Assembly (NCBI GenBank): GCA_018509705.1
Contig: GCA_018509705.1_3630.1
DNA length: 64,000 bases
DNA from: a phage
Reading direction: 5' to 3' (one strand)
Position numbers and translations under genes: made by a program. The notes below the pieces were generated by a model. It had not been told where the DNA came from. It did not search any database and saw only the letters and a list, made by a program, of their open reading frames with translations. Numbering within the stretch: the stretch's first letter is position 1; every line of letters starts with the position of its first letter. Below are positions 1 to 64,000 of this stretch, one piece after another.

Positions 1-1194
1 GCGGTAGGTGTTTGCCTTGGAGTAATAAATTCTTTCAGTTTGACCGTCAGATGTAGTGACATCGTAGAAAATATTACCATAAGTCCTGTTCGTACAGGCT
101 ATAGTTTGGTAAAGTGCTTGGCAAATGTCTTCCGTTGCACCACCAAACACAACCACTTGGAACTTGTAAGGAGGTATACCTTTAGCATCAGTTTTATCAG
201 TGTTGTTGGAGAACACTCTCACTTTCTCAACACCTTTCACCTCGCTTACAGCGCTAAGGATTGCAGGACGGGTAGCCTTCGATGTTAACTGTTTTGTGCT
301 GGAAGCTCTTAAGCGATACTCTGAGTCTTTCTCAACATCCCTGCCCTCATTGAATCTTTCTCTGTTGGTAAGCTTGATAAATCCACTGGGAGTAGGTGAC
401 ATTGTTGTCACGGTTTCTGCCTCTCTTGACAGCTCACCAGCCTCGTTAGCGATAACATCTAGGGTGATAGTTCTTTCCCCTACAATCGGAGATACTCTGA
501 AATCTACCCTACTATTAAGTCCAACTTGATCAAGATTCGAATTGTACCCTATCCACAACGTTCCTGTCAACATATCGATCTGAATCAAATCGTCGTTCAA
601 CAGGGTTGTATTATCGACAATGAACTGCTTAATCTCTCCGTAAAAGCTTGGCAGATCAGAGGAGTCCAGAGACTTATCTGTTAAAACCAGACTTTTTGTT
701 TTGATACTTCCATCTGTCTGGTTGGTGATTTGAAAGTTGTATTTACCAATCCTTAGGTCTGGAGCATTTATTCTGTGGGCAATAAGATTCCCTGCCACCT
801 GCACATCATTGCTAAGAACAAAGTTGCCACTATCCAGCGTATAAGTTTTGGAATCATAAATCATATTGTACGGCACAGTTGTGTTGATTGTCAACTGGCA
901 GGTACCTGATGATTTAGAACGGCCTCTTCGGTAAATACCCTGTCTTCCAAGAAGCTCATCTAGGTAAATACCTTCTGCCCCATACAGCGTCTGTGATGCG
1001 TATACAGATGCTGCCATAAGAATAAGTTGATACTCTCGCTCGTTGAAGATAGTGGTCAGCTTATCTGCAACGGAGTTACTCTGTACGTTGAAGTTTTCGC
1101 CAAAAGCACGGATCAGGCTTTGCTTAGTTTCAACGATTAGGTCATTTAGGGTTGGTATAACGAAACCAGCCTCTGTCAATCCATACTTAGCCAC
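1..1194 (-). CDS. baseplate J-like protein, partial (gene continues beyond the left edge)
   Basis: My own translation of the reverse strand from about 1194 is open to position 1 (VAKYGLTEAGFVIPTLNDL...EKDSEYRLRASSTKQ...); GGAGGA precedes a GTG start; resembles P2 gpJ/T4 gp6 family proteins from memory; not in the ORF track because no stop lies in the window. Confidence 0.4.
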   Translation of the reverse strand, partial: MAKYGLTEAGFVIPTLNDLIVETKQSLIRAFGENFNVQSNSVADKLTTIFNEREYQLILMAASVYASQTLYGAEGIYLDELLGRQGIYRRGRSKSSGTCQLTINTTVPYNMIYDSKTYTLDSGNFVLSNDVQVAGNLIAHRINAPDLRIGKYNFQITNQTDGSIKTKSLVLTDKSLDSSDLPSFYGEIKQFIVDNTTLLNDDLIQIDMLTGTLWIGYNSNLDQVGLNSRVDFRVSPIVGERTITLDVIANEAGELSREAETVTTMSPTPSGFIKLTNRERFNEGRDVEKDSEYRLRASSTKQLTSKATRPAILSAVSEVKGVEKVRVFSNNTDKTDAKGIPPYKFQVVVFGGATEDICQALYQTIACTNRTYGNIFYDVTTSDGQTERIYYSKANTYR

Positions 1195-1261
1195 GTCACT
1201 CCTCCGGTATGAAAATCTCTACAAGGTATTTTACCAAATTTTGTAACAATAGTCAATCTGA

Positions 1262-1292
1262 GCATAAAAATAAACCCCGCCGAAGCGGGGCT
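1262..1292 (-). terminator. hairpin plus T-run terminator after the 1199-aa fibre gene
   Basis: ccccgcttcggcgggg hairpin followed by TTTATTTTTAT on the minus strand. Confidence 0.55.
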
Positions 1293-1299
1293 TTAAAGG

Positions 1300-4200
1300 T
1301 TAGTCGTGAGACTCGTTCCAAGGTCCCTGGAAGCTTGAGTTAGAACGACTAACGATCACAGTGGGACAGGAGATTGTGACACCTGTCACGCTAGACGTTG
1401 ACCACGGTGTGTAAATCTCGATAACAATGTCTATAGTTTGTTCACCCAGACCTGTTATCCCTACCGCACACATGCCGTTGTTGTCGTTAAAATACTTCTT
1501 GCCAGCAAGGATCTGATGACCAGCTATCCATGCATTCAATTGGGAGCTGGCAAGAGTACCATTCAGTTTAAAGAAGAATGTTACGTTCTTACCCTGACCT
1601 GAAACGTTATCTACGTATCTCCACCTCCAACGGCAAACCCTTTGCTGGGAGTTATATACTGGAGCACAATCCCCGTAAGTCCTGTGTGCAACAATTGCAC
1701 CTTCGAACTGGTTAGCGCGGATAACAGAAGCTTCTACACGACCACGGAAGGTACCTCCGGTTGCATCTATGGTGCCTCTAAAGCTACCATTATTGGCATA
1801 AACATCACCACGGAAGGTACCACTAGTGGCGTTAACTGCCCCTGTGAAGTTACCAGAACTGGCGTTGATGTTGCCTTTCACCCACACATCCATAAATTGG
1901 GCGTGCCCGTTCTTGTTAATATACCAACCGTATTGATGGTACCCGTTGCCATCGTAGTTGTTTGACGAAATTTCTTGTGCGATCTTGGCAGAGGAGATCG
2001 TGCCATTCTCTATAAAAGCGTCTTTCAAGAACGCTTGGTTATTCTTGATTGCGAAAGCAAGGGTTGCTGTGCCGTTGCCAGGATTGTACACCGCAAAGTT
2101 GTTTGCACTAACCATAAAGTATGATTGAACTTGTCCTCCAGACCCCTCCATGCCCAGCTGGATACCTGCCACATATTTATTACCATGGCTGTCAACCTGA
2201 ATCTTAGCTCCCCACTGAGCATCTATTTTACCCTCAAGTGTTGTTACAGCTTTAGAGGTATTAGATACTGTAGCCCTAAGCTCATCAATATTACCCATTT
2301 CGTCAACAATTTCTTGTTTTGCAGAGGTAAGTTCTTGACGGATCGCTGTGGCTGTATTATTAACAAGATCAACTGTTGTACTATTAGTTTCTTGAATAGA
2401 TGCTTGCAGATTGGCAACCTCTTTCTGCACATCATCTTCCAGCTCGGTGATCTTCCCTGTAGCTGCCACCAGATCCTGCTTAATAGCTTCCGTTGTCTTA
2501 TTTAGCAGGTCGGTTGTTGCCTTGTTGGTTTCTTGAATAGAGGAGTTAAGTTTGCTCTCAGTGTTCTTCAACTCTTCCCGCAGAGTACCTTGAGTTGCAG
2601 TTATTTGCTCACTCAATGCTTGAGTTTTACGATTAACAAGATCAACGGTTGATCTATTTGTTGTCTCGATTAGTGACCCAAGCCTACCAGACTCTGCTGC
2701 AAGTTTATCGTCAAAGGATTGCTGAGCTGCTACCAGCTTACTGTTAAGGGCAGAAATTTCTCCATTAACCCCTGTAAATTTTTCTGTCGTCTCTCTGACA
2801 ACACCCTCTATTGTATCTCCAAGCTCTTCAAAAATGCTAGTAACACGGTCATTGACTGCACCAACATTTTTATCCATTTCCTTGACTGCATTATCGAGAT
2901 TGGCGGTAAGCTCTTTATAAGTCTCTGTCTTTTTGAACTCAGCATCAATCTGAGGCATCAAATCTTCAATAGAGGTATAGCAGCGTGCAGCGCATTCTAC
3001 AAACTGAGAACTACCAAAAGCGTTTGTGGTTCGAATATACCAATAATAAACCTTATCGTTCTGCAGACCTTCAGATGTCCAAGTTGAACCAACACCCATA
3101 CGGGTGGCTTTTGAAGTAACGGTTGCATCACTAGTGTCTGGCAACCTTGTCATACCAGATGTCCAAAAGTCATACTGGGTGCTTACACTTGCTAAATCCC
3201 TACTGTGTGGGATCAAGGTGATAGCGAAGTATCCCTGCTTAACCTCTACAGAAACCGGAGCTTCAGGTGCCTGAATGTTAAACTCGCAGTACGCTTCTGG
3301 AGATACACCACCTTTATAAGATGTTGCAACCACGGTTGCTGTGTATGACCCTTTGGTCAAGCCTTCTACTCGGACAAACTGCTCAACTGTCTGTGCTGTC
3401 CAAACAATCTCTCCGTTCTTTCTTACCTGTACAATATTTTGAGCGTAAGTCCCAACGTTGTCCCAAGCCAAAACACCGTGAGTCACTTCTCCAGCTTGGA
3501 GAACGGAATATCTGAAGTTTTGTGGTTGAGCTACACCAGATGGAGATATCGGAATATCTACATCGCCAGAATCCGGAAGTTGCCCTGTGGCATCATTCCA
3601 CTCTTTAGCATCTTGACGAAGTTTTACCTTGACACCCCCCTTTTTGGTAAACTCCCATTCAAGAACTCTCATTTCTTGGCCCACTATACCAATACTTGGG
3701 AGGTCCATTGTAACGTAACGACCAGGTTTAAATTTGAAACCTCGCATATTGCAGGTGACTTCAATAATCCTGCCAGCTCTGGCACGTCTTAGGAAGATTG
3801 CAGAAACACGCTGAGCTTGATAAGGACTGGTAACAAAGCGATAATCTATATCGATTATCTTTCTTTCTCCATCCTTCTCTATCCACTCTGGGACAAACAC
3901 TGATGGAAAATCTGTTTCAGAATACCCTTTGGTCGGACTAGTGAATCTGCCAGTTATTGTGTTGGATCTTTTGTCAAATGAGGCTTCCGGATAGATCTTG
4001 ACCTCACCACAGACACAATCCTCACTCAGTGTCATTGTTGCCGGGCCATAGTATGCACCAACCAACAAACCATACTTACCAGCTACATAACTAAGATCTG
4101 CACCGCAAGCTTTCAGCATTTCTGCCATAATACTTGCTGGGGCCTCATCCATGTCAAACTCACCGTTAATGGTGTAACGGCGCTCACTGGTTCCGTCTGC

Positions 4201-4899
4201 GTTTTTTACCGCCTCGTCGCATATGTTGGCAGCCTCCTTGAAGGACTCCCAGTTGATGGTTTCGTCAGGACATTTAAGGTACGTTCTTAAATAGTCTAGG
4301 ATCACCAAGGCAGCGTTATTGGTATACACCTCTTTACTGATACGAGGATCATAGCATTTTTTACCAACCTTGACGAGTGTAACGTTTGGCAACCCAAAAG
4401 GAAACTTGTTAGGGTCAAACCTGAAGCTGGCACGTAGCCAACTGATCCCTCTACCTATCATGTCAGGTGACCATGATGGGCAGTGTGTGCCCATGAAAGG
4501 ATCAGATGTTTTTCTGTCGTTATGTAGCTCCCACGATACCAAATCCCCATACGAGGAAATAGGATTACCGTCGATAAGTATATCTTCTACACCTTCCAGA
4601 GGGTGATTGGCAAGAACAATAGCACAGTGGAGAGTTCTGTCTCTATCCTGCTCCAAAAACGCAAGCAATCCGGATGTGCGTGTCTTCCCATACACTACAG
4701 AGCAAGGTGCAGCAGAAGATCTGAGAAGCTTTTGTCTATCTTGCTGACTTCTGTAAGATTTGTTGCCCTCAAAAATCTTATCCAGAGTTCTGGTGGTAAC
4801 AGTGTTCAGGCTGTCAGCCAGAGCTGCCTTGGATGCGTTCCAGTCATAACTTGAAGATCTTGCAGAAGCAACGATGTTATCAATCATTGCAATTGGCAT
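1300..4899 (-). CDS. large tail fibre / host-specificity protein (1199 aa) with central heptad repeats and C-terminal G-T-F-R-G repeats
   Basis: ORF track; three roughly 35-aa repeats (SIQETN..TTDLLNKTTEAIKQDL) and SGNFTG/SGTFRG/GSFRG/GTFRG repeats; terminator hairpin just downstream. Confidence 0.6.
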   Translation of the reverse strand: MPIAMIDNIVASARSSSYDWNASKAALADSLNTVTTRTLDKIFEGNKSYRSQQDRQKLLRSSAAPCSVVYGKTRTSGLLAFLEQDRDRTLHCAIVLANHPLEGVEDILIDGNPISSYGDLVSWELHNDRKTSDPFMGTHCPSWSPDMIGRGISWLRASFRFDPNKFPFGLPNVTLVKVGKKCYDPRISKEVYTNNAALVILDYLRTYLKCPDETINWESFKEAANICDEAVKNADGTSERRYTINGEFDMDEAPASIMAEMLKACGADLSYVAGKYGLLVGAYYGPATMTLSEDCVCGEVKIYPEASFDKRSNTITGRFTSPTKGYSETDFPSVFVPEWIEKDGERKIIDIDYRFVTSPYQAQRVSAIFLRRARAGRIIEVTCNMRGFKFKPGRYVTMDLPSIGIVGQEMRVLEWEFTKKGGVKVKLRQDAKEWNDATGQLPDSGDVDIPISPSGVAQPQNFRYSVLQAGEVTHGVLAWDNVGTYAQNIVQVRKNGEIVWTAQTVEQFVRVEGLTKGSYTATVVATSYKGGVSPEAYCEFNIQAPEAPVSVEVKQGYFAITLIPHSRDLASVSTQYDFWTSGMTRLPDTSDATVTSKATRMGVGSTWTSEGLQNDKVYYWYIRTTNAFGSSQFVECAARCYTSIEDLMPQIDAEFKKTETYKELTANLDNAVKEMDKNVGAVNDRVTSIFEELGDTIEGVVRETTEKFTGVNGEISALNSKLVAAQQSFDDKLAAESGRLGSLIETTNRSTVDLVNRKTQALSEQITATQGTLREELKNTESKLNSSIQETNKATTDLLNKTTEAIKQDLVAATGKITELEDDVQKEVANLQASIQETNSTTVDLVNNTATAIRQELTSAKQEIVDEMGNIDELRATVSNTSKAVTTLEGKIDAQWGAKIQVDSHGNKYVAGIQLGMEGSGGQVQSYFMVSANNFAVYNPGNGTATLAFAIKNNQAFLKDAFIENGTISSAKIAQEISSNNYDGNGYHQYGWYINKNGHAQFMDVWVKGNINASSGNFTGAVNATSGTFRGDVYANNGSFRGTIDATGGTFRGRVEASVIRANQFEGAIVAHRTYGDCAPVYNSQQRVCRWRWRYVDNVSGQGKNVTFFFKLNGTLASSQLNAWIAGHQILAGKKYFNDNNGMCAVGITGLGEQTIDIVIEIYTPWSTSSVTGVTISCPTVIVSRSNSSFQGPWNESHD

Positions 4900-5336
4900 T
4901 AATACCTCCAGACATCAACAACGATAGAATCTTTCATGTCGAACATAAAGACCCCTTTATCACCTTTCGCCCAAATCTGGTTGTTCCAGAACACACCAGC
5001 GGTGAGCCCGTTCAGACCTTCGAAAATGACAATATCTCCACGCTGAACCTGTTTAGGAGTATCCAGCCGAGTCAGAAAGAGATCAAAAATAGTAGGCAGG
5101 TGTGCGGTTTTGAAACGAAGCATGCACCATCTTTTGCTTTCCAACTCTGTTTTATACGTTCCTTCGAAATTAGAAAGAAAATCTGTTCCGTATTGGGCAT
5201 CAACACACTTAGCTGCAAAGGTGCAACAATCGTGGAATCCCCATTCAAAAGGTATGGTGGCCTCTTCGTCAAATACTTTCCACAATCTTTCTTGCCAGTC
5301 CACTAGACGAGGATGTGTGCTCATTAAACCTCCCAA
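4899..5336 (-). CDS. hypothetical tail-tip protein with WGFHDCC motif (possible NlpC/P60-like cysteine peptidase)
   Basis: ORF track; position immediately upstream of the giant fibre gene; motif similarity only. Confidence 0.3.
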   Translation of the reverse strand: MGGLMSTHPRLVDWQERLWKVFDEEATIPFEWGFHDCCTFAAKCVDAQYGTDFLSNFEGTYKTELESKRWCMLRFKTAHLPTIFDLFLTRLDTPKQVQRGDIVIFEGLNGLTAGVFWNNQIWAKGDKGVFMFDMKDSIVVDVWRY

Positions 5337-5890
5337 ATGATCGGGCGGCTCGCCACCTGATCCACATATTTAAAAAATCTGTCATTATCGTTTCTTGAGC
5401 TGTGGCTTTCCTCCGTGTACCGATAAGGAAAACCTCTTAACCAACTGTTGAAGATGGAAGAGATGGATATGGACAAAGCACTATTCTCCCCTGTCTGAAT
5501 AGCCATATCTGTTATAAGGCCGTCAAACAAGCCATTAGTTGTGACAGGCAGACCATTCTCCATAGCGGTAATGTACAACGTGGCACGACAACCGGAATAC
5601 TCCGTCTTCAGAAGATCACCCACATACTTAGGATCAAACCCGTTCAATGTCGCTACCACAGATCCGAAGTTGGTGGCATCTTTCTCAGACACAGCAGTTA
5701 ACGTTGCTGATCCACCTATCCCTATAAAATGTTGCCCCTCAATTACTACAACACCAGTGCCTGAGCACACCCTGACAGTTCCTGTCGGTAGCTCCAGCTT
5801 TGCAGCAATTAAGATCTCAACACCATCAAGCTCCAGCTTTTCAAGAAATAAATTATCTAATGGCGCTCTGATCATCTTAGAAATCCTCAA
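5324..5890 (-). CDS. hypothetical virion (tail) protein
   Basis: ORF track; operon context between fibre genes. Confidence 0.3.
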   Translation of the reverse strand: MRISKMIRAPLDNLFLEKLELDGVEILIAAKLELPTGTVRVCSGTGVVVIEGQHFIGIGGSATLTAVSEKDATNFGSVVATLNGFDPKYVGDLLKTEYSGCRATLYITAMENGLPVTTNGLFDGLITDMAIQTGENSALSISISSIFNSWLRGFPYRYTEESHSSRNDNDRFFKYVDQVASRPIIWEV

Positions 5891-6467
5891 AGAAGTTGAT
5901 AACTATATTATCACCTTTTTGCATAGCATCGACTTTTTGCTTAATTTTATAAATATCTCTGATATGAAACCTACCCTTCGGGGATTGAGTTATTATCTTC
6001 ATAGTGTCCCCTGCGGCAATAGGTTTTCTAAGTCTTGGAGATATGCTTATAACAGCAGACCCAACACCATCGCTACGCACTGGAGCTGTTACCACTTTCA
6101 ATTCATCATTGACAGATATTTTATCCCCAGCTCTGGCTATGTCTCTGTTTGGCTCCCACCCAACCGTCTTCAAAAAATCGTCGTTACCAGTAGGCCCAAG
6201 GGCGATTGGCTCATTAGCTGTAACTGAGTGACCGTAAGTTTTAATAAGAAAGATGTTTCCATCTTTATACACCTGATCAACAAAGCTCTTAAGCTCTAGC
6301 AACTGTGACTCGCTGATATTGGAAACCGTCAAAGTGCCTTTCCAGTTAGGTGTGGCATAGGTTACTTTTTGCGTTTTACCTGTAAACGGACTTTTAAACG
6401 TAACAATATCTGCCAGCAGCTCCAATCTAATATCTGGAAGGTATCTAGGCCTTTCCCATAAAAACAT
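5877..6467 (-). CDS. hypothetical virion (tail) protein
   Basis: ORF track; operon context. Confidence 0.3.
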   Translation of the reverse strand: MFLWERPRYLPDIRLELLADIVTFKSPFTGKTQKVTYATPNWKGTLTVSNISESQLLELKSFVDQVYKDGNIFLIKTYGHSVTANEPIALGPTGNDDFLKTVGWEPNRDIARAGDKISVNDELKVVTAPVRSDGVGSAVISISPRLRKPIAAGDTMKIITQSPKGRFHIRDIYKIKQKVDAMQKGDNIVINFFEDF

Positions 6468-6529
6468 TGTGCCTCCAGGTTAAACAATCATGATAGTTAT
6501 TTTACCAGATTTTGAGTTAATACGCAATA

Positions 6530-6562
6530 CAAACAAAAAGCCCCCGCCGAAGCGAGGGCAAA
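6530..6562 (-). terminator. hairpin plus T-run terminator after the 1268-aa fibre gene
   Basis: Near-identical motif ccctcgcttcggcggggg followed by CTTTTTGTTTG on the minus strand. Confidence 0.45.
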
Positions 6563-6566
6563 ACAG

Positions 6567-9500
6567 TTACTTCAGTTTCTCTTGCAACCCAGTAACAACC
6601 TCTGTCAATTTTTTAACCTGCTCCTCAAGGGCGGTTATTTTATCGTCCTGTTCTCTGCAAACCTGGACAAGCAAGCCTGTTACGGCTGCGTAATCCACGC
6701 TGTAGAATCTTTCCTCTGTTATCAAAGGAGTTCCATCTTGATCAGGGTTTGGGATTTCCTTTCTTTGCACGAAAGAGCTAACTGCTTCCGGCAGTGCTTC
6801 AAGCACTTCTTGTGCTATAACACCTGCATAAGGCATACCGTTCTCTTTAAGAGTGTAAGTATAACCCTTCATCTTCCGGATAGCTTCTAACGCATCAGGA
6901 ATAACAGATATGTTGTCTTTCAGGTCTCTGTCAGAACTCTGATTGACAGATGTGCAATTCACAGCACCGTTTACAGAAAGATATCTTGATTTATCCGGCA
7001 AGGTACCGCAATGCCATACCCAATTTGCTTGAGACTCGTCAAGAACCTTAAACTCTAACACGTTTGGGCGATCCCCTGTGCTGCCGTTGCCCCAATAATG
7101 GAGTACAGCATCATCTTTAGGCAAGTTATCGGCGTTGGAGGAAAGACCATTAGCACCGACATGAATTTCCAGCTGAGTGCTGTTTTCGCCGAAAGTGTAA
7201 TTAGGTCTTAACTGAATGCCCTTACCAGCATCGTGTCTCCATTCTTCCCAAGTAAAGACATCGCCAACGTAGTTACCAGCACGAGTATATCTGTCGCCAA
7301 AATAGGTGATGTATTCCTGCACACAACCTTGCGGTCTGTTAGCTGTGTTTTTGTAAACAAGCAGTGTACCAGCGTACGGAGCAGGGTAGTGGCGATCTAT
7401 TACAAGTGCGTCAGCGTTTGAACCCTGGTGATAGAAACCTTCACGGCTACCATCGTAGTCATTAAGGTCTTCTGTCCCCAGACCTTGACCACGGTGCTGA
7501 ATAACTTTGTTCCACGCTCTGTGGTTTCCTTGCTCTATGGAACGAGTGTACAGCTGGTCTAAACGACCTGCCATCTGGAAAGCGTAGTTTCCAGAAAATG
7601 CCACAGACAACCCACCAACAACCATTGAACCTTCAGGTCCGTTGACGTTGCCAGCCAGTATTTTTGACGGATTATTATTCCCGAACTGATTGTTCCAATC
7701 TGCACCAGTATGACATACAAAACCGCCAGGGGCTGAGAAAGTACCGTCCTTGTTGAAGTTGTAGAATCTATGAGCTGTGCCTACAACATCGCGAACAATA
7801 ACTTGACCCGCTTCCGGAGTAGATCTGAACTCTGCCTGACCTTTGAGACCAGCACCATTACCGCATTTAGAGGTAAACGTACCGTTAGTCAGATCCTCTG
7901 TCCCATCGGATGCACACTGGAATCCTGCATTAGAGAATAACGCCTTTCTAGGACTGCCGTAGCACAAATAGTCAAGACCGTCTGCCCATAGCTCGACTTT
8001 TGGCATATTCATTTTGCTCATCACAGCATAGCGTTCAGCAGTGCCTATATAGTGCCACTGTGTGCCGCCCCCAGTGTAGAACCCTGAAGTACCTTTGAAG
8101 TCAACAATAGGTCTGGTATTGGTGTTGTTATCTCCAAGAATAGCAAGATTCAAATCTGCTGACTGAAGAGGTGCAACGAACTTAACCCCATCCTGATTGT
8201 CTGTTACAGCCCCAACCTGGTAATCTTGCTCTCTGGTAAACACTTCGACAACATTTCTACTTGCGTATATGCTGACAGGGAAAGCACGAGCCTCTACATA
8301 GAAAGCAACATACTCTTGTTTACCCCTTGTTGGAGCAACCATCCCAAGAAGTGCTTTTTCATTCTGGTAGAAATTTACTACCCCGTAGAAAGAGTCTCCC
8401 CTGTCAGTCCAGCCACCAGTTCTATAGTGACACTGCAGGGTGGCACAGTTCATAGGGTCATTTCCAGATGAAGACCTGGTGACTATAGTAATATCAGTGC
8501 CAGTTGCTGGAGCATAATATGGATCTGTTCTAACGATGATTGGGTAGTATTTACCATCCTCCATCCCTGCGGTTCTTGGCAGTGTTAAGAAATCTTTTAC
8601 ACCTGCGGCTATAGGAACTTTGAACAGATTCTGAGCATCTGCTAAAGTTGTAGCTCCAGTGCCACCTGCGGCGTGAGATAAAGGTTCCCACTTGGCCTTC
8701 CGGTTGTTATAAACACCCCATTCCAGAGTGCCGTTACCGGATTCGTCCATCCCGCCATCCCAGATAACCATCTTGGCGGCTTTCTTGGACCCCCAAAAGC
8801 CTCTTTCTGCTCCTGAACTACGGATCCACTCTCCAAGTCCCCAGTTTGTCAGCTGACCAGTAAGATCCCCAACCTGCATGTATTTAGGACAGTCTAATAC
8901 ACCGTCTTCGCGGAAACCTAAATATCTATGAGTTTCAGATCCTTTTGCACCTTTGTGCAGGTGGATTGTCAACCAAGTCTTATTGTCGTTTCTTACCTCA
9001 GAGTAGATCCTATACCCATGCTCAAGGACACCGTCAGCGCCGTATTTATCCCCATGGAGAATACCTGATGGCGACTTAACCTCAGAAGTGCTTTGAGACA
9101 GGTAAAGGTGCCCGAAGGTAGGGGTATTTCTAGACCCGAGACCGATGTGCGATCTAAAGGTATCATCGTTACGAGGTCTGACCATCGGCTGCCATGCAGT
9201 CCACTGGTTTGTGTTGGCCTGATAGGTTCTCAAATACCAAACATCTACGTTAGAGAATGGGTAGTATTCCTGACGACAACCTGTACCGCCGTTAGCATTG
9301 TTCTGCCAAACAATCAAGTGACCAGCACCAGAACCTGCAGGGTAACCATTTGCCTCAGTTGCATAAGCAGTCATCGGCTGGTAGTATACACCATCCTGAT
9401 TACCAGTCAAGTTATTGATATTGAAATTTGGCTCAAGGGCTGCACGTTGCTTATAGAAAGCCCCGATATTGATACGGACTCCAGCGGCATCTCTGGCCCC

Positions 9501-10373
9501 CGTACCGCCTTGCTCTATAGCAAGAGGTTGCCACGAGACTGTTTGTTGGTTCCACATGCCCCAACGGCCTGTTGCGTCAAGCTGCAAGTACCCTGCCGTG
9601 TTTAAATCATCTCCAGCACGGATAACTGTTCTTGTTGGGTTGTTTGCCTCCAGGCGTTTAAATTCATCACGAAGTGCTATTCTTTTTGTTGTTGCTACAC
9701 CGTTGGTTACTGCGATGGTATACATGGCTCCGGATGTAGCGCCACGGAAAATACCATCAACAGTTGTAGTATCACGACGAGATACCACACCGTTCAGAAA
9801 TTTTTCACCAGCTGCTACAGAAGGGTAGTTGGTGGTTCTTCCCTCTTCAATAACTGCAGGACCCACAAAGTTATCAAGGTGAATAACATCACCTACAGTG
9901 TGCACCGTACCAAAATCTACACGCTGTGCAAGTGCTTTAGCATCGTTAGCTGTCTGAACAGTAACATCCATTACATCCTGGACAGACTGCCCTTCGGCTG
10001 TCATGATCATAGATGCGCCAATGGTAGATTCCAGCTCCTCCCTTAGGGACGGGTCAGTATATACCATCCATGCAGCGTCAGTAATCCCACCATCTGAGTA
10101 CGGTGAAGATAGTGCAGGAACAGTGTGTGGAAATTCGCCTTTCCAACGCAGGTAGAGATCTTCCTCTTCAAAATAGGCAAAATCCATTGGGCCGTTTAAC
10201 TTACCACCTTCCTTAAAGGAGATTACATGAGAAACAGTCCCATCCACATGGACAACATCGCCAATTTTTACACGACGGGTCAGGTCTGGTTGTTGAACAA
10301 CCAGGTAATCATCCTCTGTCACTGCGGTAGTGGCAGGAAGAGATTCAATTCTGACAACTTTAATATCAGCCAT
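6567..10373 (-). CDS. tail fibre/tailspike protein (1268 aa) with C-terminal intramolecular chaperone (peptidase S74-like) domain
   Basis: C-terminus SDRDLKDNISVIPDALEAIRKMKGYTYTLKENG...ITALEEQVKKL is typical of autoproteolytic fibre chaperone domains; N-terminus shares a domain with the 13008-13676 protein. Confidence 0.65.
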   Translation of the reverse strand: MADIKVVRIESLPATTAVTEDDYLVVQQPDLTRRVKIGDVVHVDGTVSHVISFKEGGKLNGPMDFAYFEEEDLYLRWKGEFPHTVPALSSPYSDGGITDAAWMVYTDPSLREELESTIGASMIMTAEGQSVQDVMDVTVQTANDAKALAQRVDFGTVHTVGDVIHLDNFVGPAVIEEGRTTNYPSVAAGEKFLNGVVSRRDTTTVDGIFRGATSGAMYTIAVTNGVATTKRIALRDEFKRLEANNPTRTVIRAGDDLNTAGYLQLDATGRWGMWNQQTVSWQPLAIEQGGTGARDAAGVRINIGAFYKQRAALEPNFNINNLTGNQDGVYYQPMTAYATEANGYPAGSGAGHLIVWQNNANGGTGCRQEYYPFSNVDVWYLRTYQANTNQWTAWQPMVRPRNDDTFRSHIGLGSRNTPTFGHLYLSQSTSEVKSPSGILHGDKYGADGVLEHGYRIYSEVRNDNKTWLTIHLHKGAKGSETHRYLGFREDGVLDCPKYMQVGDLTGQLTNWGLGEWIRSSGAERGFWGSKKAAKMVIWDGGMDESGNGTLEWGVYNNRKAKWEPLSHAAGGTGATTLADAQNLFKVPIAAGVKDFLTLPRTAGMEDGKYYPIIVRTDPYYAPATGTDITIVTRSSSGNDPMNCATLQCHYRTGGWTDRGDSFYGVVNFYQNEKALLGMVAPTRGKQEYVAFYVEARAFPVSIYASRNVVEVFTREQDYQVGAVTDNQDGVKFVAPLQSADLNLAILGDNNTNTRPIVDFKGTSGFYTGGGTQWHYIGTAERYAVMSKMNMPKVELWADGLDYLCYGSPRKALFSNAGFQCASDGTEDLTNGTFTSKCGNGAGLKGQAEFRSTPEAGQVIVRDVVGTAHRFYNFNKDGTFSAPGGFVCHTGADWNNQFGNNNPSKILAGNVNGPEGSMVVGGLSVAFSGNYAFQMAGRLDQLYTRSIEQGNHRAWNKVIQHRGQGLGTEDLNDYDGSREGFYHQGSNADALVIDRHYPAPYAGTLLVYKNTANRPQGCVQEYITYFGDRYTRAGNYVGDVFTWEEWRHDAGKGIQLRPNYTFGENSTQLEIHVGANGLSSNADNLPKDDAVLHYWGNGSTGDRPNVLEFKVLDESQANWVWHCGTLPDKSRYLSVNGAVNCTSVNQSSDRDLKDNISVIPDALEAIRKMKGYTYTLKENGMPYAGVIAQEVLEALPEAVSSFVQRKEIPNPDQDGTPLITEERFYSVDYAAVTGLLVQVCREQDDKITALEEQVKKLTEVVTGLQEKLK

Positions 10374-10408
10374 TCTTTCTCCTGAAAGGGGGCAAACAGC
10401 CCCCTATG

Positions 10409-13006
10409 TTAAAGGTACAATCCACGGTATTGAGCATAAAGGCCCAGGCCGCGAAGGATTTCGCCAGAGTGATAGCCCACCGGATCAGAAACTGCCCAGC
10501 AGCCGTTTAAAACATTATCCCCATTGATGAAGTGGTGCTTTTGCAGTAGCTTCATACAGGCTTCTACAACAATGTCTATTTGAGGTATTGTCTCTGAATA
10601 CCCGCACAGACCTAGCCAGCAGCAACCTGCAAGCCATTCACCTACCACCCACATCCTGTCCCCTCTGTCTTGATAAGAATATCCCCCAGAGGTGTTAAAG
10701 TCTGTAGGCAGATTTCCTGAATGAGATGACTGGAATCTGTTGAGGAACCATGCCCATTTCTGGCAGAACAGGAATAATCTTTCATCAACAGGTTCTTTAT
10801 GTTTCTTGAGCTCATAGATTGTGCGGCACGCAGCAACAAAAGATCTTGACTGGAGCTTAGAGTTATCTACCATCTCCCACCAACCAGTCAGCCCTTCATT
10901 ACCTCTCTGCCATACATAACGCGAGGCAACTGGACCCTCTGTCTTAAATGTATTATTATACCAGACTTGAGCGTCATACAGAAAGCCTATTGTATTTGAC
11001 AATCTATGGCGATCTATGTTTTCTGCACCCATGCAGTATACTGCTGGGTATTGCATGCCAGGGTAGGGCCAATTTGGCTTTTCCTCTAAGAGATAGTTTT
11101 CCTTATCTATCACCTTTCCGGCAGGGAACACACCTGGTGTGTGCCTGTATGCACCTTGCTTGTAGTTTCTGACATAGCAATCACCAACCTTAGCGGTTGA
11201 TTCTGTCTTGCTTGCCATCCATACGCTAAACCATATTAGATAAGCATCCCTATCTGCAATATAGAACTGCGGCAGCGTGTTTACGCAGTACAGATCAAAC
11301 AAGCCATTACCTATCTGCCTGTCGCTTAGGCTGAAATCTACAGAGGTGAGCCCCTTAGGATTAGCAAAGAAAGGTTTAATCTCTTCTTCGGTGTGATGAG
11401 GTTGTGTCGGATCTAGTTTGAAATCTCCTAGAGTAAGAGTTTCTGTTATCCATTGTCCATTAGTGGCATATAGATCAGCATACCATAACCACCTATCTTT
11501 GTCAAGAAATTTGACCCTTACCATCTCATCATCTGATCTATAAGTTACTGAGTTTAAAGAAATCTCTCTCCCAAAATTGAAAGTTACTTTACCTCTTGCT
11601 ATATTACAACGGGTGAAGTTGTCAGAGTGGTTGTAAATGTCGGTATCATACTGCATACTAACACTAGCGCCACCGCTTACGACAATGTTTTCCTCTTTAG
11701 GTAAGAGATACGGATTACCGTCTTTACCAACTACCTCTACGAAATCAGTAACCTTGGCAACTATTTCTGTTACCTCTGCCCCTCCAAAAGGAACCCCTAT
11801 CCTGTACTGTTTTTTGTTATTGTTGCCATCATTAAGGATGAAATGTGGCTGGAACAGAACCCCTTCTCCTCCGAAATTCATAACAATTTCAGCATCTCTG
11901 CCTATTTTGTATGTAGTCCCTTTTTGAATTATTTCGCAAGGCTGGCGTGCGTTCATTCTAAAATTGATATACCCGTCACTGTCCCTGCTCATGGCAGGAA
12001 CTGTTCCTGCAACAAGGCAAGTACCATCTGTAAACGGTGCCTTAATCAACGTGGTCTTCCTAAACAGTTTGTCGTAGGCGTTTATATCACTGAAATTAAG
12101 CAATTTGTTGTAAGACTGTTTAAACGCGGTGTAATACTTTTCCTCACCTGTCAAGGTGTAGAGTTGATAACAAGCGTCACACCACATTTCTTCCCCGTCC
12201 AACTCTGGGGCCTGATTATCTGCAACCACGTTTATGGGATTTACAATTACAGGGGATCCTGCAGGTATCACCGATCCACCCTGCTCTTGAGGTAATCTTA
12301 CACAATAGGTCACCTTGTGGCTGCCTGTAACACCCTTATCTTGTAATTGGATTGTGCCGAACTCTACAGACGTATGACCACTGTCGGCTATGCTACCGTT
12401 AGCCCAATAGCGGTTACCATCCCATGCTATGTACCACTCAACCCACCAACTTAATCCGGATGTTGTCCAATCTGGGTTAGCATCTGTGCCACCGTAAACA
12501 TCAGAGTCTACAGTGTTTCTTCCTAACACACCGTTATACGCTTGGAATGCCTTGTCAAGGTATTCCCCCCATGTCGGAGATCCAGCTGGGATTTTTCCTC
12601 TACCGTTGGTAAAAGACACCACCACATCTTTAAACCCACCATGTGATGGAACCCCATCTGTGGATAGAGGGTAGTGGGACAATCTTTGCATTTTACTTTC
12701 TACTGCATATGCACCCAGAAGATGACTATTGTAAGCTTCCCAAGCATCTTTTGCCCTATCCAGATAGAAATCGCTTTTCGATGCCCTGTATGCTTCAATG
12801 TATCCCAGAATCAACACAGCTTGGGACTCATGCATTGCCCAATCATTATTTATCTTATTACCTGCCCACCCTGCAGCTATAAGACCATCAGGGTTTACTA
12901 ACTTATTTTGTGTAGGGGTGTTGGTAATACCTGTGTTGTTATCGAGGCACTTCCTGTGCCCCTCAATCATCTGAAATACGTTATCAATGTTATGTTGAAT
13001 ACGCAT
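10409..13006 (-). CDS. large tail-associated protein (865 aa), possible receptor-binding or depolymerase-type protein
   Basis: ORF track; size and position between fibre genes; no motif recognised with certainty. Confidence 0.35.
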   Translation of the reverse strand: MRIQHNIDNVFQMIEGHRKCLDNNTGITNTPTQNKLVNPDGLIAAGWAGNKINNDWAMHESQAVLILGYIEAYRASKSDFYLDRAKDAWEAYNSHLLGAYAVESKMQRLSHYPLSTDGVPSHGGFKDVVVSFTNGRGKIPAGSPTWGEYLDKAFQAYNGVLGRNTVDSDVYGGTDANPDWTTSGLSWWVEWYIAWDGNRYWANGSIADSGHTSVEFGTIQLQDKGVTGSHKVTYCVRLPQEQGGSVIPAGSPVIVNPINVVADNQAPELDGEEMWCDACYQLYTLTGEEKYYTAFKQSYNKLLNFSDINAYDKLFRKTTLIKAPFTDGTCLVAGTVPAMSRDSDGYINFRMNARQPCEIIQKGTTYKIGRDAEIVMNFGGEGVLFQPHFILNDGNNNKKQYRIGVPFGGAEVTEIVAKVTDFVEVVGKDGNPYLLPKEENIVVSGGASVSMQYDTDIYNHSDNFTRCNIARGKVTFNFGREISLNSVTYRSDDEMVRVKFLDKDRWLWYADLYATNGQWITETLTLGDFKLDPTQPHHTEEEIKPFFANPKGLTSVDFSLSDRQIGNGLFDLYCVNTLPQFYIADRDAYLIWFSVWMASKTESTAKVGDCYVRNYKQGAYRHTPGVFPAGKVIDKENYLLEEKPNWPYPGMQYPAVYCMGAENIDRHRLSNTIGFLYDAQVWYNNTFKTEGPVASRYVWQRGNEGLTGWWEMVDNSKLQSRSFVAACRTIYELKKHKEPVDERLFLFCQKWAWFLNRFQSSHSGNLPTDFNTSGGYSYQDRGDRMWVVGEWLAGCCWLGLCGYSETIPQIDIVVEACMKLLQKHHFINGDNVLNGCWAVSDPVGYHSGEILRGLGLYAQYRGLYL

Positions 13007-13007
13007 C

Positions 13008-13676
13008 TTAGATAGCTCCTGCGATAATCAGTGCCCCGTACCAAGTTAACCCGTTGTCGTAGGTTTCCAACTTGAAAATATCTGTTGCACCAGCTGTAAA
13101 TGTTAGGATAGGATCTCTTCCGTAGGACCATTTAACATTACCAGGCCAATAGACTTTGTTGCCGCCAGAGGTCTGAGTAATGCATACGGTTATAGTTCTC
13201 GCCACCCCTTCAAGACCTTCTGTTTGATTTTCAAAAGAGATTGTGGTATTTGAAGTTAGTCGAACCTTAAAGGTATCCGCCACTTCAAGATCCATATCAA
13301 GCTGACCACCGATAGATCCGTAATCAACTATTCTGCCAGAAGAAGTTGCAGCAAGCTCACCAAAAACAGACCAGGCGTTTGCAGACACACCCCCAGCACC
13401 CTCTACAGTGGAGTCTGGGAGGATTATTTTAGGATAATCCCCGTTCCACGTGTAGTAGCGCTTAGTTTCTGGATCATAAGCAAAGTCCTTCTTGCTCTTA
13501 AGATAACCACCCTCTGTGAAATAGACTATTTTAGTAATGCTGAGATCGTTGACAACATCATCAATCTTAGCCTTTCTTGTCCCATCAGTCTGGTTGACAA
13601 CCAAGAAGTCATCACTCAGGACTGTTTCTGCATCTTCAAGATCTGGAATTGGTATTGTAGGATAAGCTACAGCCAT
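13008..13676 (-). CDS. tail fibre N-terminal anchor-domain protein (222 aa)
   Basis: N-terminal region (DDFLVVNQTDGTRKAKIDDVV...FTEGGYLKSKKDFAYDPE) parallels the N-terminus of the 1268-aa fibre (DDYLVVQQPDLTRRVKIGDVV...FKEGGKLNGPMDFAYFEE). Confidence 0.4.
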   Translation of the reverse strand: MAVAYPTIPIPDLEDAETVLSDDFLVVNQTDGTRKAKIDDVVNDLSITKIVYFTEGGYLKSKKDFAYDPETKRYYTWNGDYPKIILPDSTVEGAGGVSANAWSVFGELAATSSGRIVDYGSIGGQLDMDLEVADTFKVRLTSNTTISFENQTEGLEGVARTITVCITQTSGGNKVYWPGNVKWSYGRDPILTFTAGATDIFKLETYDNGLTWYGALIIAGAI

Positions 13677-13685
13677 GATTTCTCC

Positions 13686-14402
13686 TTAGTTAACATCAAT
13701 AGCACGACCAGACTGGTTGGCAATAGCCTCATCATTGGAGGTAGCAATAACACCAGAGTATTCGCGCTCATCTGGAGCAAGCGTCCAGGTATTGCGGTTA
13801 ATGGTTTGTTCTGCCTCAGTCATCAGCAGATCTTTATCCTGAGTCAACAGAGAGCCTACAGGGATCGGGTTTTCCATCTCAGGACCAGCATACTGGTTCC
13901 ACCATGTGGCATCTCCGGTTCTAGGCAATCTGAAGTTGATCAGGTAGTACAGTTTATTAGCCCACTTAATCCAACCTTCATCATCACAGAGAGAGGTTGT
14001 CCCAGAATCAGGCTGTGGGTAGGTAAACTGATCAAGACCTACAAAAGCCAGCCTTACAATCTCGTTCTCTTTGGTAACAACCTCAAAGAACGCTTGGTAT
14101 GTTCTCGATCTTCGATCCATGGTAGACTGGAAGTTTACGATGTTTAGCACATCCGGCTCTTGTCTTGCCACTTCCATAATCTTGTTATCAAGAACAGTCT
14201 TCATGACCTTCTTACTGAGAAAGTCCATATAAGGGAAGCCAAACAACTCGTCAAAGTACCAGCTCCCCTTCCACGTATTAAACCTCATCCACAAGCGCTG
14301 GCGTAGACTTACCTGGTTTGAATCTATCAACTCAAGACCTTTGTCTATCGCCAAATCGCCTGTCTGTGGGTCCATCAATATATCACTATAAAGCGTAGCC
14401 AT
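13686..14402 (-). CDS. hypothetical baseplate protein
   Basis: ORF track; context. Confidence 0.3.
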   Translation of the reverse strand: MATLYSDILMDPQTGDLAIDKGLELIDSNQVSLRQRLWMRFNTWKGSWYFDELFGFPYMDFLSKKVMKTVLDNKIMEVARQEPDVLNIVNFQSTMDRRSRTYQAFFEVVTKENEIVRLAFVGLDQFTYPQPDSGTTSLCDDEGWIKWANKLYYLINFRLPRTGDATWWNQYAGPEMENPIPVGSLLTQDKDLLMTEAEQTINRNTWTLAPDEREYSGVIATSNDEAIANQSGRAIDVN

Positions 14403-14414
14403 GAAAGCCCTCTA

Positions 14415-15092
14415 TTAGTGCGGTCCACTTGTCTCGCCATCAGGGCAAGAGTGGGTATGACCTTTATATTCTGCATAGAATGAATCCAAATCCACACCAG
14501 CAGCAGTTATAATTCTACCAGATGGGTCTATTGTGGCACCATTCATTCTGATATTTCCATCCACAGCAGCTCGCAAATTGGCAGCACCGTTAGTGAAAGA
14601 AAACTCCCCGCTGCTGTCGCACCGTAATGTCCCACCCGGTGTTTGAAGCTCAAAATCTCCAGAAGGTGTCAGTTTAAAATAGACCTTATCATTCCATAAC
14701 TCTACGTTATCAGGATCGATCTGTAAAGCGTTTGAGTCTGAATGAACAGAGGTTATTGCCCACCCAGGAAACAGGCCGTGAGTTTGTTGATCGTCGTTAT
14801 TGTTTTCATTTCTCTCTGAAAACTGCAATCCTACAACATCACCAGCTTTAATAGGAAGTGTTAACCTTGCCTTTCCACTGTTTGCAGACATCACCTGAAT
14901 TGGAACGTCATAGATAAGAGGGTATCTCTCCACATCTCCGTCATCAAACGTGGTTTCAGCTATTGGCTGCACGGCTGCAGAAGGGATACTGTAGTCTACA
15001 CTGACAACTCTGGCCCTGATACTGGTGTGGTAGTCCCTCATTATTTTTTCTATAAAGGATCTTACAGCAGCATCTTTCCTATTTATTGCCAT
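14415..15092 (-). CDS. baseplate central spike protein (gpV-like) with C-terminal H-T-H-S tip motif
   Basis: 225-aa ORF ending ...YAEYKGHTHSCPDGETSGPH; HxH-type motifs occur at spike tips of P2 gpV-like proteins. Confidence 0.4.
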   Translation of the reverse strand: MAINRKDAAVRSFIEKIMRDYHTSIRARVVSVDYSIPSAAVQPIAETTFDDGDVERYPLIYDVPIQVMSANSGKARLTLPIKAGDVVGLQFSERNENNNDDQQTHGLFPGWAITSVHSDSNALQIDPDNVELWNDKVYFKLTPSGDFELQTPGGTLRCDSSGEFSFTNGAANLRAAVDGNIRMNGATIDPSGRIITAAGVDLDSFYAEYKGHTHSCPDGETSGPH

Positions 15093-16096
15093 TATACCTC
15101 CTCAGTTTTGTCAACAACCCCACCGACTGTTTCCCCAAGGCCAAGCTCTGTAGTGTAATCACCACCTTCTATGGTGCCCTTATGATGCACCGTGATCACC
15201 TTATAGAAGCCTGTATATTGCTTGCTTTTAAGATAAATAGTGGACTCTGGGAGGATAGCTCCGTTAAGGCATGTGGTTACAGTAAGGCCAACATCCTCTC
15301 TCGGGTTTTTCTTTTTCTTTTTAGATGTCGAACCACCTTTGGCAGCAGCTTTAGCTTTTCGTTTTTTAGCAGGTTCTGGGTTTTTAGGGGTAGGAGATCC
15401 GTGCATCCCAGACTCTGCACTTATTTCAAACACAGAGTCTTTGAACCTTTTTCCAACCTTGGTCCAATACAAAGCCCCATCCTGAACGCTAAATGTTGAG
15501 TTGGTCAGCCTTGCAAACCTGCGGAGGTTCTCTGCAGTGTTTCCAGAGAAAGCCATAGAGTATTGCAAAGTCTGGTTTCCAAAACCAACAACCCTACCTT
15601 TTGGCAAGTTCATATCCTTCAGTAGGTCATTAAGCACAGAGTTCAGAGGTGTACCTTTCTGATAAGATCTTGTGCTTTGGCACTTAATGATGTTCTCAGT
15701 GCCATCCCCAAAGATGAACTTAGTTTTTCTGGTCGGACCTTCCCACCTGTCTTCAACAAACTCCACAGTTCCGGAGAATATCAACTGGTTCTCATTATCA
15801 TAGCCAGCTTCAAACATAACTGCAAGGGCATCAGCCTGATGCATATCCAGATAGTTAACTGTATCGTCAGACAGGTTGTAAACTGTCACATAACCTTTGT
15901 TTGGCTCTTTGGTATTGTCCTTTTGTATGTCAAACTCTATATTGGCAGCACCAGTGTCTGAGCTAACTTCATAAACTCCGGAATCACTCTCCCCTTTCTT
16001 TTCAACAGATTTTGGGATATTGGTTTTTGATTTACCGCCATGGTCTACAGGACGACCAAACAATAATCGCCATGTTCTACGTCTGTACTCTGCCAT
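15092..16096 (-). CDS. hypothetical baseplate/tail protein with Lys-rich linker
   Basis: ORF track; context. Confidence 0.3.
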   Translation of the reverse strand: MAEYRRRTWRLLFGRPVDHGGKSKTNIPKSVEKKGESDSGVYEVSSDTGAANIEFDIQKDNTKEPNKGYVTVYNLSDDTVNYLDMHQADALAVMFEAGYDNENQLIFSGTVEFVEDRWEGPTRKTKFIFGDGTENIIKCQSTRSYQKGTPLNSVLNDLLKDMNLPKGRVVGFGNQTLQYSMAFSGNTAENLRRFARLTNSTFSVQDGALYWTKVGKRFKDSVFEISAESGMHGSPTPKNPEPAKKRKAKAAAKGGSTSKKKKKNPREDVGLTVTTCLNGAILPESTIYLKSKQYTGFYKVITVHHKGTIEGGDYTTELGLGETVGGVVDKTEEV

Positions 16097-16476
16097 TATT
16101 CTAACCCTTGCTGTTCCTTGTAAAGATCAACCGGGGTGCCGTATACAAGTTGTAGCTCAGATCTCGCCCCAAGGTTATATCTTCCAACCCTGCCCCAATA
16201 TTGATCGTCTTTAAACGACAGCGCCATCAATCTACCTTTCGGTAAATCGTCTCTGTAATGCAGTCCGTCTAAAATATCTTGACAAGCTGTTACTTTTCTG
16301 GTTACTAAAGGGCTGTCACCTACCGGACCAAGAGATAACCACCAGGACTCATCCCTCTCATTCCATTGCATACGCATTTCATACGTCTCATTGTCTAAAA
16401 CAACACGCATGGTTTGATCAGGAAAGCCGTCAATGTCCCACACAAAGGTGATTATGCACCAATCTTTAAGTTCCAT
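16096..16476 (-). CDS. hypothetical virion protein
   Basis: ORF track; translationally coupled to neighbours. Confidence 0.3.
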   Translation of the reverse strand: MELKDWCIITFVWDIDGFPDQTMRVVLDNETYEMRMQWNERDESWWLSLGPVGDSPLVTRKVTACQDILDGLHYRDDLPKGRLMALSFKDDQYWGRVGRYNLGARSELQLVYGTPVDLYKEQQGLE

Positions 16477-16488
16477 TACACGCTCCCC

Positions 16489-17400
16489 TTATTTTCCGTT
16501 AACTTTGTTGTAGTTTCCCTGCTCAGATGGGACTATGGTAGAAGGTCTTCCATATTCCTGATAATACCAATCCGCAGCAGATTGAGTAACACCGTTTTCA
16601 TCCGTCCACATCATAGATTTGTAGGGCTGCCACTCTTCTGCGGCATTTGTTGATGCAGTGTCTGCAAATGCCCCTGTGTCCCTCTTGTTACCTACGTTAC
16701 TGCCATTCTTACAGTCGTTGACAGCACCTTTTTGCTGGGTCTTGCCTACTTTCTTAGGGTTGCTGTATACAGTTGCATTAACAACCTTGTTCAAGTAGAA
16801 TGTGCGGAACTCTGTAAGTTCTACATCAAACACCATCGCAGCACCTTCACCAACAGACTTGTTGGCAGAAAGGCTGGTTATGATGTAGTTCTCAAGGAGT
16901 CTCTCCTCGGTAACCAAAGAAACCAACTGGCGCTTATTAATGATCTCAGTCAAAGCCTCCAGTGCAGCGCCTGGTCGCATAGACGCTGCAGGGTTTTTAG
17001 AGTCAGTATTCCTGTCAATGTAGTTTTGCTCATAGATTATATGTGGTGATGTATTTACCCTACCAGTAAAAGAAAATACACCATCTTTAATTACAGCGTG
17101 GTCTGACAGGGTAGATTTATCTTCCACCGCAAACCCAGTCTTATCAACAGAATGTTTGAAAGAGTAATTCTCAACCTGATCGAAGATGATGGCAAGATCG
17201 TTAGTAAAGTTTTTACCCTTCATCTCCGTATTGCGACCACCATAGTTAAGACCGCTGACAAACATAGTGTACTTTACATCGCTTTCAGTTTGCTGTTCTG
17301 CCTTTTCAGCCTTTGGAGATTTAACCTCTTGAGGCTTGTACAGGTCTTTTTCATCAACTATATTGCTTGGCATAACCTCTCCAGGACACTCCGATACCAT
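16489..17400 (-). CDS. hypothetical tail protein immediately downstream of the tape measure gene
   Basis: ORF track; context. Confidence 0.3.
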   Translation of the reverse strand: MVSECPGEVMPSNIVDEKDLYKPQEVKSPKAEKAEQQTESDVKYTMFVSGLNYGGRNTEMKGKNFTNDLAIIFDQVENYSFKHSVDKTGFAVEDKSTLSDHAVIKDGVFSFTGRVNTSPHIIYEQNYIDRNTDSKNPAASMRPGAALEALTEIINKRQLVSLVTEERLLENYIITSLSANKSVGEGAAMVFDVELTEFRTFYLNKVVNATVYSNPKKVGKTQQKGAVNDCKNGSNVGNKRDTGAFADTASTNAAEEWQPYKSMMWTDENGVTQSAADWYYQEYGRPSTIVPSEQGNYNKVNGK

Positions 17401-17439
17401 CTAAATATTGTATCATAAAATAGCCGTTTTTACAACACC

Positions 17440-17467
17440 GATAAAATAAAGGGGGCCGGAGCCCCCT
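17440..17467 (-). terminator. hairpin plus T-run terminator after the tape measure gene
   Basis: gggggccggagccccc hairpin followed on the minus strand by TTTATTTTAT. Confidence 0.5.
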
Positions 17468-17479
17468 ATGTGCTGTTTA

Positions 17480-19816
17480 TTACCAAAGATCTGTTGACAT
17501 AAAGTTAATATCTTTGTTATTCTCCCACTCAAGTTTTGCATCAAGTATTTTGCTAAACTCACCCTCATCTATTGAAATCGTGATTTTCCCATCACTAATC
17601 TCTAAAGGTAGCATTTCCATAGTTCTTAATTGAGAAGCAAAACCAGGGCCACCTGGCAACGGAAGAGTACCGCCCGGTAAGGTGTCCAAAGGATTAACAA
17701 ATCCGTTACCTCCCGATATGATATCTTTGCGAATCATATCGCTGATAGTATCCAGCTGCTGATTTCTTTCACTTAGTGGGTTGTAACGGTCATTAAATAA
17801 TTCCCCGGCGCTTAGTATTGTACCGATAATACCCAGCTTACCGAGCAGACCAACTTTGCCACCAGGTGTCTTGAGGCCACCTCCCCCTTTTCCTGCCGGA
17901 GCGCCACCACCAGATCCTTCTGTAGTAGCGGCACCTGCTACTCCAGCTGCACCCCTTAGAGAGCTAAGGAATTTAAAGGTTTTTACAAGCATAGATGCCA
18001 TGACAAAACCTTTTGTTAGGGCGTTGACGACCAGCATGATGGCAGCAGCAAACCCTGCCCATTTAGCATAGCTAAAGGTGTCATGAAGCTCTTCAGAATA
18101 TTCCTTCGTCTTAGCTGTTATGAACCCCCATTTAATCCCCCATTCAAGGAAAAACATGCGGATCTTGACTATAGTGTTGTTCAGTTCACCAACTACCCAG
18201 TTAAGGCCTCTCACAAACCCGCTAACAAAATCACCAGAGGCATCCCACACAAATTGCAGAGTCTCACCAGTGCGGATTAGTGTATAATAGAACTCTGTTA
18301 GTTCGTCAGACCAACGGGTGAACAGTTTCTGACGAGTCAGTTCGATAAAGGTTTTCAGTCTGTTTTCTGCCAGCACGTTAGACTTCTGCATTCTTTCATA
18401 ACCAGCTGCAGATGCCTCGTTCATGTACTTAGCCACATACTTCATGATCTTGGCTGTTTTAACCTCACCTTTCTTCATCATGTCCATGAACTGATCCATG
18501 GAGAGTTCAGAAAGACCAAAAGCCTCTTTGGTGGCCTTGATAAAAGGTTCGTATGCACCAGGCAATGCTTCAGCAAGTTGTTGCTTCAGTTCTTCGGACA
18601 TTACCTGTCCTTTCCCGAGCATCTGTTGGATTGCCATAATACCGCGCTGGTATTTTACCTCATCGGCACCATAAGCAGCAGCATACTGAGAGTATGCAGA
18701 AAACAGCTCATGCACTTCCTGATTTGTCATCTGGTTTTTGGCGTTTACCGACATCTGGGCGTAACCTTGAAGACCAGATTTGAGATCAAAACCAAGACGC
18801 ATAGCCTCTTGCTGGACAAACGCAACCTCACTGTTGGCTTTGTTTGGATCTCCAGTGACAGCAGTAAGAGCAGCACTTGCCCCCTCCATCATGTGACCGG
18901 ATCTGTTAACCGCAGCAAATCCAGAAAAAGCTGTATACGCAGCTGTTGCATTAATAACAGATCTACGTAAGTCTCTCATGGCATCGCCTAGTGTAAGCGT
19001 TTGGCTGGTGGCGCTTTTAAACCCAGACTGCAGCGCTGACAGGTGGGCGTTAAAGGTTGACTTCTTCATCTCCCCGCGAGCAAACCTGGACTCTAACTCT
19101 GAGTATCCTGGCAAGCTTCCACGGAATCCGGCCCCATACTTGGCAGAAAGTCTTATCGCGGAGTTGTAGAGGTGGGTTCTCCTTGCCTCACGATCCGACA
19201 TAAGCCTATTATCCATACCAGCTTTACTGTCTCTTCTTAGCTGTCTATGATAACGATTCATAGCGGCTGTCTGAGCTTTCACAAGGTTAGGGTCGGAAGC
19301 CACACCACCCATATTAGGGTTACCTGGGATATATTTGAAAGATTTGGCATTAGCCAAAACTCTTGCCTTAGGTGCCTTATAACCACCGTAAGACACTGGT
19401 GCAGATTTGGCAGCCTTTTTGGCCTCTTTAGCTTGCTGCTGGTAGAACTTACGCATCCTAGCCATTTCTGGATTTTTAGCGGTAAGATTACCTACAGCTT
19501 GTTTACGTCTCGCATTCTCCCTACGTTCTATTGCAGCCCTTACTGCAGCCTCTTTCTTGGCCTGTGCTACGCTCTCTCTGTGCAGTTTAGCATTTGCCTG
19601 AGATTGCTGTCTGGCAACCCTCTGCATTGTCTGCTGGGTTTTAACAGCTACCGCCTGCCATCTACTCATGGGGTTGGCTGAGTTAAAATCCTCGCCCAGT
19701 TTCCTGAACTCCCTCCCAATACTGCGAATTTTCTCTACAGCTTTTTTGTAGGAGGAGTTCTCTATCTCAAAGCCAATCTTGTTGACTGTTGTGGCAACTA
19801 TTTTGTTTGTAGCCAT
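17480..19816 (-). CDS. tail tape measure protein (778 aa)
   Basis: Long alpha-helical protein with Gly-rich C-terminal segment (GGGAPAGKGGGGLKTPGGKVGLLGKLG); position after chaperone-like ORFs. Confidence 0.7.
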   Translation of the reverse strand: MATNKIVATTVNKIGFEIENSSYKKAVEKIRSIGREFRKLGEDFNSANPMSRWQAVAVKTQQTMQRVARQQSQANAKLHRESVAQAKKEAAVRAAIERRENARRKQAVGNLTAKNPEMARMRKFYQQQAKEAKKAAKSAPVSYGGYKAPKARVLANAKSFKYIPGNPNMGGVASDPNLVKAQTAAMNRYHRQLRRDSKAGMDNRLMSDREARRTHLYNSAIRLSAKYGAGFRGSLPGYSELESRFARGEMKKSTFNAHLSALQSGFKSATSQTLTLGDAMRDLRRSVINATAAYTAFSGFAAVNRSGHMMEGASAALTAVTGDPNKANSEVAFVQQEAMRLGFDLKSGLQGYAQMSVNAKNQMTNQEVHELFSAYSQYAAAYGADEVKYQRGIMAIQQMLGKGQVMSEELKQQLAEALPGAYEPFIKATKEAFGLSELSMDQFMDMMKKGEVKTAKIMKYVAKYMNEASAAGYERMQKSNVLAENRLKTFIELTRQKLFTRWSDELTEFYYTLIRTGETLQFVWDASGDFVSGFVRGLNWVVGELNNTIVKIRMFFLEWGIKWGFITAKTKEYSEELHDTFSYAKWAGFAAAIMLVVNALTKGFVMASMLVKTFKFLSSLRGAAGVAGAATTEGSGGGAPAGKGGGGLKTPGGKVGLLGKLGIIGTILSAGELFNDRYNPLSERNQQLDTISDMIRKDIISGGNGFVNPLDTLPGGTLPLPGGPGFASQLRTMEMLPLEISDGKITISIDEGEFSKILDAKLEWENNKDINFMSTDLW

Positions 19817-19826
19817 GGTTTCCTCA

Positions 19827-19865
19827 TAATAAAAAGGGCCAGATCCCAGAAAAGGAATCCGGCCC
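19827..19865 (-). terminator. hairpin plus T-run (possible attenuator) between chaperone ORF and tape measure gene
   Basis: Imperfect hairpin gggccggattcc...gggatctggccc followed by TTTTT on the minus strand. Confidence 0.35.
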
Positions 19866-19870
19866 TTAGA

Positions 19871-20119
19871 TTATCCTCTCCTGCGCTTAGCTTTCGCAGC
19901 AGCTGCGGCAGCCTTCTGCTCCCGCTCCATTTCCCTGTTTTGGACGGTATCTAGGAATTCTTCGATATCAAGATACTCACAGAGCTTCAGGAAATACGCC
20001 ATATCTGCAAGATTTAGCGATTCAAAATTTTCCCCTTTGAAATTCTTGAGCACCCTGCACCAAAGAAAGTCGAACCAATTGAGTGAACTGTTCTTGGCTG
20101 CCCACTCACTGGCCCTCAC
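19871..20119 (-). CDS. tail assembly chaperone-like ORF (possible frameshift extension of the upstream ORF)
   Basis: 82-aa ORF in the -1 frame relative to 20131-20604, open upstream across that ORF's stop; classical chaperone position. Confidence 0.3.
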   Translation of the reverse strand: MRASEWAAKNSSLNWFDFLWCRVLKNFKGENFESLNLADMAYFLKLCEYLDIEEFLDTVQNREMEREQKAAAAAAKAKRRRG

Positions 20120-20130
20120 AACAACCTTGC

Positions 20131-20604
20131 TTATTCCTGCTCTTCCGGAGTCTGATCCAGATTGTTCACCTGCTGAATCATACCCATCTGCTGTAACATC
20201 TCCAGAAGGCTTCCTAAACCGTCTTGTGTGAAAAAACAGCCGTAGTTAACCTCCAGAACCTTACCTGCCAGCTTAATCATCTCCAGCAGATGCCCTGCAA
20301 ACACAACATCCGGGTTAAGCCTATCCACACCATCTACGGTAATATCTTCGAACAAGATTTTAAATAGCTCTTCAATGGAGTTATCATCAAGTTCTTGGAA
20401 CAGGTAAGCCAGGGCTGTAGGAAGGACCTCTGCCATATTCTGACCACCTGAGAGAATAGATCCACCGATAGCACCTAGCGGGACAGCCACAATCTTACCG
20501 ATTTTAGGCATGTTTTTCATTGCTTTCATCGGCCCCCAGTGGGTGATCACAAAGTTGTGCCCTGCTAAATCAATATCTGTTGTAGGTCTAAAGTTTATAG
20601 CCAT
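20131..20604 (-). CDS. tail assembly chaperone-like protein
   Basis: 157-aa acidic protein between putative tube and tape measure genes. Confidence 0.4.
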   Translation of the reverse strand: MAINFRPTTDIDLAGHNFVITHWGPMKAMKNMPKIGKIVAVPLGAIGGSILSGGQNMAEVLPTALAYLFQELDDNSIEELFKILFEDITVDGVDRLNPDVVFAGHLLEMIKLAGKVLEVNYGCFFTQDGLGSLLEMLQQMGMIQQVNNLDQTPEEQE

Positions 20605-20647
20605 TTTATAGCATCCTTATTAGTCATGTTATGCACCATATTTGTGT

Positions 20648-20676
20648 ATTTTACCATGATTATGGTGCATTGTCAA
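20648..20676 (-). promoter_or_regulatory. sigma70-like promoter (TTGACA-17-TAAAAT) flanked by a 9-bp inverted repeat
   Basis: Reverse strand reads TTGACA, 17-nt spacer, TAAAAT; inverted repeat atgcaccat / atggtgcat at about 20631-20639 and 20662-20670. Confidence 0.4.
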
Positions 20677-20717
20677 TTTAACCTTTCAAGCAATTCAAGA
20701 ACGTGTGTCAAAACCAT

Positions 20718-20750
20718 AAAAGCAAAAAGCCACACCCGAAGGTGAGGCTT
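20718..20750 (-). terminator. hairpin plus T-run terminator after the putative tube gene
   Basis: gcctcacc ttcg ggtgtggc hairpin followed by TTTTTGCTTTT on the minus strand. Confidence 0.45.
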
Positions 20751-20766
20751 ATGCTAAAGTGTGCCC

Positions 20767-21240
20767 TTAAATAATACCTGCAAGACCTGCGAGGCCAGTA
20801 AGAGCACCAGTGATGTTATCACGGTTGAGCCATGCATCCAGAATACCGATATCCCAGTCCAGTTGACCTACTTCGGTTCCGTAAGTCAGGTCAGGCTGTT
20901 TCTGGATCCAACCGATTGTGGAAATACCAGGGCCCTGGCTACCTTCCAGCAGAACCGGGAAGAATACCAGGCCAGTAATAGATGCCTGTTTCTGCCAGTC
21001 AGAAAGGTAAGCGTTCCATACAGAAGTGTTCTGCAAAGATACAGTCATAACACCGGATTGGTTACGGGACAGAGCCGCAGACATTTCACCATCCACACCG
21101 ACGTGAGGATAAATGTTGTCTTCGTTTCTTGAAACAACAATCTTGGTGTCAGCAGCGAAGCCAGTGACACGCTGCTGCATCAGATACAGTTTGACCTTTT
21201 TAGGGTCATACGCATAAGGAGTTAAAATTTGAGTTTCCAT
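20767..21240 (-). CDS. putative tail tube protein
   Basis: 157-aa ORF directly downstream of the 458-aa putative sheath gene; assignment by size and order only. Confidence 0.4.
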   Translation of the reverse strand: METQILTPYAYDPKKVKLYLMQQRVTGFAADTKIVVSRNEDNIYPHVGVDGEMSAALSRNQSGVMTVSLQNTSVWNAYLSDWQKQASITGLVFFPVLLEGSQGPGISTIGWIQKQPDLTYGTEVGQLDWDIGILDAWLNRDNITGALTGLAGLAGII

Positions 21241-21250
21241 CTAGGCTTCC

Positions 21251-22627
21251 TTATTCAGTCATTGCAACAGCATTGGTGGATTTAGAACCAACTTTGTCCA
21301 GAAGGACGTTGATCCGGATACGGACGAAGTGCAGGGCGTTGTTATACACCAGTTCTACTTTCACGCCTTCCAGAACACGAGCAGCCAACTGATTGGTTGG
21401 GATTTCTGCACGTTTAGGAACTGTGATGATCGGGTCGTAGAATACATTATTGTCTTCGTCGAAACCTGTCAGGATCGCACCATTCTTAATGCCAGTGTTG
21501 ATTGGGTTGTTCATCAGGACAGACTTGATAACCGGAAGATCATCATCAGACATCTTCATGCTTAAACCCATGTTGGAGCGACGATGCATGTACCCAAACA
21601 TAGATTCTTCAGATCTGAACTTGATCCAGTGTGCAAAACGAATAGCGTCTGCATACTGACCTGAAGCACACTTACCTTCCCAGAAAGCGCCAACACCGTT
21701 AATCATTCTGTAGAAGTTAACGTGGTTTTCCCAAATAGCCATACGCTGAGTTAAAGTCAGAGACGGTGCAATCACACCTGGCATCTGTTTTAAGTGCAAG
21801 CTGTCGCCGTAAGACGGATCGTTGGATGCCATAGCACCTATGATACCACCCTCCGGGAAGTCCTTATCTGCACGAGGATCGTACATGCCAACACTGTCAT
21901 ATTGTGCAGCCATCAGTTTGGTGGCGATGTTATTATCTTTGCCAGTCACATCTTCTGCAGTAGAGTAGACATGCAGCTTGTAGTTAGCCTGAGCCCACTT
22001 CGCACATGCTTCAATGTCGGTGTGGTCTTCATGGCACAGGAAGTACCAATTGTCACGCTCAGCATTGATCTTATCAACTACTGTAGAAGGTTTTTCAGCA
22101 TTGGCGATATTTTTGATTGTATAGTTACCAGTATGATAACCAACAGTACAGTCACCCGTGATGGTGAGAACACCGTCTTCAGCCGCTACAGTGATATCGT
22201 CCAAGTTATCATCTGCTTCGATTTTAGTCTTCATGGACTCTGCAATCTGAGTTGCACCTGTTCCACCAGAGATAGGCACTATCAGAGAAGTATTGTAGCC
22301 ACCTTTTGCAATAGTCATTACGACATCGGTATCAGCTGCGGCAGCAATACCTTTAAAATCTACAGTGGTTTTTTCTTTTGCCTGTCTGCCGATCATAACA
22401 TACTGCGGAGGGAATACACCGCCGAAAGCTTTTGCTGCAAACTCATAAGCTGCAGAGCCTTGTGCGAAACCGTCTTCCACCATCTGATCCAGCTCAGCAT
22501 ATACACGAGCTCGCTCAGTAAAGTTGTTGTGGATAGCGATGAACAGCGGAGTTTCGAAACCTACAGTGTCAATAGGCTGGGTTCCGAGGTTAACTGTAAC
22601 ATCTACCACTTTATCTAAATATGGCAT
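21251..22627 (-). CDS. putative tail sheath protein (458 aa)
   Basis: Size and position upstream of tube, chaperone and tape measure genes; could instead be a long major tail protein. Confidence 0.4.
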   Translation of the reverse strand: MPYLDKVVDVTVNLGTQPIDTVGFETPLFIAIHNNFTERARVYAELDQMVEDGFAQGSAAYEFAAKAFGGVFPPQYVMIGRQAKEKTTVDFKGIAAAADTDVVMTIAKGGYNTSLIVPISGGTGATQIAESMKTKIEADDNLDDITVAAEDGVLTITGDCTVGYHTGNYTIKNIANAEKPSTVVDKINAERDNWYFLCHEDHTDIEACAKWAQANYKLHVYSTAEDVTGKDNNIATKLMAAQYDSVGMYDPRADKDFPEGGIIGAMASNDPSYGDSLHLKQMPGVIAPSLTLTQRMAIWENHVNFYRMINGVGAFWEGKCASGQYADAIRFAHWIKFRSEESMFGYMHRRSNMGLSMKMSDDDLPVIKSVLMNNPINTGIKNGAILTGFDEDNNVFYDPIITVPKRAEIPTNQLAARVLEGVKVELVYNNALHFVRIRINVLLDKVGSKSTNAVAMTE

Positions 22628-22699
22628 TTGTTTCCTCTTAATATCTGTGCACGGATATCAAACACGCAGTGTAATCATTACACTACACAATTATAACGA

Positions 22700-23251
22700 T
22701 TACTGACCACTGTCTGTAACCGCTTTACCAGAATTGGGTGAAGGGAAGTGTGTGGTTATTTCAGCCTTAATTCCCTGAAGATCCTCAAAAGCCCCAATGT
22801 CTGTTTCAACAAACCTTACGTTAAATGTCAGCATCACAGTGGCTCTATTTTCATACGTCTGCTTATTCAACGGCACTCTTTGAGGTGAGATTGTTGAATT
22901 GTTAGAGTAGGCAAAGCACGATCCCAGAGGGAAATACTTGTCATAAAACATTGGAAGGTTTATTGCTTGCAATACTCTGCTAAGTGCAGCATATGCTCTG
23001 CCACGATAAGCTGTTAACAGATAAGTAACAGTGTAACTGTGGGTGACGTAAGCATTACCCTCTGCATCTTGAAACTCATTATCTTCCCAAGTTGTGGGAT
23101 TGATCGCCAAGGTTTGTAAAAGTACAAACTCACCTTCCGGCTTCGGTATGGTAGAGCTTTCTGCCAGAACTACAGTTCTTCCTGTGGCAACCTTGACGAG
23201 CTTAGCAATGGTTGTTTCAAGATCAGAAAAAACTTTTTCGAAAGCTTCCAT
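22700..23251 (-). CDS. hypothetical head-tail joining / tail completion protein
   Basis: ORF track; context between capsid and tail genes. Confidence 0.3.
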   Translation of the reverse strand: MEAFEKVFSDLETTIAKLVKVATGRTVVLAESSTIPKPEGEFVLLQTLAINPTTWEDNEFQDAEGNAYVTHSYTVTYLLTAYRGRAYAALSRVLQAINLPMFYDKYFPLGSCFAYSNNSTISPQRVPLNKQTYENRATVMLTFNVRFVETDIGAFEDLQGIKAEITTHFPSPNSGKAVTDSGQ

Positions 23252-23676
23252 CAGTTTTCTCCTTCAGGCTCTTCTACTACAAAAAATCTATATCTCCCAC
23301 CACCAGAGGTAACATATGCATCGCATTTTAAAACGGTAAACCATTTCAAGTCACCACGAATGTCAGGAAGTTGAATTTGATCAGCCATTGCATATGTCCC
23401 TTCATCCGGACTATACAACTTGGTTGAAGAGTAAACTGTAAAAGCCTCGTACTGTCTGTCACCTTCAGGGTTTATTTGAGAGGAGTAATCTTTAGCTGCC
23501 CTTCCTGTCAACGGCTGCACAACACACTCTAAGACATCAAACTCTTCATACTCAAGTTCTAACCCCTCGTTGGCAAAAGGGCCACCAACTGTTTTGTTAT
23601 ACACTCTGTGGCGACCTTTGAATGTTTTACGAGGTATTAGTCTGTTCTTTCCTATCAGCTTATAACCTGCTGCCAC
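23251..23676 (-). CDS. hypothetical head-tail connector protein
   Basis: ORF track; stop/start overlap with neighbour. Confidence 0.3.
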   Translation of the reverse strand: MAAGYKLIGKNRLIPRKTFKGRHRVYNKTVGGPFANEGLELEYEEFDVLECVVQPLTGRAAKDYSSQINPEGDRQYEAFTVYSSTKLYSPDEGTYAMADQIQLPDIRGDLKWFTVLKCDAYVTSGGGRYRFFVVEEPEGEN

Positions 23677-23691
23677 TCAACCCCCTTATTT

Positions 23692-24162
23692 TTACTGTCC
23701 GATTTTAAAGGTTGCAGATTCAAGCAGCACATCGTAATGCCGCATAGCCTCGTTGAAGCCCTTTTCTTGTGCCCACTGCTCACTAACAGTAGGATTACTA
23801 AACTGCCCAGCCTCAATAACAAACTGGATAGCTTTGGCCCCTGTGTCCCCCATCTGCTTAAGAATAGCCTCTGCACTTGATCCTCTAGCCATAGCTCTCA
23901 ACAATTTTTCTGTCAAGGTCTGTAGTTGAGTACTATGAAATGCAAAGGCTGTCTCCATGAAATTGCGAACAGGCAGCCCGTTCCAACCGAAGTTGTGAAT
24001 GGCTGCCAATGTTGCCATATTTAAGCCTGACGGGTGAGGTTCGTCATAAAAGCCGTAGGTTATTGTTTTACTTTCAAGTCTCACAAGTTCTTTGTAGAAG
24101 CGATCTAAACGCTTTAGGTTGAACCTTGTTTGACATTTAACCTTTAGCATTATATCCCTCAC
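23692..24162 (-). CDS. hypothetical head-tail connector protein
   Basis: ORF track; context. Confidence 0.3.
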   Translation of the reverse strand: MRDIMLKVKCQTRFNLKRLDRFYKELVRLESKTITYGFYDEPHPSGLNMATLAAIHNFGWNGLPVRNFMETAFAFHSTQLQTLTEKLLRAMARGSSAEAILKQMGDTGAKAIQFVIEAGQFSNPTVSEQWAQEKGFNEAMRHYDVLLESATFKIGQ

Positions 24163-24203
24163 TAATGTATTTTACCACAAAGATACATCAAAAGCAACAA
24201 TTT

Positions 24204-24881
24204 TTAAAAACTGCGTTTGCGTCTTGGGTGGCGAGGAGGTTGGTTATTTAGACCACTGATAGGTGTAATCCCCTGGACATCGAACGGTCCGTTGCTGTTT
24301 TCATTAAATTTAACCCGAATTCCTTCGTCTACACGAACACCACCAATGATAATCATTCTGCTGTAAGCATCTAGCTCAGAATCTACATAGTCTGGGTGTG
24401 CCAGCAGCCAATCAAGGAAATCCTTCCATTGGGCGTAGGAAGATCCACCACGAATCTCTATGGTCTCATCACCTATTTTTTCCAGACGGGAAGTTATACT
24501 TGCATTACCACTGGACACTTCCTGCATCATCAGCCACCGCACAAGCTGCACAAGCACATTGTACTTAAGCAGGGGCAGCTTATCAGGATCTGCCGGATAA
24601 TTTAGTTTCAACTTCTCCATGTCAAGGAATGTTTTAATTACCTCATCAGGGAGGGTTTCCTCATCAACATTGCCAAGTAACAACCTCATAATATTAATAA
24701 GAGGTTGGTCTGGATCAGGTTCCGGAGGTACAGGATCTTCTTTTGGTGGTTCTTCTGGGGTATCGACTACACCATCATGGTTAGGCGGTGACGGGATAAT
24801 CTCTTCATCTTCATACCATGCCATTTGAAAATACCTCGTAAAAATAAAGCCCCATTCCTGATTTGGAAGGGGCCTTAACAA
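24204..24881 (-). CDS. hypothetical head completion protein (acidic N-terminus)
   Basis: ORF track; context. Confidence 0.3.
   Translation of the reverse strand: MLRPLPNQEWGFIFTRYFQMAWYEDEEIIPSPPNHDGVVDTPEEPPKEDPVPPEPDPDQPLINIMRLLLGNVDEETLPDEVIKTFLDMEKLKLNYPADPDKLPLLKYNVLVQLVRWLMMQEVSSGNASITSRLEKIGDETIEIRGGSSYAQWKDFLDWLLAHPDYVDSELDAYSRMIIIGGVRVDEGIRVKFNENSNGPFDVQGITPISGLNNQPPRHPRRKRSF
24841..24873 (-). terminator. hairpin plus T-run terminator
   Basis: gccccttcc aaatcagg aatggggc hairpin followed by TTTATTTT on the minus strand. Confidence 0.45.
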
Positions 24882-24883
24882 AA

Positions 24884-25711
24884 TTATGCCAGTGCAGCCT
24901 CAAAATCTTTCATCATATTTTGGAAAGTTTTTGCCTTACTTAAGGTAACACCGTACTCTTTAGCGAAGGCTTGAAGTGCATCTTTTGAACCACTTTTGTC
25001 ATCTTCGTTGTTAAGAGCTGCGGCCTGTTTAAGGATTTCATCCTTATTCTCAATGGCTACAAATGAGGAAGAGGATACAGTCACATCTTGCGGATCTGCT
25101 ACAGTAACTTCACCGTCACCACCAGGTTCAGTAGGACCTACAGGCGGCTCCGGCTCTGGTTCAGGCGGTGGGGCTATCGTAGAGACCAGTCCAAGATTTA
25201 CAACCTGAGAACGTTTCTTAGGCCACTCAATGGTGAAAGTTTGGGTATCTTCTTCATAAACAATGTTGCATTGCTCATCGTTTATGGTCACTTTTTTAGG
25301 CATCCCTACAGGGTCCCATAGATGGCCCTCTGCCACGGAAACTTGGAAAGCAGCATCTACCTCTTTAAACACTGAAGGAGTTAGTGTGATATTGACATCC
25401 CCGCTTTGCAGTGTTAAAGTGCTTTCATCAAGGTTCTCTGTGAAGAACAGAAGAATAACACCCATACGGATAGTTGAAATACCAGTATCAATTGGCAGGC
25501 CTGTGTGTTTTGCAATCTTCTCGAAGAAGTCTACAATCGTTCTGCATGGATAGTGAACACTGCCAATAACGAACTCTGTTGGTGGCAGCAGGGCTGATAA
25601 ACCAACATTGATTTCTGGATTATATTGTGCTAAAAATTGATAAAAACTTAACTGATTGTTGAAAACTCTTAATAGAGGATCATACTCAACTGGATATACG
25701 GCTCTCTTCAC
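24884..25711 (-). CDS. hypothetical virion protein with Pro/Glu-rich linker (PPPEPEPEPP)
   Basis: ORF track; directly downstream of the major capsid gene. Confidence 0.3.
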   Translation of the reverse strand: MKRAVYPVEYDPLLRVFNNQLSFYQFLAQYNPEINVGLSALLPPTEFVIGSVHYPCRTIVDFFEKIAKHTGLPIDTGISTIRMGVILLFFTENLDESTLTLQSGDVNITLTPSVFKEVDAAFQVSVAEGHLWDPVGMPKKVTINDEQCNIVYEEDTQTFTIEWPKKRSQVVNLGLVSTIAPPPEPEPEPPVGPTEPGGDGEVTVADPQDVTVSSSSFVAIENKDEILKQAAALNNEDDKSGSKDALQAFAKEYGVTLSKAKTFQNMMKDFEAALA

Positions 25712-25726
25712 GGGACACTCCTGTTA

Positions 25727-25766
25727 AACCCTAATAAATAAAAAGGGGAGGGGAGAACCCCCTCCC
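25727..25766 (-). terminator. strong hairpin plus T-run terminator after the major capsid gene
   Basis: ggggagggggttctcccctcccc hairpin followed by TTTTTATTTATT on the minus strand. Confidence 0.6.
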
Positions 25767-25791
25767 CATATGGGATGAATCACCTTAGTGA

Positions 25792-26799
25792 TTATTCACC
25801 TTTCAGAGTTGCTTTAACAACCAGCTCTGGACGGGTGTTAACTGCCAGCATGGAAGTTTCAGATTCAATCTTCTCTTCACGCAGGTATGCAGAGTGTTTA
25901 TACCACATGTACAGTTCCTGTGCTGGAGTGTTTGCTTCGTTAACATCGTCTGCCGGAGCAAAGTGCAGCTGGAACATCTGATCAATACCCATCGGCAGAA
26001 TGCGAGCTTCTTTCTTAGGAATATTGCCAGAGATATCTTCGATAAAGGTGATACCTTTATGCTCAAACACACGGTATACGCTGTCTTGACCGCCAGCACC
26101 CAGACGGCGACGCAGAGGTTCCTGAGCAGAGCCGTAATAGGTGTATGCCAGTTCTACCAGCGGGTGATGAGTAACAGCACTGAAGAACTCCGGTGAGCAC
26201 AGAGCTACAATGCGATAGCCAGCTGCGTTATCACCAGCTTGCAGTGCGATGTGCAGACGAGCTTCTTCCAGAACCTCCATAGGATCCTGATCTGCTTTTG
26301 CAGGGTCGATCTCAACAGACTTCTGAGACACACCCCACAGAGTGTAGTAATCATACTGACAGGTGGTGTCACCAGGTGCATAGGATTTACCCAGAATAGC
26401 CTGGAACAGCGCTTTCTCACGCAGTGCTTCATGAGAAACACGGATACGGCGAACAACGCGGGTTACTACGTCCTGAACAGTTTTCGGAGCATCAGGAGTG
26501 AAGTAACGACGGAAGTTCTGAACATCTGCGGCAGTGATGCCTTTGTCCAGAGGGAAGAACGGGATGTTCAGGTTTTTAACCTGAGCACGTTCACTACCAA
26601 CGTAGTTACGCTCACCACCACGACGGCGTGCCGGAATGTCGGTTACAACTTCATCAACACGCTCAATCTGAGCAATTGTTGAGGTGCCGAGACGGGTTTC
26701 GAACAGATCCATACCAGTAATCAGGCGGAATTGACGTGGAACAAGGTCCAGAGTAGCACCTAAATCAACAATGCCAAATTCATCTTTACGAGTAATCAT
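25792..26799 (-). CDS. major capsid protein (335 aa)
   Basis: Size, position after scaffold/decoration-like genes, strong terminator downstream; no sequence search done. Confidence 0.55.
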   Translation of the reverse strand: MITRKDEFGIVDLGATLDLVPRQFRLITGMDLFETRLGTSTIAQIERVDEVVTDIPARRRGGERNYVGSERAQVKNLNIPFFPLDKGITAADVQNFRRYFTPDAPKTVQDVVTRVVRRIRVSHEALREKALFQAILGKSYAPGDTTCQYDYYTLWGVSQKSVEIDPAKADQDPMEVLEEARLHIALQAGDNAAGYRIVALCSPEFFSAVTHHPLVELAYTYYGSAQEPLRRRLGAGGQDSVYRVFEHKGITFIEDISGNIPKKEARILPMGIDQMFQLHFAPADDVNEANTPAQELYMWYKHSAYLREEKIESETSMLAVNTRPELVVKATLKGE

Positions 26800-26847
26800 T
26801 TATTTCTCCAAAGTAAAACTTAAATATTTTCCCGAACAATTTAGGAC

Positions 26848-27237
26848 TTACTCTTCACCAAGAGTCTGGACGTGAACTTTGTTACCCAGAGCTTCCAGCT
26901 TTTCAAGAACAGCCTGCTTAGCTGCTTCACCGTTAGACCCCAGCAGCTTATCTTTTGCAAAGGTAACACCGTGAACTGCAACAACCAGTTTATATTTCTG
27001 ACCTGTTTGCAGAGGCTCAGCAAGATGAACTTTTCCTGCATCTTTTACCAAAGCTCGGTCTACAAGAACACCATAAACGTCTGAGCCATCATCGTTAGCG
27101 ATAGTGCCAGTTTTTGTTACAACAGTACCCGCATGGTGGTGCTCTGTCAGTGTAATTTCCATCTCTTTAAAATTGTAGCCAGCATCGCTAGAATCAACTT
27201 TGCCGAGCACGATATCAGAATATTGAGCGGTAATCAT
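26848..27237 (-). CDS. putative capsid decoration protein
   Basis: 129-aa ORF immediately upstream of the major capsid gene. Confidence 0.3.
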   Translation of the reverse strand: MITAQYSDIVLGKVDSSDAGYNFKEMEITLTEHHHAGTVVTKTGTIANDDGSDVYGVLVDRALVKDAGKVHLAEPLQTGQKYKLVVAVHGVTFAKDKLLGSNGEAAKQAVLEKLEALGNKVHVQTLGEE

Positions 27238-27257
27238 TTATTTCCCCCGTTAATGTC

Positions 27258-28235
27258 TTATTTGTTAGATTCTGCACGTGCACGAGCAAGTGCTTTTGCA
27301 ACGTTTTCAGCAAGAATTTCTTCTGCGGATTTCGCAATATCATCCACAACAGGTTCGCCATCATTACCATGTTCAGTGGTGGCAAACTCTTCTTTAGTTT
27401 TATGCACCTCTGCTTCCAGCTCTTCAATTTTTGCTTGAGCTTTCTCCAGCATAGCTACGATAGGTTCGTTAGCTTTTTCCAGCATGAAGTTAACCAGGGT
27501 TGCGTGATCTTCTTCACCAACAAAGCTTAAAGCTTGAGCCTTAGTCAGCATTTTAGCTTTTTCAACTTCAACCTGGGCCTTGATGATTTCTTCAGCTTTA
27601 CTCTGGGTTGCTTTCAGCTCTTCTACTTGCTTCAGCAGATCCAGATACTCTTTAGTTTTGGTTACGTCCACCGGATTCTCCTCGGTATTTGCGGATTTTG
27701 CAACATCATCCACCTCGGTAGTTTTATCCACCTCAGCAGGTTCCTGTACCGCCTTGATCAGGTTCCCTTCTTTATCGAAGAGATCAGCGGTTACTTGTTC
27801 AAAAATCTGTTGTGTTTTTAACAGGCTGTATTGATCTACCACACTAAGCTGCTTGCCTTCTTTTGCAGCTTTATGAATGGTCACGTTATCACAACGCTCT
27901 TCCAGCCATGCAATACAAGACTCTGCGTCAGCTTGCGCCCATTCCCAATCAGGATGCTCTTTAGCCCAAGCCTCCTCTTCAATCTCAAAACCAAGCATGT
28001 GTGCAAGTGCTTTAGCATCATCATACCACATATCGAAGAAACGACGCAGGTATTCTTCAAAACTAAGCTCCACAGTAACTTGGCGAAGTGCCTTAACAAT
28101 GTCGTCTGTTAACTGCTCAGGCTTAAGATCACTCTTCATTAAAAGAGATACAGGTCTGTTGTTAGCGCTATAGCCTTGCGCCTTATGGCACAGGGCAATC
28201 CCCTTCTCTTTAATAGTAATCGTTTTTTCAGACAT
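27258..28235 (-). CDS. putative scaffolding protein
   Basis: 325-aa acidic, coiled-coil-rich protein between portal and capsid genes. Confidence 0.45.
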   Translation of the reverse strand: MSEKTITIKEKGIALCHKAQGYSANNRPVSLLMKSDLKPEQLTDDIVKALRQVTVELSFEEYLRRFFDMWYDDAKALAHMLGFEIEEEAWAKEHPDWEWAQADAESCIAWLEERCDNVTIHKAAKEGKQLSVVDQYSLLKTQQIFEQVTADLFDKEGNLIKAVQEPAEVDKTTEVDDVAKSANTEENPVDVTKTKEYLDLLKQVEELKATQSKAEEIIKAQVEVEKAKMLTKAQALSFVGEEDHATLVNFMLEKANEPIVAMLEKAQAKIEELEAEVHKTKEEFATTEHGNDGEPVVDDIAKSAEEILAENVAKALARARAESNK

Positions 28236-28666
28236 TATTCATTGCCCTCTTCTACAACACTGATTCCGAAGTTTACGTTGGTAATTTCACCAGTTTCTTC
28301 ATCAACATTACCTGTTGCCTGAATGCTTAGGCCACCAACAATGCCAGCCTTCTTAGCTTCCCATAGTTCAGGATTATTGTATTTAACTTTAGCAACCCAA
28401 GAGCCAGCCTTGATGACCTGCTCAGTGCCAATTACTACAACATCAAACTCTTCTTGAATCCACGTCTTTTCAATAGTGAAAGCATCTGTAGAGGTCAAGT
28501 GAAAAAGGTTTTCAGAAACTAGGCCTGCGGCGTATGCTGCGTCCCAGTTATCTTTAGCCTTTTTGATGGTGTCTTTACTCATCCACTCACCGTGAGCATC
28601 TTTAGTGTCAGGCTCGTAGATGATTTCGTAGGAAATCATTTCTTCCTGTGGCATCTTATTCCCCAT
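28235..28666 (-). CDS. hypothetical head morphogenesis protein
   Basis: Track ORF 28235-28810 overlaps the portal gene; start placed at the first ATG (MGNKMPQEEM...) downstream of the portal stop. Confidence 0.3.
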   Translation of the reverse strand: MGNKMPQEEMISYEIIYEPDTKDAHGEWMSKDTIKKAKDNWDAAYAAGLVSENLFHLTSTDAFTIEKTWIQEEFDVVVIGTEQVIKAGSWVAKVKYNNPELWEAKKAGIVGGLSIQATGNVDEETGEITNVNFGISVVEEGNE

Positions 28667-28721
28667 GTGGATTATTTTATCACGCCAAAGGAGGTTTTGC
28701 AACCCCCTGTGTTGATAATTT

Positions 28722-30278
28722 TTAATTTTCCATGTTGGATATGGAATTATCTCTGGTTGATGACATCTTAGAAGTGCCGTTACCAGTGGATCCTGCAGCC
28801 ATTCCATCACCAGCCCTACTGATGTCCTGGCCCAAGAGCTTCATCAGCTCTTCCTGATCCATGTCCTCGTCAAATCTTTCATCAAACCCGCCTACTTCAA
28901 GAATCTTATTAATTACTGCAGGAGTTTTTGGCAAGTAACCTACAGCACCGATCCTCTGGACAAATTTGGAGAAGCTCTCCATGTCCACCTCTTCAATCAG
29001 ACCAGGTTTCAGTTTAGGCATATCATCATCTTCAAGGATGATACCATTCAATGCCAGAAGCTGTGGAATAAGATCCTTATTGAAGGCTTCAGTGATAATA
29101 TCTATATCACGCTGAACAAAATGACCATGGATAGACTGTTTTGACTCAGACAGAGAGAAGGATCCAACGTTATCGTTACCGAGGTTAATAAAGCCAGCAC
29201 CGAAACGGTCAAGAATCGCCTTCTTACGGGCATCAATCAAATCTTTAGTCGAATACTGCTTACCCATACCATCAACCCCCTTCAGGGTCATGGAGTAAAG
29301 CTCTTTACCAGACTTATCTCTATCAGACGGAAGTATAAAGAAACTTTGCTCACCACTATGGGCGTTTGCTGCGTCAAGCATAAGGTCTGCAACCATTCTC
29401 CCTTCCATTGAATTCGGGTCAATGCTGGCCTTGTTCAAAATATTGGAAGGAATTTTCAGCTCAAGCACGCCACCAAGGTCTTTGGAACAGCCAACAACCT
29501 CAAGGTTTTCAATCAGAACTTTCTCACGGAAAGATCTGTAGCAACCTATCATCGGTGACACACCTGCAGGGTTAGATTCTGTTCCTGACAGGGTCATGAG
29601 CATAAGCTTTTTAGCAGGGATGAAAATTTCAGGCTCATTAAAGCCTTTTGAAGGCATTGCAGCAAGAGGTCCAGCCCAGCGTGCATTCTGAGTGTTTAGA
29701 AATGCATTAGGTGACTGATAAATACCTGTCAGTGTTCTACTATTCTTGTCAAAAACAAACGGCTCTGATCTGGACAGGCTGGCCTGAGGTCGGAATGCAA
29801 TTTTATCAATAAGAAGCATCCCGGCATATTTACCTTCTTTCTCTCTGCGGTATACTTTCTCAAACAGTGAAAAACCATACTCGTTAAAGGTAGCTGCGCT
29901 TCTTGCAATATCTCGAAGAGTTTGTTGGTTTGCCAAATTACGCAAAGAATACTCTATAAGCTCGGCAGCTTTCTTAGAGTCTTCACTTTTAACATTATAA
30001 AGGATCTTAAAATCATTGAATGCTTTCGTGATGAAAACATATTTTGTATCTAAGGCAGTAGCAACTGTGGAATCACATTTCATAGTCTCCACTGTGGCAA
30101 TCAGCTGAGGCCAACGCAATTCCTCAACCATCATAGATTGCGATTCTGCCATAATTTGGGAAAGTGCGCCAGAACCGATCTCACTCATACGAACATTATG
30201 AGTTGGTGCGCCTGCGTTCCCAGATTTATTCACAGTTTTGGCTGTGGCGTTGTGTTTCCTGCGGTTCTTTTTGGACAC
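28722..30278 (-). CDS. portal protein (518 aa)
   Basis: Size and position directly downstream of the terminase large subunit. Confidence 0.5.
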   Translation of the reverse strand: MSKKNRRKHNATAKTVNKSGNAGAPTHNVRMSEIGSGALSQIMAESQSMMVEELRWPQLIATVETMKCDSTVATALDTKYVFITKAFNDFKILYNVKSEDSKKAAELIEYSLRNLANQQTLRDIARSAATFNEYGFSLFEKVYRREKEGKYAGMLLIDKIAFRPQASLSRSEPFVFDKNSRTLTGIYQSPNAFLNTQNARWAGPLAAMPSKGFNEPEIFIPAKKLMLMTLSGTESNPAGVSPMIGCYRSFREKVLIENLEVVGCSKDLGGVLELKIPSNILNKASIDPNSMEGRMVADLMLDAANAHSGEQSFFILPSDRDKSGKELYSMTLKGVDGMGKQYSTKDLIDARKKAILDRFGAGFINLGNDNVGSFSLSESKQSIHGHFVQRDIDIITEAFNKDLIPQLLALNGIILEDDDMPKLKPGLIEEVDMESFSKFVQRIGAVGYLPKTPAVINKILEVGGFDERFDEDMDQEELMKLLGQDISRAGDGMAAGSTGNGTSKMSSTRDNSISNMEN

Positions 30279-30378
30279 AAGCTTTACCCCTCAAAACAGT
30301 ATAACAAAATAGCCCTCGTCAGAGGGCTAGTATCTCCAATTACTTTATTGTACCACATCTAATTAAGATTGGCAACAC

Positions 30379-31467
30379 TTAGATAAAACGCTTGAACATA
30401 GAAGGTGATGAGATTGATGGAATCACACAAGGAAGTGCTACCTCCTCTTTCTCCAGGAAATTAATCGCAGAAGCTACGCAGTCGGCCCAGTCGTCTTTTC
30501 TGTTAAATGTTGATCTTTCCCCGTTGAATTTTTCAAGTTCAGTCAGAAATGCTTCCAGAGTATCAGGATGGAAACTGGATTTTACAATCCTCACCATTCC
30601 TTGTTGGGCAAGATTGGCAAAAGGTGAGAACCTTGTCAGTTTAGACTTGTTGGAAGGCATTGGGTCTTCTTCAACCCTGAACCCTTCGGCAAGCAAGGAT
30701 CTGGAGGAGGTTAAGAACTCACTCTTACCTGCCTGCCCTGGGTCCACAGAGAAGACGATTATGCAATCATCACCATCGAACTGCGCCTGTTTCCTGATGA
30801 TCACATCTCGTTCACCAGCCTTTTTACAGAACTTGCCTTCCAGACCTGTGGAATACCTCCCGTCATCCACGTTCTCAGGACAATAATCACCGGACAGGTA
30901 ATAAAAGCCGTCGCTATCTTTACTTACCTTAATACTGGCAGTAAAGTCAGGAAATTTATTACCGGAAGTTCTCTCGGTTCCTGCCTTATCCCATGCCCTG
31001 CAAGATACTGACCCAAGAGGTACTCTATCGGCATCACGAAGGAAAGATCTTTGAAAATAGTTTGCACCCTCAGGCTTTGCAAACCAGTTACCATGGAGAA
31101 GCTGAGCTTTTTCCAGCTCTGGTAGACCTTCGAGGAAAGCAAGGTATTCTGGGTTGTCTCTCAAACAGACAGGATTATCGAATATTGTTGCGCCTATGAA
31201 CGAGAATGACAACGGTCTTGGCTTGATCTCTACGCCAAGTCCGTTAACCGTGGTGTATTTCTCTATCAACTCTTCTTTAGAGTCTCCCCAGATAAATTCA
31301 CCGTCGCGTCGGATAAAATATCTTTTCTTACCGCATTTCTCCGGATCTGGATACCCTTCATCGTCCAACCACCATCTAACCAGTTTGGCAAGCATGTGTT
31401 CTGAATCGGGGTTACAGCTGATAACCATTCTTGATGGATACTTTGACGGAGATCGCAGACGAGACAT
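30379..31467 (-). CDS. terminase large subunit, C-terminal segment (putative exon 2; true 5' boundary unknown)
   Basis: 362-aa ORF that continues the ATPase/nuclease protein begun in 32381-32809; the track start is probably not the real exon boundary. Confidence 0.55.
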   Translation of the reverse strand: MSRLRSPSKYPSRMVISCNPDSEHMLAKLVRWWLDDEGYPDPEKCGKKRYFIRRDGEFIWGDSKEELIEKYTTVNGLGVEIKPRPLSFSFIGATIFDNPVCLRDNPEYLAFLEGLPELEKAQLLHGNWFAKPEGANYFQRSFLRDADRVPLGSVSCRAWDKAGTERTSGNKFPDFTASIKVSKDSDGFYYLSGDYCPENVDDGRYSTGLEGKFCKKAGERDVIIRKQAQFDGDDCIIVFSVDPGQAGKSEFLTSSRSLLAEGFRVEEDPMPSNKSKLTRFSPFANLAQQGMVRIVKSSFHPDTLEAFLTELEKFNGERSTFNRKDDWADCVASAINFLEKEEVALPCVIPSISSPSMFKRFI

Positions 31468-32380
31468 CAGATAGTCTATCTGCTCCCATTCGAACTGTGT
31501 CGTTTATGTTCGGGCAAGGTCGCTAGTCTTGCCCCGCCATTTTCAGGCAGCTGCATGTCTCCATGCAGACCAGACTATATCTTATGAATGTGCAAATACT
31601 CTGCCGCTCTAAGAATAGTTTCCTCATCCTCTTGGAAGAAACCTAAAGCTCTGTTGCATTTATCACAAAGCAACCCTCTTACAGCACCAGTTTTATGGTC
31701 ATGATCAACACAAAAGAAATCTCTGTACCCTTGCGTCCTATACTCATCAAGAGATATTCTACAAATGGCACACTTATGATCTTGATCTGAGAGTAGACGA
31801 TAGTATTCATCTTTTGTTATGTGAAATTTCTTCTCAATCTGATAAAACTTTTCACACATCTTACACCTGTTCGTAACCAGATATACTTTACCATAGTCAC
31901 GTTTTGTGTAAAAACTATCAGCGAGCATACTTTCATGACAAGATTTGCATTCAAAAAGTTCACCTTTCTTCAGCAAGTCTTGAATAAATAATGCTGCGTC
32001 ATCTCTCTTAACCATATTTTTGTTTCTACGAGATCCACCCTTCCTGTAGTACATATAGCATTCCTTGCATGTACCTGAGTATCCATCCTTGCTCTTAGAT
32101 GATAAAAAGAAATCATCAATAGGTAGAACTCTTTGGCAATCCATACATTTTTTAGTATTACACATTCACCCTCCCGTTTCGAATCGCTTGATTCTACGTC
32201 TTTCGACTAGTCGTTGAACGTTCATCCTCTCGGATGCTTCGCTGCGGATTATCTAAATTAACACACTGTTACCATACCTTCGATCTCTCTTCGAAGCCTC
32301 TATCATGTTACCATGACAGGTTGGTGGTGTCAATAATAAAGATTTCCCCGCAATTAGGGAGGTTTTACGAGAGCTACAAA
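31468..32380 (-). mobile_element. intervening sequence in the terminase large subunit gene (putative self-splicing intron) carrying an HNH endonuclease ORF
   Basis: Lies between the in-frame stop of the ATPase segment and the C-terminal segment; contains the 31575-32165 ORF; flanks are GC-richer and stem-forming; intron class not determined. Confidence 0.45.
31575..32165 (-). CDS. HNH / endonuclease VII-like homing endonuclease
   Basis: Cys-rich N-terminus and FFCVDHDHKTGAVRGLLCDKCN motif, as in T4 gp49-type HNH nucleases. Confidence 0.65.
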   Translation of the reverse strand: MCNTKKCMDCQRVLPIDDFFLSSKSKDGYSGTCKECYMYYRKGGSRRNKNMVKRDDAALFIQDLLKKGELFECKSCHESMLADSFYTKRDYGKVYLVTNRCKMCEKFYQIEKKFHITKDEYYRLLSDQDHKCAICRISLDEYRTQGYRDFFCVDHDHKTGAVRGLLCDKCNRALGFFQEDEETILRAAEYLHIHKI

Positions 32381-32809
32381 TTAACCCTCATCGAAGCAAA
32401 CCATGGTGTACTCAAGCCCTTGATGGTTAAGCTTATCTTGTACATACTCCATGTGACAGTATTTTACAACAGCTCCCTTTTTGCTTCTATCCCACTTGCC
32501 AGTGTTCGGATCAAACCGTGGAAAAATGAACTTATGATCCTTCTCTCTGAACTTTGGCTTAATGTTTTCAGGCAGATCACTGTAAATAGCTACTGCTTTA
32601 GGCCATAGTCCACCCTCACCTTCCAACTGTGGGGTTGTTCTTCGGAACATAACCACAGAGCTGTGGGGGTCATCAATAATTTTAAGTGGCATCAACTGCA
32701 AGAGGAACGACTTGCCAGACCCTGCGGCACCGCCGATTACCAAAATATCTGCATCGTTTTCTAGGATCATCTTCTGCTTTTCAGAACACGGTCCGTAAAT
32801 CTTAGACAT
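32381..32809 (-). CDS. terminase large subunit, N-terminal ATPase segment (putative exon 1)
   Basis: Walker A ILVIGGAAGSGKSFLL and Walker B-like MVCFDEG immediately before the stop. Confidence 0.7.
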   Translation of the reverse strand: MSKIYGPCSEKQKMILENDADILVIGGAAGSGKSFLLQLMPLKIIDDPHSSVVMFRRTTPQLEGEGGLWPKAVAIYSDLPENIKPKFREKDHKFIFPRFDPNTGKWDRSKKGAVVKYCHMEYVQDKLNHQGLEYTMVCFDEG

Positions 32810-33096
32810 TAACCTCTCTCCTTTGGAAACAGTGTTCTAATATAGTCTTGCAAAATGATCAATTTAGCTCTATCATTGCTACAAGACAGATTATTATCCC
32901 TCATAATGCCAGAATTCACTGCATCTGGCGCACCTTTCTTCAAAGGCATAGCTTTAGCAGGTGGTTTCATGGCACCTTCCGGGGGTTTAACAATCAACCT
33001 TCCTACATCCGGAGGGTCAATCTTGTATTCTCTCTCAACGCTGGTTGCACACCCACATAATAACAAGCACACAATAAACAGTGTAGCAACTCTCAT
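32809..33096 (-). CDS. o-spanin-like outer-membrane lipoprotein (Rz1-like)
   Basis: Signal peptide with Cys-containing lipobox-like LLLCGCATS, Pro-rich body (KPPEGAMKPPAKAMP); 4-nt overlap with the upstream i-spanin-like gene. Confidence 0.5.
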   Translation of the reverse strand: MRVATLFIVCLLLCGCATSVEREYKIDPPDVGRLIVKPPEGAMKPPAKAMPLKKGAPDAVNSGIMRDNNLSCSNDRAKLIILQDYIRTLFPKERG

Positions 33097-33491
33097 CTAC
33101 CCTCCTGATTAATACTCTCATTATAAATATCTATAAGCTGATCAGGGAGTGTTGACTTCTTACCCTCAGGTGACTGGAGGTAAATAATCTGCTTTTCTTT
33201 ACCTGCCTTCTCAGCCATATTTAATTTATCCTGTAGATCAGAAAGGGATTTTTCAAGGTTTTTAACCTCCTCTGCGTGGCCCATTTTAATTTTGTCGGCC
33301 TGCTTTTGTTGCTGATCAAGGATCCGTTCCCACTTTAACTCTGTTGCTGACACACCTTCTTGGTAGGCATCATTAAGCTTAGAGTTAAACCAATACACGG
33401 CCCCAAGATAAGCTGTACCTATCGCAGCTGCAAAAACTAAACCTTTTATGATCCCTCTATACCTGCTCAGCCATGTTAAAACTGAAATCAT
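33093..33491 (-). CDS. i-spanin-like inner-membrane protein (Rz-like)
   Basis: N-terminal transmembrane helix (GLVFAAAIGTAYLGAVYWF) followed by coiled-coil periplasmic region. Confidence 0.5.
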   Translation of the reverse strand: MISVLTWLSRYRGIIKGLVFAAAIGTAYLGAVYWFNSKLNDAYQEGVSATELKWERILDQQQKQADKIKMGHAEEVKNLEKSLSDLQDKLNMAEKAGKEKQIIYLQSPEGKKSTLPDQLIDIYNESINQEGR

Positions 33492-33504
33492 TTTAAGGCT
33501 CCAG

Positions 33505-33545
33505 AAACGAAAAAACCCCGCAGCTATACAGCTAACGGGGCGGGT
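33505..33545 (-). terminator. hairpin plus T-run terminator
   Basis: ccccg...cgggg hairpin followed by TTTTTTCG on the minus strand. Confidence 0.4.
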
Positions 33546-33596
33546 TAAAATTGAGTAACCTAAATAGATCGAAACTAACTAAAAGGAGACTAATAC

Positions 33597-33866
33597 TTAT
33601 CGAGGCACTCGGTGGATGATTCTAACAGTAACTGCATTTTCATTCATCAAGTATGCATCTACATCTCTGTAAATATAAAACTTCTGCTCACTATCAACAA
33701 CACAAGCTACCGCCCCTTCAGAGTTGTCTTCAAAAAAGACCACCACTGCATCGCAGCTGAGTTCATGATATGACTCTCGAAGATTTACAGCCAGAGGATT
33801 GAAATCGTCACGAAAATCTACGGTATGGGTTGGATTTACACGCTCTACAATTTTAAGTGTATACAT
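33597..33866 (-). CDS. hypothetical protein
   Basis: Track ORF trimmed to the first ATG (MYTLKIVERV...) so that it no longer overlaps tRNA-Pro. Confidence 0.3.
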   Translation of the reverse strand: MYTLKIVERVNPTHTVDFRDDFNPLAVNLRESYHELSCDAVVVFFEDNSEGAVACVVDSEQKFYIYRDVDAYLMNENAVTVRIIHRVPR

Positions 33867-33912
33867 TTTAAAGGTTCCTTTTGTTTGTATATGTTTAAAG
33901 TATAACTGAAAG

Positions 33913-33989
33913 TGGTCTCCACGGAGTGATTCGAACACTCGACCTCCTGATCCCAAATCAGGCGCTCTACCAAGCTGAGCTACGCGGAG
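33913..33989 (-). tRNA. tRNA-Pro (anticodon UGG)
   Basis: Hand-folded cloverleaf: acceptor CTCCGCG, D-loop TAGCTCAG, anticodon loop TTTGGGA, T-loop GGTTCGAATC, encoded CCA. Confidence 0.8.
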
Positions 33990-34000
33990 TATTTATTATT

Positions 34001-34075
34001 TGGTGGCCCTGGGTGGAATTGAACCACCGTCTGGCGATTATGAGTCGCTTGCTTGAACCTTCCAGCTACAGGGCC
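34001..34075 (-). tRNA. tRNA with CAU anticodon (Met, or Ile2 lysidine-type)
   Basis: Acceptor GGCCCTG/CAGGGCC, anticodon arm GCGA-CTCATAA-TCGC, T-loop TTCAATT, encoded CCA. Confidence 0.75.
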
Positions 34076-34076
34076 A

Positions 34077-34152
34077 TGGTGCTGATGGCAGGACTTGAAC
34101 CTGCAACCTATTGATTACAAATCAATTGCACTACCAATTGTGCTACATCAGC
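34077..34152 (-). tRNA. tRNA-Thr (anticodon UGU)
   Basis: Acceptor GCTGATG/CATCAGC, D-stem GCAC/GTGC, anticodon arm ATTGA-TTTGTAA-TCAAT, T-arm GCAGG-TTCAAGT-CCTGC, CCA. Confidence 0.8.
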
Positions 34153-34157
34153 AAAAA

Positions 34158-34256
34158 GGTGCTAGGTGATGGAATCGAACCACCTATGTATTCAACGACT
34201 ACCTCGTCTATTTTCAGGATTAAAAATCCTCGCCCTTGCCAAAGGGCTTACCTAGC
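34158..34256 (-). tRNA. atypical tRNA-like gene (about 99 nt; isotype unresolved)
   Basis: Good acceptor (GCTAGGT/ACCTAGC) and T-arm (GGTGG-TTCGATT-CCATC), but about 24 extra nt between D and T arms; anticodon arm ambiguous (AGGAT-TTTTA-ATCCT or 4-bp stem with UUU). Confidence 0.3.
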
Positions 34257-34354
34257 TCAGTATGTTGACCATGTTGCTAGTCGGCGATGACGACTGTAAC
34301 ATTTGATAATCCGGTTCTGCTTCCGGCTTTCGCTTAATTACAAGGTCAACAATA

Positions 34355-34445
34355 TGGCTGAGGGTAATGGAATCGAACCATCATCAAGTCATCCTCAACG
34401 GGACGGTTTTCAAGACCGCTTGAGCACCATTGCTCCCTACCCTCA
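34355..34445 (-). tRNA. tRNA-Ser (anticodon UGA), long variable arm
   Basis: Acceptor TGAGGGT/ACCCTCA, anticodon arm GCGGT-CTTGAAA-ACCGT, long variable arm, T-loop TTCGATT, CCA. Confidence 0.7.
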
Positions 34446-34559
34446 TTTATAAACAATACTGATAATGACACTGATTTTCGAGCAGTTAGTGACTAGTATA
34501 AACGACGATAAATATCAATGCCATTATCTGTATGATTTATGCATTTAAAACTATAAATT

Positions 34560-34646
34560 TGGTGGGGAGTGGTGGAGTCGAACCACCCGAGTCGCAATGA
34601 CAATAGATTTACAGTCTACACCGCTACCCCTACGGGATAACTCCCC
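34560..34646 (-). tRNA. tRNA-Tyr (anticodon GUA), long variable arm
   Basis: Acceptor GGGGAGT/ACTCCCC, anticodon arm GTAGA-CTGTAAA-TCTAT, T-arm GGTGG-TTCGACT-CCACC, CCA. Confidence 0.7.
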
Positions 34647-34650
34647 AATT

Positions 34651-34725
34651 TGGCACCCCGTACTGGACTCGAACCAGTGTCAACGGCTTAGAAGGCCGCT
34701 GCTTTATCCACTAAGCTAACAGGGC
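34651..34725 (-). tRNA. tRNA-Arg (anticodon UCU)
   Basis: Acceptor GCCCTGT (two G-U pairs), D-stem GCTT/AAGC, anticodon arm GCGGC-CTTCTAA-GCCGT, T-arm ACTGG-TTCGAGT-CCAGT, CCA. Confidence 0.75.
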
Positions 34726-34821
34726 ACTGGGTGGCTTTCTTTTACACCTTAGCCGCCAGAAAAGGTGGGAGACCATGTTTACAATATTACACTGTTAAGC
34801 AAAGTTTGTCAAGAAAATATT

Positions 34822-35160
34822 TTAGCTATTGCTAACAGGTTGTATTTCTGTGGTAAATGGCATAAAAGGTGCTGGTTTTTCAGCCTCTTCTACTACCACC
34901 TCTTCCTCTTCACCAAACATCTCATCATATTCTTCCTGCATTCGGTCTGCCTTATCAAGAACATACTCTGCAATGCTTTGACGAATATTTTGTTTGGTTT
35001 TCGGGTCCAACATCAGCTCTCTTAAAACTTTGTGAGCTTCTGGAACCATCGCTATAAAAGATTCCTTCATATCAAGGATGTTCTTCTCTAGCTGAATGGC
35101 GTTGGACTCCTCTTTCAGAGGTCTGCCTCTACGGCGACGCTTTTTAGTTGTATCCGCCAT
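34822..35160 (-). CDS. hypothetical protein with basic N-terminus (KKRRRRGRP) and acidic C-terminus
   Basis: Track ORF trimmed to the ATG preceded by GGAGGA. Confidence 0.35.
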   Translation of the reverse strand: MADTTKKRRRRGRPLKEESNAIQLEKNILDMKESFIAMVPEAHKVLRELMLDPKTKQNIRQSIAEYVLDKADRMQEEYDEMFGEEEEVVVEEAEKPAPFMPFTTEIQPVSNS

Positions 35161-35504
35161 GTTTCCTCCATTATCACGTGATAGGTGGATTTTATCATAG
35201 CAAATACTGATTGTCAAGTTCGCCGCAGGGTGGTATTCCCTGCGACTTGTCCAGCGTCCTGGACCAGCAAGACCCAACAAGTGGGTTACCAGAGCCCATT
35301 ACCGCACTTTGGCTCGACCTTATTACAGGTTGGCTGGGGTCACATCGTCATGTGCTGGCTGCCCCTACCATTTTAAGTGTGGTGCACTATCAAGCCCTCT
35401 AAGGGGAACTCAGCCTTCTCCGAACCCTGTTTCAAAGCATCCGGAGATAAAGCCATCAAATTCATCTTTAAATTGGATATTCATCATGATACACGAAAAC
35501 AACC

Positions 35505-35747
35505 TCATTGTAAAGCACAAATAAATAAAACATACTTAATTTGTTTGTTATCAGGCTCAGGGTAGAAGTAGAAGATCTTGCTATCACCGATCTGAACACC
35601 ACCATCCCAACAGCATAGCCCATAACCCGTATTCATACAAGCTAAGTCGTTGGCAAAATCTATTGCATCATCCAGTGCACGAAATTCACCTTCATCTTCT
35701 AAATAATCCTCATTCATGGAACGAAAAACGAGCTTAACCTTAAACAT
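35505..35747 (-). CDS. hypothetical protein
   Basis: ORF track. Confidence 0.3.
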   Translation of the reverse strand: MFKVKLVFRSMNEDYLEDEGEFRALDDAIDFANDLACMNTGYGLCCWDGGVQIGDSKIFYFYPEPDNKQIKYVLFICALQ

Positions 35748-35823
35748 AGCATTACCTGTAGACCTCGTAAGTTAAAATTGCATCACATCATATTGCAGAT
35801 CTTATCAGGTAACACTATTTTTG

Positions 35824-36033
35824 TCAACAGATTCCGGCCTTATCCTTCCTGTCTGCGTATTCTTTAATCGCAACCTCATCTGCATTAGTGACCAGGTCTT
35901 CAAAGTAACTCTCAAGCTCCTCGTCAATGTCAGGAGACCAGCTCTTTTTCCTGTCAGTGTGAATTGCAGACTTGTTGAACTTATTACAGTTCTTTGCTAC
36001 CGGGTTGTTCATTAAGCGCTCCTCAGCGTTCAT
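35824..36033 (-). CDS. hypothetical protein
   Basis: ORF track; overlaps the upstream gene end. Confidence 0.25.
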   Translation of the reverse strand: MNAEERLMNNPVAKNCNKFNKSAIHTDRKKSWSPDIDEELESYFEDLVTNADEVAIKEYADRKDKAGIC

Positions 36034-36601
36034 AGTAAATCTTATTTAACATTACCTCATCCTTTGCAGAAAGGATATCAAGATATGCATCACCAAATCT
36101 TCCTGCAACAACCTCTGCATGATACATCACTTCGTTAACATCGTCAAGAGTGATAACCGGATGACCATATCTTTCTGAATATTGTCTCAGGGTGCGATGT
36201 AACGAGTCGTCATCATATGCAGACTTTTTAATATCACAAACACGACGAATAGCCTTGATGTCGAAAAAACCTGTGCGATACCACCCAAGAAAAAGGTTTC
36301 GTGCAGTGTCAACATCTACATTGATACCATCAAGAACCTTATCTACAAGATAGCTGTCATCCTTTGGACCAGCGTCCTTAGTGCGAATGTAGTTGCCATC
36401 TTTTCCAGGCGACATCTCCTTCTCATCCCCAACCTGAATGCCATCATTTGGCGGTGTTAGCCACTTATCCGGATGCTTACGATCACGAGCGTTAGAATGA
36501 TTACGCTGGAAACCGGGCTTCCACTTGAAAGTTTTCTCCATCTGTTCTTCATTCTGATAACGTTTTGCAATCTTTTCACGGTCATCTTTGCGTGAACCCA
36601 T
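36023..36601 (-). CDS. hypothetical protein
   Basis: ORF track; GGAGG-like site upstream. Confidence 0.35.
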   Translation of the reverse strand: MGSRKDDREKIAKRYQNEEQMEKTFKWKPGFQRNHSNARDRKHPDKWLTPPNDGIQVGDEKEMSPGKDGNYIRTKDAGPKDDSYLVDKVLDGINVDVDTARNLFLGWYRTGFFDIKAIRRVCDIKKSAYDDDSLHRTLRQYSERYGHPVITLDDVNEVMYHAEVVAGRFGDAYLDILSAKDEVMLNKIYYER

Positions 36602-37104
36602 AGCTGCCTCCTCTTCAAGTTATAGAAAAACTAACTGTATCGCTTTGTAACGAGCTTTTCTATCAAACTGGTGCGATTGCATTACCTGGTATAGTTTATA
36701 TAGCTGTGGAGCGATTTAGGTGCCTTCTTGTCCGTTTCCACACATAAACTTCATCCAAGCTCGCGCGGGAGACTCTCAACCGACTCCTTCCGGCGCTGGC
36801 AAGCTTTCGTCGGTGGTCCACATCAGTGCTCGGCCTTTGGCCTGCGCTATCGCTTCGCTCTCACACATGTTAACAGACCTGCATGTATGCACTTCTGTTA
36901 TTGTGTGCACCAGGGAGGCCCGGCATCTCGCCCCTCGTAGGCGAGTGCCAATGAAGGGCCGACACTACCCATAGTAAGTAATAAATTTAAAACATGGTAC
37001 TTAGGATCTAATATATTCTACATAAGTTAAGTATATGTACTTAGTACCATAAGTACTAGATCTTTTGTTTTTTATTATTTAGTTATTTTAGTTATATTCT
37101 TTAT

Positions 37105-37148
37105 GTGTCCGTATCACGGACAGTTAGTGTCCGTATTACGGACAGTTA
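37105..37148. repeat. two tandem 22-bp palindromic units (candidate operator or iteron sites)
   Basis: gtgtccgtatcacggacagtta then gtgtccgtattacggacagtta; each contains the 7-bp inverted repeat TGTCCGT/ACGGACA; AT-rich agttatttt repeats just upstream. Confidence 0.5.
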
Positions 37149-37219
37149 CTAACCTCTGTTCCAGAGCGAACATAAAACATACGAATCCTTATAGTACAGA
37201 TATTTAAGTTTTTACTGGT

Positions 37220-37570
37220 CTAACCAGTTGTTGACATTCGAATAACTTCTTCTGGTGGCAAAACTTTGGAAAATGTGCATCTTTTACCTCTCCCTTGTGT
37301 GGATATTTCAACCACTCCCGCACATTCTAAAGTTTTAACGCACGCTGCTGCTTTTGTTTTCTTTATTCCAACATCTGCTGCAATTTTCCTTGTGCTGGGT
37401 GTGAAGCGTGAACTTCCTCCAAGCTTATACCAGTTGTGCAGGTAGCAGTATACGATCTTGTCATACAAGTCAAGAACAACAACCTCCCCAGTTGTGTCAT
37501 TCAAAACTTTTGACATAGATAGTATTTCAAGGGGGACTTTAAGATATAGCAGCTTATCCCCATCTTTCAT
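37220..37570 (-). CDS. hypothetical protein with helix-turn-helix-like segment
   Basis: STRKIAADVGIKKTKAAACVKTLECAGVVEIS resembles a winged-helix/HTH DNA-binding segment; weak. Confidence 0.3.
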   Translation of the reverse strand: MKDGDKLLYLKVPLEILSMSKVLNDTTGEVVVLDLYDKIVYCYLHNWYKLGGSSRFTPSTRKIAADVGIKKTKAAACVKTLECAGVVEISTQGRGKRCTFSKVLPPEEVIRMSTTG

Positions 37571-37617
37571 ATCTCCTGATTCTCCTTGTGTGGCAATTTT
37601 CTTTAAAATAGCAGGGA

Positions 37618-38172
37618 TTACTCCCCGCTGTCAATAGCAAAACTCATTGCAATACGGTATGCCTCTTCTAATGGTAAGAGTCTCCCCCACACATCCCAAC
37701 CGACATCAAACTGTCTGCCAAACAACTGTTGTGTGGTTCCGTGAGCATGACCGAACAGTTGGACTGATCCGTGAGGCTTTCTGTTCCACTTTGCAAACTG
37801 GTAATGGCTCATACAGATCAAATTCTTGTTGTGGCGAAGCTCGTAATAATCTACAACCTCATGACCGAACTCTTTCATAATTCTGACAGTCGTCCTTGTG
37901 TCATGGTTACCACGAACAAGAATAATATGTCCGTTCAACATATTTAGAACATCTGGGAGCAATTTGTTGATATTCTTATCATTAGTGCACGCAATATCTC
38001 CCAAGTGAAACACAGTGTCTGCAGGTGACACAACAGAGTTCCACTTGGTGATGATTCCCGCATTCATACTGTCAAGATTGTGATCATACTGAGATCTGTG
38101 TTTTTGACATGAGTCGAACTCCATGACCCGCTGGTGGAGAAAGTGTGTGTCGCTTGTTACAAAGTATTTCAT
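37618..38172 (-). CDS. calcineurin-like metallophosphoesterase (possible polynucleotide 3'-phosphatase)
   Basis: Motifs VTSDTHF, GDIACTNDKN and LVRGNHD; track ORF trimmed to the ATG just downstream of the kinase stop. Confidence 0.55.
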   Translation of the reverse strand: MKYFVTSDTHFLHQRVMEFDSCQKHRSQYDHNLDSMNAGIITKWNSVVSPADTVFHLGDIACTNDKNINKLLPDVLNMLNGHIILVRGNHDTRTTVRIMKEFGHEVVDYYELRHNKNLICMSHYQFAKWNRKPHGSVQLFGHAHGTTQQLFGRQFDVGWDVWGRLLPLEEAYRIAMSFAIDSGE

Positions 38173-38179
38173 ACATTCC

Positions 38180-38590
38180 TCATTTAAGTTTAATGCAGTT
38201 TTTAAGCTGGCGTTCCATACGATCCACAACCCTGTCTGGAACATCATGAATGCTTTTATTACCATGGCGGTTTTCAACCACGATCACGGTATAACTATAC
38301 CCATGACTGATCGCCATGTCAATATATTCTTGCACATATTTTTCTTTTGTAAACGTATTACTTACCACGATACGGTCGTATCCCATACGCATCATATCTT
38401 CTACGTTATCTTTGCACCATTTTGCTGCAAGTGTTACTTTACTTGCATCCCAGTTGTAATTTCCATCATCGTCGTACCAGAACATGTCGTTCTCAAAATG
38501 TGGATACAGACCTTCTAAAGATAGCGCATTTGCCAGTGTTGATTTGCCAGACCCTGGTAGACCACGCACGATATATAGCATTTTAGACAT
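38180..38590 (-). CDS. P-loop kinase (polynucleotide kinase-like)
   Basis: Walker A MLYIVRGLPGSGKSTLA close to the N-terminus; start placed at the ATG preceded by GGAGGA. Confidence 0.5.
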   Translation of the reverse strand: MSKMLYIVRGLPGSGKSTLANALSLEGLYPHFENDMFWYDDDGNYNWDASKVTLAAKWCKDNVEDMMRMGYDRIVVSNTFTKEKYVQEYIDMAISHGYSYTVIVVENRHGNKSIHDVPDRVVDRMERQLKNCIKLK

Positions 38591-38650
38591 AGTAATCCTC
38601 CGTTTTAATTTCAACGATAGTATACCCAACTGTTTTGTTAATTTCAAGTG

Positions 38651-38680
38651 TTGACACTAGGTTATTTGTGTGGCAGGATA
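38651..38680 (+). promoter_or_regulatory. candidate sigma70-like promoter for the plus-strand early gene block
   Basis: TTGACA at 38651-38656; downstream -10 is weak (caggat/gataga), so the call is tentative. Confidence 0.3.
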
Positions 38681-38690
38681 GACTGACAAA

Positions 38691-39626
38691 ATGACAAATG
38701 AGGAATGTATAATGAAGTATTTTAATGCAGACGACCTAGTTGACAAAGGTCTTGTAACCAGCAGATATTACCCAGATCTTGGGTTAAAGATCTATAAATA
38801 TGCCAGAAAAGTATTCTACAACAACTTATGGCATTTGTCTCCTCGATTACTGGAGTGCCGAGGCATTGTTGTCGGTAATGAAGGAAATGTTGTGGCATGG
38901 CCCTTCACAAAAGTGTTTAACTTGGGAGAAAACTCCACCAACCTGCCTGACAATAAGCTTGTGACGGCGGTAGAGAAAAAGAACGGATTCCTTGGTGTGG
39001 TGTCATCTCATAAAGGTGAACTATTGTTCTCAACAACCGGGTCTCTTGATTCTCCATATTGTAACCTTGCAAAGGAAACCATCCAGGAGCAATGCAGTAA
39101 TTTAGATCTTATCAAGAAGGTTATGGGCAATGAAAACATGACATTCATGTTTGAAATTTGTCACCCTTCAGATCCGCATATTGTTCAGGAAGATCATGGT
39201 GCATATTTGATAGGTTGCAGATATAATGATTCTGGAATAATGCTACCAGAAGCAGCTTTAGATGGGATTGCCAAATACCTTGGTGCAAAACGTCCTCACA
39301 CTGTGCGTGAAATTCCGTTCAGTTATGCAAAAGAATTGGCTGCAGAAACAAGAGGTGAAGGGTATATGATTCGTAAGCCTTACTACCCTTATGATCTGCA
39401 GCTGAAGATTAAGTCTCCATACTATCTGGCACGGAAGGCCGTAATGAGGGGTAAAGCTTGGAAGATTTGGGATGATGATATCTTTAAACGTGTTGACGAA
39501 GAGTTTTACGGCATGGTAAACTTCATTCGTAACAACTACACAGAGGATGTATGGAACTGCCTCCTGGAGCAGGAACGCCGTGAGATACTTGATTACTATT
39601 TCCACAACGAGAACTATATGCAATGA
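38691..39626 (+). CDS. RNA ligase (nucleotidyltransferase superfamily)
   Basis: Motif I-like VEKKNGF, motif IV-like GEGYMIRKP, motif V-like LQLKIKSP; adjacent to kinase/phosphatase and the tRNA cluster. Confidence 0.55.
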   Translation: MTNEECIMKYFNADDLVDKGLVTSRYYPDLGLKIYKYARKVFYNNLWHLSPRLLECRGIVVGNEGNVVAWPFTKVFNLGENSTNLPDNKLVTAVEKKNGFLGVVSSHKGELLFSTTGSLDSPYCNLAKETIQEQCSNLDLIKKVMGNENMTFMFEICHPSDPHIVQEDHGAYLIGCRYNDSGIMLPEAALDGIAKYLGAKRPHTVREIPFSYAKELAAETRGEGYMIRKPYYPYDLQLKIKSPYYLARKAVMRGKAWKIWDDDIFKRVDEEFYGMVNFIRNNYTEDVWNCLLEQERREILDYYFHNENYMQ

Positions 39627-39973
39627 AGAAGTTGATTGTGTGGCTAGATGACTTGAGAGATCCGTCAAATTATGGGCTCCCAGACGCTATTTGGCTAAAG
39701 AATTCCTCCGAGTTTATGGATTTTATTAACGATAATAAAAAGCTCTACAGACGCGTTTCTGAGTGGCATATGGACAACGACCTTGGAGAGGTATTCGAAG
39801 GGTACGATTGCCTATCCATGTTGGAGGAAAAGTTTGTATTTGGTAAGCCTCCTGTAGTTGACAACGTGAAGATTTTCGTGCATACTTCTAACCCATCAGC
39901 GGCTCGTAAATTCATGCTTGCGACTGACTCGTTTAAAAAGTTTGGAATAGAGATTAAACAAAACATCTACTGA
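39623..39973 (+). CDS. hypothetical protein (116 aa)
   Basis: ORF track; overlaps the RNA ligase stop and precedes the Sir2-like gene. Confidence 0.4.
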   Translation: MKKLIVWLDDLRDPSNYGLPDAIWLKNSSEFMDFINDNKKLYRRVSEWHMDNDLGEVFEGYDCLSMLEEKFVFGKPPVVDNVKIFVHTSNPSAARKFMLATDSFKKFGIEIKQNIY

Positions 39974-39981
39974 GGACACTT

Positions 39982-40743
39982 ATGCGACGACTGATTGTTA
40001 TCTCCGGTGCTGGTTTGAGTGCTGAATCTGGTATTCCCACTTTCCGATCTGGTAGCACTGCAATGTGGGAGAATTTCAGCATCGATGAGGTGTGCAACAT
40101 CCACACCTTTGCCAAGAACTACTATAAGGTGCATGACTTTTACAATGCACGTCGTGTAGCTTTAGGCAGTGTTGAGCCTAACCTTGCACATCTTCGGATC
40201 GCTGAGTGGTATTCCCGCTGGTCTGGTCGTGTGATCAACCTTACCACCAATGTAGATGATTTGCTGGAGCGTGCTGGTGTAAAACATGAAGATATTTTAC
40301 ATGTCCACGGGTATTTGCCAGAAATAGTCTATGAGGACGATGAAGGAAGTGACGTCATTAAGGACATTGGATACTCTGAGGTAGACGCAGGAAAGTATAC
40401 CTGGGTTAAGCCTAATGTGGTGTTCTTCGGAGAAGTAGCTCCGAAGTATACAGACATGTATGACCTGTTGACTTCTCTTACGAGCAATGATATGGTTATC
40501 CTTGTAGGGTGCTCCAACACAGTTATCAATTTTAACTGGGAGCTATTCCCTGCCTGCAATAAGGGAACCAAACTACTGATCGTTAATAAATACGACTCAC
40601 AGCATCTAGAGGAGAATGGCATTTCACGTAGTGATATTTACCAGTATGAGGATCGCGGCATCCCAGTTTGGTTTAACGGTGCGGTTGATGCCTTCTCTGA
40701 TAAAACATTCATTGAGACTGTAGAAAACTTTATGGAACTTTAA
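39982..40743 (+). CDS. Sir2-family NAD-dependent deacylase / ADP-ribosyltransferase-like protein
   Basis: N-terminal GAGLSAESGIPTFRSG motif and HVHG catalytic-His motif; Zn-ribbon cysteines not evident. Confidence 0.65.
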   Translation: MRRLIVISGAGLSAESGIPTFRSGSTAMWENFSIDEVCNIHTFAKNYYKVHDFYNARRVALGSVEPNLAHLRIAEWYSRWSGRVINLTTNVDDLLERAGVKHEDILHVHGYLPEIVYEDDEGSDVIKDIGYSEVDAGKYTWVKPNVVFFGEVAPKYTDMYDLLTSLTSNDMVILVGCSNTVINFNWELFPACNKGTKLLIVNKYDSQHLEENGISRSDIYQYEDRGIPVWFNGAVDAFSDKTFIETVENFMEL

Positions 40744-40756
40744 AAGGAGACCTTTA

Positions 40757-41470
40757 ATGCTGAATACTAAATTAATTGACAACCTGGAAAAACTATCCCA
40801 ACCTGAAAACTACCTTTGGTCTGCCAACTGGGTGGAAAACTGGAACCGTGTGGCAGCTAAAGTGAAAAAATCATACACACCATTCGAATTACAGCTTAGC
40901 TTCATTGAGGAAGAGTTCAATGAAGTTTTGGAAGAGCTGGAGAAAGGTGATGGTGGAGATCACCTGCTAAAAGAGGCCTGCGATCTTCACGTTGTCACAA
41001 GTTATGCAGCTTATCTTGTTAATGACAATCACGAAAAGTGGTCAAACCTGTTTGATAATCCACGAGGTCTTAAGTTCAAGATCGGTGAGTTCTATGACAC
41101 ACTGATCGCTGCGAAAAACACATCCAAGCAAAGAGCGTCAGCTTACCGTTTAGCGGAGTTGTCAACAGCTTTGCTGTTCCAGCTTCGCGGCGATGTGTGC
41201 GGGATGATGCGTAAGGTTCTCAAATCGAATGACAGCAAGTTTGCACGGGTCAACCATCTACGGTATTCACACGGTGCCAGTGCAGATATGCCTGCTGAAC
41301 AACTCATCGAGTTGGAGATTAAAGATCTTGAGCGACGCTTTGATGGTCGATATGAAGGTTTTGTTGCTAAGGAAGAATTCTACAACGGTAATAAAGTTAT
41401 CATATTCCTCGACAGTAAAGGTAAGATTATGAAGCCTTCAAGCTTCAAGGATGTAACAGAATATATTTAA
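40757..41470 (+). CDS. hypothetical protein, possible MazG-like nucleotide pyrophosphohydrolase domain
   Basis: Glu-rich segment SFIEEEFNEVLEELEKGD...LKEACDL resembles all-alpha NTP pyrophosphatase metal-binding motifs; weak. Confidence 0.3.
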   Translation: MLNTKLIDNLEKLSQPENYLWSANWVENWNRVAAKVKKSYTPFELQLSFIEEEFNEVLEELEKGDGGDHLLKEACDLHVVTSYAAYLVNDNHEKWSNLFDNPRGLKFKIGEFYDTLIAAKNTSKQRASAYRLAELSTALLFQLRGDVCGMMRKVLKSNDSKFARVNHLRYSHGASADMPAEQLIELEIKDLERRFDGRYEGFVAKEEFYNGNKVIIFLDSKGKIMKPSSFKDVTEYI

Positions 41471-41477
41471 TAATATA

Positions 41478-41505
41478 GCCGGGGCGATCCCGGCTTTACT
41501 TGTTT
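41478..41505 (+). terminator. hairpin plus T-rich tail
   Basis: gccggggcgatcccggc followed by tttacttgttt. Confidence 0.4.
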
Positions 41506-41534
41506 CGGAAAGTATGCAAGTGAGGTAGAAAGTT

Positions 41535-41843
41535 ATGTACAAGCACTCCAGAGATCTTGAAAACGATGCTGTGTTTGGGGATCAGATGAAAGAATTGGTT
41601 AAACTTATAGGTAGGATAGAGGATAAGTTTGACACTAAGATCTACATCGACAGCAAAGTATTCAACCACAAAATATGGACAAATCTGTGTGTTGGACTAC
41701 ATGGAGATAAAGATGTGGTAAATTTAGTTGTAATTAAGTTCATAGTGTGGCAGAATAAAACTATAAATTATTACGATCCACACCTGCTTGTTTACCCGAT
41801 AAAAGACCTATTAGAGAAGGAGGACTGCAATGCCGTTATTTAA
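41535..41843 (+). CDS. hypothetical protein
   Basis: ORF track; AGGTAGAAAG-type RBS. Confidence 0.35.
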   Translation: MYKHSRDLENDAVFGDQMKELVKLIGRIEDKFDTKIYIDSKVFNHKIWTNLCVGLHGDKDVVNLVVIKFIVWQNKTINYYDPHLLVYPIKDLLEKEDCNAVI

Positions 41844-42099
41844 TCTTGCTAAACCTGTAGAAGCACACCAGTTTGACGGAAGCTCTTCATCAGTATCTGA
41901 TCTGCAACGGTGGATTGATACAGGTGTGTTTACATCGTCACCTGTTCGGACCAGAGATCTTCGTCGTATGTGTGAGCTTGTAGAGCCGTTTGGTAACCTA
42001 GTCTTGTACCAGGGTGATTGGCTTGTTGATTTTATGGGTGACTGGTTGGTAATGAGTAAAGAAGAGATGTTTAAAATTTTTAAGGAAGAGGTAGAGTAA
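41830..42099 (+). CDS. hypothetical protein
   Basis: ORF track; coupled to neighbours. Confidence 0.35.
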   Translation: MPLFNLAKPVEAHQFDGSSSSVSDLQRWIDTGVFTSSPVRTRDLRRMCELVEPFGNLVLYQGDWLVDFMGDWLVMSKEEMFKIFKEEVE

Positions 42100-43364
42100 T
42101 GCATCAATTCAAAACAACACTTTATGCTCGCAATAAAGACGGGTCCATCCAGATGTGGAAAGTAGATACAAGCGGCAACGAGGTTATTGTTGTGTTCGGC
42201 AGGGTTGGTGGCGCTGTACAATCAAAAACCACAAAATGTGAAGCCAAAAACATCGGGCGATCCAACGAAACTACAGCAGAAGAACAAGCTGTTTTAGAGG
42301 CGCAGTCTAAATGGGAAAAGCAAGTCCGGCTGGGTTACAAAGAAAATGTCGAAGACCTTGAGGCCATTGACATTTCACCTATGCTGGCGCAAGATGCTTC
42401 GAAAAAACCACACGCTATTGTGTATCCATGCCACCTGCAACACAAACTTGACGGGAACCGTTGCTTTGTCAAATTCGTAGACGGTGTACCTAAATTCATC
42501 TCTCGCGGTAACAAAGTGTATGAGCCGAAAGGTAACATCCTCCGTGAGCTACAAGACCTGCATGAAGAAACAGGCTTTGATGAATTTGATGGGGAGTTCT
42601 ACATTCACGGTTTACCGTTGCAGAAAATAACCTCCCTCGTTAAGAAATGGCGTAGTCTGGAAGACATTGAGAAAGAAATTGATAAGGATTTCATGGCAGA
42701 CATAAAACGCCGTGAGAAAGCGATCAAGGCCGGAGAGGAGACATGGAAAGACTTCAACAAGGTTGATCATCCGGTTTATGAAGAACCTGTCCGTGATTCT
42801 GATCGGTATGGAGGTTACTGCTCTTATGACCTGAAACTGATGGTGTTCGATGTTCCTGATTGCATCCATCGCTGGGAAGATCGGGCCACAAATCTTCAGG
42901 AAGTTATTGATTATTGTGAAGTTAACCATCTCACAAACGTCGAGGGTGTTCCTTTCAAGATCGCCTACAACGAGGAAGAGGTTCGCAACTCCATCGGACA
43001 GTACATGCAGGAAGGTTATGAAGGATCTATTATTCGTAACTTCTGTGGCACCTACGAATACGGTCAACGCTCTACTGATCTGCTCAAGTGGAAACTGTTC
43101 ACCGATGTTGAAGCAAAAGTGATCGGTGTTGAAAAAGATAAAAACGGGGAAGGTGTTCTTATCTGCGAAGAGAAAGATGGGACACAATGCAAATGCAAAA
43201 TGAAAGGCACTTTTGCCGTAAGGAACTACGAAAAATGCTGCTCATATGTTGGCAAATTTATCACGATAAAATTCCAACAGCGTACGGTGGACGGTGTGCC
43301 TCAATTCCCTGTGGGTATCGCATTCCGCAATCTTAATCCAGAAACTTGGGAGGTGCTGGAATAA
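42099..43364 (+). CDS. ATP-dependent DNA ligase
   Basis: Adenylation motif I PCHLQHKLDGNRCF (KxDGxR) and further nucleotidyltransferase motifs; 421 aa. Confidence 0.7.
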   Translation: MHQFKTTLYARNKDGSIQMWKVDTSGNEVIVVFGRVGGAVQSKTTKCEAKNIGRSNETTAEEQAVLEAQSKWEKQVRLGYKENVEDLEAIDISPMLAQDASKKPHAIVYPCHLQHKLDGNRCFVKFVDGVPKFISRGNKVYEPKGNILRELQDLHEETGFDEFDGEFYIHGLPLQKITSLVKKWRSLEDIEKEIDKDFMADIKRREKAIKAGEETWKDFNKVDHPVYEEPVRDSDRYGGYCSYDLKLMVFDVPDCIHRWEDRATNLQEVIDYCEVNHLTNVEGVPFKIAYNEEEVRNSIGQYMQEGYEGSIIRNFCGTYEYGQRSTDLLKWKLFTDVEAKVIGVEKDKNGEGVLICEEKDGTQCKCKMKGTFAVRNYEKCCSYVGKFITIKFQQRTVDGVPQFPVGIAFRNLNPETWEVLE

Positions 43365-43487
43365 TGTAGGAAGGTCTAGTAGGTAACGGTAACCAATTGA
43401 ATGATGGTTTTCAATTGGCACCTACATAACCACACTATGCAGTGTTGTTGATCGGGTTAGTTATGAGTAAACTGGAGAGTATGAAAA

Positions 43488-43976
43488 ATGAAACTTGATA
43501 AAAATGTTCAACGAAAAGCTTTCTTGGATATGATCGCATATTCGGAAGGAACAGATAATGGTAGACAACCTACCAAGGATCGGGGGTACGATGTCATAGT
43601 CGGCGGCAAGCTGTTCAGCGATTACAGCAAGCATCCCGGTGTTTACGTTAAGCTAAATGCTAAACTTACCTCCTCCGCTGCTGGGCGTTACCAGGTTTTG
43701 GAGAAGTTTGCTAAACACTACATGAAACAGTTAGGATTACCAGATTTTGGCCCTGCCAGTCAGGACAAGATTGCGTTGCAACTGATCCGTGAGTGCAAGG
43801 CTCTCGCCGACATTGATGAAGGGCGTATTCATCAGGCCATTTATAAATGCCGCAGCCGCTGGGCAAGCTTCCCACCACCGCCAGGGGCTGGAAAGCTGTA
43901 CAATCAGCGAGCAGAAAGTATAGACAAGATGCTGGAGATCTTTAAGAGGGCAGGTGGAGTTGTTACAGATGAGTAA
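43488..43976 (+). CDS. endolysin, lambda R-type lytic transglycosylase
   Basis: N-terminus QRKAFLDMIAYSEGTDNGRQPTKDRGYDVIVGG closely parallels the lambda R N-terminus recalled from memory. Confidence 0.8.
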   Translation: MKLDKNVQRKAFLDMIAYSEGTDNGRQPTKDRGYDVIVGGKLFSDYSKHPGVYVKLNAKLTSSAAGRYQVLEKFAKHYMKQLGLPDFGPASQDKIALQLIRECKALADIDEGRIHQAIYKCRSRWASFPPPPGAGKLYNQRAESIDKMLEIFKRAGGVVTDE

Positions 43977-44649
43977 CGGGATTGACTGGTGGAGTGTCTT
44001 TAGATACGATACAGGCACTGGAAGGTTGTTTTGGAAGTCCCCACCAAAAAACAAACCTCAACTAATGGGAAAGGAGGCTGGATGTACTAACAACGGGTAC
44101 AGGGATATAGTCTATCGTGGCGTGCATTACTACAGGCATAGATTGGTGTGGGAGATGCATTATGGACCAATCCCAGAAGGGTACGAAGTTGATCACATAA
44201 AGCCACTTTTCTATTCCGACGGTGTTGCGGATGATAGGGTAGAAAACCTACAACTGTTAACACCAGAAGAAAATGCAAAAAAGGCGGCAGATGACGGATG
44301 CCTGGCACGCAAGATACCTAAATCCAATACTGGACATTTGGGTGTATATTTTCATGCTAGATCTGGAAGGTATGCTGCTTTTGGTAAGGTAGGTCATTAC
44401 TATAAGAAAGACCTAGGAGAATACGATACCTTAGAAGAGGCCATTGCTGCTCAAAAGTCTTTTGAAAGTGGCACGTTTGTCAGGGAATATCGTGGACAGC
44501 CTTTAGGGAGGGATAAATCTAGAGGTGTCAGATTTGAAGCAGATAGGGGCAAATGGAAAGTAACTTTCAGAGGAAAAACGCTAGGCAGGTTTGACACCAA
44601 AGAGTCTGCTGAAGCGTGTTACGCAAAGGCTCTTACTGAAAGCTTGTAA
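43969..44649 (+). CDS. HNH homing endonuclease with AP2-like DNA-binding domain
   Basis: HNH_3-type core (YRHRLVWEMHYGPIPEGYEVDHIKP...ENLQLLTPEEN) then AP2-like segment; start placed at the ATG overlapping the endolysin stop. Confidence 0.6.
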   Translation: MSNGIDWWSVFRYDTGTGRLFWKSPPKNKPQLMGKEAGCTNNGYRDIVYRGVHYYRHRLVWEMHYGPIPEGYEVDHIKPLFYSDGVADDRVENLQLLTPEENAKKAADDGCLARKIPKSNTGHLGVYFHARSGRYAAFGKVGHYYKKDLGEYDTLEEAIAAQKSFESGTFVREYRGQPLGRDKSRGVRFEADRGKWKVTFRGKTLGRFDTKESAEACYAKALTESL

Positions 44650-44717
44650 CAGTATCATTGACATAACCACACGGACGTGGTATTGTCACCTCATAAAATG
44701 TTTGAGAGGGTTTAACC

Positions 44718-44924
44718 ATGAAAGATTTTCTGTTGGCAATTTTGTTCATGGCGGCATGTCTGGCCTGTGGTGTAGTGTTTGCAGGTGAAACAGCGTATCT
44801 TGTCGATGTATATCGGGACAATGGTAAACGTATTTGCCTTTATGAGACAAGCCAAGGTGAGCTCTACGAACTTGTGAAACAAGGAGAGGCAGGTTCCTGC
44901 CCTCGTACCCATTTCTTTGAATGA
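44718..44924 (+). CDS. small secreted or lipoprotein-like protein (68 aa)
   Basis: N-terminal hydrophobic signal-like segment with Cys (LLAILFMAACLACGVVFAG). Confidence 0.3.
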   Translation: MKDFLLAILFMAACLACGVVFAGETAYLVDVYRDNGKRICLYETSQGELYELVKQGEAGSCPRTHFFE

Positions 44925-44933
44925 GGAGGATAC

Positions 44934-45398
44934 GTGGAAGACGGACGTTTAATGAAGTCTGAACGCAGGCTTATTGTGCAACTGATCCCAGAAACAGCTT
45001 GGTATAATAACCTCCGAAACGCTGTAAAGAAGAGTGAGTGGGATAAGATCCGCAAGAAGTGCTATAGAGAAGCCAACTACACCTGTGAGGTGTGCGGCGG
45101 TAAAGGCAGCAAACACCCAGTGGAGTGTCATGAACTTTACACTTTCGAAGAGGGAGTGATCCGGCTTGTCGGACTGATAGCGTTGTGCCCAGATTGTCAC
45201 ACATCGGTGCATCCTGGGTTAGCAAATATTCGTGGAAAGTATGCTCAGGCAGTTAATCAGTTGGCTAAGGTGAATAAGATCACCAGAGGTATGGCAGAGG
45301 CGTATTACCGAGACTGCTTTGCAGAGTGGCGCGAGCTTAGTAAAGTTCCAGAATGGAAGACTGACTTTTCGTGGATAGAGGATTACCTTGATGGCTAA
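44934..45398 (+). CDS. hypothetical Cys/His-rich protein (possible zinc-binding nuclease)
   Basis: CEVCGG...HPVECHELY...ALCPDCHTSVH cluster. Confidence 0.3.
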   Translation: MEDGRLMKSERRLIVQLIPETAWYNNLRNAVKKSEWDKIRKKCYREANYTCEVCGGKGSKHPVECHELYTFEEGVIRLVGLIALCPDCHTSVHPGLANIRGKYAQAVNQLAKVNKITRGMAEAYYRDCFAEWRELSKVPEWKTDFSWIEDYLDG

Positions 45399-45681
45399 GA
45401 GATCTGTAAAAGAGAAATTCGATAAGACAGCTTTTGTATTCGATACACCTCTGGACGATATCATCAGAGGTATGCAAGCCTTGTATCGGAAGGCTGAATC
45501 TGAGCAGTTGTCTGAATCAGAACTTTACTGGCTTGGTTGGTGGGAGTTAAACCTGCCTAGAGCTGAAAGTTCTTGTCTGAGAACTGTTAAAACGTGCGCC
45601 CAAGAAAACGCTGCACTTGGAATCTACCACAAAAGGAAAAGATCAACAAAAAGCTCTCCAAGAAAGACTAAAAAGTCTTGA
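45388..45681 (+). CDS. hypothetical protein with basic C-terminal tail
   Basis: ORF track. Confidence 0.3.
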   Translation: MMAKRSVKEKFDKTAFVFDTPLDDIIRGMQALYRKAESEQLSESELYWLGWWELNLPRAESSCLRTVKTCAQENAALGIYHKRKRSTKSSPRKTKKS

Positions 45682-45707
45682 CAAAAGTGTTATTAATCTG
45701 ATATTAT
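45678..45707 (+). promoter_or_regulatory. sigma70-like promoter (TTGACA-18-TATTAT)
   Basis: cTTGACAaaagtgttattaatctgaTATTATcgg upstream of the 45741 gene. Confidence 0.45.
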
Positions 45708-45740
45708 CGGTCAGATATCTATAAACTAGGAGAACTAGAT

Positions 45741-46049
45741 ATGCTTAAAATTTTTATTGTTGAAGATAAAGATATTGTCCAGTTGTATGCAAACGAGAAT
45801 CATAAAGGTATGATTCTGAAGAAGGCAAGCAACCTTCATGAAAACACAATTCAACCTGGCGATGTAATTAAGATCTGTGGTTATATGATACCAGACTCCT
45901 TGATGAAAATAACCCACCACTGGGGGTCTAATCCGTTCCTTTTTGAAAAGTATTGGGATGTTGAGTCACTTATTGCAGAGAGTGATGATGCATTCCATTA
46001 CAGCATCCAACCATCTTGCAGAATAACTAACAGGAGGGTCTTTGAGTAG
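45741..46049 (+). CDS. hypothetical protein
   Basis: ORF track; AGGAG RBS. Confidence 0.35.
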   Translation: MLKIFIVEDKDIVQLYANENHKGMILKKASNLHENTIQPGDVIKICGYMIPDSLMKITHHWGSNPFLFEKYWDVESLIAESDDAFHYSIQPSCRITNRRVFE

Positions 46050-47181
46050 AGAATATCCACTTATTGAGTCCATAGATTGTCTGGCTGATCTTCTTGAACC
46101 TGACGCTATAGTTTATTATGACTTCGATCAGGTTGCATATCAAGCTGCAGCAAGTTGTGAAAAAAGGACAATTGAGGTAACACACAAAGCCTCCGGACGT
46201 AAGAAGATGTTTAAAACACGAACAGAGTTCTGGGGGCGGCAGAAGAACACCGTTGGTGGTTGGTTAAAAGCTGAGAATACCAACCGTGAAGCTGCATGTA
46301 AAAAGGCTGGCAAGGAGTTTATTCCGTGGACACGAGAAGATTTCGATGTCTTGGATATCCAAACCCCTGATCCTGTAGAGAACTGCTTGCACACAATTAA
46401 GTGTAAAGCTAATGCAGTCCTTAATTATCTCGGTATTCCGGAAGATCGGTGCGTGGGGGTACTTGGAGGCACAGGTAATTTCAGACTAGATCTTCCCATG
46501 CCGGAAAGATATAAAGCCAACCGTAACAATACTCTTCGACCACTGCTGCTTGGAGATGCAAGACAGTATCTCCAAAAGCAGTATAATGCTCAAGTGATCA
46601 ACGGTATCGAGGCTGACGACTGGTTAGCTATCCAGCAATTTGAAGGTTGGAATCACTACCAAAAAACAGGTAAGTTCAACAAGTTTATTATCTCTATTGA
46701 TAAGGACCAAAGAACACTACCGGGGCTTGTGTTCGATCCCATGCGAAACGATAAGGGAGATTTTGTAAGAGAAACCCCTATGCTGATCGATAACGGTATG
46801 GGGAACATCTTCATGAAGCCTAATGGAGAGGTTGGTGGTTACGGAATGCTGTTCTTCGGATACCAAATGCTGTGTGGTGACTCTGCTGACAACATCAAGC
46901 CGTATCAGGGACTTATCGGTAAGGGTAAGTTCGGAGATGCCTCAGCATTCTACCTACTGTCTCAGTGCAGCACTCCAAAGGAGATGTGGATGGCTATTAT
47001 TGATCAGTACAAGAAGTGGTTCCCGAAAGGTGTTGTTAAGTATACTGACTTCAATGGTATTGATCGTAGAATTTCCGTAGGTCAATGGATGAGTATAATT
47101 TTTGACTGTTTGTATATGAAGCGAACATTCAATGATCAAACAAAACTTGTTAACGTTCTTAGAAATGTTGGAGCAATTTGA
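46042..47181 (+). CDS. 5'-3' exonuclease / flap endonuclease (RNase H-like)
   Basis: YKANRN and GIEADDWLA motifs plus H3TH-like GDSADNIKPYQGLIGKG; alternative (TTG) start. Confidence 0.6.
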   Translation: MSREYPLIESIDCLADLLEPDAIVYYDFDQVAYQAAASCEKRTIEVTHKASGRKKMFKTRTEFWGRQKNTVGGWLKAENTNREAACKKAGKEFIPWTREDFDVLDIQTPDPVENCLHTIKCKANAVLNYLGIPEDRCVGVLGGTGNFRLDLPMPERYKANRNNTLRPLLLGDARQYLQKQYNAQVINGIEADDWLAIQQFEGWNHYQKTGKFNKFIISIDKDQRTLPGLVFDPMRNDKGDFVRETPMLIDNGMGNIFMKPNGEVGGYGMLFFGYQMLCGDSADNIKPYQGLIGKGKFGDASAFYLLSQCSTPKEMWMAIIDQYKKWFPKGVVKYTDFNGIDRRISVGQWMSIIFDCLYMKRTFNDQTKLVNVLRNVGAI

Positions 47182-47513
47182 TGACTAAAAATTCTGTAGA
47201 TAACGCAATTATGGAAGCTGTTTTTGAGGATGATCACACAACAGGGACACTTAAAACAAAAAATACATTCGTTGTTGCCACAGGTATGTGGCGGTTGTAT
47301 GAAGATGACACCATTTCATACATCCTGTACACGGATGATTACGCAGATGACCGTGTATGGTCTGCTGTTTTAAAAGAGGATTGTGAGCTGATTGAGGGCG
47401 AGCGGTTATGCATGTTCACCAGTGTGGAAACAGATGTTAAGCTTTGCTCTCTCGTATTGTTCAAAGATAAGGCTTATGCTCCTGATGAAGGAGAGGAGGA
47501 TGAGGAAGCATGA
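47178..47513 (+). CDS. hypothetical protein with acidic C-terminus
   Basis: ORF track. Confidence 0.3.
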   Translation: MMTKNSVDNAIMEAVFEDDHTTGTLKTKNTFVVATGMWRLYEDDTISYILYTDDYADDRVWSAVLKEDCELIEGERLCMFTSVETDVKLCSLVLFKDKAYAPDEGEEDEEA

Positions 47514-48139
47514 GAGAGCGTCTATTATCCATAGACCAGTCGTTGACACACACAGCTTGCGTTGTATGGGACGATGGAAAGCCTGTTCATAAGGTTGTGT
47601 TACGAACTCAAAGCTCATCTGCAAAAGAGAAGAAACCAGGGACGGTTTCTTTTGCAACAGCTGCTGAGCGTATTGACTGGATCTGCAAACAGGTCAGATA
47701 TTATATCCACACGCACGGCGTTGACACCGTAGTTATGGAAGGGCTTTCCTTTGGATCACGCGGGGATGCCACACGTGAACTGGCTGGGTTGTTTTACGGT
47801 CTTGAAGTTATGCTTTGGGATGCCTTAGCTGATTGTGAAAATGACGGCCTGTTTAAGGTCCACACAGTGACACCAACAACTGCCAAAAAGTTTGCTCGTA
47901 GTCATCTTCCTGAGGAACTTGCTTTCGAGGAGAAGAAAAAGCTTGACAAAAAGACAGGTAAAGAGCATACTGTGAAGAAACCTGTTACGATGGATAAAAA
48001 GTTGATGGTTAAGGCCTGCGAAGTATCTGAACCTGGGTTCCTAGATGGGGTCAATTTGGTACAAGGTAAGGCCGATCTCGCAGATGCTTATTGGATAGGC
48101 AGGGCGCATCTGGAGGGATTATCGCAAAGCGTAAAATAA
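47510..48139 (+). CDS. RuvC-like Holliday-junction resolvase candidate
   Basis: LSIDQSL, VVMEGLSF and ADLADAYWIG segments in RuvC-like order; moderate. Confidence 0.4.
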   Translation: MRERLLSIDQSLTHTACVVWDDGKPVHKVVLRTQSSSAKEKKPGTVSFATAAERIDWICKQVRYYIHTHGVDTVVMEGLSFGSRGDATRELAGLFYGLEVMLWDALADCENDGLFKVHTVTPTTAKKFARSHLPEELAFEEKKKLDKKTGKEHTVKKPVTMDKKLMVKACEVSEPGFLDGVNLVQGKADLADAYWIGRAHLEGLSQSVK

Positions 48140-48696
48140 GAAAGAAAGCTGTCAAAGCCCCCGTTCATAACGGGTGGTTAAAAGATTCTAAGGACATAGC
48201 CAACTTTCGAAAAGAATTGTCAGAGGAGCAGGATGGTCTTGATCCGATCTTGTGCGAGCCACTTCGTAAGCCTTGTTTGGATCATGACCATCTGACTGGT
48301 CGTTGCAGGGGTGTTTTGTCACAATGCACTAATACCTTTGAGGGGTATGTGCTTAAATACTGGATGAAATACTGTAACGAGTATACAGATTGCAGTTTAT
48401 CAGAGGCGTTGCGCCGGATGGCTGACTATTTGGAGAAAGACTACAGCGACTTCCCGCTCCACAAAAACTACAGAGATGATATGACAAAGTTCTTGAGGAG
48501 ATGCTCTAAAGCTACGATCATTGCACGAGCAGAATCAGATCTCAATATTGTCATTAATCCAGAGTGCACCAAGCATGAGGCTATTGAGTTCTACATGCAA
48601 GAGTTTATAAAGAAAACTGAGGAGAGAGATTTCTATGGGGATGAAAAAGGTATTCAATCCTTGCGACTCAGTCCTGATCAGGATGAAATACCGTAA
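48091..48696 (+). CDS. endonuclease VII-like (T4 gp49-type) HNH nuclease
   Basis: CEPLRKPCLDHDHLTGRCRGVLSQCTN motif; track ORF overlaps the upstream gene, true start probably further 3'. Confidence 0.5.
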   Translation: MDRQGASGGIIAKRKIRKKAVKAPVHNGWLKDSKDIANFRKELSEEQDGLDPILCEPLRKPCLDHDHLTGRCRGVLSQCTNTFEGYVLKYWMKYCNEYTDCSLSEALRRMADYLEKDYSDFPLHKNYRDDMTKFLRRCSKATIIARAESDLNIVINPECTKHEAIEFYMQEFIKKTEERDFYGDEKGIQSLRLSPDQDEIP

Positions 48697-48856
48697 CTGG
48701 AAAGGTGTTGTTGCAGATCGCTGCGTTACTGAGCCTAATTTATGGTTTGGCTCTACAGAGTATCATAAAGAAGAGCAGTGGTTGATGCGTGCCTTCGATG
48801 TAGACAAGGGCGAATATCGTGACTTCGCTTTAAAAGACATTCTTCAGTTTTACTAA
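48635..48856 (+). CDS. hypothetical protein
   Basis: ORF track; overlaps the 3' end of the previous ORF in another frame. Confidence 0.25.
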   Translation: MGMKKVFNPCDSVLIRMKYRNWKGVVADRCVTEPNLWFGSTEYHKEEQWLMRAFDVDKGEYRDFALKDILQFY

Positions 48857-48868
48857 GGAATCTTAACG

Positions 48869-49852
48869 ATGATGACAAAGTTAACTCTTGAGCAAATTTT
48901 AACACTAAAGCAACAGGGATACACTAATAGACAAATTGCTCGTGAATTTTTAGGCCGTGAGTCACGTGAGAGCTGGATCCGACTACAGCTTAAACGTGCA
49001 CAAGAGAATATGTCAGAGATTGTAGGAGAAGCAACGGAGCGCTTCCTTGAAGAGCACAAAGGTGCTAAAGTTTGGGTGTATGATACAGAAACATCCCCAA
49101 CAAACGGCTGGTTCTTTGGGCACTATAAGACCAACATTCAAACCTGTGGTATTGAAGTTATGCCCTATATGCTAACTTTCGCAGGTAAGTGGTTAGACAG
49201 CCCTAGTGTGGTTGACTGCGCTCTTCCCGATTACAAAATGTGGGATGAGGATATTCACAATGATCTCGAATTGATTCAGGATTTGTGGTATTATCTGGAT
49301 AAATGTGATGTCGCAGTAGCCCACAATTCAGGTTTTGACTGTGGGTGGGCCAACCAACGATTTGCATTTCACGGGTTGCCTCCAACAAGCCCCTACAAAG
49401 AGGTTGACACCCTTAAAATGATCAAGAAGGCATTCCGTTTGAATGCAAACACTTTGGAGTATGCATGCAAATACTTCCAACTTGCCCGACAGAAACTAAT
49501 TGACCACACATTTGAAATGTGGATCAAGTGTGTTCACGGTGATCTTGAGGCGTTTAAACAGATGCGGGAGTACAATGTTGGTGATATCCTATCTCTGGAA
49601 GGCCTGTATTTGCTGGCTCGACCGTTTGCTAAGCAGCACCCCAACATGTCATTGTACTACCAGGACGAGGAGCCAAAAGTTCGTTGCCCACGCTGTGGTG
49701 GAGAACACCTTCACGAGGAAGAAGCTTTGGCGTATACTCAATTGAGTGCATTTAAAACATACCGCTGCGAAGGTTGTGGATCTGTTGTTCGTGATCGTAA
49801 CAACATCCGTACCAGAGAAGAAATGAAAAACACCCTGATTCAGATAATCTAA
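48869..49852 (+). CDS. DEDD-family 3'-5' exonuclease with N-terminal HTH and C-terminal Cys clusters
   Basis: HTH-like LKQQGYTNRQIAREF; Exo I VWVYDTETSP, Exo II AHNSGFDCGW, Exo III-like HGDLEAF...YNVGD; CPRCGG...CEGCG. Confidence 0.5.
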   Translation: MMTKLTLEQILTLKQQGYTNRQIAREFLGRESRESWIRLQLKRAQENMSEIVGEATERFLEEHKGAKVWVYDTETSPTNGWFFGHYKTNIQTCGIEVMPYMLTFAGKWLDSPSVVDCALPDYKMWDEDIHNDLELIQDLWYYLDKCDVAVAHNSGFDCGWANQRFAFHGLPPTSPYKEVDTLKMIKKAFRLNANTLEYACKYFQLARQKLIDHTFEMWIKCVHGDLEAFKQMREYNVGDILSLEGLYLLARPFAKQHPNMSLYYQDEEPKVRCPRCGGEHLHEEEALAYTQLSAFKTYRCEGCGSVVRDRNNIRTREEMKNTLIQII

Positions 49853-49860
49853 CAATTATA

Positions 49861-49890
49861 GGGAGGCTTGCGCCTCCCTTTTCCTTTTGG
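49861..49890 (+). terminator. hairpin plus T-run terminator
   Basis: gggaggcttgcgcctccc followed by ttttcctttt. Confidence 0.5.
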
Positions 49891-49897
49891 AGGCACT

Positions 49898-50704
49898 TTG
49901 AGCAAGAAAGAGTCCAACGACAAATATTACACAAACCCTGAGTATGCAGAATATCTTGTTGGTAAAGTAAAAGATAAGTATGGGAATTGTGCATACGTTG
50001 AGCCTTCTGCTGGAAGGGGTTCTTTTTCAAAACTATTTTCAGAGATACTGTCGTACGATTTAGTACCAGATCCTGAATTTGAAGGACCAACACCGTGCAT
50101 TCAGGCAAACTTCTTGGAGGTGCATCCCAAGGCAGATGTCTTCATAGGTAACCCACCATTTGGCAAGAATTCATCCTTAGCTTGCAAATTCTTTAACCAT
50201 TGTGCATCATTGCTAGAGATTGGAGGAGCTATAGCCTTCATCTTGCCACGGACATTTGAAAAAATATTTTTTGCAAACAAACTGGACATGTCGATGCATC
50301 TTGTCTACAGCGAAAGGTGCCCTAAGAACTCGTTTTTACTTAATGGCAAACCTTATGACGTGCCATGTGTTTTCCAAATTTGGGAGAAAAAGGCGTGCAA
50401 TAGGGATCCTGTAGAGGTTGGAGAGAATAAGTTATTTTCTTTTAGCACACCAGATGACTACGACTTCTGTGTAAGACGTGTTGGGTATAATGCTGGAAAA
50501 GTACTGGGGGATGATGATCCAAAATCTGAAGAATCTACATATTTCATAAAATCTTTAGTTGACGGTGTTGACAGAGTGTTTGCTGAATGCTATTCTTCTT
50601 TTCAAGAAGAAGCAGGTAAGACTGCTGGAATGAAGAGTATAGGCAAGAAAGAACTACAATACATTTTGGAGACCAGGTATGATCAAAAGCATAGATTTGA
50701 CTAA
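49898..50704 (+). CDS. DNA N6-adenine methyltransferase
   Basis: Motif I-like VEPSAGRGSF and motif IV IGNPPFG; start moved to an in-frame TTG after GGAGG because the track start lies inside the terminator hairpin. Confidence 0.55.
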   Translation: MSKKESNDKYYTNPEYAEYLVGKVKDKYGNCAYVEPSAGRGSFSKLFSEILSYDLVPDPEFEGPTPCIQANFLEVHPKADVFIGNPPFGKNSSLACKFFNHCASLLEIGGAIAFILPRTFEKIFFANKLDMSMHLVYSERCPKNSFLLNGKPYDVPCVFQIWEKKACNRDPVEVGENKLFSFSTPDDYDFCVRRVGYNAGKVLGDDDPKSEESTYFIKSLVDGVDRVFAECYSSFQEEAGKTAGMKSIGKKELQYILETRYDQKHRFD

Positions 50705-51137
50705 AGAACTTACTGATGCAAAAGCTTTTGGTGAGACAGCGGTACAAAGGGGGCAGGCGATGGGACTGGCACTACCTTTCGTCTTAAAAGAGCACTTTAC
50801 CGATTTTCAACTTATCAAGGGTGATAAGGGAATGCTTATCCTGGAGCATAAGTTGAGTAAGAAACGCTATAAAGTTGTTTTTAATTCTAAAGCTCCAACA
50901 AAACTGGGATTCAGAACTTACAATCTTAACCCATCCTACACTAAGGGTGTTGGAAGGGTAGAACAACAGCATTTCAGTGCCAGAGCTTCTTTAGCCCCTT
51001 TGATGCTAAATTTCTCAGGGGTGGCTTTAGGATACCTTGATAAGAAAAGAGTTCTTCATGTCCGTTTCACAGACTTTGTAACGCTTTTAGCTAACAACGA
51101 GGTTGATGAAAAGGGACGTGTAAAAACAAACTTCTAA
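50679..51137 (+). CDS. hypothetical protein
   Basis: ORF track. Confidence 0.3.
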   Translation: MIKSIDLTKELTDAKAFGETAVQRGQAMGLALPFVLKEHFTDFQLIKGDKGMLILEHKLSKKRYKVVFNSKAPTKLGFRTYNLNPSYTKGVGRVEQQHFSARASLAPLMLNFSGVALGYLDKKRVLHVRFTDFVTLLANNEVDEKGRVKTNF

Positions 51138-51152
51138 TAACGCATAGTATGA

Positions 51153-51356
51153 TTGGAGGCCACAATGACACTAAAGTTAACAATTCCAGACAGCTTTTCA
51201 GAAAACTTTATCCCAGAAATGATGGGTAAGATGCGATCATTGCTTGATCAGATTGAGGAAGCTGTTTGGGAAGACGATGCTGTAGTGGCTAACGAGCTGG
51301 TAGATAAGTGTAAAAGTATTATTGATGCAGTTGAAGAATACCACGGAGGTTTTTGA
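51153..51356 (+). CDS. hypothetical small protein
   Basis: ORF track. Confidence 0.25.
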   Translation: MEATMTLKLTIPDSFSENFIPEMMGKMRSLLDQIEEAVWEDDAVVANELVDKCKSIIDAVEEYHGGF

Positions 51357-51970
51357 TGGATATTATTGTTCTTAACGCCCCACCTAGCAGTGGCAAGGAT
51401 CACATTGCAGATCTCTTGTTGGAAGCTATTCCTAACTCACACCACCGTGAGGTTAAGGAAATGCTCTTCAGTGTGGCAATTAAGGCAGCTGGTGTAACCC
51501 CTCAACTCTGGAGTGCACTTTATGACCGCCACTACAAGGAAGAGCCTTGCCCTTTCTTAATGATGGACGGCAAGCATGTTTCTCCGCGAGAATGGATGAT
51601 CCATTGTAGTGAAAATCTGATTAAACCTATCTTTGGTGAAGATGCTTTCGGTAAAGCCGCAGTCGCATCTTTGAAGAAAGATTTCCCTGAAGGTAAAGGG
51701 GTTGTTGTTTACTCCGATGGTGGATTCAAAGAGGAGCTGGCATGCCTTAGTGAGTACGCATACAGCACAGGTGGAGATCTGTTGTTGTTCCGTATTCACC
51801 GTGTCGGATATGACTGGGGAAATGATTCCAGAACCTATCTAAGTCTGGAAAAGAACGGAATAAAAGGGATTGAGTTTGATGTTGTAAACCCTGAAGGTGC
51901 ACCTTGGGAATGTGCATCGGAGATTGTGTGCAAGTATATTGATGCTAAAGAGGCCCAAGAAGAATGTTAA
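51353..51970 (+). CDS. deoxynucleoside monophosphate kinase-like protein
   Basis: N-terminal IIVLNAPPSSGKDHIADLL resembles T4 gp1 dNMP kinase (LIFLSGVKRSGKDTTADFI) from memory. Confidence 0.45.
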   Translation: MMDIIVLNAPPSSGKDHIADLLLEAIPNSHHREVKEMLFSVAIKAAGVTPQLWSALYDRHYKEEPCPFLMMDGKHVSPREWMIHCSENLIKPIFGEDAFGKAAVASLKKDFPEGKGVVVYSDGGFKEELACLSEYAYSTGGDLLLFRIHRVGYDWGNDSRTYLSLEKNGIKGIEFDVVNPEGAPWECASEIVCKYIDAKEAQEEC

Positions 51971-52557
51971 TCGGAATTGATGTAGATTTGACACTGGTAG
52001 ATTCAGGAACAGCATGGTGGGAGTGGTTGGAGCGTTTGTATGGTCCAGCCAGTAAGACAGTCGCTAAACCTTCTAACGGGCTGATGTATTACGATCTGTC
52101 AAAGTATTGGCCTGATCGCCCCAAAGAAAACATCATAGGGCCTTTTGATTTCTGGAGTGACCCGTTCCTTTACGACTTTCTTAAGCCTGAAGAGGGGGCT
52201 ATTGAGGTTATGAAAGATTTGGTGGCTCGTGGTCACAAGCTTGCGTTTATCTCGGTATGCAAGAAAGGTCACCTTGCATCTAAATCAAGGTTCTTAAAGC
52301 GTTGGACCAGTGATTTTATGGATCTGGACGATCACACCCAGGGCCACGGATTCTACGCCACACATTTCAAAGGGAATGTGGCTGTAGATGTTATAATTGA
52401 CGACAGGCATGAATACCTGAACCAATTCGCTTCACGACCTGAAGTTATTAAAATCCTAAAAGATACGCCTTATGAGCAATTCGAGGAGTTAAAGGTCAGT
52501 ATTGACTATACCGCTAATAGCTGGTATAAAATAGGAAAGTTTTTAGAAGGTATTTGA
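51964..52557 (+). CDS. HAD-superfamily phosphatase (5'-deoxynucleotidase-like)
   Basis: N-terminal HAD motif I LIGIDVDLTLVD. Confidence 0.45.
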   Translation: MLIGIDVDLTLVDSGTAWWEWLERLYGPASKTVAKPSNGLMYYDLSKYWPDRPKENIIGPFDFWSDPFLYDFLKPEEGAIEVMKDLVARGHKLAFISVCKKGHLASKSRFLKRWTSDFMDLDDHTQGHGFYATHFKGNVAVDVIIDDRHEYLNQFASRPEVIKILKDTPYEQFEELKVSIDYTANSWYKIGKFLEGI

Positions 52558-52558
52558 A

Positions 52559-52759
52559 ATGGGCAGATGTTCTAAAGGTGGCGATCCTGTAGTCAGATAC
52601 GGAGACTGGCTAGAGGTATATAATCTGGAGGGAAAGCTAGTGTATGCTTCCAGGATCACCCAGGATATGTGCTCTGATATGTTTAACAGGTACCTTGCAT
52701 TTAAGGCCAACATAAACCCAGACGAAATTTCCAAAATTAAAACAAGGAGAGCTAAATAA
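52559..52759 (+). CDS. hypothetical small protein
   Basis: ORF track. Confidence 0.25.
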   Translation: MGRCSKGGDPVVRYGDWLEVYNLEGKLVYASRITQDMCSDMFNRYLAFKANINPDEISKIKTRRAK

Positions 52760-53742
52760 TGCTAAAACTGTGCACTGCAAAGATTATTGCTGACAGCATT
52801 TCCGAGAAAGGTAAGTGTATAACCACTTTTGAGCTAGAGTATCCTAGAATCATTCACTCTGAACTCATGACACACCGAGTTTTCAGCAGAAACGCCATGT
52901 CCTCTCGTGCAGTACCTGTTAACAAAATGCTGCAGCAGGTTATGGAAAATCCTGCAATGCCAGTTCGTTTTGGTGTAAACCAGCGAGGTATGGAGGATGG
53001 TGGCGATCACGATCAGAAGATCCGTGTAGAGTATACTGATCTTGAGTTCTCTCCTGAAGAGTTCTGGAAAGAAGCTGCCAAAAATGCAGCCTGGCACGCT
53101 GAGAAGTTTGCTCTTGCTGGATACCATAAGCAGGTGTGTAACCGCTTAGTAGAGCCGTTTCAGCGCATGAAAACAGTTGTAACAAGCACCGAGTGGAATA
53201 ATTTTTTCCACCTCCGTTGCTGGCACGATGCAGATCCTACGATTCAGATGTTGGCTAATTGTATGTGGGAGGCTATGACTAATAGCACTCCTGAAATCCT
53301 TAAACCTGGTCAATGGCACACCCCATATGTAGAGCACATTTATTTGGACGGTGAGTTTAACTATGCTGTACGGGATGCAGAAGGAAAGCTCTGCGTTCTC
53401 AATACTGAAGAAGCTCTATCTATTAGTGCGAGCTGTTGTGCACAAGTATCTTATCGCAATATTGACAGCACGTTTGAAAAGGCAGACAATGTGGCTAAAA
53501 AATTGATTGGTGGGGATCGTATTCATGCAAGCCCTTACGAGCACCAGGCAACACCTATGGATCACGATAACGCAATGGAACGTTTAAACTACTACCTGTC
53601 TTCATGTGAGATCACACAAGACATCAGTACTTGGCAGGAAGGTGTAACCCATCAAGACCGTGATGGTAAATTCTGGTCTGCTAACTTTTGTGGGTGGGTT
53701 CAGCACAGACAACTGCTTAATAACCACTTCGTGAAAGGTTAA
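52759..53742 (+). CDS. thyX: flavin-dependent thymidylate synthase ThyX-like
   Basis: ThyX signature region HSELMTHRVFSRNAMSSRA (HR-x7-S; first Arg of canonical RHR replaced by Thr). Confidence 0.65.
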   Translation: MLKLCTAKIIADSISEKGKCITTFELEYPRIIHSELMTHRVFSRNAMSSRAVPVNKMLQQVMENPAMPVRFGVNQRGMEDGGDHDQKIRVEYTDLEFSPEEFWKEAAKNAAWHAEKFALAGYHKQVCNRLVEPFQRMKTVVTSTEWNNFFHLRCWHDADPTIQMLANCMWEAMTNSTPEILKPGQWHTPYVEHIYLDGEFNYAVRDAEGKLCVLNTEEALSISASCCAQVSYRNIDSTFEKADNVAKKLIGGDRIHASPYEHQATPMDHDNAMERLNYYLSSCEITQDISTWQEGVTHQDRDGKFWSANFCGWVQHRQLLNNHFVKG

Positions 53743-53771
53743 TCCTATCACAGCGATAGGTAACTTTTGTG

Positions 53772-53800
53772 TTGACTAATAGTATTAGATAATCTATAAT
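53772..53800 (+). promoter_or_regulatory. strong sigma70-like promoter (TTGACT-17-TATAAT)
   Basis: gTTGACTaatagtattagataatcTATAAT about 25 nt upstream of the 53802 start. Confidence 0.6.
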
Positions 53801-53801
53801 A

Positions 53802-54302
53802 ATGGCTCACTTTGTTAGTGAGCCAGAAATGGAGACAGATATGAGTAATGTTATGATTCCTAAAAAGACATTTATTTCAGTTACTTTGGATTTCCTATCT
53901 ACCGTTCCCGGGTTTAACGTTCGCACACGAAACGGTCTCCGAGCTGCACTCTTTGCCGTAGGGTTTGATTTAAAAAGTATTGATGTTCTTCGTGGAAAAA
54001 ACGTTCGATGCAAAAATAAGCCAACACATTATCGAAAGGCAGATGTATTTGCTGGTGTTATGCGTGCAGACTTTAGATACCCGCAAATGTATAACGGTGT
54101 AGATATTTTAGATGTAGATAAAGCACCTGGTGAGGCAATGCTTGTTCAAGATCTTCCGTATGATATTCCTGTAGAGGATCGTGTTAATGTAAGAAAGTAT
54201 ACAAAACAATCTGAAAAGGCTGAAGATATTCATATTGTTGATGAACCTTTCAATTTTGAAGATCTGCATCGCCTGGAAAAATTATTCGGTATTGAAAGCT
54301 AA
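53802..54302 (+). CDS. hypothetical protein
   Basis: ORF track; strong promoter upstream. Confidence 0.35.
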   Translation: MAHFVSEPEMETDMSNVMIPKKTFISVTLDFLSTVPGFNVRTRNGLRAALFAVGFDLKSIDVLRGKNVRCKNKPTHYRKADVFAGVMRADFRYPQMYNGVDILDVDKAPGEAMLVQDLPYDIPVEDRVNVRKYTKQSEKAEDIHIVDEPFNFEDLHRLEKLFGIES

Positions 54303-54312
54303 GGTGGTGAAG

Positions 54313-54543
54313 ATGAGTCATAACTCCAAGTGGAAGGATCTTGGTTTTGCAAGTCGGGCAGAATATGTTGGTTGGCTTTGGTTCAACGGTCTGACAAACG
54401 ATATTAAAATGTATGATGATGTTTATTATGACGAGTATACAGGTAAAATTATAAATATCTCTGTAGAAGAGGATACCTTTATCCAGCAAGATACTGATAC
54501 CTGCCTTGATAAATACGTTAATGAAGTGGAGGAAGCAAATTGA
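54313..54543 (+). CDS. hypothetical protein
   Basis: Track ORF trimmed to the ATG (MSHNSKWKDL...) preceded by AAGGTGGTGAAG. Confidence 0.3.
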   Translation: MSHNSKWKDLGFASRAEYVGWLWFNGLTNDIKMYDDVYYDEYTGKIINISVEEDTFIQQDTDTCLDKYVNEVEEAN

Positions 54544-56855
54544 TCACCAAGGTAATTAAAAGTAACGGATGTGAAGTGGCATTCGATCCAGAACGTTTAA
54601 ATAAGGCAGCTATTTTCGGTGACGACGGTAACGGCAATTGGTCACATATTGCACTAGATGCATACAAACGACTGTATGATGGATGTACAACCAAAGAAGT
54701 TAACCAAGCTATCATAGACTCCTGTGTTAGCCGTAAAGACGAAGCACATTCTCGTATGGCTGGTCGTGTTCTTATTGGTCAGATTTATAAAGAGGCTTTT
54801 GGAGGGTTTACAAAGATCCCTTCCTTACCATCATTTTACAATACCATGGTTGAGAAAGGGTATTGGGAGGATATGGGTTATAGCTTTACCGAGCTAAACA
54901 CTTTAGACGCTGTTATTGACCACAGTAAAGATCTCGGTTATGGCTATGCAGTCCTTAAACAGTTTCGCGACAAATACGGGATCAAGGATACTCTTAAAGA
55001 CACCCTGTTTGAATCCCCCCAGATGATGTTTATGGGGATAGCAATGGCTGTCATGAAGAATATGCCGAAAGAACGTCGTATCAACGATGTTGTAAAATTA
55101 TACACTTATCTGTCCGACTTAAAGATCAATGCCCCGACACCGTACTTAAACGGGCTGCGCACAGGTAAGACAGGGTATGCATCTTGTTGTGTAATAAAAG
55201 CTGACGATACAGCAAAATCTATTGGTGTGGCACGTGAAGTTGCGTACACAATGACGGTTAACCAAGCAGGTATCGGCTACTACTTATCCTCAAGATCTGC
55301 AGGCGATGGTGTTCGTGGTAACACTATTAAACATATGGGTAAGATTCCATATTATCGAGGTATTGATGCTGGTGTTAAGGAGAACAGACAACAATCACGT
55401 GGCGGTTCTGCAACAGTATCATTCCTTGCACTGGACCCGCAGATTGATGAGCTAATCCGTTTGAGAAACCCTATGACTGTTGCTTCAAAAAGAATCAACA
55501 CCATGGACTACTCCATCGGTATTAATAGGTCGTTTATCAACCGTGTGGCTAAGAATTTAGATTGGATGCTTGTTTCTTATAAGCACGCTCCTCAACTGCA
55601 TGAGGGTATCTTCACCATGTCTATGGAGGAGTTTGATGCAGAGGTTGATCGTATTGCTAAAGATGACAGTATTCCTAAAACATGGATCCGAGCCAGAGAT
55701 CTTGCTGTTGAACTGATCACGCAGCGTACTGAGGTGGGAAGGCTGTATGTATACTGGACAGATGAGATGAATAGACATACACCTTTTAAAGATGTGATCT
55801 ATTCAAGTAACCTGTGTGCAGAAATAGCCCTCCCTACAAAAGGCTATTCAGATATGCGTAATATCTTCAAGTACGATGCTGATGATGGAGAGGTTGCATT
55901 GTGCTTCCTGTCATCTCTTGTAGCTGGAAGGGTTACTCCAGAGGAGTATGAGGATGTTGCATACTACACGGTGCTTATGATTGACAATGTTATGGAAATC
56001 ATGACATATCCGTATGAAAATATGGAAAGCACAGTTAAAAAACGCAGATCCATCGGGGTTGGCCTTACCAATGTTGCACATTTTATTGCCAGCCACAAGG
56101 TTACTTACGGGTCTCCTGAAAGTAAACAGCTCGTTCACGATCTTGCAGAACTTCACAGCTACAGCTTGCATAAGGCAAGTTTACGGTTGGCAAAAGAGCG
56201 TGGTGTCTGCGAGTGGATGCATAAAACAAAATATCCAGAAGGTTGGTTACCAATCGACACCTATAACAAAGAGGTCGATAGCGTGGTGAAAGATCCTTCT
56301 CTTAAGCAGGATTGGGAAGGGTTACGTAAAGAAATCATTGAAAATGGTGGGCTACGTAATAGCGTTCTTGAAGCATATATGCCTAATGAAAGCTCTTCGC
56401 TGGCAACAAACACCACTAACGGGGTCTATCCTGTCCGTGAGCACATTATCTTTAAAAAGTCGCCACAAGGGCAGGTGCTGTTTATCGTTCCTGACTATGA
56501 TGAGTTGAAAGAGTATTACACTTCGGCTTGGGACGTTGATACTAACGACATGATCGATATGTATGCTGTGATTCAAAAATTCACAGGTCAGGCAATCAGC
56601 GCGGATTTATACATAGACTACACCAAGTTGAAAGATGGTAAAATTTCAATGAAGGAGCAGCTAGGTTACCTTATCCGTGCCACTAAATTCGGGATGAAGA
56701 CATGGTATTATTTAAACTCCCGGGTTGGTGCTGGTGACTCCTTGGCAGAGGAACTTCATGCCAAGAAACAGGCTGAAGATGAAACCAGAAAGAACTATCC
56801 TTTGATTGCAGATAGTTCAGTTGAAGATCAGTATTGCGAAAGTTGTGCACTATAA
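54540..56855 (+). CDS. nrdA: ribonucleoside-diphosphate reductase large subunit (class Ia)
   Basis: 771 aa; N-terminal ATP-cone-like VIKSNGCEVAFDPERL; followed directly by the small subunit gene; TTG start overlapping the upstream stop. Confidence 0.8.
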   Translation: MITKVIKSNGCEVAFDPERLNKAAIFGDDGNGNWSHIALDAYKRLYDGCTTKEVNQAIIDSCVSRKDEAHSRMAGRVLIGQIYKEAFGGFTKIPSLPSFYNTMVEKGYWEDMGYSFTELNTLDAVIDHSKDLGYGYAVLKQFRDKYGIKDTLKDTLFESPQMMFMGIAMAVMKNMPKERRINDVVKLYTYLSDLKINAPTPYLNGLRTGKTGYASCCVIKADDTAKSIGVAREVAYTMTVNQAGIGYYLSSRSAGDGVRGNTIKHMGKIPYYRGIDAGVKENRQQSRGGSATVSFLALDPQIDELIRLRNPMTVASKRINTMDYSIGINRSFINRVAKNLDWMLVSYKHAPQLHEGIFTMSMEEFDAEVDRIAKDDSIPKTWIRARDLAVELITQRTEVGRLYVYWTDEMNRHTPFKDVIYSSNLCAEIALPTKGYSDMRNIFKYDADDGEVALCFLSSLVAGRVTPEEYEDVAYYTVLMIDNVMEIMTYPYENMESTVKKRRSIGVGLTNVAHFIASHKVTYGSPESKQLVHDLAELHSYSLHKASLRLAKERGVCEWMHKTKYPEGWLPIDTYNKEVDSVVKDPSLKQDWEGLRKEIIENGGLRNSVLEAYMPNESSSLATNTTNGVYPVREHIIFKKSPQGQVLFIVPDYDELKEYYTSAWDVDTNDMIDMYAVIQKFTGQAISADLYIDYTKLKDGKISMKEQLGYLIRATKFGMKTWYYLNSRVGAGDSLAEELHAKKQAEDETRKNYPLIADSSVEDQYCESCAL

Positions 56856-56859
56856 TTTT

Positions 56860-56885
56860 AAAGGGGCTTCGGCCCCATTTTAGAG
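56860..56885 (+). terminator. hairpin plus T-run between nrdA and nrdB (possible attenuator)
   Basis: ggggcttcggcccc followed by attttag. Confidence 0.4.
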
Positions 56886-56894
56886 GTTAGAATA

Positions 56895-57983
56895 ATGGCT
56901 GTATTTAATGCTGAGAACACCGCTCATAAAACTGGTGACTATCCGCTGTTTCTAGGACAGCAAATGGGTATGTACGACTCTATCAACAAAAAATATCCAC
57001 AACTGTTTGAACTGTACAAAAAACAAAAAGAACAAGATTGGGCAGAGGATGAAGTGGATTTGTCGCAATCTATTTCAGATTTTGTAACATGCTCAAAGTC
57101 AACTTATGACGTGATGGTGCAGACCTTGATGTGGCAATGGGAGGCTGATAGCGTTGCGGCAAGATCGATCATCTGCCTCTTTTCACCATTCATCACTAAT
57201 AGTGAGCTTTTCACCCTATTGATGAAACAGTCGGAGATTGAAGTTCTTCACGCACTAACTTACTCAGAGATTGTTAGACAATGCCTCCCCAATGCCCGTG
57301 AGATTATAGAAGAGATCCAGGAAAACCAAAACGTTCTGAGCAGATCCGGCGTTATTGTCAAATACATGCAGGAACTCGAGGTTATTGGTGCAAAATACCG
57401 ACTGGATCCTTCTAGTGTTGAAGAAGATGTTGTGCGGAAATGCATTCTTAGAGCGCTTTTTGCACTTTTGGCTCTGGAAAGTATTGAGTTTATTGCAAGT
57501 TTTGCATGCACTTTCGCAGTGGCTGAACAGGGTATCTTTGTTCAGGTGGCGCAGCTTGTTCAAAAAATCATGCTTGACGAAATGCTACATTCGAAAGGTG
57601 ATTTTGCCATCATTGATATCCTGCTTAACGATCCCGCATGGGAGAAAAGCTTCCTTGAGATAAAGGGAGAGTTAAAAGAGATTCTTGATGAAGTACGAAC
57701 CAAGGAGTACGGTTGGAGCGACTATATTTTCAGCGAAGGAAGAGCGATTATAGGTCTTAACTCACCGTTGCTTAAAGAATGGGTTGACTATAACTGTTCA
57801 CCGATTTATGATTACTACGACATCGACAAAGACTTTGTGCCGCCAACAAAGGACCCGCTACCGTTTATGCAGGTGTGGATGAAACCTTCATTGCAACAGA
57901 CGGCGAACCAAGAAATGTCGAACACTGACTACCGCGTCAACACAACTGTTAACGACGCTGAAGAAGAAATTTGGGAGTTTTAA
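56895..57983 (+). CDS. nrdB: ribonucleoside-diphosphate reductase small subunit
   Basis: 362-aa ORF immediately after nrdA with acidic C-terminal tail (EEEIWEF) typical of R2; family assigned by size and context. Confidence 0.75.
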   Translation: MAVFNAENTAHKTGDYPLFLGQQMGMYDSINKKYPQLFELYKKQKEQDWAEDEVDLSQSISDFVTCSKSTYDVMVQTLMWQWEADSVAARSIICLFSPFITNSELFTLLMKQSEIEVLHALTYSEIVRQCLPNAREIIEEIQENQNVLSRSGVIVKYMQELEVIGAKYRLDPSSVEEDVVRKCILRALFALLALESIEFIASFACTFAVAEQGIFVQVAQLVQKIMLDEMLHSKGDFAIIDILLNDPAWEKSFLEIKGELKEILDEVRTKEYGWSDYIFSEGRAIIGLNSPLLKEWVDYNCSPIYDYYDIDKDFVPPTKDPLPFMQVWMKPSLQQTANQEMSNTDYRVNTTVNDAEEEIWEF

Positions 57984-57986
57984 TAT

Positions 57987-58265
57987 ATGAGCTGTGAAAA
58001 ATCTTTTTTCTTTATTATTTACGGTAAAGATAACTGCCCACATTGTGTCAGAGCAAAAGAATTTGCAATCAGCAAAGGTCTGCCTTTTGTATATAAGACA
58101 CTTGGCGAGGGATACACAAAAGAAGAGCTTATTGAGAAGTGTAGCCCAATCGTGCCCAGAACGTTGCCGCAGATCTTCTTAGAAAGCAATCTTGAAAGTG
58201 TCCATATAGGCGGTGCCGACGATTTCATCTCTTTTGTTAAGAATGGTTTTGGAGAGAAAAAGTGA
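57987..58265 (+). CDS. glutaredoxin/thioredoxin-like redoxin (NrdC/NrdH-like)
   Basis: CPHC active site in FIIYGKDNCPHCVRAKEF; located between nrdB and nrdD. Confidence 0.65.
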   Translation: MSCEKSFFFIIYGKDNCPHCVRAKEFAISKGLPFVYKTLGEGYTKEELIEKCSPIVPRTLPQIFLESNLESVHIGGADDFISFVKNGFGEKK

Positions 58266-59125
58266 AAGTTGTAAAACGGGACGGTAGAGAAGAGTTCTAT
58301 AACGGAATTAAGGTGATCAAGGCGGCAGAGTCCGCCTTACTTGAGTCTGGACATACTGAAGAAGAAGCTTACCGGATCGCCTGCGCGGTTAATGAAGTTG
58401 TTGCTAACAATCTACCAACCGACCAGTGCACGATCTCTGTAAAAAATATCCATATCCTTGTTGAAGACGCTCTTATGGATATGGGTTTAAAATGTGCAGC
58501 CAGAGAATACATCCAGTATAGGCAGACAAGAGATAATAACAGAGAGGCAGGTGGAAAACTGCTTGCAGATATTAGTGGCTTCTTGGATCGCACTTGTGAT
58601 GAATTTACAAAAGAAAACGCAAATAAGCCTACCAATCATGTACACACTCATCGTGACCTGCTTGCAGGCATTCTTAGCAAACACCTTGCATCAACACAGA
58701 TCCTGCCAGACCGTGTCTCTGAAGAGCACAATAAAGGCTTCATCCATGTGCATGATCTTGACTACTTGATCAGTCCGTTAACAAACTGTTGTTTGGTAAA
58801 TTATCCAGATATGCTGGAAAACGGATTCAACATTGGTAACGCTCATGTCAGTAAGCCGAAGTCAATAGGGGTTGCAACAACAATCCTTAGCCAAATCTCT
58901 AGTGCGGTAGCTAGTGCTCAATATGGTGGTCAGACTATGAGCCATATTGATCATTATCTGGCACAGTATGCTGAAGCAACCTATGAGAAGAACCTTAAAT
59001 TTTGCCAGGAACATTGGTTGCCAGATGCTGAGACTGTTGCAATGCAAATGACAGATAAAGACGTATTTGACAGCATGCAGACTTTGCTCTATCAAATCAA
59101 TACGTTAACTTCTGTCAACGGTTAA
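58262..59125 (+). CDS. nrdD: anaerobic ribonucleotide reductase, N-terminal segment (putative exon 1)
   Basis: ATP-cone-like KVVKRDGREEFYNGIKV; ORF ends at a stop entering a structured non-coding stretch; true 3' boundary unknown. Confidence 0.7.
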   Translation: MKVVKRDGREEFYNGIKVIKAAESALLESGHTEEEAYRIACAVNEVVANNLPTDQCTISVKNIHILVEDALMDMGLKCAAREYIQYRQTRDNNREAGGKLLADISGFLDRTCDEFTKENANKPTNHVHTHRDLLAGILSKHLASTQILPDRVSEEHNKGFIHVHDLDYLISPLTNCCLVNYPDMLENGFNIGNAHVSKPKSIGVATTILSQISSAVASAQYGGQTMSHIDHYLAQYAEATYEKNLKFCQEHWLPDAETVAMQMTDKDVFDSMQTLLYQINTLTSVNG

Positions 59126-59433
59126 CAAACTGGCCGTTTTAAAACTCTGCTAACCTCAGTATGAGGGGTCAGCTGATCGCTGGCTAACGGGGAACGCTAA
59201 GGCGAAAGCTATGCCAATCCCGTGACTAGCTTCACAAGGAGTGAGGCGGTTGTAACGACTAACCTTTTGGTGTAGGGATTATGGAAGATTCCGAAACGCA
59301 GAGGTCTGATTAAGAATCACACGGTGTGATTTCAGGCAAGAGATAGTCTGGCCTTGTGGAAACATAAGGGTGGGGACCGCAAACCCCTTTTATCACATTA
59401 AGTTTAGGTCTGGACACCTCAGTATTTGGTAGA
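59126..59433 (+). mobile_element. intervening sequence 1 in nrdD (putative self-splicing intron, no ORF)
   Basis: About 300 nt without an ORF, locally GC-richer with many complementary segments, between two nrdD-like segments. Confidence 0.45.
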
Positions 59434-59688
59434 ATGATTACCAAAAACTACTTGAAAGTCCACAAAATGGGTCTTGGTGAAGAACGTATCACACCTGTGT
59501 TCCCTAAAGTGCTGTTCTTCCTAGAAGAGGGTGTCAACATGAACCCTGGAGATCCTAACTATGATTTGAAACGATTAGCTTTGGAATGCTCTGCAGAGCG
59601 GATTTATCCTGACTTTGTTTCTGTTCCACTAAATCGTAAAGTGACAGGATCGACAGATGGCAAAGTAACGAGCATGGGTAAACTATAA
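59434..59688 (+). CDS. nrdD: anaerobic ribonucleotide reductase, middle segment (putative exon 2; boundaries approximate)
   Basis: 84-aa ORF between the two intervening sequences; assignment by context. Confidence 0.45.
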   Translation: MITKNYLKVHKMGLGEERITPVFPKVLFFLEEGVNMNPGDPNYDLKRLALECSAERIYPDFVSVPLNRKVTGSTDGKVTSMGKL

Positions 59689-60411
59689 CTGCTCATGTAA
59701 AATCTATCTAAACGGGGAAACTCCAGAACGGACAATCCCGTGCTAAACGTAACAGAACTCCTGACCAAGAGGAGTCCTGAAATGAGAAAACAAATTCGTG
59801 ATTTTGAAGGTTATGAAATTGACGAGATGGGCAATGTTTATTGCACCCGCTACGAAAATGAAAGAATTATTCATTCGTGGGAAGAGATAAACACAGGTTA
59901 CCGTCTTGTTAGGATACGCAAGAACAAAAAGACTGTTTGCCTAAGGGTTCACAGACTTGTTGCTGAATCGTTCTTACCAAATCCAGACAATTTACCCTAT
60001 GTTAAGCACAAAGGGGACAACAGGAAAGATAACAGTGTATACAACCTTGAGTGGGGAGCTTGCCCAGACAATACGCAAGAAGGATACAACAACAACTGTT
60101 ATGCTTTTTACACAAAATGCCACGGTGTGAAAGCCACCAACAAATTAACTGGTGAGGTTTTCCACTTTAAAAGTCTGAGATGTTGTGCTGATGTTTTAGG
60201 AGTGGATAGAAAAAGAATATCTGCTATCCTGAAACGTGGTGCGCCTAATAACTATGATTACGAGTTCTGTTACGAAATGCCTAACGACTAACCGTGATGA
60301 ATGTAGCGGTGTAGGGTGTAAGCCGATGACACTCGAAATGGTAGACACACTAAGTGTGAAGATATAGTCTGATCTGCATGGGAACATGCAGCAGCACGTA
60401 AAGGTGCGGGG
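59689..60411 (+). mobile_element. intervening sequence 2 in nrdD (putative intron) carrying an HNH endonuclease ORF
   Basis: Contains ORF 59740-60291 plus a structured 3' tail; the nrdD frame resumes downstream. Confidence 0.45.
59740..60291 (+). CDS. intron-encoded HNH homing endonuclease
   Basis: HNH_3-like core CLRVHRLVAESFLPNP...NLEWGAC. Confidence 0.55.
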   Translation: MLNVTELLTKRSPEMRKQIRDFEGYEIDEMGNVYCTRYENERIIHSWEEINTGYRLVRIRKNKKTVCLRVHRLVAESFLPNPDNLPYVKHKGDNRKDNSVYNLEWGACPDNTQEGYNNNCYAFYTKCHGVKATNKLTGEVFHFKSLRCCADVLGVDRKRISAILKRGAPNNYDYEFCYEMPND

Positions 60412-61404
60412 GTGGACTTGCGAACCACCCTGAACATAATGTGTAGAAGTTTCTTATCGAAATATAGCGACCCTGTAACAGGCGAGGAGAAATACCTTGG
60501 CAGATTTAACTTAGGCGTTGTTAGCCTTAACCTGCCAATGATTGCGGCAAAAGCTAAAACGGAAGGTGTTGATTTCTTTGCAGTTCTTGACGAATACCTG
60601 GATCTTGCATACGAGGCTCACCTTGTAAGGGTTAACCGTCTAAAAGGAACAAAGGCAGGGCAGAACCCTATCATGTGGTGTGAAGGCGCTCTTGCTCGCC
60701 TGGATCCTGAAGAGAGTATTGATAAACTCTTCTATGACGGGTACGCTTCCATCAGTATTGGGTATATTGGTGTGTATGAAACCTGTCAGATTTTGGGCAG
60801 GGAGGGTGACAAGGCTTTAGCTCTTGGAATACTACAGCACATGAGAGATGCTTGTGAGCGATACAAGAAGGAAAGTAGACTAGCGTTTAGCTTGTACGGC
60901 ACTCCTTCTGAGAGTCTATGCTATAAAGCTGCAACCTGTCTGGATCGTGAATATCCTGAAGTGTTGAAGCACGAGCATGAATATCTCACCAACAGTTTCC
61001 ATCAGCCAGTATGGATCAATAGCTCTCCTTTTGATAAGTGGGAGTATGAAGAAGGTTTTGCTATGATATCCTCTGGTGGCAACATCGGATACGTAGAGAC
61101 ACCAAATCTGAAAAACAACTTAGATGCTTTGGAAGCTCTTGTTGATTTCGGATATAAACACATTATGTATTTTGGTATCAACCAGCCTGTGGATAAATGT
61201 CTTAAGTGTGGTTTCTCTGGTGAGTTCAGTGCAACAGCTAAAGGGTTCTGCTGCCCTGCGTGCGGATGCCACGATGAACAATATATCTCAGTGATCCGAA
61301 GAGTGTCTGGATACCTTTCCAGTCCTAACTCCCGTCCTTACAATAAAGGTAAGCAAGCGGAAGTTATAGAACGGGTTAAGCACTACGGAAGTTGTGGTTG
61401 CTGA
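60412..61404 (+). CDS. nrdD: anaerobic ribonucleotide reductase, C-terminal segment (putative exon 3; track start is not the true boundary)
   Basis: CRSFL and GRFNLGVVSLNLPMIA, C-terminal Cys cluster CLKCG...CPACGC and glycyl-radical-like RRVSGYLS. Confidence 0.7.
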   Translation: MDLRTTLNIMCRSFLSKYSDPVTGEEKYLGRFNLGVVSLNLPMIAAKAKTEGVDFFAVLDEYLDLAYEAHLVRVNRLKGTKAGQNPIMWCEGALARLDPEESIDKLFYDGYASISIGYIGVYETCQILGREGDKALALGILQHMRDACERYKKESRLAFSLYGTPSESLCYKAATCLDREYPEVLKHEHEYLTNSFHQPVWINSSPFDKWEYEEGFAMISSGGNIGYVETPNLKNNLDALEALVDFGYKHIMYFGINQPVDKCLKCGFSGEFSATAKGFCCPACGCHDEQYISVIRRVSGYLSSPNSRPYNKGKQAEVIERVKHYGSCGC

Positions 61405-61470
61405 TACTTGACAAAAGCCACAAGGATGTGGCACCCTTAGTTCAAAGACGAGAACTAAGAGGATTCAGCA

Positions 61471-62631
61471 GTGAGAAAACTTACAACCGAAGATTTTATA
61501 GAGGGGGCGAAAGCAGTTCATGGTGATAAATATGATTATTCCAAAGTCAAATATGTGGGTGCACACACCAAGATTGTAATTATATGCCCTGAGCATGGAG
61601 AATTTAAGAAAACTCTTGGAGATCACCTCCGTAAAAAACAGGGTTGCCCAAAATGTCAGATTGAAGCAGAAAGAGCGGCTTCTGCTGAAAAATTTAAAGC
61701 GGAGGCCGAGGCTAAGTATAATTATAAATATGATTACTCTAAGGTAGAGTATGTAAATGCTAAAACTAAAGTTGTGATTGTTTGTCCTGTTCACGGCGAG
61801 TTTGAGCAAAAGCCTGATAACCATCTCCGCGAGGGGGGTTGCCGTAAGTGTGGAGGAACTGAGAGAAAGACTACTGAAGAGTGGATCGCTGAGGCAAAAG
61901 CGCTTCATGGCGATAAGTATGATTACTCTCTTGTAAATTATAAAACCGGTAATGATAAAGTGGAGATAATCTGTAATACATGTGGTGCTCACTTCCCACA
62001 AAGACCTCATGACCATGCACCAAGTGGAAAAGGTTGCCCCGAGTGCGGGAAGAAGAAGGTGGCCGAGGTTAGTAGGAAGACGCAGAGAAAGAAAGCATCT
62101 GAGGTAGCTAAAAGGTTTGAGGCAAGAGCCAGAGCTATCCATAAAGATAAATACGATTATTCCAGGGTGGAATATGTTAATAGGGAGACAGAGGTCACTA
62201 TCATCTGTCCGATTCACGGGGAGTTCACACAAAAACCGTTTGTCCACATCAACCAAAAAGCTGGCTGTCAAAAATGTGCTAAAGTCGGCTTCTTATCTCA
62301 TGAACATGGTAGCCTTTATATCATGGTTGACGATCTGGAAGTACCAACTATGATGAAAATTGGTGTGAGTGTCCGGGTAGATGAACGAAGAAAAGATGTG
62401 TTAAAAAGAGCTAAAAAAGCTGGTGCTAGATTCTCTGATCTACATGTTATAAAAACTTGGGAAGGAACAACAGACGACATGCAAACTTTAGAAAAAGCTA
62501 TGCACCAAGCCTTGAGCCAATACAAAATCAACTTCACAGAGAAGTTTGATGGCTGTCGAGAGTTCTTCTACTACAGACCGGAGGTGTTCAGCATAGTGGA
62601 AGCAGCGTATAAAGAGATCTGCGGTAAATGA
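61471..62631 (+). CDS. repeat protein: four tandem Cys/His zinc-ribbon-like repeats plus C-terminal GIY-YIG-like (T5orf172-type) domain; putative free-standing homing endonuclease
   Basis: Four repeats of about 45 aa (GDKYDYS.V.Y...V.I.CP.HGEF...P..H...GC.KC), visible at DNA level; C-terminal SLYIMVDD...MMKIGVS...RRKDVLKR. Confidence 0.4.
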   Translation: MRKLTTEDFIEGAKAVHGDKYDYSKVKYVGAHTKIVIICPEHGEFKKTLGDHLRKKQGCPKCQIEAERAASAEKFKAEAEAKYNYKYDYSKVEYVNAKTKVVIVCPVHGEFEQKPDNHLREGGCRKCGGTERKTTEEWIAEAKALHGDKYDYSLVNYKTGNDKVEIICNTCGAHFPQRPHDHAPSGKGCPECGKKKVAEVSRKTQRKKASEVAKRFEARARAIHKDKYDYSRVEYVNRETEVTIICPIHGEFTQKPFVHINQKAGCQKCAKVGFLSHEHGSLYIMVDDLEVPTMMKIGVSVRVDERRKDVLKRAKKAGARFSDLHVIKTWEGTTDDMQTLEKAMHQALSQYKINFTEKFDGCREFFYYRPEVFSIVEAAYKEICGK

Positions 62632-62683
62632 TCGTAGAAAGATACACACATCTTAAACATGCTATAAACTAAGGAGGTACAGT

Positions 62684-62800
62684 ATGTCTAAAGGTATTTC
62701 TAAAATTTGCAAGTGTGGTTGTCGTTGCAATCTTCGTTGGTGCAAGGCACTAGATGATTTTATTTGGCATTGCCCTAAATGTGATACGGAGTATCTATGA
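62684..62800 (+). CDS. small Cys-rich zinc-ribbon protein (38 aa)
   Basis: MSKGISKICKCGCRCNLRWCKALDDFIWHCPKCDTEYL; AAGGAGG RBS; ATGA overlap with nrdG. Confidence 0.3.
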   Translation: MSKGISKICKCGCRCNLRWCKALDDFIWHCPKCDTEYL

Positions 62801-63270
62801 ACATTGTCGGATACACAGAAATATCTTACACAGAAGGGCCAGGTATTAGAACTGCCTTGTGGGTATCTGGGTGCCCACACGCTTGCCCTGGTTGCTTTAA
62901 TCAGGCATTTTGGTCAAAAGATAAGGGGAGGGAGTTCACTGAAGAAGATTTGCAAAAAATCTTGTCAGATTTAGATAACCCGTCTGTGTGCGGTATCTCT
63001 CTGCTGGGTGGAGAACCCTTAGCATACTATAATGAGCCAGATATTATTAGCCTGATGGAGAAAATTAAGGAAAAATTTGGTGACAAGAAAACTATTCTTG
63101 TATATACTGGGTTCACATTTAACCATATCTCTAGTGATGTTCTTAAACTGGCTGATATCATCATTGACGGTAAGTATGTAAAAGATTTACCAACCAAGAA
63201 ACCGTTCCGAGGCAGTGATAATCAAAGAATGTTTAAAAAAGTATCAGGCGGTTGGGTTCAGGTAGACTAG
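62797..63270 (+). CDS. nrdG: anaerobic ribonucleotide reductase activating protein (radical SAM)
   Basis: GCPHACPGCFN radical-SAM Cys motif near the N-terminus; 157 aa. Confidence 0.8.
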   Translation: MNIVGYTEISYTEGPGIRTALWVSGCPHACPGCFNQAFWSKDKGREFTEEDLQKILSDLDNPSVCGISLLGGEPLAYYNEPDIISLMEKIKEKFGDKKTILVYTGFTFNHISSDVLKLADIIIDGKYVKDLPTKKPFRGSDNQRMFKKVSGGWVQVD

Positions 63271-63273
63271 TTG

Positions 63274-63303
63274 TTGACAAAGCTTTGTTTAGATAGGTAT
63301 AAT
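63274..63303 (+). promoter_or_regulatory. sigma70-like promoter (TTGACA-18-TATAAT)
   Basis: gTTGACAaagctttgtttagataggTATAATtatcg immediately after nrdG. Confidence 0.55.
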
Positions 63304-63335
63304 TATCGTAAAATGAAAGCAGAGGAGGTGCCAAA

Positions 63336-63449
63336 TGGCTAAAAAAGCCTTGAAGAAGGCGTACAAGAAAGAGATTGCGCTTGAGCTTAAGAAAAAACAC
63401 AAGCGTGAAAAGAAACATCATGAGGATGAAGAGGGGGTGCAACAGTGAC
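63336..63449 (+). CDS. hypothetical small basic protein (37 aa)
   Basis: ATG preceded by AGAGGAGG; MAKKALKKAYKKEIALELKKKHKREKKHHEDEEGVQQ; below the track length cut-off. Confidence 0.2.
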
Positions 63450-63795
63450 ACAAGAACGTATCGATTTGGCTAATAAGTTTGTAGATCTCATTTTGCCACG
63501 GTTAGTTACTCAACATGCAGACGCTATTTCTACTAATCTTGATGGCTTACGCCTAATGCTGAATCGCACAGATGATCCTCGTATTCGAGCTGATTTAGAA
63601 GCCTCTGCCAACAAACTGGAAAAGTTCTTGCAAGTAGATACGCAAGAAGCCTTACACAAGATTATGGTGGAAGGTTTCTCTAAAGAATTTACCATTAAAG
63701 AGCTTAAGGAGCTGATCCACCAAGAAGAGATGAATATCCGAGTTCAGGCTGTTGCAAGCAGCATGGAAGCGGCTATTGAAAAACTGTTGCAGTAA
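63445..63795 (+). CDS. hypothetical protein
   Basis: ORF track (GTG start). Confidence 0.3.
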   Translation: MTQERIDLANKFVDLILPRLVTQHADAISTNLDGLRLMLNRTDDPRIRADLEASANKLEKFLQVDTQEALHKIMVEGFSKEFTIKELKELIHQEEMNIRVQAVASSMEAAIEKLLQ

Positions 63796-63833
63796 AAGTA
63801 CTTGGCACATCTCAATCTGAAAGGAGTACCAAC

Positions 63834-64000
63834 ATGGGTCGAGCTAAAGAAACAAAACGCATGCGTGATGAAGCTAGAGAGGCTCGCAAATCTGATCGCC
63901 TGCGTAAGGCTGCTGAGAAATTTGCTGACGAACGAGAGCACACCGCTCCAGCTCTCCGACCGATGAATAAAAAGCAGCAAAAGTATCTTGATTATCTAGG
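63834..64000 (+). CDS. hypothetical protein, partial (continues beyond the right edge)
   Basis: ATG after AAGGAG; open to the end of the window. Confidence 0.25.
   Translation, partial: MGRAKETKRMRDEAREARKSDRLRKAAEKFADEREHTAPALRPMNKKQQKYLDYL

Follow-up and report, generated by a model that had tools for sequence, protein, structure and literature searches.

The stretch of DNA analysed here (the window; 64,000 nucleotides of phage genome GCA_018509705.1, with positions counted from its first letter) comes from a Vequintavirus, that is, an rV5-like myovirus of the E. coli phages, and is 99.4% identical to HeinrichReichert (Bas58). The 1199-aa open reading frame that the earlier note had placed at 1300-4899 is present on the minus strand and is the orthologue of rV5 gp37 and of bas58_0031 (99.4% nucleotide identity to the latter). 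Three small genes lie upstream of it, and together the four form their own terminator-bounded unit. The features of this unit, with the evidence on which each was called, are as follows.

1227-1293, minus: downstream boundary, with a terminator-like hairpin (1293-1272) and promoter-like TTGACT-17-TAAAAT / AAATTTGGTAAAATA (1256-1227), ahead of the wedge gene
1300-4899, minus: J-like fibre / tip-attachment-type structural protein, 1199 aa (ORF call, homology)
1303-1722, minus: C-terminal 140-aa all-beta domain, candidate receptor-binding tip (low-confidence AF2 model)
1741-1854, minus: four GxFxG repeats with a period of 11 aa, residues 1016-1053, probable beta-helical neck (sequence repeat)
1849-2268, minus: Phage_Tail_Tip domain, residues 878-1017 (Pfam PF09327)
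2221-2943, minus: helical / coiled-coil shaft, residues about 653-893, the part of the gene that is polymorphic (Apolipoprotein and SMC-type helical-repeat matches)
2278-2682, minus: three protein-level repeats of 44, 47 and 44 aa, residues 740-874, within the shaft (pairwise alignment)
2944-3534, minus: two Ig/FN3-like domains, Ig_J (below cutoff) and Ig_J_second (above) (Pfam PF24421, PF24489)
3535-4758, minus: hub-type domains, residues about 48-455, siphovirus baseplate-hub / Tal / gpJ class (profile and Foldseek matches)
4759-4899, minus: hydrophilic N-terminal 47 aa, specific to the myovirus copy (GRAVY -0.15, 10 charged residues)
4899-5324, minus: DUF6950 protein, 141 aa, FHDCC motif, NlpC/P60-like, gpK position (Pfam PF22262, E 1.2e-33)
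5324-5875, minus: 183-aa hub piece, T5 pb3 N-terminal hub equivalent, gpL position, ATG start (phrog_2048 'tail protein', E 9e-68)
5877-6467, minus: 196-aa distal-tail-protein (Dit)-like protein, gpM / pb9 position (phrog_1302 'distal tail protein', E 2e-50)
6498-6559, minus: upstream boundary, with a terminator-like hairpin (6559-6540) and promoter-like AAATCTGGTAAAATA (6512-6498) (motif search)

To judge from its sequence, the 1199-aa gene is the already known, annotated lambda-J-like structural fibre of rV5-like phages. In Vequintavirus it has been annotated as 'central tail fiber J', 'tip attachment protein J' and, for bas58_0031, 'lateral tail fiber protein with fibronectin type III domain'. 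The rV5 gp37 protein was detected in virions by mass spectrometry, and COG4733 and Phage-tail_3 were recorded for it in 2013 (PMC3606486). A lambda J-like tail-tip reading, which the earlier note had put forward as a possibility, is borne out by several searches: the protein matches phrog_31 ('central tail fiber J', E 6e-165), lambda gpJ in the PDB (E 6e-27), Pfam Ig_J_second (residues 547-652, 106 bits against a cutoff of 27, E 1.3e-30), and the DUF1983-type Phage_Tail_Tip (132.8 bits against a cutoff of 22, E 9.2e-39). Residues 666-833 of lambda gpJ align with the Ig region, and residues 842-991 with the Phage_Tail_Tip region. Ig_J gave a partial match to residues 493-545 (24.4 bits, under the cutoff of 29), and Phage-tail_3 scored 12.8 bits, which is below threshold in this protein; the latter family is recorded for many homologues of 52-60% identity. 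The NCBIfam model lambda_TipJ yielded 151.7 bits against a cutoff of 1950, over profile positions 665-1018 only, a score at which the protein does not qualify as equivalent to gpJ itself.

The N-terminal part carries hub-type domains of the gp27 / Tal / pb3 / gpJ class. They share 52-59% identity with the J-like tail-tip proteins of Queuovirinae, and the profile of the N-terminal 350 aa matches T5 pb3 residues 264-609 (E 1.8e-10) and the T1 tip protein 9l9p_S (E 3.8e-8). The same profile gave weaker matches to lambda gpJ (E 0.04), with whose family the earlier note had proposed comparing this end of the protein, and to RcGTA (6tba, E 0.065). Foldseek ranked lambda gpJ (E 9e-21), DT57C, T5 pb3 (E 2e-19), T1, JBD30, and RcGTA hubs at the top for the J-like model (E 9e-21 to 5e-8), with low TM-scores of 0.17-0.26 on a model of low confidence; both AF2 models used in this work are of low confidence (pLDDT 57.9 and 50).

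The three small genes encode 196, 183, and 141 aa, the HDCC motif that the earlier note had reported in one of them being the FHDCC of the DUF6950 protein. Predicted M/L/K-like roles for these genes (Dit-like, hub piece, and NlpC/P60-like) are supported by the comparisons, in partial agreement with the lambda M/L/K/I/J-like arrangement suggested in the earlier note. The lambda M, L, and K Pfam families did not match the three small proteins at E up to 10, and when the family alignments were compared by hhalign with the individual lambda proteins, there was no significant similarity to gpM (E 0.063 over 21 columns) or gpL (E 0.44 over 8 columns). A gpI counterpart is absent: the stop of the DUF6950 gene overlaps the start of the J-like gene at 4899, and there is therefore no room for a gpI-type gene between them. 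The 183-aa protein profile matches pb3 residues 45-176 (E 4.3e-5 and 1.6e-4). The Dit-like and NlpC/P60-like labels rest on weak PDB profile matches together with PHROG and Pfam names; for the 196-aa protein the single PDB match is the DT57C distal tail protein 8hqz_H (E 0.026), and for the DUF6950 profile the matches are to CwlO and MepS (E 0.14-0.27). Across ten DUF6950 homologues, F.WG..DC with its Cys and a GD are invariant, and the expected position shows no conserved His. With lambda gpK the alignment is at motif level only, through FxWGxxDC and QRGDxV (hhalign E 0.016, probability 2.8%). The homologue of the 183-aa protein in phage MR15 carries a DUF2163 annotation. The BASEL annotations across the cassette read 'lateral tail fiber protein with fibronectin type III domain', 'cell wall hydrolase', 'baseplate protein', and 'tail fiber protein'.

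Judged by homology and gene order, the four-gene operon is a siphovirus tail-tip cassette of Queuovirinae type. All four genes are homologous to, and collinear with, those found after the tape measure in Queuovirinae and other siphoviruses, at 31-59% identity; against Nonagvirus the values are 31% for the Dit-like protein, 37% for the hub piece, 47% for the DUF6950 protein, and 54% for the J-like protein (E 4e-28 to 0). Seven of eight further siphoviruses have a tape measure, a protein of about 196 aa, one of about 190 aa, DUF6950, and then a J-like gene, the exception being IME_AB3, in which no separate Dit-like gene is annotated. Homology of the J-like protein to the siphovirus proteins covers residues 48-1044, the hub part included. 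In the phage collection and in a search of 5.8 billion proteins, its relatives fall into two groups, Vequintavirus at 95% identity or more and siphoviruses at 60% or less, with none between.

Among the closest known systems outside Vequintavirus are the Queuovirinae (Nonagvirus / Seuratvirus; ChristophMerian bas19_0016-0019), which have the same gene order and a J-like protein of 54-59% identity with the Ig domains, Phage_Tail_Tip, and a QWG..(Q/K)..VD.(H/N)GNKYVAG block in common. Their cassette, however, comes immediately after the tape-measure gene and makes up the tail tip, whereas the Vequintavirus one is separated from that gene. The Queuovirinae J also has a transmembrane-like N-terminus and a short helical linker that lacks TN..T.DL.N repeats, and it stops about 30 aa past the tip domain, while the Vequintavirus copy has a C-terminal extension relative to Nonagvirus; the Queuovirinae receptor-binding protein is encoded by a separate downstream gene. 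Lambda gpM-gpL-gpK-gpI-gpJ has the same functional layout (Dit, split hub piece, C40-like protein, and large hub-plus-fibre protein), with Ig_J_second and Phage_Tail_Tip in common and a C-terminal domain after the tip domain in both, and the lambda tip complex is the best Foldseek match of the low-confidence J-like model. The Vequintavirus case differs from lambda in its long coiled coil and its myovirus host, besides the missing gpI. In T5 and DT57C, the counterparts matched by the 196-aa, 183-aa, and J N-terminal profiles are the pb9-like Dit and the two stretches of pb3 given above; the T5 hub is one polypeptide, whereas the Vequintavirus hub is split over two genes, and pb3 lacks a Phage_Tail_Tip fibre because pb4 and pb5 follow it. 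RcGTA g12-g15 (Dit, hub, NlpC/P60 peptidase, and megatron) follow the same four-gene logic, with marginal sequence similarity, the megatron 6tba_8A giving the weak profile match noted above and a Foldseek E of 5e-8. The GTA_TIM domain was not detected in the Vequintavirus cassette, and DUF6950, unlike the RcGTA NlpC/P60 peptidase, has no conserved catalytic His.

The gene is already known, and its genomic context is moderately interesting. The window also holds the phage's own complete myovirus set of sheath, tube, hub (phrog_196), spike, and baseplate-J-type wedge genes, besides tube initiator and tape measure, in agreement with the sheath, tube, and baseplate J that the earlier note had recognized in the same phage. 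The cassette lies nine genes from the tape-measure gene (17480-19816), inside the baseplate/fibre gene block and directly upstream of the wedge gene; the position of a gpJ-class gene just downstream of the tape measure, in a phage with a non-contractile tail, is not the one found here. A terminator/promoter-like spacer is duplicated on both sides: the boundary motifs occur only at the two cassette ends within the 64 kb, and an alignment of the two spacers has 67 identities in about 110 positions. Relatives in Seunavirus, Certrevirus, and the phi92-like group lack the cassette at the syntenic position (SSE121, phi92-like PATM, and phiTE have empty sites). An ancestor of the genus probably acquired it by insertion into the terminator-promoter spacer that precedes the wedge gene. 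The N-terminus of the J-like protein is at least 98% identical across 117 genomes, and a lineage at 85% overall identity gives a gap-free alignment and has the same synteny.

Between the Ig domains and the tip domain, the protein carries the helical shaft with its three repeats. The earlier note had described three near-identical, DNA-level repeats of roughly 35 aa at about 2400-2830; three repeats do exist, with the lengths and positions listed above and the core L..SI.(E/T)TN.(A/S/T)T.DL.N..T.A(L/I)..(Q/E)(L/I), yet they are only 32-40% identical in amino acids and 52-61% in nucleotides. They are real, since their pairwise local BLOSUM62 scores of 72-90 exceed the maximum of 31 in 2000 shuffles. 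TRF detected no tandem repeats at the DNA level, and the sole DNA-level echo is a 31-nt pair at 87% (2359-2389 / 2632-2662). The repeats are old and have diverged. The copy number is not invariant among relatives, as the note had proposed to examine: two cores give 1174 aa (typing phage 14), three give 1199 aa (the window), four give 1279 aa (rV5, whose gp37 is otherwise the same gene in the same synteny), and six give 1381 aa (BP9), with shafts of 221, 246, 326, or 428 aa. Assembly artefacts are an unlikely source of these length classes because three of them recur in many independent isolates. The shaft is only 40% identical between alleles, while the flanks are about 99% identical in amino acids, including against rV5-type alleles. 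The recombinational length variation that the note had envisaged holds in part: the typing phage 14 allele is the rV5-type gene minus 105 aa, with its junction in a 13-nt identity between two repeat cores, but most length differences look like swaps of entire coiled-coil alleles and not like recent slippage by repeat units. Such exchange would take place through recombination within the near-identical flanking regions, deletions between repeat cores being occasional events, and the allele present would set a shaft length of about 33-63 nm if fully helical.

Both ends of the protein are distinctive. Siphovirus J homology begins at residue 48, and the stretch before it, hydrophilic in the Vequintavirus copy, is transmembrane-like in nine siphovirus homologues (GRAVY 0.4-1.6, best 19-aa window 1.7-2.4), with at most one charged residue in seven of the nine. 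The hydrophobic segment of about 45-50 aa seen in the Queuovirinae-type J is absent from the Vequintavirus copy, and its hydrophilic replacement is kept in the 85%-identical lineage. Toward the C-terminus, the G-T-F-R-G repeats of the earlier note correspond to the four GxFxG units; the distant relative P0127 has fewer of them, with a 27-aa alignment gap. The C-terminal domain matched only 117 Vequintavirus records in the phage collection (90-100% identity), and a search of 1.84 billion representative proteins yielded eight matches, one of them a J-like protein of 1484 aa (55% identity); by these searches the domain is lineage-restricted. A fold search with its model returned nothing significant.

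The most likely role of the J-like protein is that of an exapted accessory receptor-binding fibre, and we think it probable that the gene is the last of an acquired four-gene siphovirus-type tip operon that is reused as such in a myovirus. The protein would no longer be the axial DNA-exit tip and would instead form an accessory trimeric fibre, in which the hub-type head, together with the Dit-like and hub-piece proteins, could serve as an attachment adaptor on the baseplate, and the Ig domains, coiled-coil shaft, Phage_Tail_Tip / GxFxG beta-helix, and C-terminal beta domain would project a receptor-binding tip. The loss of the hydrophobic N-terminus with conservation of its replacement, and the extension beyond the end of the Nonagvirus protein, are clues to exaptation. 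In the published cryo-EM map of phi92, the central hub and spike are complete and no protein of this kind is present (PMC13450770). Several observations count against this reading. In cryo-EM of the Vequintavirus phages Bas49 and Bas54, only three fibres near the baseplate were resolved, the J-like one not being located (PMC12143355). The rV5 proteome includes gp37 and omits gp38-40, the three small proteins. A Dit ring, being hexameric, would be an unusual mount for a fibre at the side. Publications on these phages ascribe the primary and terminal receptors (ECA/NGR glycan and LPS core) to other fibres.

We consider it unlikely that the cassette still builds an axial lambda-like tip, with a central fibre on or below the myovirus hub and spike that takes part in channel formation. 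All four tip-complex genes are kept and conserved, the hub domains are close to those of working siphovirus tips, and the RBPseg authors describe the N-terminal region as 'common in central tail fibers'. Yet the phage has its own tube initiator, hub, and spike genes, whose orthologues fill the axis in the phi92 map (PMC13450770); the sister genera lack the cassette, and in phi92 the baseplate as solved is complete in its absence. The nine genes between the cassette and the tape-measure gene, and the loss of a hydrophobic segment found in every siphovirus homologue examined, also argue against an axial position. The BASEL annotations point instead to an ordinary lateral fibre with borrowed J-type Ig and tip domains, and domain shuffling is common in fibres; the small upstream genes would then be unrelated baseplate, fibre, or lysis genes. 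This we regard as quite improbable, as the homology extends beyond the Ig and tip domains into the hub, and each small gene has its homologue, in matching order, among the genes lying between tape measure and J in the siphoviruses examined.

A fibre mounted off the baseplate, such as a collar or neck whisker held by a ring-forming Dit-like protein around the tail, would fit the long coiled coil, which resembles that of fibritin-like whiskers, and the absence of this fibre near the baseplate in the Bas49 and Bas54 maps; the place of the operon in the baseplate/fibre block and the lack of homology to collar or whisker proteins leave this only a slim chance. Slimmer still, and in our view very improbable, is a decaying or non-structural remnant of horizontal transfer. 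The foreign origin of the cassette is compatible with it, as is the rV5 proteome, in which gp37 is listed and gp38-40 are not (PMC3606486), but the ORFs are intact and tightly coupled, the protein is conserved across the genus as described above, and gp37 is found in virions.

Within the preferred reading of a reused accessory fibre, we tentatively suggest, as a possibility rather short of an even chance, that a complete siphovirus tip complex (Dit ring, split hub, NlpC/P60-like protein, and J fibre) was exapted as an extra off-axis host-recognition organelle on the baseplate, the head acting as the adaptor, the membrane- or lumen-associated N-terminus having been discarded, and the reach being tuned by interchangeable alleles of two to six repeats. 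If the proposal is true, the J-like protein would be one of the unassigned fibres of the rV5-like phages.

The window is 99.4% identical to Escherichia phage HeinrichReichert (Bas58), of the genus Vequintavirus (rV5-like myoviruses). The 1199-aa ORF that an earlier note had placed at 1300-4899, in a possible lambda J-like tail-tip neighbourhood, is present on the minus strand, and the gene is carried by 117 phage records, under labels such as "lateral tail fiber protein with fibronectin type III domain", "central tail fiber J" and "tip attachment protein J". Its rV5 counterpart is gp37 (1279 aa), for which COG4733 / Phage-tail_3 was reported in 2013 and which was found in virions by mass spectrometry (PMC3606486); the gene, its J-like annotation and its presence in the virion are thus already known. 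Judged from homology, the J-like "fibre" gene shows itself to be the end of a whole predicted siphovirus tail-tip cassette, which lies in the following context:

13008-13676, minus strand: 222-aa protein, Tail_spike_N
10409-13006, minus strand: 865-aa "tail protein", phrog_2871, no Pfam hit
6567-10373, minus strand: 1268-aa fibre, Tail_spike_N and C-terminal Peptidase_S74 chaperone domain
6559-6540, minus strand: terminator-like hairpin before the cassette
5877-6467, minus strand: 196-aa protein, Dit-like
5324-5875, minus strand: 183-aa protein, hub piece
4899-5324, minus strand: 141-aa protein, Pfam DUF6950, with FHDCC
1300-4899, minus strand: 1199-aa J-like fibre
1293-1272, minus strand: terminator-like hairpin after the cassette

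The 1268-, 865- and 222-aa proteins upstream of the cassette belong to the branched fibre set of rV5-like phages. As the earlier note had also described, three small genes, one with an HDCC motif, precede the J-like ORF, here joined by 1-nt overlaps, and the same window holds sheath (phrog_205), tube and wedge (phrog_6, phrog_120) genes, together with those for the tape measure, a myovirus-type hub (phrog_196) and a spike.

The Nonagvirus ChristophMerian has four collinear homologues of the cassette genes after its tape-measure gene (31%, 37%, 47% and 54% identity), and Seuratvirus-type J proteins reach 59% identity over residues 48-660. Eight more siphoviruses, with Pantoea, Serratia, Salmonella, Vibrio, Pseudomonas, Roseobacter and Acinetobacter among their hosts, were compared, and the complete layout was found in seven of them, the eighth, IME_AB3, being without a separately annotated Dit-like gene. 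The 196-aa family belongs to phrog_1302 ("distal tail protein"), and its sole PDB match is a weak one to DT57C Dit (E 0.026). The 183-aa family aligns with residues 45-176 of T5/DT57C pb3 (E 4e-5), which points to a split-off N-terminal hub piece, as lambda gpL likewise is. In DUF6950, F.WG..DC and GD are invariant and NlpC/P60-like, CwlO and MepS are matched weakly, and lambda gpK can be aligned at motif level; no conserved His was found across 10 homologues (alignment A5), so that the protein may be an atypical C40 peptidase relative or a non-catalytic one; no mention of DUF6950 was found in the searchable literature. The three small proteins themselves retrieved no match in a sequence search against PDB or in NCBIfam, and hhalign of the family alignments to single lambda gpM and gpL sequences gave none either. 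With homologous collinear genes and Dit, hub and NlpC/P60-like matches, the resemblance to lambda M/L/K/I/J that had been proposed is sound for roles (M/L/K/J); it does not extend to membership of the lambda M, L and K families or to an equivalent of gpI.

The J-like protein itself is laid out as follows:

Residues 1-47: hydrophilic segment
Residues 48-455: hub-type domains
Residues 456-652: two Ig/FN3 domains (Ig_J_second 106 bits; Ig_J under its cutoff)
Residues 653-893: helical shaft with three repeats
Residues 878-1017: Phage_Tail_Tip, 132.8 bits
Residues 1016-1053 (window 1741-1854): four GxFxG units, period 11 aa
Residues 1060-1199: C-terminal domain, all-beta in a low-confidence AF2 model

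The G-T-F-R-G repeats reported near the C-terminus are the four GxFxG units. The protein matches phrog_31 ("central tail fiber J", E 6e-165) and, across the Ig and tip domains, lambda gpJ in PDB (E 6e-27). In the comparison with J-type profiles that the earlier note had proposed, a ten-homologue profile of the first 350 aa proved similar to tail-tip families, matching T5 pb3 (E 1.8e-10), T1 tip protein (3.8e-8), another J-like tip protein (2.4e-3), lambda gpJ (0.04) and the RcGTA megatron (0.065). Residues 1-660 gave a poor AF2 model (mean pLDDT 57.9, pTM 0.36) from 22 sequences at 49-58% identity, and the best 15 Foldseek matches to it were all tail-tip hub or central-fibre proteins, from lambda, DT57C/T5, T1, JBD30 and RcGTA (E 9e-21 to 1e-5). 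As TM-scores were low, we claim common domains and no global fit; residues 1-660 appear, on this model, to have domains in common with tail-tip hubs by local similarity.

Both ends of the protein differ from those of its siphovirus homologues. All nine of the latter begin with a transmembrane-like stretch of 45-50 residues (GRAVY 0.4-1.6), and seven of them have no more than one charged residue there; the myovirus N-terminus is hydrophilic (GRAVY -0.15, ten charged residues) and has just the opening MP.A(I/M)I in common with them. C-terminally, the Nonagvirus J protein stops about 185 aa earlier. Among 50,697 phage records the last 140 aa were found in Vequintavirus only, at 90-100% identity, and they vary more than the N-terminal 660 aa do. 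Two clues point to an altered role: the lost hydrophobic N-terminus and the C-terminal extension. Analogy with lambda gpJ and T1-like J proteins, the latter having C-terminal extensions (BASEL paper), makes the C-terminal domain a likely receptor-binding tip. AF2 gave pLDDT 50 for the C-terminal 160 aa, and a fold search with this low-confidence model yielded no match at E 0.001 or better; matches at E of about 1e-3 to 1e-2 were carbohydrate-binding modules and lambda gpJ C-terminal constructs. The stretch has eight matches in 1.84 billion representative proteins, and a word-indexed homologue search returned one match for it and three near-identical matches for the 183-aa protein. One of the eight is a longer J-like fibre (P0127, a 1484-aa library protein) with the same C-terminal domain (55% identity), also ending in ESHD. 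Its coiled coil is longer and unrelated, and it has fewer GxFxG units. As the C-terminal domain there sits on a different fibre, the tip domain moves between J-type fibres.

The central shaft repeats are genuine: three units, 44, 47 and 44 aa long (residues 740-874, window 2278-2682), share the core L..SI.(E/T)TN.(A/S/T)T.DL.N..T.A(L/I)..(Q/E)(L/I), and unit-to-unit local alignments score 72-90, with a maximum of 31 over 2000 shuffles of the region. Identity between units is 32-40% at the protein level and 52-61% at the nucleotide level. Tandem Repeats Finder reported nothing over the repeat region, neither it nor an exact-seed repeat finder supported DNA-level tandem repeats, and the sole DNA echo is a 31-nt pair at 87%. 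The earlier note was therefore right that repeats exist and wrong in calling them near-identical, 35 aa long and DNA-level.

Across the genus, identity is about 99% in the N-terminal 660 aa and in the last 320 aa, and the shaft falls into discrete alleles just ~40% identical to that of the window. Alleles were counted in 60 of the 117 records, sampled as a spread over many laboratories.

Shaft alleles in the sampled records
Typing phage 14 allele: 1174 aa, 2 repeat cores, seen once
Window-type allele: 1199 aa, 3 repeat cores, about 21 of 60
rV5-type allele: 1279 aa, 4 repeat cores, about 29 of 60
BP9-type allele: 1381 aa, 6 repeat cores, 7 of 60

Repeat number thus varies among relatives (2, 3, 4 or 6 cores), and, with tail-tip similarity present and repeat number not invariant, the J-like interpretation holds. 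If fully helical (0.148 nm per residue), the shafts would span about 33, 36, 48 and 63 nm. Recent tandem duplication was ruled out as the origin of the length variation, since even in the six-repeat allele the units are merely 43-64% identical in DNA; the repeats are old, and most length variation looks like allele exchange via the conserved flanks. The typing phage 14 gene is an rV5-type gene with 105 aa removed, its deletion junction lying in a 13-nt identity (AAGCCACTGTGGA) common to two repeat cores, and is either a true inter-repeat deletion or an assembly collapse.

Two records have broken genes. In the 129-kb record of phage V18 (KY683736; locus L006, 2501-5244), the gene is split into a 691-aa "tip attachment protein J" and a 178-aa fragment; the wedge gene is short as well, and as neighbouring genes are broken too we rejected the short span as a genuine allele, the fragmentation looking like an assembly or annotation problem. 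In Escherichia phage nomo (MN850578) the gene spans 3601 nt rather than 3600, and the annotation divides it into three "putative tail fiber" pieces, likely through a frameshift or sequencing error.

The locus shows the cassette inserted as its own operon beside the wedge gene. The two boundary hairpins have CGCTTCGGCGGGG in common, each has after it a promoter-like AAAT(C/T)TGGTAAAATA and a GGAGG site, and the two spacers can be aligned over their full length; both motifs are limited to the two cassette ends in the 64 kb (chance expectation 0.01-0.04). Seunavirus SSE121 carries, at the corresponding site, just one terminator-plus-promoter-like spacer between fibre genes and wedge gene, and the cassette is absent there in Certrevirus phiTE and a phi92-like phage, as it is from sister genera whose baseplates are solved. 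Homologues of the 183-aa protein and the J N-terminus are at least 95% identical within Vequintavirus (130-143 kb genomes) and at most 60% elsewhere, where the matches sampled are siphoviruses of 32-85 kb. No match at 60-95% was found in the phage collection, and this gap recurs in a 5.8-billion-protein search. A lineage about 85% identical occurs in public bacterial and metagenome assemblies, with fibre and baseplate synteny unchanged; one such Vequintavirus-like locus (L017; JZQG01000004, GCA_002973135, 1-18552), about 85% identical in the J-like protein, is filed under E. coli.

We think it reasonably probable that the J-like protein has been exapted as an accessory fibre. In this reading, the proteins of the cassette would assemble like a siphovirus tip, the complex would sit off-axis on the baseplate, and the shaft allele would set the distance at which the fibre tip is displayed. 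Counting against this reading, just three of the nine annotated fibres could be resolved by cryo-EM in Bas49 and Bas54 (PMC12143355), and the three small cassette proteins are not reported in the rV5 proteome (PMC3606486); literature searches found no paper locating the J-like protein on the virion. That it is instead an axial central fibre seems unlikely to us; in the phi92 cryo-EM structure, hub, spike and wedge are complete without any cassette-type protein (PMC13450770). We give slightly less weight to an ordinary lateral fibre whose neighbours are unrelated, a reading to be set beside the collinear siphovirus homologues, and we doubt still more a neck or collar position. A decaying remnant is very improbable; the 85% lineage keeps the synteny, an ungapped 1199-aa protein and the hydrophilic N-terminal segment.

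In the searchable literature, the homology of the cassette to siphovirus tail tips, together with the duplicated boundary element and the empty sites of sister genera, is undescribed, as are the loss of the hydrophobic N-terminus and the shaft-repeat series (2, 3, 4 and 6). The rV5-like phages rank among the E. coli phages isolated most often and are candidate agents for therapy and biocontrol, and the cassette is a clear natural case of module transfer between tail types, whose insertion poses a concrete, testable problem of fibre assignment. The natural length series (1174, 1199, 1279 and 1381 aa, the ends being near-identical) offers a ready set for relating fibre length to adsorption, and the shaft alleles show safe splice points for fibre engineering.

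We would also like to note that 18 GenBank records (MG0656xx) filed as "Campylobacter phage", with C. jejuni as host, share 95-99% identity with E. coli Vequintavirus genomes of 135-143 kb and are probably mislabelled or derived from contaminating coliphages. The 225-aa protein at 14415-15092 (minus strand), the "central spike" of Bas58, has no PHROG match at E 1e-5 or better, and its L017 homologue carries a precomputed Pfam entry for a spike N-terminal family. Finally, GC skew turns from negative to positive near 38 kb of the window, which fits the switch from minus- to plus-strand genes.

Follow-up and report, generated by a model that had tools for sequence, protein, structure and literature searches.

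The window analysed here, a 64,000-nucleotide stretch of phage DNA (GenBank assembly GCA_018509705.1), comes from an rV5-like E. coli myophage (Vequintavirus) with 98% identity to known phages. The genes for the central spike and the sheath initiator are followed, downstream, by a cassette of three open reading frames (ORFs), all verified on the minus strand, as are all features described below. They encode proteins of 222 residues (positions 13008–13676; phrog_7760), 865 residues (10409–13006; orthologous to phi92 gp141) and 1268 residues (6567–10373; phrog_6578 over its full length, annotated in BASEL as "lateral tail fiber protein"), which are the counterparts of rV5 gp43, gp42 and gp41, respectively. 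The stop codon of the 222-aa ORF and the start of the 865-aa ORF are 1 nt apart, and the cassette is closed by an intrinsic terminator (6540–6559; 8-bp stem with 7 GC pairs, 4-nt loop and T-run) located 8 nt past the fibre stop codon. We consider it reasonably probable, for the reading as a whole, that the region corresponds to the gp43-gp42-gp41 cassette for the appendages of an rV5-like myophage, comprising a lateral tail fibre precursor (1268 aa) and a proposed carrier or adaptor (222 aa) for a putative glycan-active cargo (865 aa). The overall design, with a conserved anchor, an exchangeable tip and an S74 chaperone, is already familiar from phage modularity, and in so well sampled a genus it contributes little by itself. 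The departure from this design is the 222-aa protein, which looks like a carrier of its 865-aa neighbour, not a receptor binder.

The 1268-aa fibre ends in the intramolecular chaperone-like module that the initial annotation had proposed. Pfam places Peptidase_S74 (PF13884, profile positions 1–57) at residues 1147–1198 (score 51.1 bits, cut-off 22), the chaperone as a whole spans residues 1147–1268 (6570–6935), and PHROG fibre C-termini match residues 1086–1265. The catalytic dyad is S1147/K1152 (motif S1147-D-R-D-L-K1152), whereby the serine is the first residue of the domain and the lysine follows five residues on. This spacing is the same as in phi92 gp143 (S757-DGTL-K762), where it falls at the annotated boundary between the mature protein and the C-terminal domain. 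Autocleavage is thus predicted between S1146 and S1147. By family membership, the S74 chaperone would fold the trimeric tip and then cut itself off at this bond, leaving a mature fibre of 1146 residues. Published mass spectrometry (MS) detected rV5 gp41 in virions by 8 peptides, all 8 of which lie inside the mature part; at this low coverage, the chance of such a distribution without cleavage is 0.45.

Comparison with the AlexBoehm fibre revealed where the protein varies. Identity falls to 28–80% per 50-residue block in the tip, while nearly all other blocks are 94–100% identical and the S74 domain is 98–100% conserved. Residues 880–1146 are at least 95% identical in just 7 records and 60–80% identical in 102, and the tip region shows ~30% identity to the fibres of T5-like phages. 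These sequence comparisons indicate that tip residues ~900–1100 (7074–7676) are likely the receptor-specificity determinant, and that the 1268-aa protein would be a variable receptor-binding fibre in which a conserved anchor and shaft carry an exchangeable tip. The specificity segment is narrowed to the stretch between the conserved shaft and the chaperone, which is useful for host-range engineering.

The N-termini of the fibre and the 222-aa protein are related, as had been noted from the sequence. Pairwise BLASTP alignment of residues 8–105 of the 222-aa protein with residues 7–105 of the fibre gave 38% identity and 55% positives (E=4e-18) and recovered the motif first recorded for the pair. 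A hidden Markov model built from both N-termini found these two proteins as the only carriers among the 331 stop-to-stop ORFs of the window, the next-best ORF having E=0.08. Both proteins match Tail_spike_N (PF18668) above its gathering score of 25, with 41.0 bits in the 222-aa protein and 40.5 bits in the fibre, and the module is similar in three dimensions to solved Tail_spike_N and CBA120-type heads. By sequence, the two N-terminal modules are paralogous.

The alignments further show the shared module to be bipartite. Sub-module A is a 45-residue N-terminal peptide, a putative docking peptide (222-aa protein, residues 1–45, 13542–13676; fibre, residues 1–45, 10239–10373), and sub-module B is a Tail_spike_N head (222-aa protein, residues 46–108, 13353–13541; fibre, residues 46–105, 10059–10238, Pfam E=2.9e-10). 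In the 222-aa protein, A is predicted by AlphaFold2 (AF2) with low confidence (pLDDT 55–70) as a β-hairpin and short helix. Peptide A is present also in phi92 gp140 and in the phi92 endosialidase gp143, residues 5–43 of which are 38% identical to fibre residues 9–47 (E=1e-5). Sub-module B of the fibre is 45% identical to phi92 gp151 residues 23–73 (E=3e-11) and matches the PDB sequences 9occ, 9lna, 9d84 and 4qnl as well as the CBA120 tailspikes (TSPs). Exactly two A-bearing proteins are found per genome, both in the rV5-like phage and in phi92, and their A-peptides resemble each other more within genomes (34–55% identity) than between genomes (mean 27%), with partner z-scores of 6–21 across five or six myophage lineages. 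This likeness could reflect duplication or gene conversion instead of a common docking site. Because the N-modules are homologous to the heads of CBA120 TSP1/TSP3 and G7C gp63.1, through which spikes are docked to other tail proteins, we regard them as attachment devices; by homology with these heads, they would fix each trimer of the 222-aa and 1268-aa proteins to the tail periphery.

The remainder of the 222-aa protein (AF2 model pLDDT 82) is a C-domain (residues 109–222; 13011–13352) that shares 42% identity with residues 44–157 of phi92 gp140 (E=4e-30). A search with the whole protein returned 3413 library matches, the majority to the C-domain, which was found in 526 phage records. The domain lies at the extreme C-terminus in 123 of 142 proteins, and the N-terminus of the carrier differs by phage type while the C-domain is retained. 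It also occurs as tandem copies inside giant proteins and may therefore be a general structural domain. The 222-aa protein itself recurs in 119 phage records at 95% identity or more and is probably not a host-range determinant.

The 865-aa protein is equally conserved in close relatives (99.8% identity to its AlexBoehm counterpart and 99.9% to the rV5 sequence) and is 35% identical to phi92 gp141 over its full length (E=9e-179). Its family was found in 525 phage records; the label given in PHROGs, phi92 and SPN3US is "tail protein". The protein had no sequence match in Pfam, NCBIfam or the PDB, and the anchor module is absent from it and from every homologue examined. BASEL annotates both the 865-aa and the 222-aa proteins as glycoside hydrolase/sialidase. 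The sialidase matches of the 222-aa protein cover 25 columns only (E~7), and a GH76 match in the 865-aa homologue P0007 scored 16.8 bits, under the threshold of 25.9. The AF2 model of the 865-aa protein consists of helical hairpins and β-sandwiches at moderate confidence (pLDDT 70.6), and a Foldseek search with it gave TM-scores of at most 0.16, none of them convincing. The "glycan-active" label is weak, because the model is moderate and has no convincing fold match; from comparative genomics, the protein is probably carbohydrate-binding or carbohydrate-processing. A role as a Tfa or gp38 assembly chaperone, a type of small protein, was considered, but this 865-residue protein has no Caudo_TAP or GP38 match and fits such a role only in its position downstream of a fibre-like gene.

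The C-domain and the 865-aa family go together. Directly upstream of an 865-aa homologue, an ORF with the C-domain at its end was present in 69 of 71 surveyed loci (14 clusters at 70% identity), and the remaining two fit as well if a truncated match is allowed. The two families have the same taxon profile, and the pair is found in rV5-like, phi92-like and phAPEC8-like phages, jumbo phages such as SPN3US, Vibrio and Erwinia phages, and prophages, among them one of Burkholderia. A search for a fusion of carrier and cargo found none. Such obligate pairing is more in keeping with a carrier plus cargo than with two receptor-binding proteins acting independently. Comparative genomics therefore leads us to suggest, with slightly less than even confidence, that the C-domain and the family of the 865-aa protein make up a "carrier plus cargo" module of two genes, not described before and spread across hundreds of diverse phages, in which a small or fibre-like protein brings a lineage-specific anchor and its C-domain holds the anchor-less large protein. 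In the present phage, the 222-aa protein would most likely serve as an adaptor, tethering its 865-aa neighbour to the virion.

The same gene pair could instead comprise a short fibre, whose receptor-binding tip would be the C-domain, and a Tfa/gp38-like assembly factor, the 865-aa protein, that would not have to work as an enzyme in the virion. The universal placement of the 865-aa gene directly downstream, after a 1-nt gap, agrees with this reading, as do the extreme C-terminal position of the C-domain, which resembles that of fibre tips, and the absence of gp42 from the filtered rV5 MS table. However, members of the family (860–1150 aa) are far larger than known fibre chaperones and have no Caudo_TAP or GP38 signature, the family carries "tail protein" labels and gp42 is listed among the proteins detected in rV5 virions, and the combination of β-sandwiches and helical repeats in the 865-aa model is weakly similar to carbohydrate-active enzymes. 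We consider a short fibre with its assembly factor unlikely.

The initial annotation had gone further, viewing the 222-aa, 865-aa and 1268-aa proteins as a set of interchangeable host-range determinants that attach through one common anchor. Two of the three do share the N-module, relatives carry tail or tail-fibre annotations for all three, and Vequintavirinae have been described with several coexpressed lateral fibres (PMC8594841). Three independent receptor-binding proteins are nonetheless quite improbable, since neither the 865-aa protein nor any of its homologues has the anchor, both it and the 222-aa protein are invariant over ~120 genomes, and the C-domain of the 222-aa protein and the 865-aa family are an obligate adjacent pair. 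Being near-invariant in the genus, the 222-aa and 865-aa proteins are unlike swappable specificity modules and do not act as variable specificity determinants; only the 1268-aa protein varies, and this part of the proposal is not supported. We judge it similarly doubtful that the N-module is a trimerisation or "head" scaffold retained from duplication only, with attachment by other means: sub-module B is internal (~residues 95–165) in many tailspikes, after other anchor domains, and Pfam found no gp10-like XD domain in the window or in a relative's fibre proteins, nor did a docking partner emerge here, but in CBA120 a module of the same type has been shown experimentally to dock tailspikes, the homologous heads being necessary for TSP4 or TSP2 binding (PMC8825819), and sub-module A occupies the extreme N-terminus, is retained despite complete change of cargo (the phi92 endosialidase; a T4-like fibre in L005) and co-varies between the two carriers within each genome.

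The closest characterised system is rV5, whose gp41, gp42 and gp43 are direct orthologues of the cassette proteins in identical gene order (Kropinski et al. 2013, PMC3606486). In that study, gp41 was described as an L-shaped-type fibre with a Peptidase_S74 domain similar to the K1F chaperone and gp43 as a tail-fibre protein whose N-terminus resembles that of tailspikes, and the text lists gp42 and gp43 in virions besides gp41 (PMC3606486), whereas both are missing from the filtered MS table. The tip allele of the present phage differs from that of rV5 (67.8% identity over residues 880–1146). In the published accounts consulted, we found no statement of the N-terminal paralogy of gp41 and gp43 or of the partnership between the gp43 C-domain and gp42. 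The BASEL paper asked which genes make which Vequintavirinae fibre, and the pairing helps with this question.

More distant systems share parts of this design. T5 pb1 and K1F endoNF also end in an S74 domain that has the Ser-Lys dyad (MEROPS S74), but their N-terminal attachment modules differ, and the fibre here belongs to a myophage baseplate, not a siphophage collar. The branched complexes of CBA120 (TSP1–4) and G7C (gp63.1/gp66) are built of β-helix depolymerase spikes, whereas the present cassette encodes a fibre and a small adaptor, has no XD2/XD3 hub by Pfam, and includes just one variable receptor binder, the 1268-aa protein, among its two head-bearing proteins.

The cassette logic is the same in phi92 gp140-gp141-gp143. 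There, gp140 combines sub-module A with the C-domain, gp141 is the 865-aa orthologue, and gp143 joins sub-module A to a receptor-destroying domain and an S74 chaperone with annotated cleavage at the equivalent serine. The fibre slot holds an endosialidase in phi92 and a long fibre in the phage studied here. Unlike in this phage, sub-module B is missing from gp140 and gp143, and the genes are separated by gp142. A 2026 cryo-EM study of phi92 left fibre II and the fibre I arm unassigned and did not consider gp141 (PMC13450770). If carrier plus cargo is correct, gp140-gp141 would be a candidate for either, and the strict association between the C-domain and the 865-aa family offers a concrete, testable assignment for these phi92 densities.

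The region from 6000 to 14500 of the window matched 124 phage records by megablast, 117 of them at a query coverage of at least 80% and 99 with identities of 95-99%. The closest were Escherichia phage navn, 'Campylobacter phage D1' and 'D#' (all 98%), and these records are rV5-like myophages (Vequintavirinae, Vequintavirus). Between 18 and 24 'Campylobacter phage' records (MG065646, MG065647, MG065661 and others), which give C. jejuni as host, share 97-98% identity with rV5-like phages of E. coli; this naming probably reflects either a mislabelled host or an E. coli phage carried in preparations. The three ORFs described in the initial annotation are present at exactly the positions it gave, all on the minus strand: a 222-aa protein (13008-13676), an 865-aa protein (10409-13006) and a 1268-aa fibre (6567-10373), the counterparts of rV5 gp43, gp42 and gp41, respectively (PMC3606486). 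The minus-strand gene order is the same as in AlexBoehm, a phage of the curated BASEL set, in which the tape measure, tube initiator, hub, central spike and 'baseplate protein' genes are followed by those for proteins of 222 aa (labelled 'sialidase domain protein'), 865 aa ('lateral tail fiber protein with glycosidase domains') and ~1270 aa ('lateral tail fiber protein'), and then by the Dit-like, tail, DUF6950 and J-like protein genes. A sheath initiator is encoded at 13686-14402 of the window, and the wedge proteins of the relative include a 496-aa Baseplate_J-like protein and a 228-aa protein. Further along the window the GC skew switches sign near 38 kb, at the minimum of the cumulative skew, and the coding strand turns from minus to plus at the same position (~38000).

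Pairwise alignment of the N-termini of the 222-aa and 1268-aa proteins, which the annotation had considered related, covered 99 residues at 38% identity (E=4e-18), a likeness that is real and far beyond chance. Both proteins passed the Pfam Tail_spike_N model. An HMM built from the two N-termini found no third copy of this N-module among the 331 window ORFs. The module has two parts: sub-module B, the Tail_spike_N head, is preceded by sub-module A (residues 1-45), a peptide of its own at the N-terminus, of pattern MA....I.I..LP.TT.V...DYLVV.Q.D.T.K, that is missing from the solved heads (CBA120 TSP1 and TSP3, G7C gp63.1). Sub-module A also stands at the extreme N-terminus of two phage phi92 proteins, the endosialidase gp143 (38% identity over 39 residues, E=1e-5) and gp140. 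Phi92 gp151 has sub-module B only, and phi92 gp150 (colanidase) has neither part, unlike a gp150-like protein of a Cronobacter phage, which does bear the N-module. Across the window and the full fibre loci of an rV5-like relative and phi92, an A-peptide HMM identified exactly two bearers per genome, a small protein and an S74-bearing fibre or spike; the HMM was built from these same sequences, and the informative part of the result is that no other ORF matched. The A-peptides share 34-55% identity within genomes versus a mean of 27% between genomes. In CBA120, docking onto the gp10-like XD domains of TSP4 and TSP2 requires the D1-D2 heads of TSP1 and TSP3 (PMC8825819). Because the N-module is homologous to this experimentally characterised system, we infer from known families that it would serve as a docking anchor for trimers.

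The annotation had further proposed that these proteins are interchangeable host-range determinants, and the fibre does vary at its tip. The 1268-aa fibre is 91.6% identical to that of AlexBoehm overall, with identities of 98-100% over both residues 1-400 and the C-terminal chaperone, and the divergence is centred on residues ~900-1100, where it falls to 28-80% per 50-residue block. Within the phage collection, the anchor end is conserved, with 112 records at 99% identity or above over the N-terminal 154 residues, while for the tip (residues 880-1146) only 7 records reach 95% and 102 lie at 60-80%. Alignment of a third group of tip alleles was limited to the first 170 residues of the tip query, and L-shaped fibres of T5-like phages are ~30% identical to it. 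Three tip alleles are distinguished: that of this window, that of rV5/AlexBoehm and that of FFH2. The tip is mosaic, in agreement with the statement in the BASEL paper that allelic variation is limited to the three largest fibre genes (PMC8594841). Self-BLAST of the fibre revealed no significant internal repeat, and a knob-like motif considered at residues ~340-390 and ~995-1050 was dropped as unsupported by that search. A strong terminator lies 3' of the fibre stop codon.

The fibre ends in an intramolecular chaperone, as had been claimed, passing Pfam Peptidase_S74 at residues 1147-1198. The first residue of the domain is S1147, with K1152 five residues on, and the GenBank boundary between mature phi92 gp143 and its C-terminal domain falls at the equivalent S757...K762; in both proteins position 1 of the Pfam profile aligns to the boundary serine. 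Because the motif and profile start match the gp143 boundary, cleavage is predicted between S1146 and S1147, and would leave a mature fibre of 1146 residues and release a chaperone of 122. By analogy with known families, the S74 domain would fold the tip and then cleave itself. Pairwise BLAST between the window and gp143 chaperones was not significant (E=0.23), and the link between them consists of profile and motif position only. Published virion mass spectrometry of rV5 lists eight gp41 peptides, of which five match the window or AlexBoehm protein between residues 586 and 1056, and the remaining three represent rV5-specific versions of sequence at residues ~435-830. None of the eight comes from the chaperone region or the N-terminus. 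With 66 detectable peptides in the mature fibre versus 7 in the chaperone, the chance of seeing no chaperone peptide even from an uncleaved fibre is 0.45.

A siphophage-style tail-tip module lies within the myophage baseplate locus at 1300-6467 (minus strand), encoding a Dit-like protein (5877-6467), a phrog_2048 tail protein (5324-5890), a DUF6950 protein (4899-5336) and a 1199-aa lambda-J-like protein with Phage_Tail_Tip and Ig_J domains (1300-4899), all on the minus strand. The J-like protein is itself hypervariable over residues ~650-1000, where it is 8-64% identical to AlexBoehm, and probably acts as another determinant of specificity.

The 222-aa and 865-aa proteins are near-invariant, and the proposal that they are swappable specificity modules is not borne out: 119 records have a version of the former at 95% identity or more, and 120 have one of the latter, which is 99.8% identical to its AlexBoehm homologue. 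Nor does the 865-aa protein carry the common anchor ascribed to it, as the N-module is absent there and in homologues down to 26% identity. An exhaustive HMMER search showed the 222-aa protein to be chimeric: elsewhere the N-module stands at the front of proteins of 518-1481 aa, and the C-domain (residues ~110-222), which accounts for most of the 3413 matches to the whole protein at E<=0.001, is very widespread as a terminal domain, located at most 12 residues from the C-terminus in 123 of 142 proteins. Giant proteins of 1400-2000 aa (P0018, P0014, P0027 and P0015) contain up to five tandem copies. We rejected the BASEL label 'sialidase domain protein', as the sialidase matches comprised only 25 aligned columns at E~7. 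A match to chain i of the PhiTE baseplate (E=0.2) led nowhere; the corresponding paper describes a spacer of Ig-like fold and a third fibre that was left unmodelled.

Sequence searches of PDB chains with the C-domain alone and with the 865-aa protein were empty, and none of the three proteins matched NCBIfam. An AF2 model of the 865-aa protein (pLDDT 70.6), built on a shallow alignment for which word-indexed homologue searches gave 4 and 6 sequences, has helical hairpins at both ends and beta-sandwich insertions. A fold search of the PDB gave no global match (TM <=0.16) and hints only of jelly-roll, CBM, rhamnosidase and C5-epimerase structures; the likeness to carbohydrate enzymes or CBMs is weak. 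The family profile, phrog_2871, spans 1456 positions, of which the 865-aa protein matches 114-1041 only; some members must extend beyond this match, by ~113 positions at the N-terminus and ~415 at the C-terminus.

The C-domain and the 865-aa family form an obligate genomic pair. Phi92 gp140 consists of sub-module A and the C-domain (42% identity, E=4e-30), and gp141 is a full-length orthologue of the 865-aa protein (35%, E=9e-179). Of 71 viral loci encoding 865-aa relatives (22 clusters at 90% identity, 14 at 70%), 69 have an ORF with a terminal C-domain whose stop lies immediately upstream of the homologue; the remaining two fit as well, their tblastn match beginning at residue 57. Across the phage collection, 525 records have a member of the 865-aa family and 526 have the C-domain, with almost identical taxon breakdowns and adjacent coordinates. 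No natural fusion of the two was found among 159 proteins and 75 loci. The N-terminus of the upstream partner varies by lineage. Myophages of the rV5/phi92 type have an A-type peptide there that recurs in a neighbouring fibre (z=6-21). Among loci with distant 865-aa homologues, L005 encodes a 153-aa protein with its own A-type peptide and the C-domain, next the homologue and last a 1493-aa fibre that shares this A-type peptide and ends in S74, and L006 encodes a 244-aa partner and a 502-aa protein whose N-terminus is paralogous. A large group on ~30-kb contigs (L017-L064) has 560-563-aa partners with another N-terminus, a different solution from the A-peptide; this N-terminus resembles that of a protein of 156-168 aa whose gene lies ~4.5 kb downstream (z up to 7). 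Elsewhere the partners are coiled-coil fibres. In a Burkholderia prophage, a 473-aa SPRY fibre ending in the C-domain directly precedes the 865-aa homologue, again a distant one, and in SPN3US a 156-aa 'tail fiber protein' directly precedes a 1005-aa 'tail protein'.

Comparative genomics suggests that the 222-aa protein is the carrier by which the 865-aa protein, which has no anchor, reaches the virion; the cassette would then build two appendages via paralogous anchors. In the main rival reading, the 865-aa protein would instead help assemble the C-domain, as a factor of giant size, consistent with the absence of gp42 from the filtered rV5 mass spectrometry table, which has 19 proteins including gp41, gp34, gp37 and gp27 and lacks gp43 as well (PMC3606486 Table S5). 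However, the main text of the same paper names both gp42 and gp43 as detected in its virion proteomics (PMC3606486), and the size of the 865-aa protein and the 'tail protein' labels of its family also argue against an assembly role.

The cassette belongs to known kinds in a heavily sampled genus, with members of the Peptidase_S74 and Tail_spike_N families. The closest known systems are rV5 gp41-43, phi92 gp140, gp141 and gp143, the branched complexes of CBA120 and G7C, and S74-bearing fibres such as T5 pb1 and K1F endoNF. The cassette falls outside the CBA120-type branched complexes, as Pfam revealed no XD hub and just one of the head-bearing proteins varies. A 2026 cryo-EM study of phi92 left fibre II and the arm of fibre I unidentified and did not consider gp141 (PMC13450770). 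The modestly new element here, the pairing of the C-domain with the 865-aa family together with the A-peptide borne by two proteins per genome, bears on these unassigned phi92 appendages.

Follow-up and report, generated by a model that had tools for sequence, protein, structure and literature searches.

How is a complete large terminase subunit made from a gene whose reading frame breaks off one codon past the Walker B Asp-Glu? This question is raised by the terL locus in a 64,000-nt stretch of DNA (hereafter the window; contig GCA_018509705.1_3630.1 of GenBank assembly GCA_018509705.1) from a Vequintavirus, i.e. an rV5-like coliphage. On the minus strand, an ORF for 142 amino acids (32809..32381) encodes the Walker A motif GGAAGSGKS and terminates in ...MVCFDEG, that is, the Walker B motif MVCFDE followed by a single glycine and a stop codon. 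A second ORF of 362 codons (31467..30379) follows on the same strand. A preliminary description, made from the sequence alone, had correctly noted the strand and the Walker A motif, and interpreted the locus as a terminase gene interrupted by a self-splicing intron with an endonuclease gene, with a genuinely split terminase as the alternative. Our analysis sides with the former reading: very probably, the intervening sequence is a group I intron that carries an endonuclease gene inside a single terL and is predicted to be removed by splicing.

Introns of this kind are already known, as endonuclease-bearing terL introns have been described and annotated in rV5-like phages. The terminase introns of rV5 itself were published in 2013 under the section heading 'Introns in terminase' (Kropinski et al. 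2013, Virol J 10:76; PMC3606486), and the corresponding record (NC_011041, 'ORF64ABC') annotates the terminase as a three-piece join. The first report of a group I intron interrupting the large terminase gene of a phage concerns an unrelated siphovirus (PMC3606486).

Phages ime and JeffSchatz have an uninterrupted terL with flanks 97.9–99.7% identical to those in the window, and the extent of the insert was deduced from their alleles. The alignment runs to position 32385 and restarts at 31500, with one mismatched junction base, equivalent to 32384. The empty-allele records span 1718 nt, corresponding to 2601 minus 883, and exactly 883 nt are absent from the sister phages. These boundaries refine the earlier coordinates. 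The upstream ORF does stop at 32381, where the ATPase segment had been taken to end, but the last coding base is 32384; the intron opens with the TAA at 32383..32381, which places an in-frame stop after exon 1. The 362-aa ORF that had been assigned the remainder of the protein is likewise present; exon 2, however, starts at 31500 and not at the ATG at 31467. Its first codons (ACA CAG TTC, for TQF) lie 33 nt upstream of that ATG and open a stretch of 11 codons, TQFEWEQIDYL, which forms part of the protein in the uninterrupted alleles and is conserved in phage phiTE. Consistent with the original measurement, the gap between the two ORFs (31468..32380) comprises 913 bp, whereas the true insert (32383..31501) is 883 nt long (Table 1).

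Table 1. Features of the interrupted terL locus, listed in the direction of transcription. Positions refer to the 64,000-nt window.
Feature	Position	Strand	Basis
terL exon 1, codons 1–142	32384..32809	−	ORF list; junction from alignment to uninterrupted ime and JeffSchatz alleles
Group I intron, 883 nt	31501..32383	−	Empty alleles, RF00028, folding
P1: exon/intron GAGGGU|UA (32389..32382) and internal guide UAGCUCUC (32376..32369)	32369..32389	−	Rfam alignment
P3, 5′ strand CCUCCC	32357..32362	−	Rfam alignment, pairing
P4-P5-P5a-P5b (GUAA loop)-P5c domain, closed by P4 UGCGGG/UCCGCA	32243..32352	−	Unconstrained MFE folding
P6a hairpin CAUCC-GAGA-GGAUG	32223..32236	−	Folding, pairing model
P7, 5′ strand GACUA	32208..32212	−	Matches Rfam consensus ..AGACUA..
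P7.1 (GUC-GAAA-GAC) and P7.2 (GAAUC-AAGC-GAUUC), between P7 and P3′	32181..32207	−	Insertion relative to Rfam consensus; folding
P3, 3′ strand GGGAGG	32170..32175	−	Sequence, pairing
P8, 5′ strand GAAUGUGUAA	32158..32167	−	Folding
HNH endonuclease, Endonuclease_7 (T4 gp49-like) type, 196 aa, in P8 loop	31575..32165	−	Pfam, PHROG, PDB matches
P8, 3′ strand UUGCACAUUC, closing the 584-nt ORF segment	31586..31595	−	Long-range pairing from MFE folding
P7, 3′ strand UAGUC	31573..31577	−	Sequence, Rfam alignment
P9 (CUGCAUG-GAGA-CAUGCAG), P9.1, P9.2 (GGGCAAG/CUUGCCC)	31512..31568	−	Rfam alignment, folding
terL exon 2, codons 143–515 and stop	30379..31500	−	Alignment to uninterrupted alleles; Pfam
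Hairpin resembling an intrinsic terminator, downstream of terL	30310..30329	−	Homologous rV5 site annotated as Rho-independent terminator

Conceptual removal of the 883 nt restores a terminase of 515 residues, 514–515 of which match the uninterrupted proteins of the sister phages. On this joined product, the Pfam domain Terminase_6N extends in one stretch from residue 25 to 294, across the junction between residues 142 and 143 (E = 2.3e-19), followed by Terminase_6C at residues 394–489 (E = 5e-6). A continuous ATPase domain together with a C-terminal RNaseH-like nuclease domain is found in the spliced product only, and the alignment of the joined protein proposed in the preliminary description hence came out in favor of an intron. 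With exactly 883 nt missing from sister phages and Terminase_6N reaching across the junction, the terL intron is not a chance pattern. A search of PDB sequences with the spliced terminase returned no match at E ≤ 0.01, leaving no solved structure on which to locate Walker B.

Covariance models, the other check suggested at the outset, likewise identified the insert as a group I intron. The Rfam model RF00028 (group I) aligned over its full length (model positions 1–253) to positions 32393..31551 of the minus strand, with 47.3 bits and E = 1.3e-10; 2.7 bits short of the gathering score of 50 bits. A scan at the curated Rfam threshold returned tRNAs only, and the intron surfaced at an E-value threshold. 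ORF-less homologues of 319 nt from rV5 and slur16 scored 84.9 and 84.3 bits, respectively, and the empty allele did not match RF00028. Group II models failed to match anywhere in the region, even at E ≤ 10.

All helices of the conserved group I core (the P3–P8 and P4–P6 domains, with P7 crossing P3) could be placed and paired. In P1, 8/8 pairs form in 9/9 sequences, including a wobble pair between U32384 and G32374 at the 5′ splice site. The intron begins with UAA and ends in ...AUAAACG, its terminal G (omega-G) residing at 31501, directly before exon 2; the empty alleles fix this boundary independently. The guanosine-binding site of group I introns is held by the P7 helix, whose GACUA and UAGUC strands pair in 9/9 sequences without any variation, and the conserved J8/7-P7 segment (AAGAUAUAGUCU) is an exact match to the model consensus. 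Unconstrained MFE folding recovered nearly all helices (z = −5.6 and −8.5, the latter for the 883-nt intron).

An explicit structure model with 89 pairs in 15 helices was 99.9% paired across nine variants as compared to 34–41% with slid partners, a contrast that is inflated by the model being derived from the same sequences. Among the nine close relatives, six pairs differ on both sides. They are located in P5a (U-A to C-G and A-U to G-C), P5b (C-G to U-A), and P8, where the ORF-less intron has a different sequence that nevertheless pairs; three P8 pairs are changed on both sides, as a single block replacement. The core helices P3, P4, P6a, P7, and P9 are invariant among these relatives, their support consisting of the covariance-model match and folding, with no covariation. 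On architectural grounds, P7.1/P7.2 and the P9.1/P9.2 extension (31550..31512) would presumably place the intron in an IA2-like subgroup.

The sub-threshold RF00028 score might be taken as a sign of decay, in which case the intron would be a splicing-defective relic and the phage would either rely on another route (e.g. trans-acting factors) or possess a non-functional terL. To this may be added that splicing of this particular intron is something that we infer. Yet the missing bits are accounted for by the 584-nt ORF segment inserted in the P8 loop: outside of P8, the window intron is ~97–99% identical to the ORF-less copies of rV5 and slur16, which score around 85 bits. Besides, none of the 89 pairs of the model is disrupted in the window copy, and exactly this arrangement recurs in at least 30 plaque-forming phages, deposited independently of one another, although the gene is essential and present in a single copy. 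A relic is therefore hardly credible, and an intact group I intron remains the preferred reading.

In a genuinely split terminase, a free-standing HNH endonuclease gene would divide terL, and the two halves would be translated separately and assemble post-translationally. Many records are annotated in this spirit, those of JES2013, APECc02, ECP26, and slur16 among them, with two terminase CDSs plus an endonuclease. Precedents also exist, as NrdA of Aeromonas phage Aeh1 is split by mobE, and one HNH-containing insertion in phage CB7 was found not to be spliced (both in PMC7344957). Moreover, an ATG is available at 31467 in the downstream part. Starting there, however, the second polypeptide would lose the 11 residues immediately following Walker B, conserved as they are in phiTE; its true beginning lacks a start codon, and the sole Shine-Dalgarno-like sequence (GGGAG) sits ~15 nt upstream of the ATG. 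Nor would a free-standing endonuclease gene explain why the ORF-less 319-nt form also interrupts terL in rV5 and slur16, or why the insert constitutes a full-length group I ribozyme complete with the U·G pair of P1, a terminal G, and compensatory changes. Taken together, this makes a split gene very unlikely.

Inteins and the proteins of group II introns may likewise contain HNH endonuclease domains, which could speak for either element being inserted here. The sequence already refutes both. Reading through the insert as an intein is barred by in-frame stops at 32383..32381 and at 31506..31504, the latter just upstream of exon 2. A group II intron is contradicted by the missing model match and by the encoded protein, in which Pfam detected an Endonuclease_7 domain only and no reverse-transcriptase domain. 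The probability that we assign to either element is accordingly close to nil, leaving the group I intron with its endonuclease gene.

The protein encoded in the P8 loop proved to be the Cys-rich, gp49-like HNH protein recognized beforehand. It combines N-terminal Cys-rich repeats with the motif CVDHDH...VRGLLCDKCN and matches Pfam Endonuclease_7 (PF02945) over residues 110–192 (E = 2.1e-21; 76 bits at a cut-off of 23.6). PHROG matches were to endonuclease VII families, and sequence matches in the PDB to Hpy99I (E = 1e-5) and T4 endonuclease VII (E = 6e-4), with CVDHDH...GLLCDKCN aligning to both enzymes. In 30/30 occupied records the ORF is intact, with 98.4–100% amino acid identity, and always resides inside this terL intron; its next relative is only 41% identical. 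To our knowledge, no HNH enzyme of the Endonuclease_7 type has been biochemically characterised as an intron homing endonuclease.

The signals of the endonuclease gene overlap with ribozyme helices. GGGAGG, the 3′ strand of P3, is located 4 nt upstream of the AUG and may double as a Shine-Dalgarno sequence. The start codon (32165..32163) falls within the 5′ strand of P8, and the 3′ strand of P7 opens with the stop codon UAG. Conceivably, a given RNA molecule might either fold into the ribozyme or serve for translation of the endonuclease, but not both, although we offer this as a tentative idea. A sigma-70-like site inside the intron (32333..32305; 10/12 consensus matches) could drive the endonuclease gene, but it is a consensus match only. 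The region contains 10 such sites against 5.9 expected, and this internal site was given no weight.

In the proposed mechanism, terL and its intron would be transcribed as a single pre-mRNA, within which the 883 nt would fold into an IA2-like group I ribozyme comprising P1–P9 together with P7.1/P7.2 and P9.1/P9.2. An external guanosine would then attack after U32384, the base engaged in the U·G pair of P1, and the freed end of exon 1 would in turn attack after the terminal G at 31501. Ligation of ...GAU GAG GGU to ACA CAG UUC... would yield the mRNA for the 515-aa terminase. The 196-aa product, a putative homing endonuclease, may cut the intron-less terL of co-infecting relatives, with a predicted cut near ...GATGAGGGC|ACGCAG... 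at the empty site. Repair off the intron-bearing genome would finally copy the intron into the cut allele.

Three allele classes coexist among phages more than 95% identical to each other, namely the intron with ORF, the ORF-less intron, and the empty site. At exon position −1, U was present in 11/11 occupied alleles sampled and C in 4/4 empty alleles examined. The U in occupied alleles can be explained by the U·G pair of P1, which requires this base. A link of the +3 base to intron presence (GGT|ACA in occupied vs. GGC|ACG in empty alleles) was also considered and rejected, because ECP26 and Aya are occupied and have ACG. Judging from these alleles, of the two synonymous differences flanking the junction, only that at −1 appears to track intron presence. 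We regard it as possible, if rather doubtful, that the −1 base also helps the endonuclease to separate target from self, beyond what the P1 pair demands. Within the phage collection, the best match of any empty allele to the spliced junction was 98.1%. Scanning IMG/VR with a junction string that combines intron-type flanks with an empty site gave 0 matches; a pattern with 15 specified bases hit 40 loci, only two of which were rV5-like, the rest being chance matches. Two IMG/VR contigs contained the occupied site.

Closest to the window are the BASEL phages WalterGehring, MaxBurger, DrSchubert, and HeinrichReichert (MZ501111 and others; Maffei et al. 2021, PMC8594841). They possess the same 883-nt intron at the same site, with 97.8–99.0% DNA identity across the region and 98.5–99.5% amino acid identity of the endonuclease, amounting to no substantive difference. 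Their records (e.g. that of WalterGehring) annotate the 'terminase large subunit' as a CDS joined from two pieces, together with a 'putative homing endonuclease'. The first intron of rV5 interrupts the same gene at the same site (DEG|TQF) and has the same ribozyme as the window intron (97–99% identity outside of P8), but is ORF-less, 319 nt in length, and equipped with another P8 hairpin. Unlike the window, where the site near 31182–31187 is empty, rV5 has a second terminase intron at about I248|F249, with a different HNH gene (ORF 65); its boundaries, from tblastn, are approximate, and the provisional 3′ end is not a G.

More distant counterparts occur in the genus Certrevirus, which belongs to the same subfamily, Vequintavirinae. 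In CB7 and phiTE, a group I-type insert with an HNH gene is again found in the terminase gene, near Walker B. For the CB7 intron, splicing was demonstrated by RT-PCR (Buttimer et al. 2020, PMC7344957), the only published RT-PCR experiment that we found. The phiTE insert, scoring 35 bits against RF00028, differs from the window intron in its position (VD|EGTQF, 6 nt upstream), in an HNH gene that resembles ORF 65 of rV5, and in its RNA, which shares only ~35 nt of the J8/7-P7 core with that of the window (80% identity). These differences in site, HNH gene, and RNA point to independent invasion. In view of the other site and HNH gene, the splicing seen in CB7 backs that of the window intron only indirectly.

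In general architecture, the window intron is reminiscent of the T4 introns in td, nrdB, and nrdD (sunY) with their endonucleases I-TevI, I-TevII, and I-TevIII. Those introns too have P7.1/P7.2-type extensions, loop out the endonuclease ORF from a peripheral helix, self-splice, let the ends of the ORF run into the core, and are present or absent among close relatives. They differ in their host genes, and the td and sunY endonucleases are GIY-YIG enzymes, as opposed to an Endonuclease_7-type HNH enzyme encoded in P8.

Practically, the value of the exact boundaries (32384|32383 and 31501|31500) lies in annotation, for they permit a correct joined terL CDS. Many deposited rV5-like genomes, JES2013, APECc02, ECP26, and HdK5 among them, still present two 'terminase' fragments alongside a product called 'recombination endonuclease VII' or 'hypothetical protein', with labels sometimes shifted. 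The locus also adds one further case, not new in kind, of homing elements that target essential phage genes at their most conserved codons. Across the rV5 relatives and more distant phages, at least four intron sites can be told apart in the terminase gene: VD|E, DEG|T, I248|F249, and a break near residue 275.

Elsewhere in the window, an nrdD-like gene harbors two more group I introns. We also considered whether the window's three introns, the second terminase intron of rV5, and the intron of phiTE had recently been copied from a single RNA, and rejected this; they share only the J8/7-P7-P9 segment, with 78–86% identity over 35–137 nt.

The preliminary description's terminase gene interrupted by an HNH-type ORF was confirmed by the ORF list and the sequence, which place three ORFs on the minus strand (Table), with the 913-bp gap between the terminase ORFs correctly computed. 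Positions 30300-32900 share 99.7% identity with Escherichia phage rV5_ev146 and 97.4-99.3% with ~25 further Vequintavirus (rV5-like) records. Comparison of the terminase locus with the phage collection revealed three allele classes: ~30 records span the entire query, a second class spans ~2037 bp (~564 bp short of the query) and a third 1718 bp, i.e. 2601 minus 883. In direct comparison with ime and JeffSchatz, two phages of the third class, the alignment runs to 32385 and restarts at 31500, with one mismatched base at the junction, corresponding to 32384. As the alignments break and resume there, the intervening sequence is 32383..31501 (883 nt).

Joining 32809..32384 to 31500..30379 yielded a 515-aa ORF matching the uninterrupted ime and JeffSchatz terminases at 514-515 positions. 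The join alignment proposed earlier also left Pfam domain Terminase_6N unbroken, in a single stretch (residues 25-294) over the junction between residues 142 and 143, with Terminase_6C at residues 394-489. The spliced join reads ...MVCFDEG followed by TQFEWEQIDYLMSRLRS..., the break falling one codon past the Walker B Asp-Glu. The second terminase piece, previously placed at 30379-31467, stands as an ORF but not in its start, as exon 2 begins 33 nt upstream of that ATG. TQFEWEQIDYL, the 11 residues upstream of the ATG at 31467, is conserved in the phiTE terminase (58% identical) and would be missing from a C-terminal fragment translated separately from this codon. A terminase truly split in the manner of Aeh1 nrdA-mobE is contradicted by this true beginning of exon 2, which has no start codon, by the ribozyme within the insert and by the existence of the insert in an ORF-less form. 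In-frame stops at each end of the insert exclude an intein; the intron starts with UAA, a stop for the exon-1 reading frame.

At the curated threshold, Rfam reported only tRNAs and no intron. With an E-value threshold, the covariance scan proposed earlier matched the group I intron model RF00028, along its full length (positions 1-253), to 32393..31551 (47.3 bits, E=1.3e-10), the endonuclease ORF forming a long P8-loop insertion. This near miss is explained by the second allele class, which clears the cut-off of 50 bits: the slur16 and rV5 copies of this intron comprise 319 nt, with a short hairpin in place of the P8-ORF segment, and score 84.3 and 84.9 bits, respectively. RF00028 gave no score on the empty allele. 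A group II intron is excluded, as the Rfam scan matched no group II family and a reverse-transcriptase domain is absent from the ORF. Judged by this covariance match, the inserted RNA is a group I intron, and the original intron interpretation is upheld with refined boundaries.

Table. Features of the terminase and nrdD regions and predicted helices of the terminase intron (helix anatomy from the Rfam alignment plus an explicit pair model).
Feature	Location or sequence	Strand	Remarks
Exon-1 ORF	32809..32381	-	142 aa, has GGAAGSGKS, ends ...MVCFDEG then stop
Endonuclease ORF	32165..31575	-	196 aa, Cys-rich, has CVDHDH...VRGLLCDKCN
Downstream terminase ORF	31467..30379	-	362 aa
P1	GAGGGU, splice site, UA; with UAGCUCUC	-	wobble U32384·G32374 at 5' splice site
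P2	absent		
P3	CCUCCC/GGGAGG	-	
P4	UGCGGG/UCCGCA	-	
Extended P5 domain	P5, P5a, P5b with GUAA cap, P5c	-	
P6a	GAGA cap	-	
P7	GACUA/UAGUC	-	
P7.1, P7.2 hairpins	between P7 and P3'	-	
P8	GAAUGUGUAA/UUGCACAUUC	-	surrounds endonuclease ORF
P9	GAGA cap, then P9.1 and P9.2	-	
Intron 3' end	...GAACAUAAACG, terminal G at 31501	-	
tRNA cluster	33916-34725	-	five tRNAs above Rfam threshold
nrdD intron A	59123..59379	+	257 nt, ORF-less in window, RF00028 29.2 bits
nrdD intron B	59680..60441	+	762 nt, terminal G at 60441
nrdD intron B HNH ORF	59740..60291	+	183 aa
Endonuclease-like ORF	61471-62631	+	386 aa, directly downstream of nrdD-like gene

Nearly all helices, the long-range closure of P8 among them, were recovered by unconstrained minimum free energy (MFE) folding of the 319-nt form (z-score -5.6) and the 883-nt form (z-score -8.5); P7 is invisible to this approach because it crosses P3. 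Guide-region UGU could additionally form a 3-bp P10 with the ACA opening exon 2. The combination of P7.1/P7.2 with P9.1/P9.2 is suggestive of the IA2-type layout of phage introns.

Nine intron variants were aligned, with ORF-bearing copies trimmed in register. The 89-pair model, built on the same nine sequences, was 99.9% paired across them vs. 34-41% with partners slid by 1-3 columns. Six pairs were altered on both sides: two in P5a of HMD-6 (U-A to C-G and A-U to G-C), one in P5b of rV5, APECc02 and one IMG/VR contig (C-G to U-A, with U·G intermediates in two more variants), and three in P8 between ORF-bearing and ORF-less forms, the latter stemming from a single block replacement. The relatives compared are at least 95% identical, and catalytic-core helices are invariant among them. 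A decayed, non-splicing intron is unlikely given that all modelled pairs are intact in the window. Many isolates are viable although the insert interrupts the single copy of an essential gene, which is a strong argument for splicing. The gene is most likely transcribed as a single pre-mRNA, from which guanosine-initiated two-step transesterification would remove the 883 nt and ligate the exons for translation of the 515-aa terminase.

The middle ORF, rightly called endonuclease VII-type at the outset, matched Pfam Endonuclease_7 (PF02945, E=2.1e-21) and aligns with the solved structures of Hpy99I and T4 endonuclease VII. It is intact in 30 records (98.4-100% aa identity), in every case inside the terminase intron; the nearest other full-length relative, from Listeria phage LPML1, shares 41% identity. 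Its Shine-Dalgarno-like GGGAGG is the P3 3' strand, its AUG lies within the P8 5' strand and its stop UAG forms the first three bases of the P7 3' strand. This overlap of three expression signals with ribozyme helices suggests that ribozyme folding may compete with endonuclease translation, as is well known from studies of T4 td and I-TevI. A sigma-70-like consensus match (32333-32305, minus strand; TTGACA, 17-nt spacer, TAACAT, TG-extended, 10/12) falls inside the P5a/P5b region, with the endonuclease start ~140 nt further downstream; 10 such sites were observed in the region vs. 5.9 expected.

The last exon-1 codon was GGT in 11/11 occupied alleles examined and GGC in 4/4 empty ones, the U at the exon-1 end being the base required for the P1 wobble pair. 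No empty allele in the phage collection exceeded a 98.1% match to the spliced junction. A link between the +3 base (ACA vs. ACG) and intron presence was rejected, as ECP26 and Aya have the intron with ACG. The presence/absence polymorphism points to homing, in which the endonuclease would cleave empty alleles in co-infected cells and the intron would be copied into them on repair.

This intron is already known and correctly annotated in some public records; our analysis should mainly be of use for fixing the many that still give two terminase fragments. In the reference record of rV5, the terminase is a three-piece join ('ORF64ABC'), and the 2013 rV5 genome paper devotes a section to 'Introns in terminase' and acknowledges David Shub, who helped to locate the intron (PMC3606486). 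In rV5, the ORF-less form is combined with a second intron at ~I248/F249, whose HNH gene is a different one. In the window, the first intron is ORF-bearing and the second site is empty (~31182-31187, minus strand). The extra insertion at this position (~980 bp) recurs in HdK5 and phiWec193, which have both introns, and in several 'Campylobacter phage' records. In WalterGehring (BASEL), which has the same intron and ORF, the terminase is annotated as a join of two pieces and the ORF as a 'putative homing endonuclease'; the WalterGehring paper mentions comparative annotation as its means of defining intron boundaries (PMC8594841), and the LL12 announcement reports introns in terminase and DNA polymerase genes (PMC6658697). 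For Certrevirus phage CB7, terminase intron splicing was evidenced by RT-PCR, and Table 3 of that paper gives the intron as common to phiTE (PMC7344957). The insert in phiTE (sequence L007, 582-1550) sits at VD/EGTQF, 6 nt upstream of where the window is interrupted, and its HNH gene is a different one; in Shewanella phage 1/4 (sequence L008, ~1000-2040) an HNH-carrying insert breaks the terminase near residue 275. Both gave group I matches at 35-37 bits, and the introns compared have only the J8/7-P7-P9 segment in common. The terminase introns are one structural family that independently invaded nearby conserved codons, and the gene is a repeated target of HNH-carrying group I-like elements.

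Several records, among them APECc02 (KR698074), ECP26 (MK883717) and ime (MN850576), have displaced or incorrect product names near the terminase gene: exon 1, for instance, appears as 'putative recombinase endonuclease', the endonuclease ORF as 'terminase large subunit' or the o-spanin as 'putative large terminase subunit'. Some 18-25 'Campylobacter phage' records (MG0656xx, host given as C. jejuni) share 96-98% identity with this E. coli Vequintavirus in the terminase and nrdD regions; their naming or host assignment looks doubtful.

Elsewhere in the window, an nrdD-like gene (class III anaerobic ribonucleotide reductase; 58262-61404, plus strand) comprises three exons separated by a further two introns of group I. 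In intron A, the 5' splice site is GGT/TAA and the last base a G (59379); the RF00028 match to intron B covers its 3' part (35.3 bits). DrSchubert is devoid of both, and its uninterrupted 636-aa gene fixes their junctions, whereas MaxBurger harbors an endonuclease gene within intron A, with the join annotated. Coverage of the nrdD stretch reaches 80% or more in only 18 records. The endonuclease-like ORF downstream contains repeated '...HGDKYDYSKV.YV....V.I.CP.HGEF...' modules and, from its matches to PHROG endonuclease families (phrog_681, E=4e-80; phrog_559 'HNH endonuclease', E=8e-53), probably encodes a free-standing homing endonuclease. On the minus strand, the tRNA cluster precedes the i-spanin/o-spanin/terminase block by ~1 kb; two weaker matches within it, to the tRNA-Sec model (34360-34444 and 34564-34646), probably represent tRNAs whose variable arms are long.
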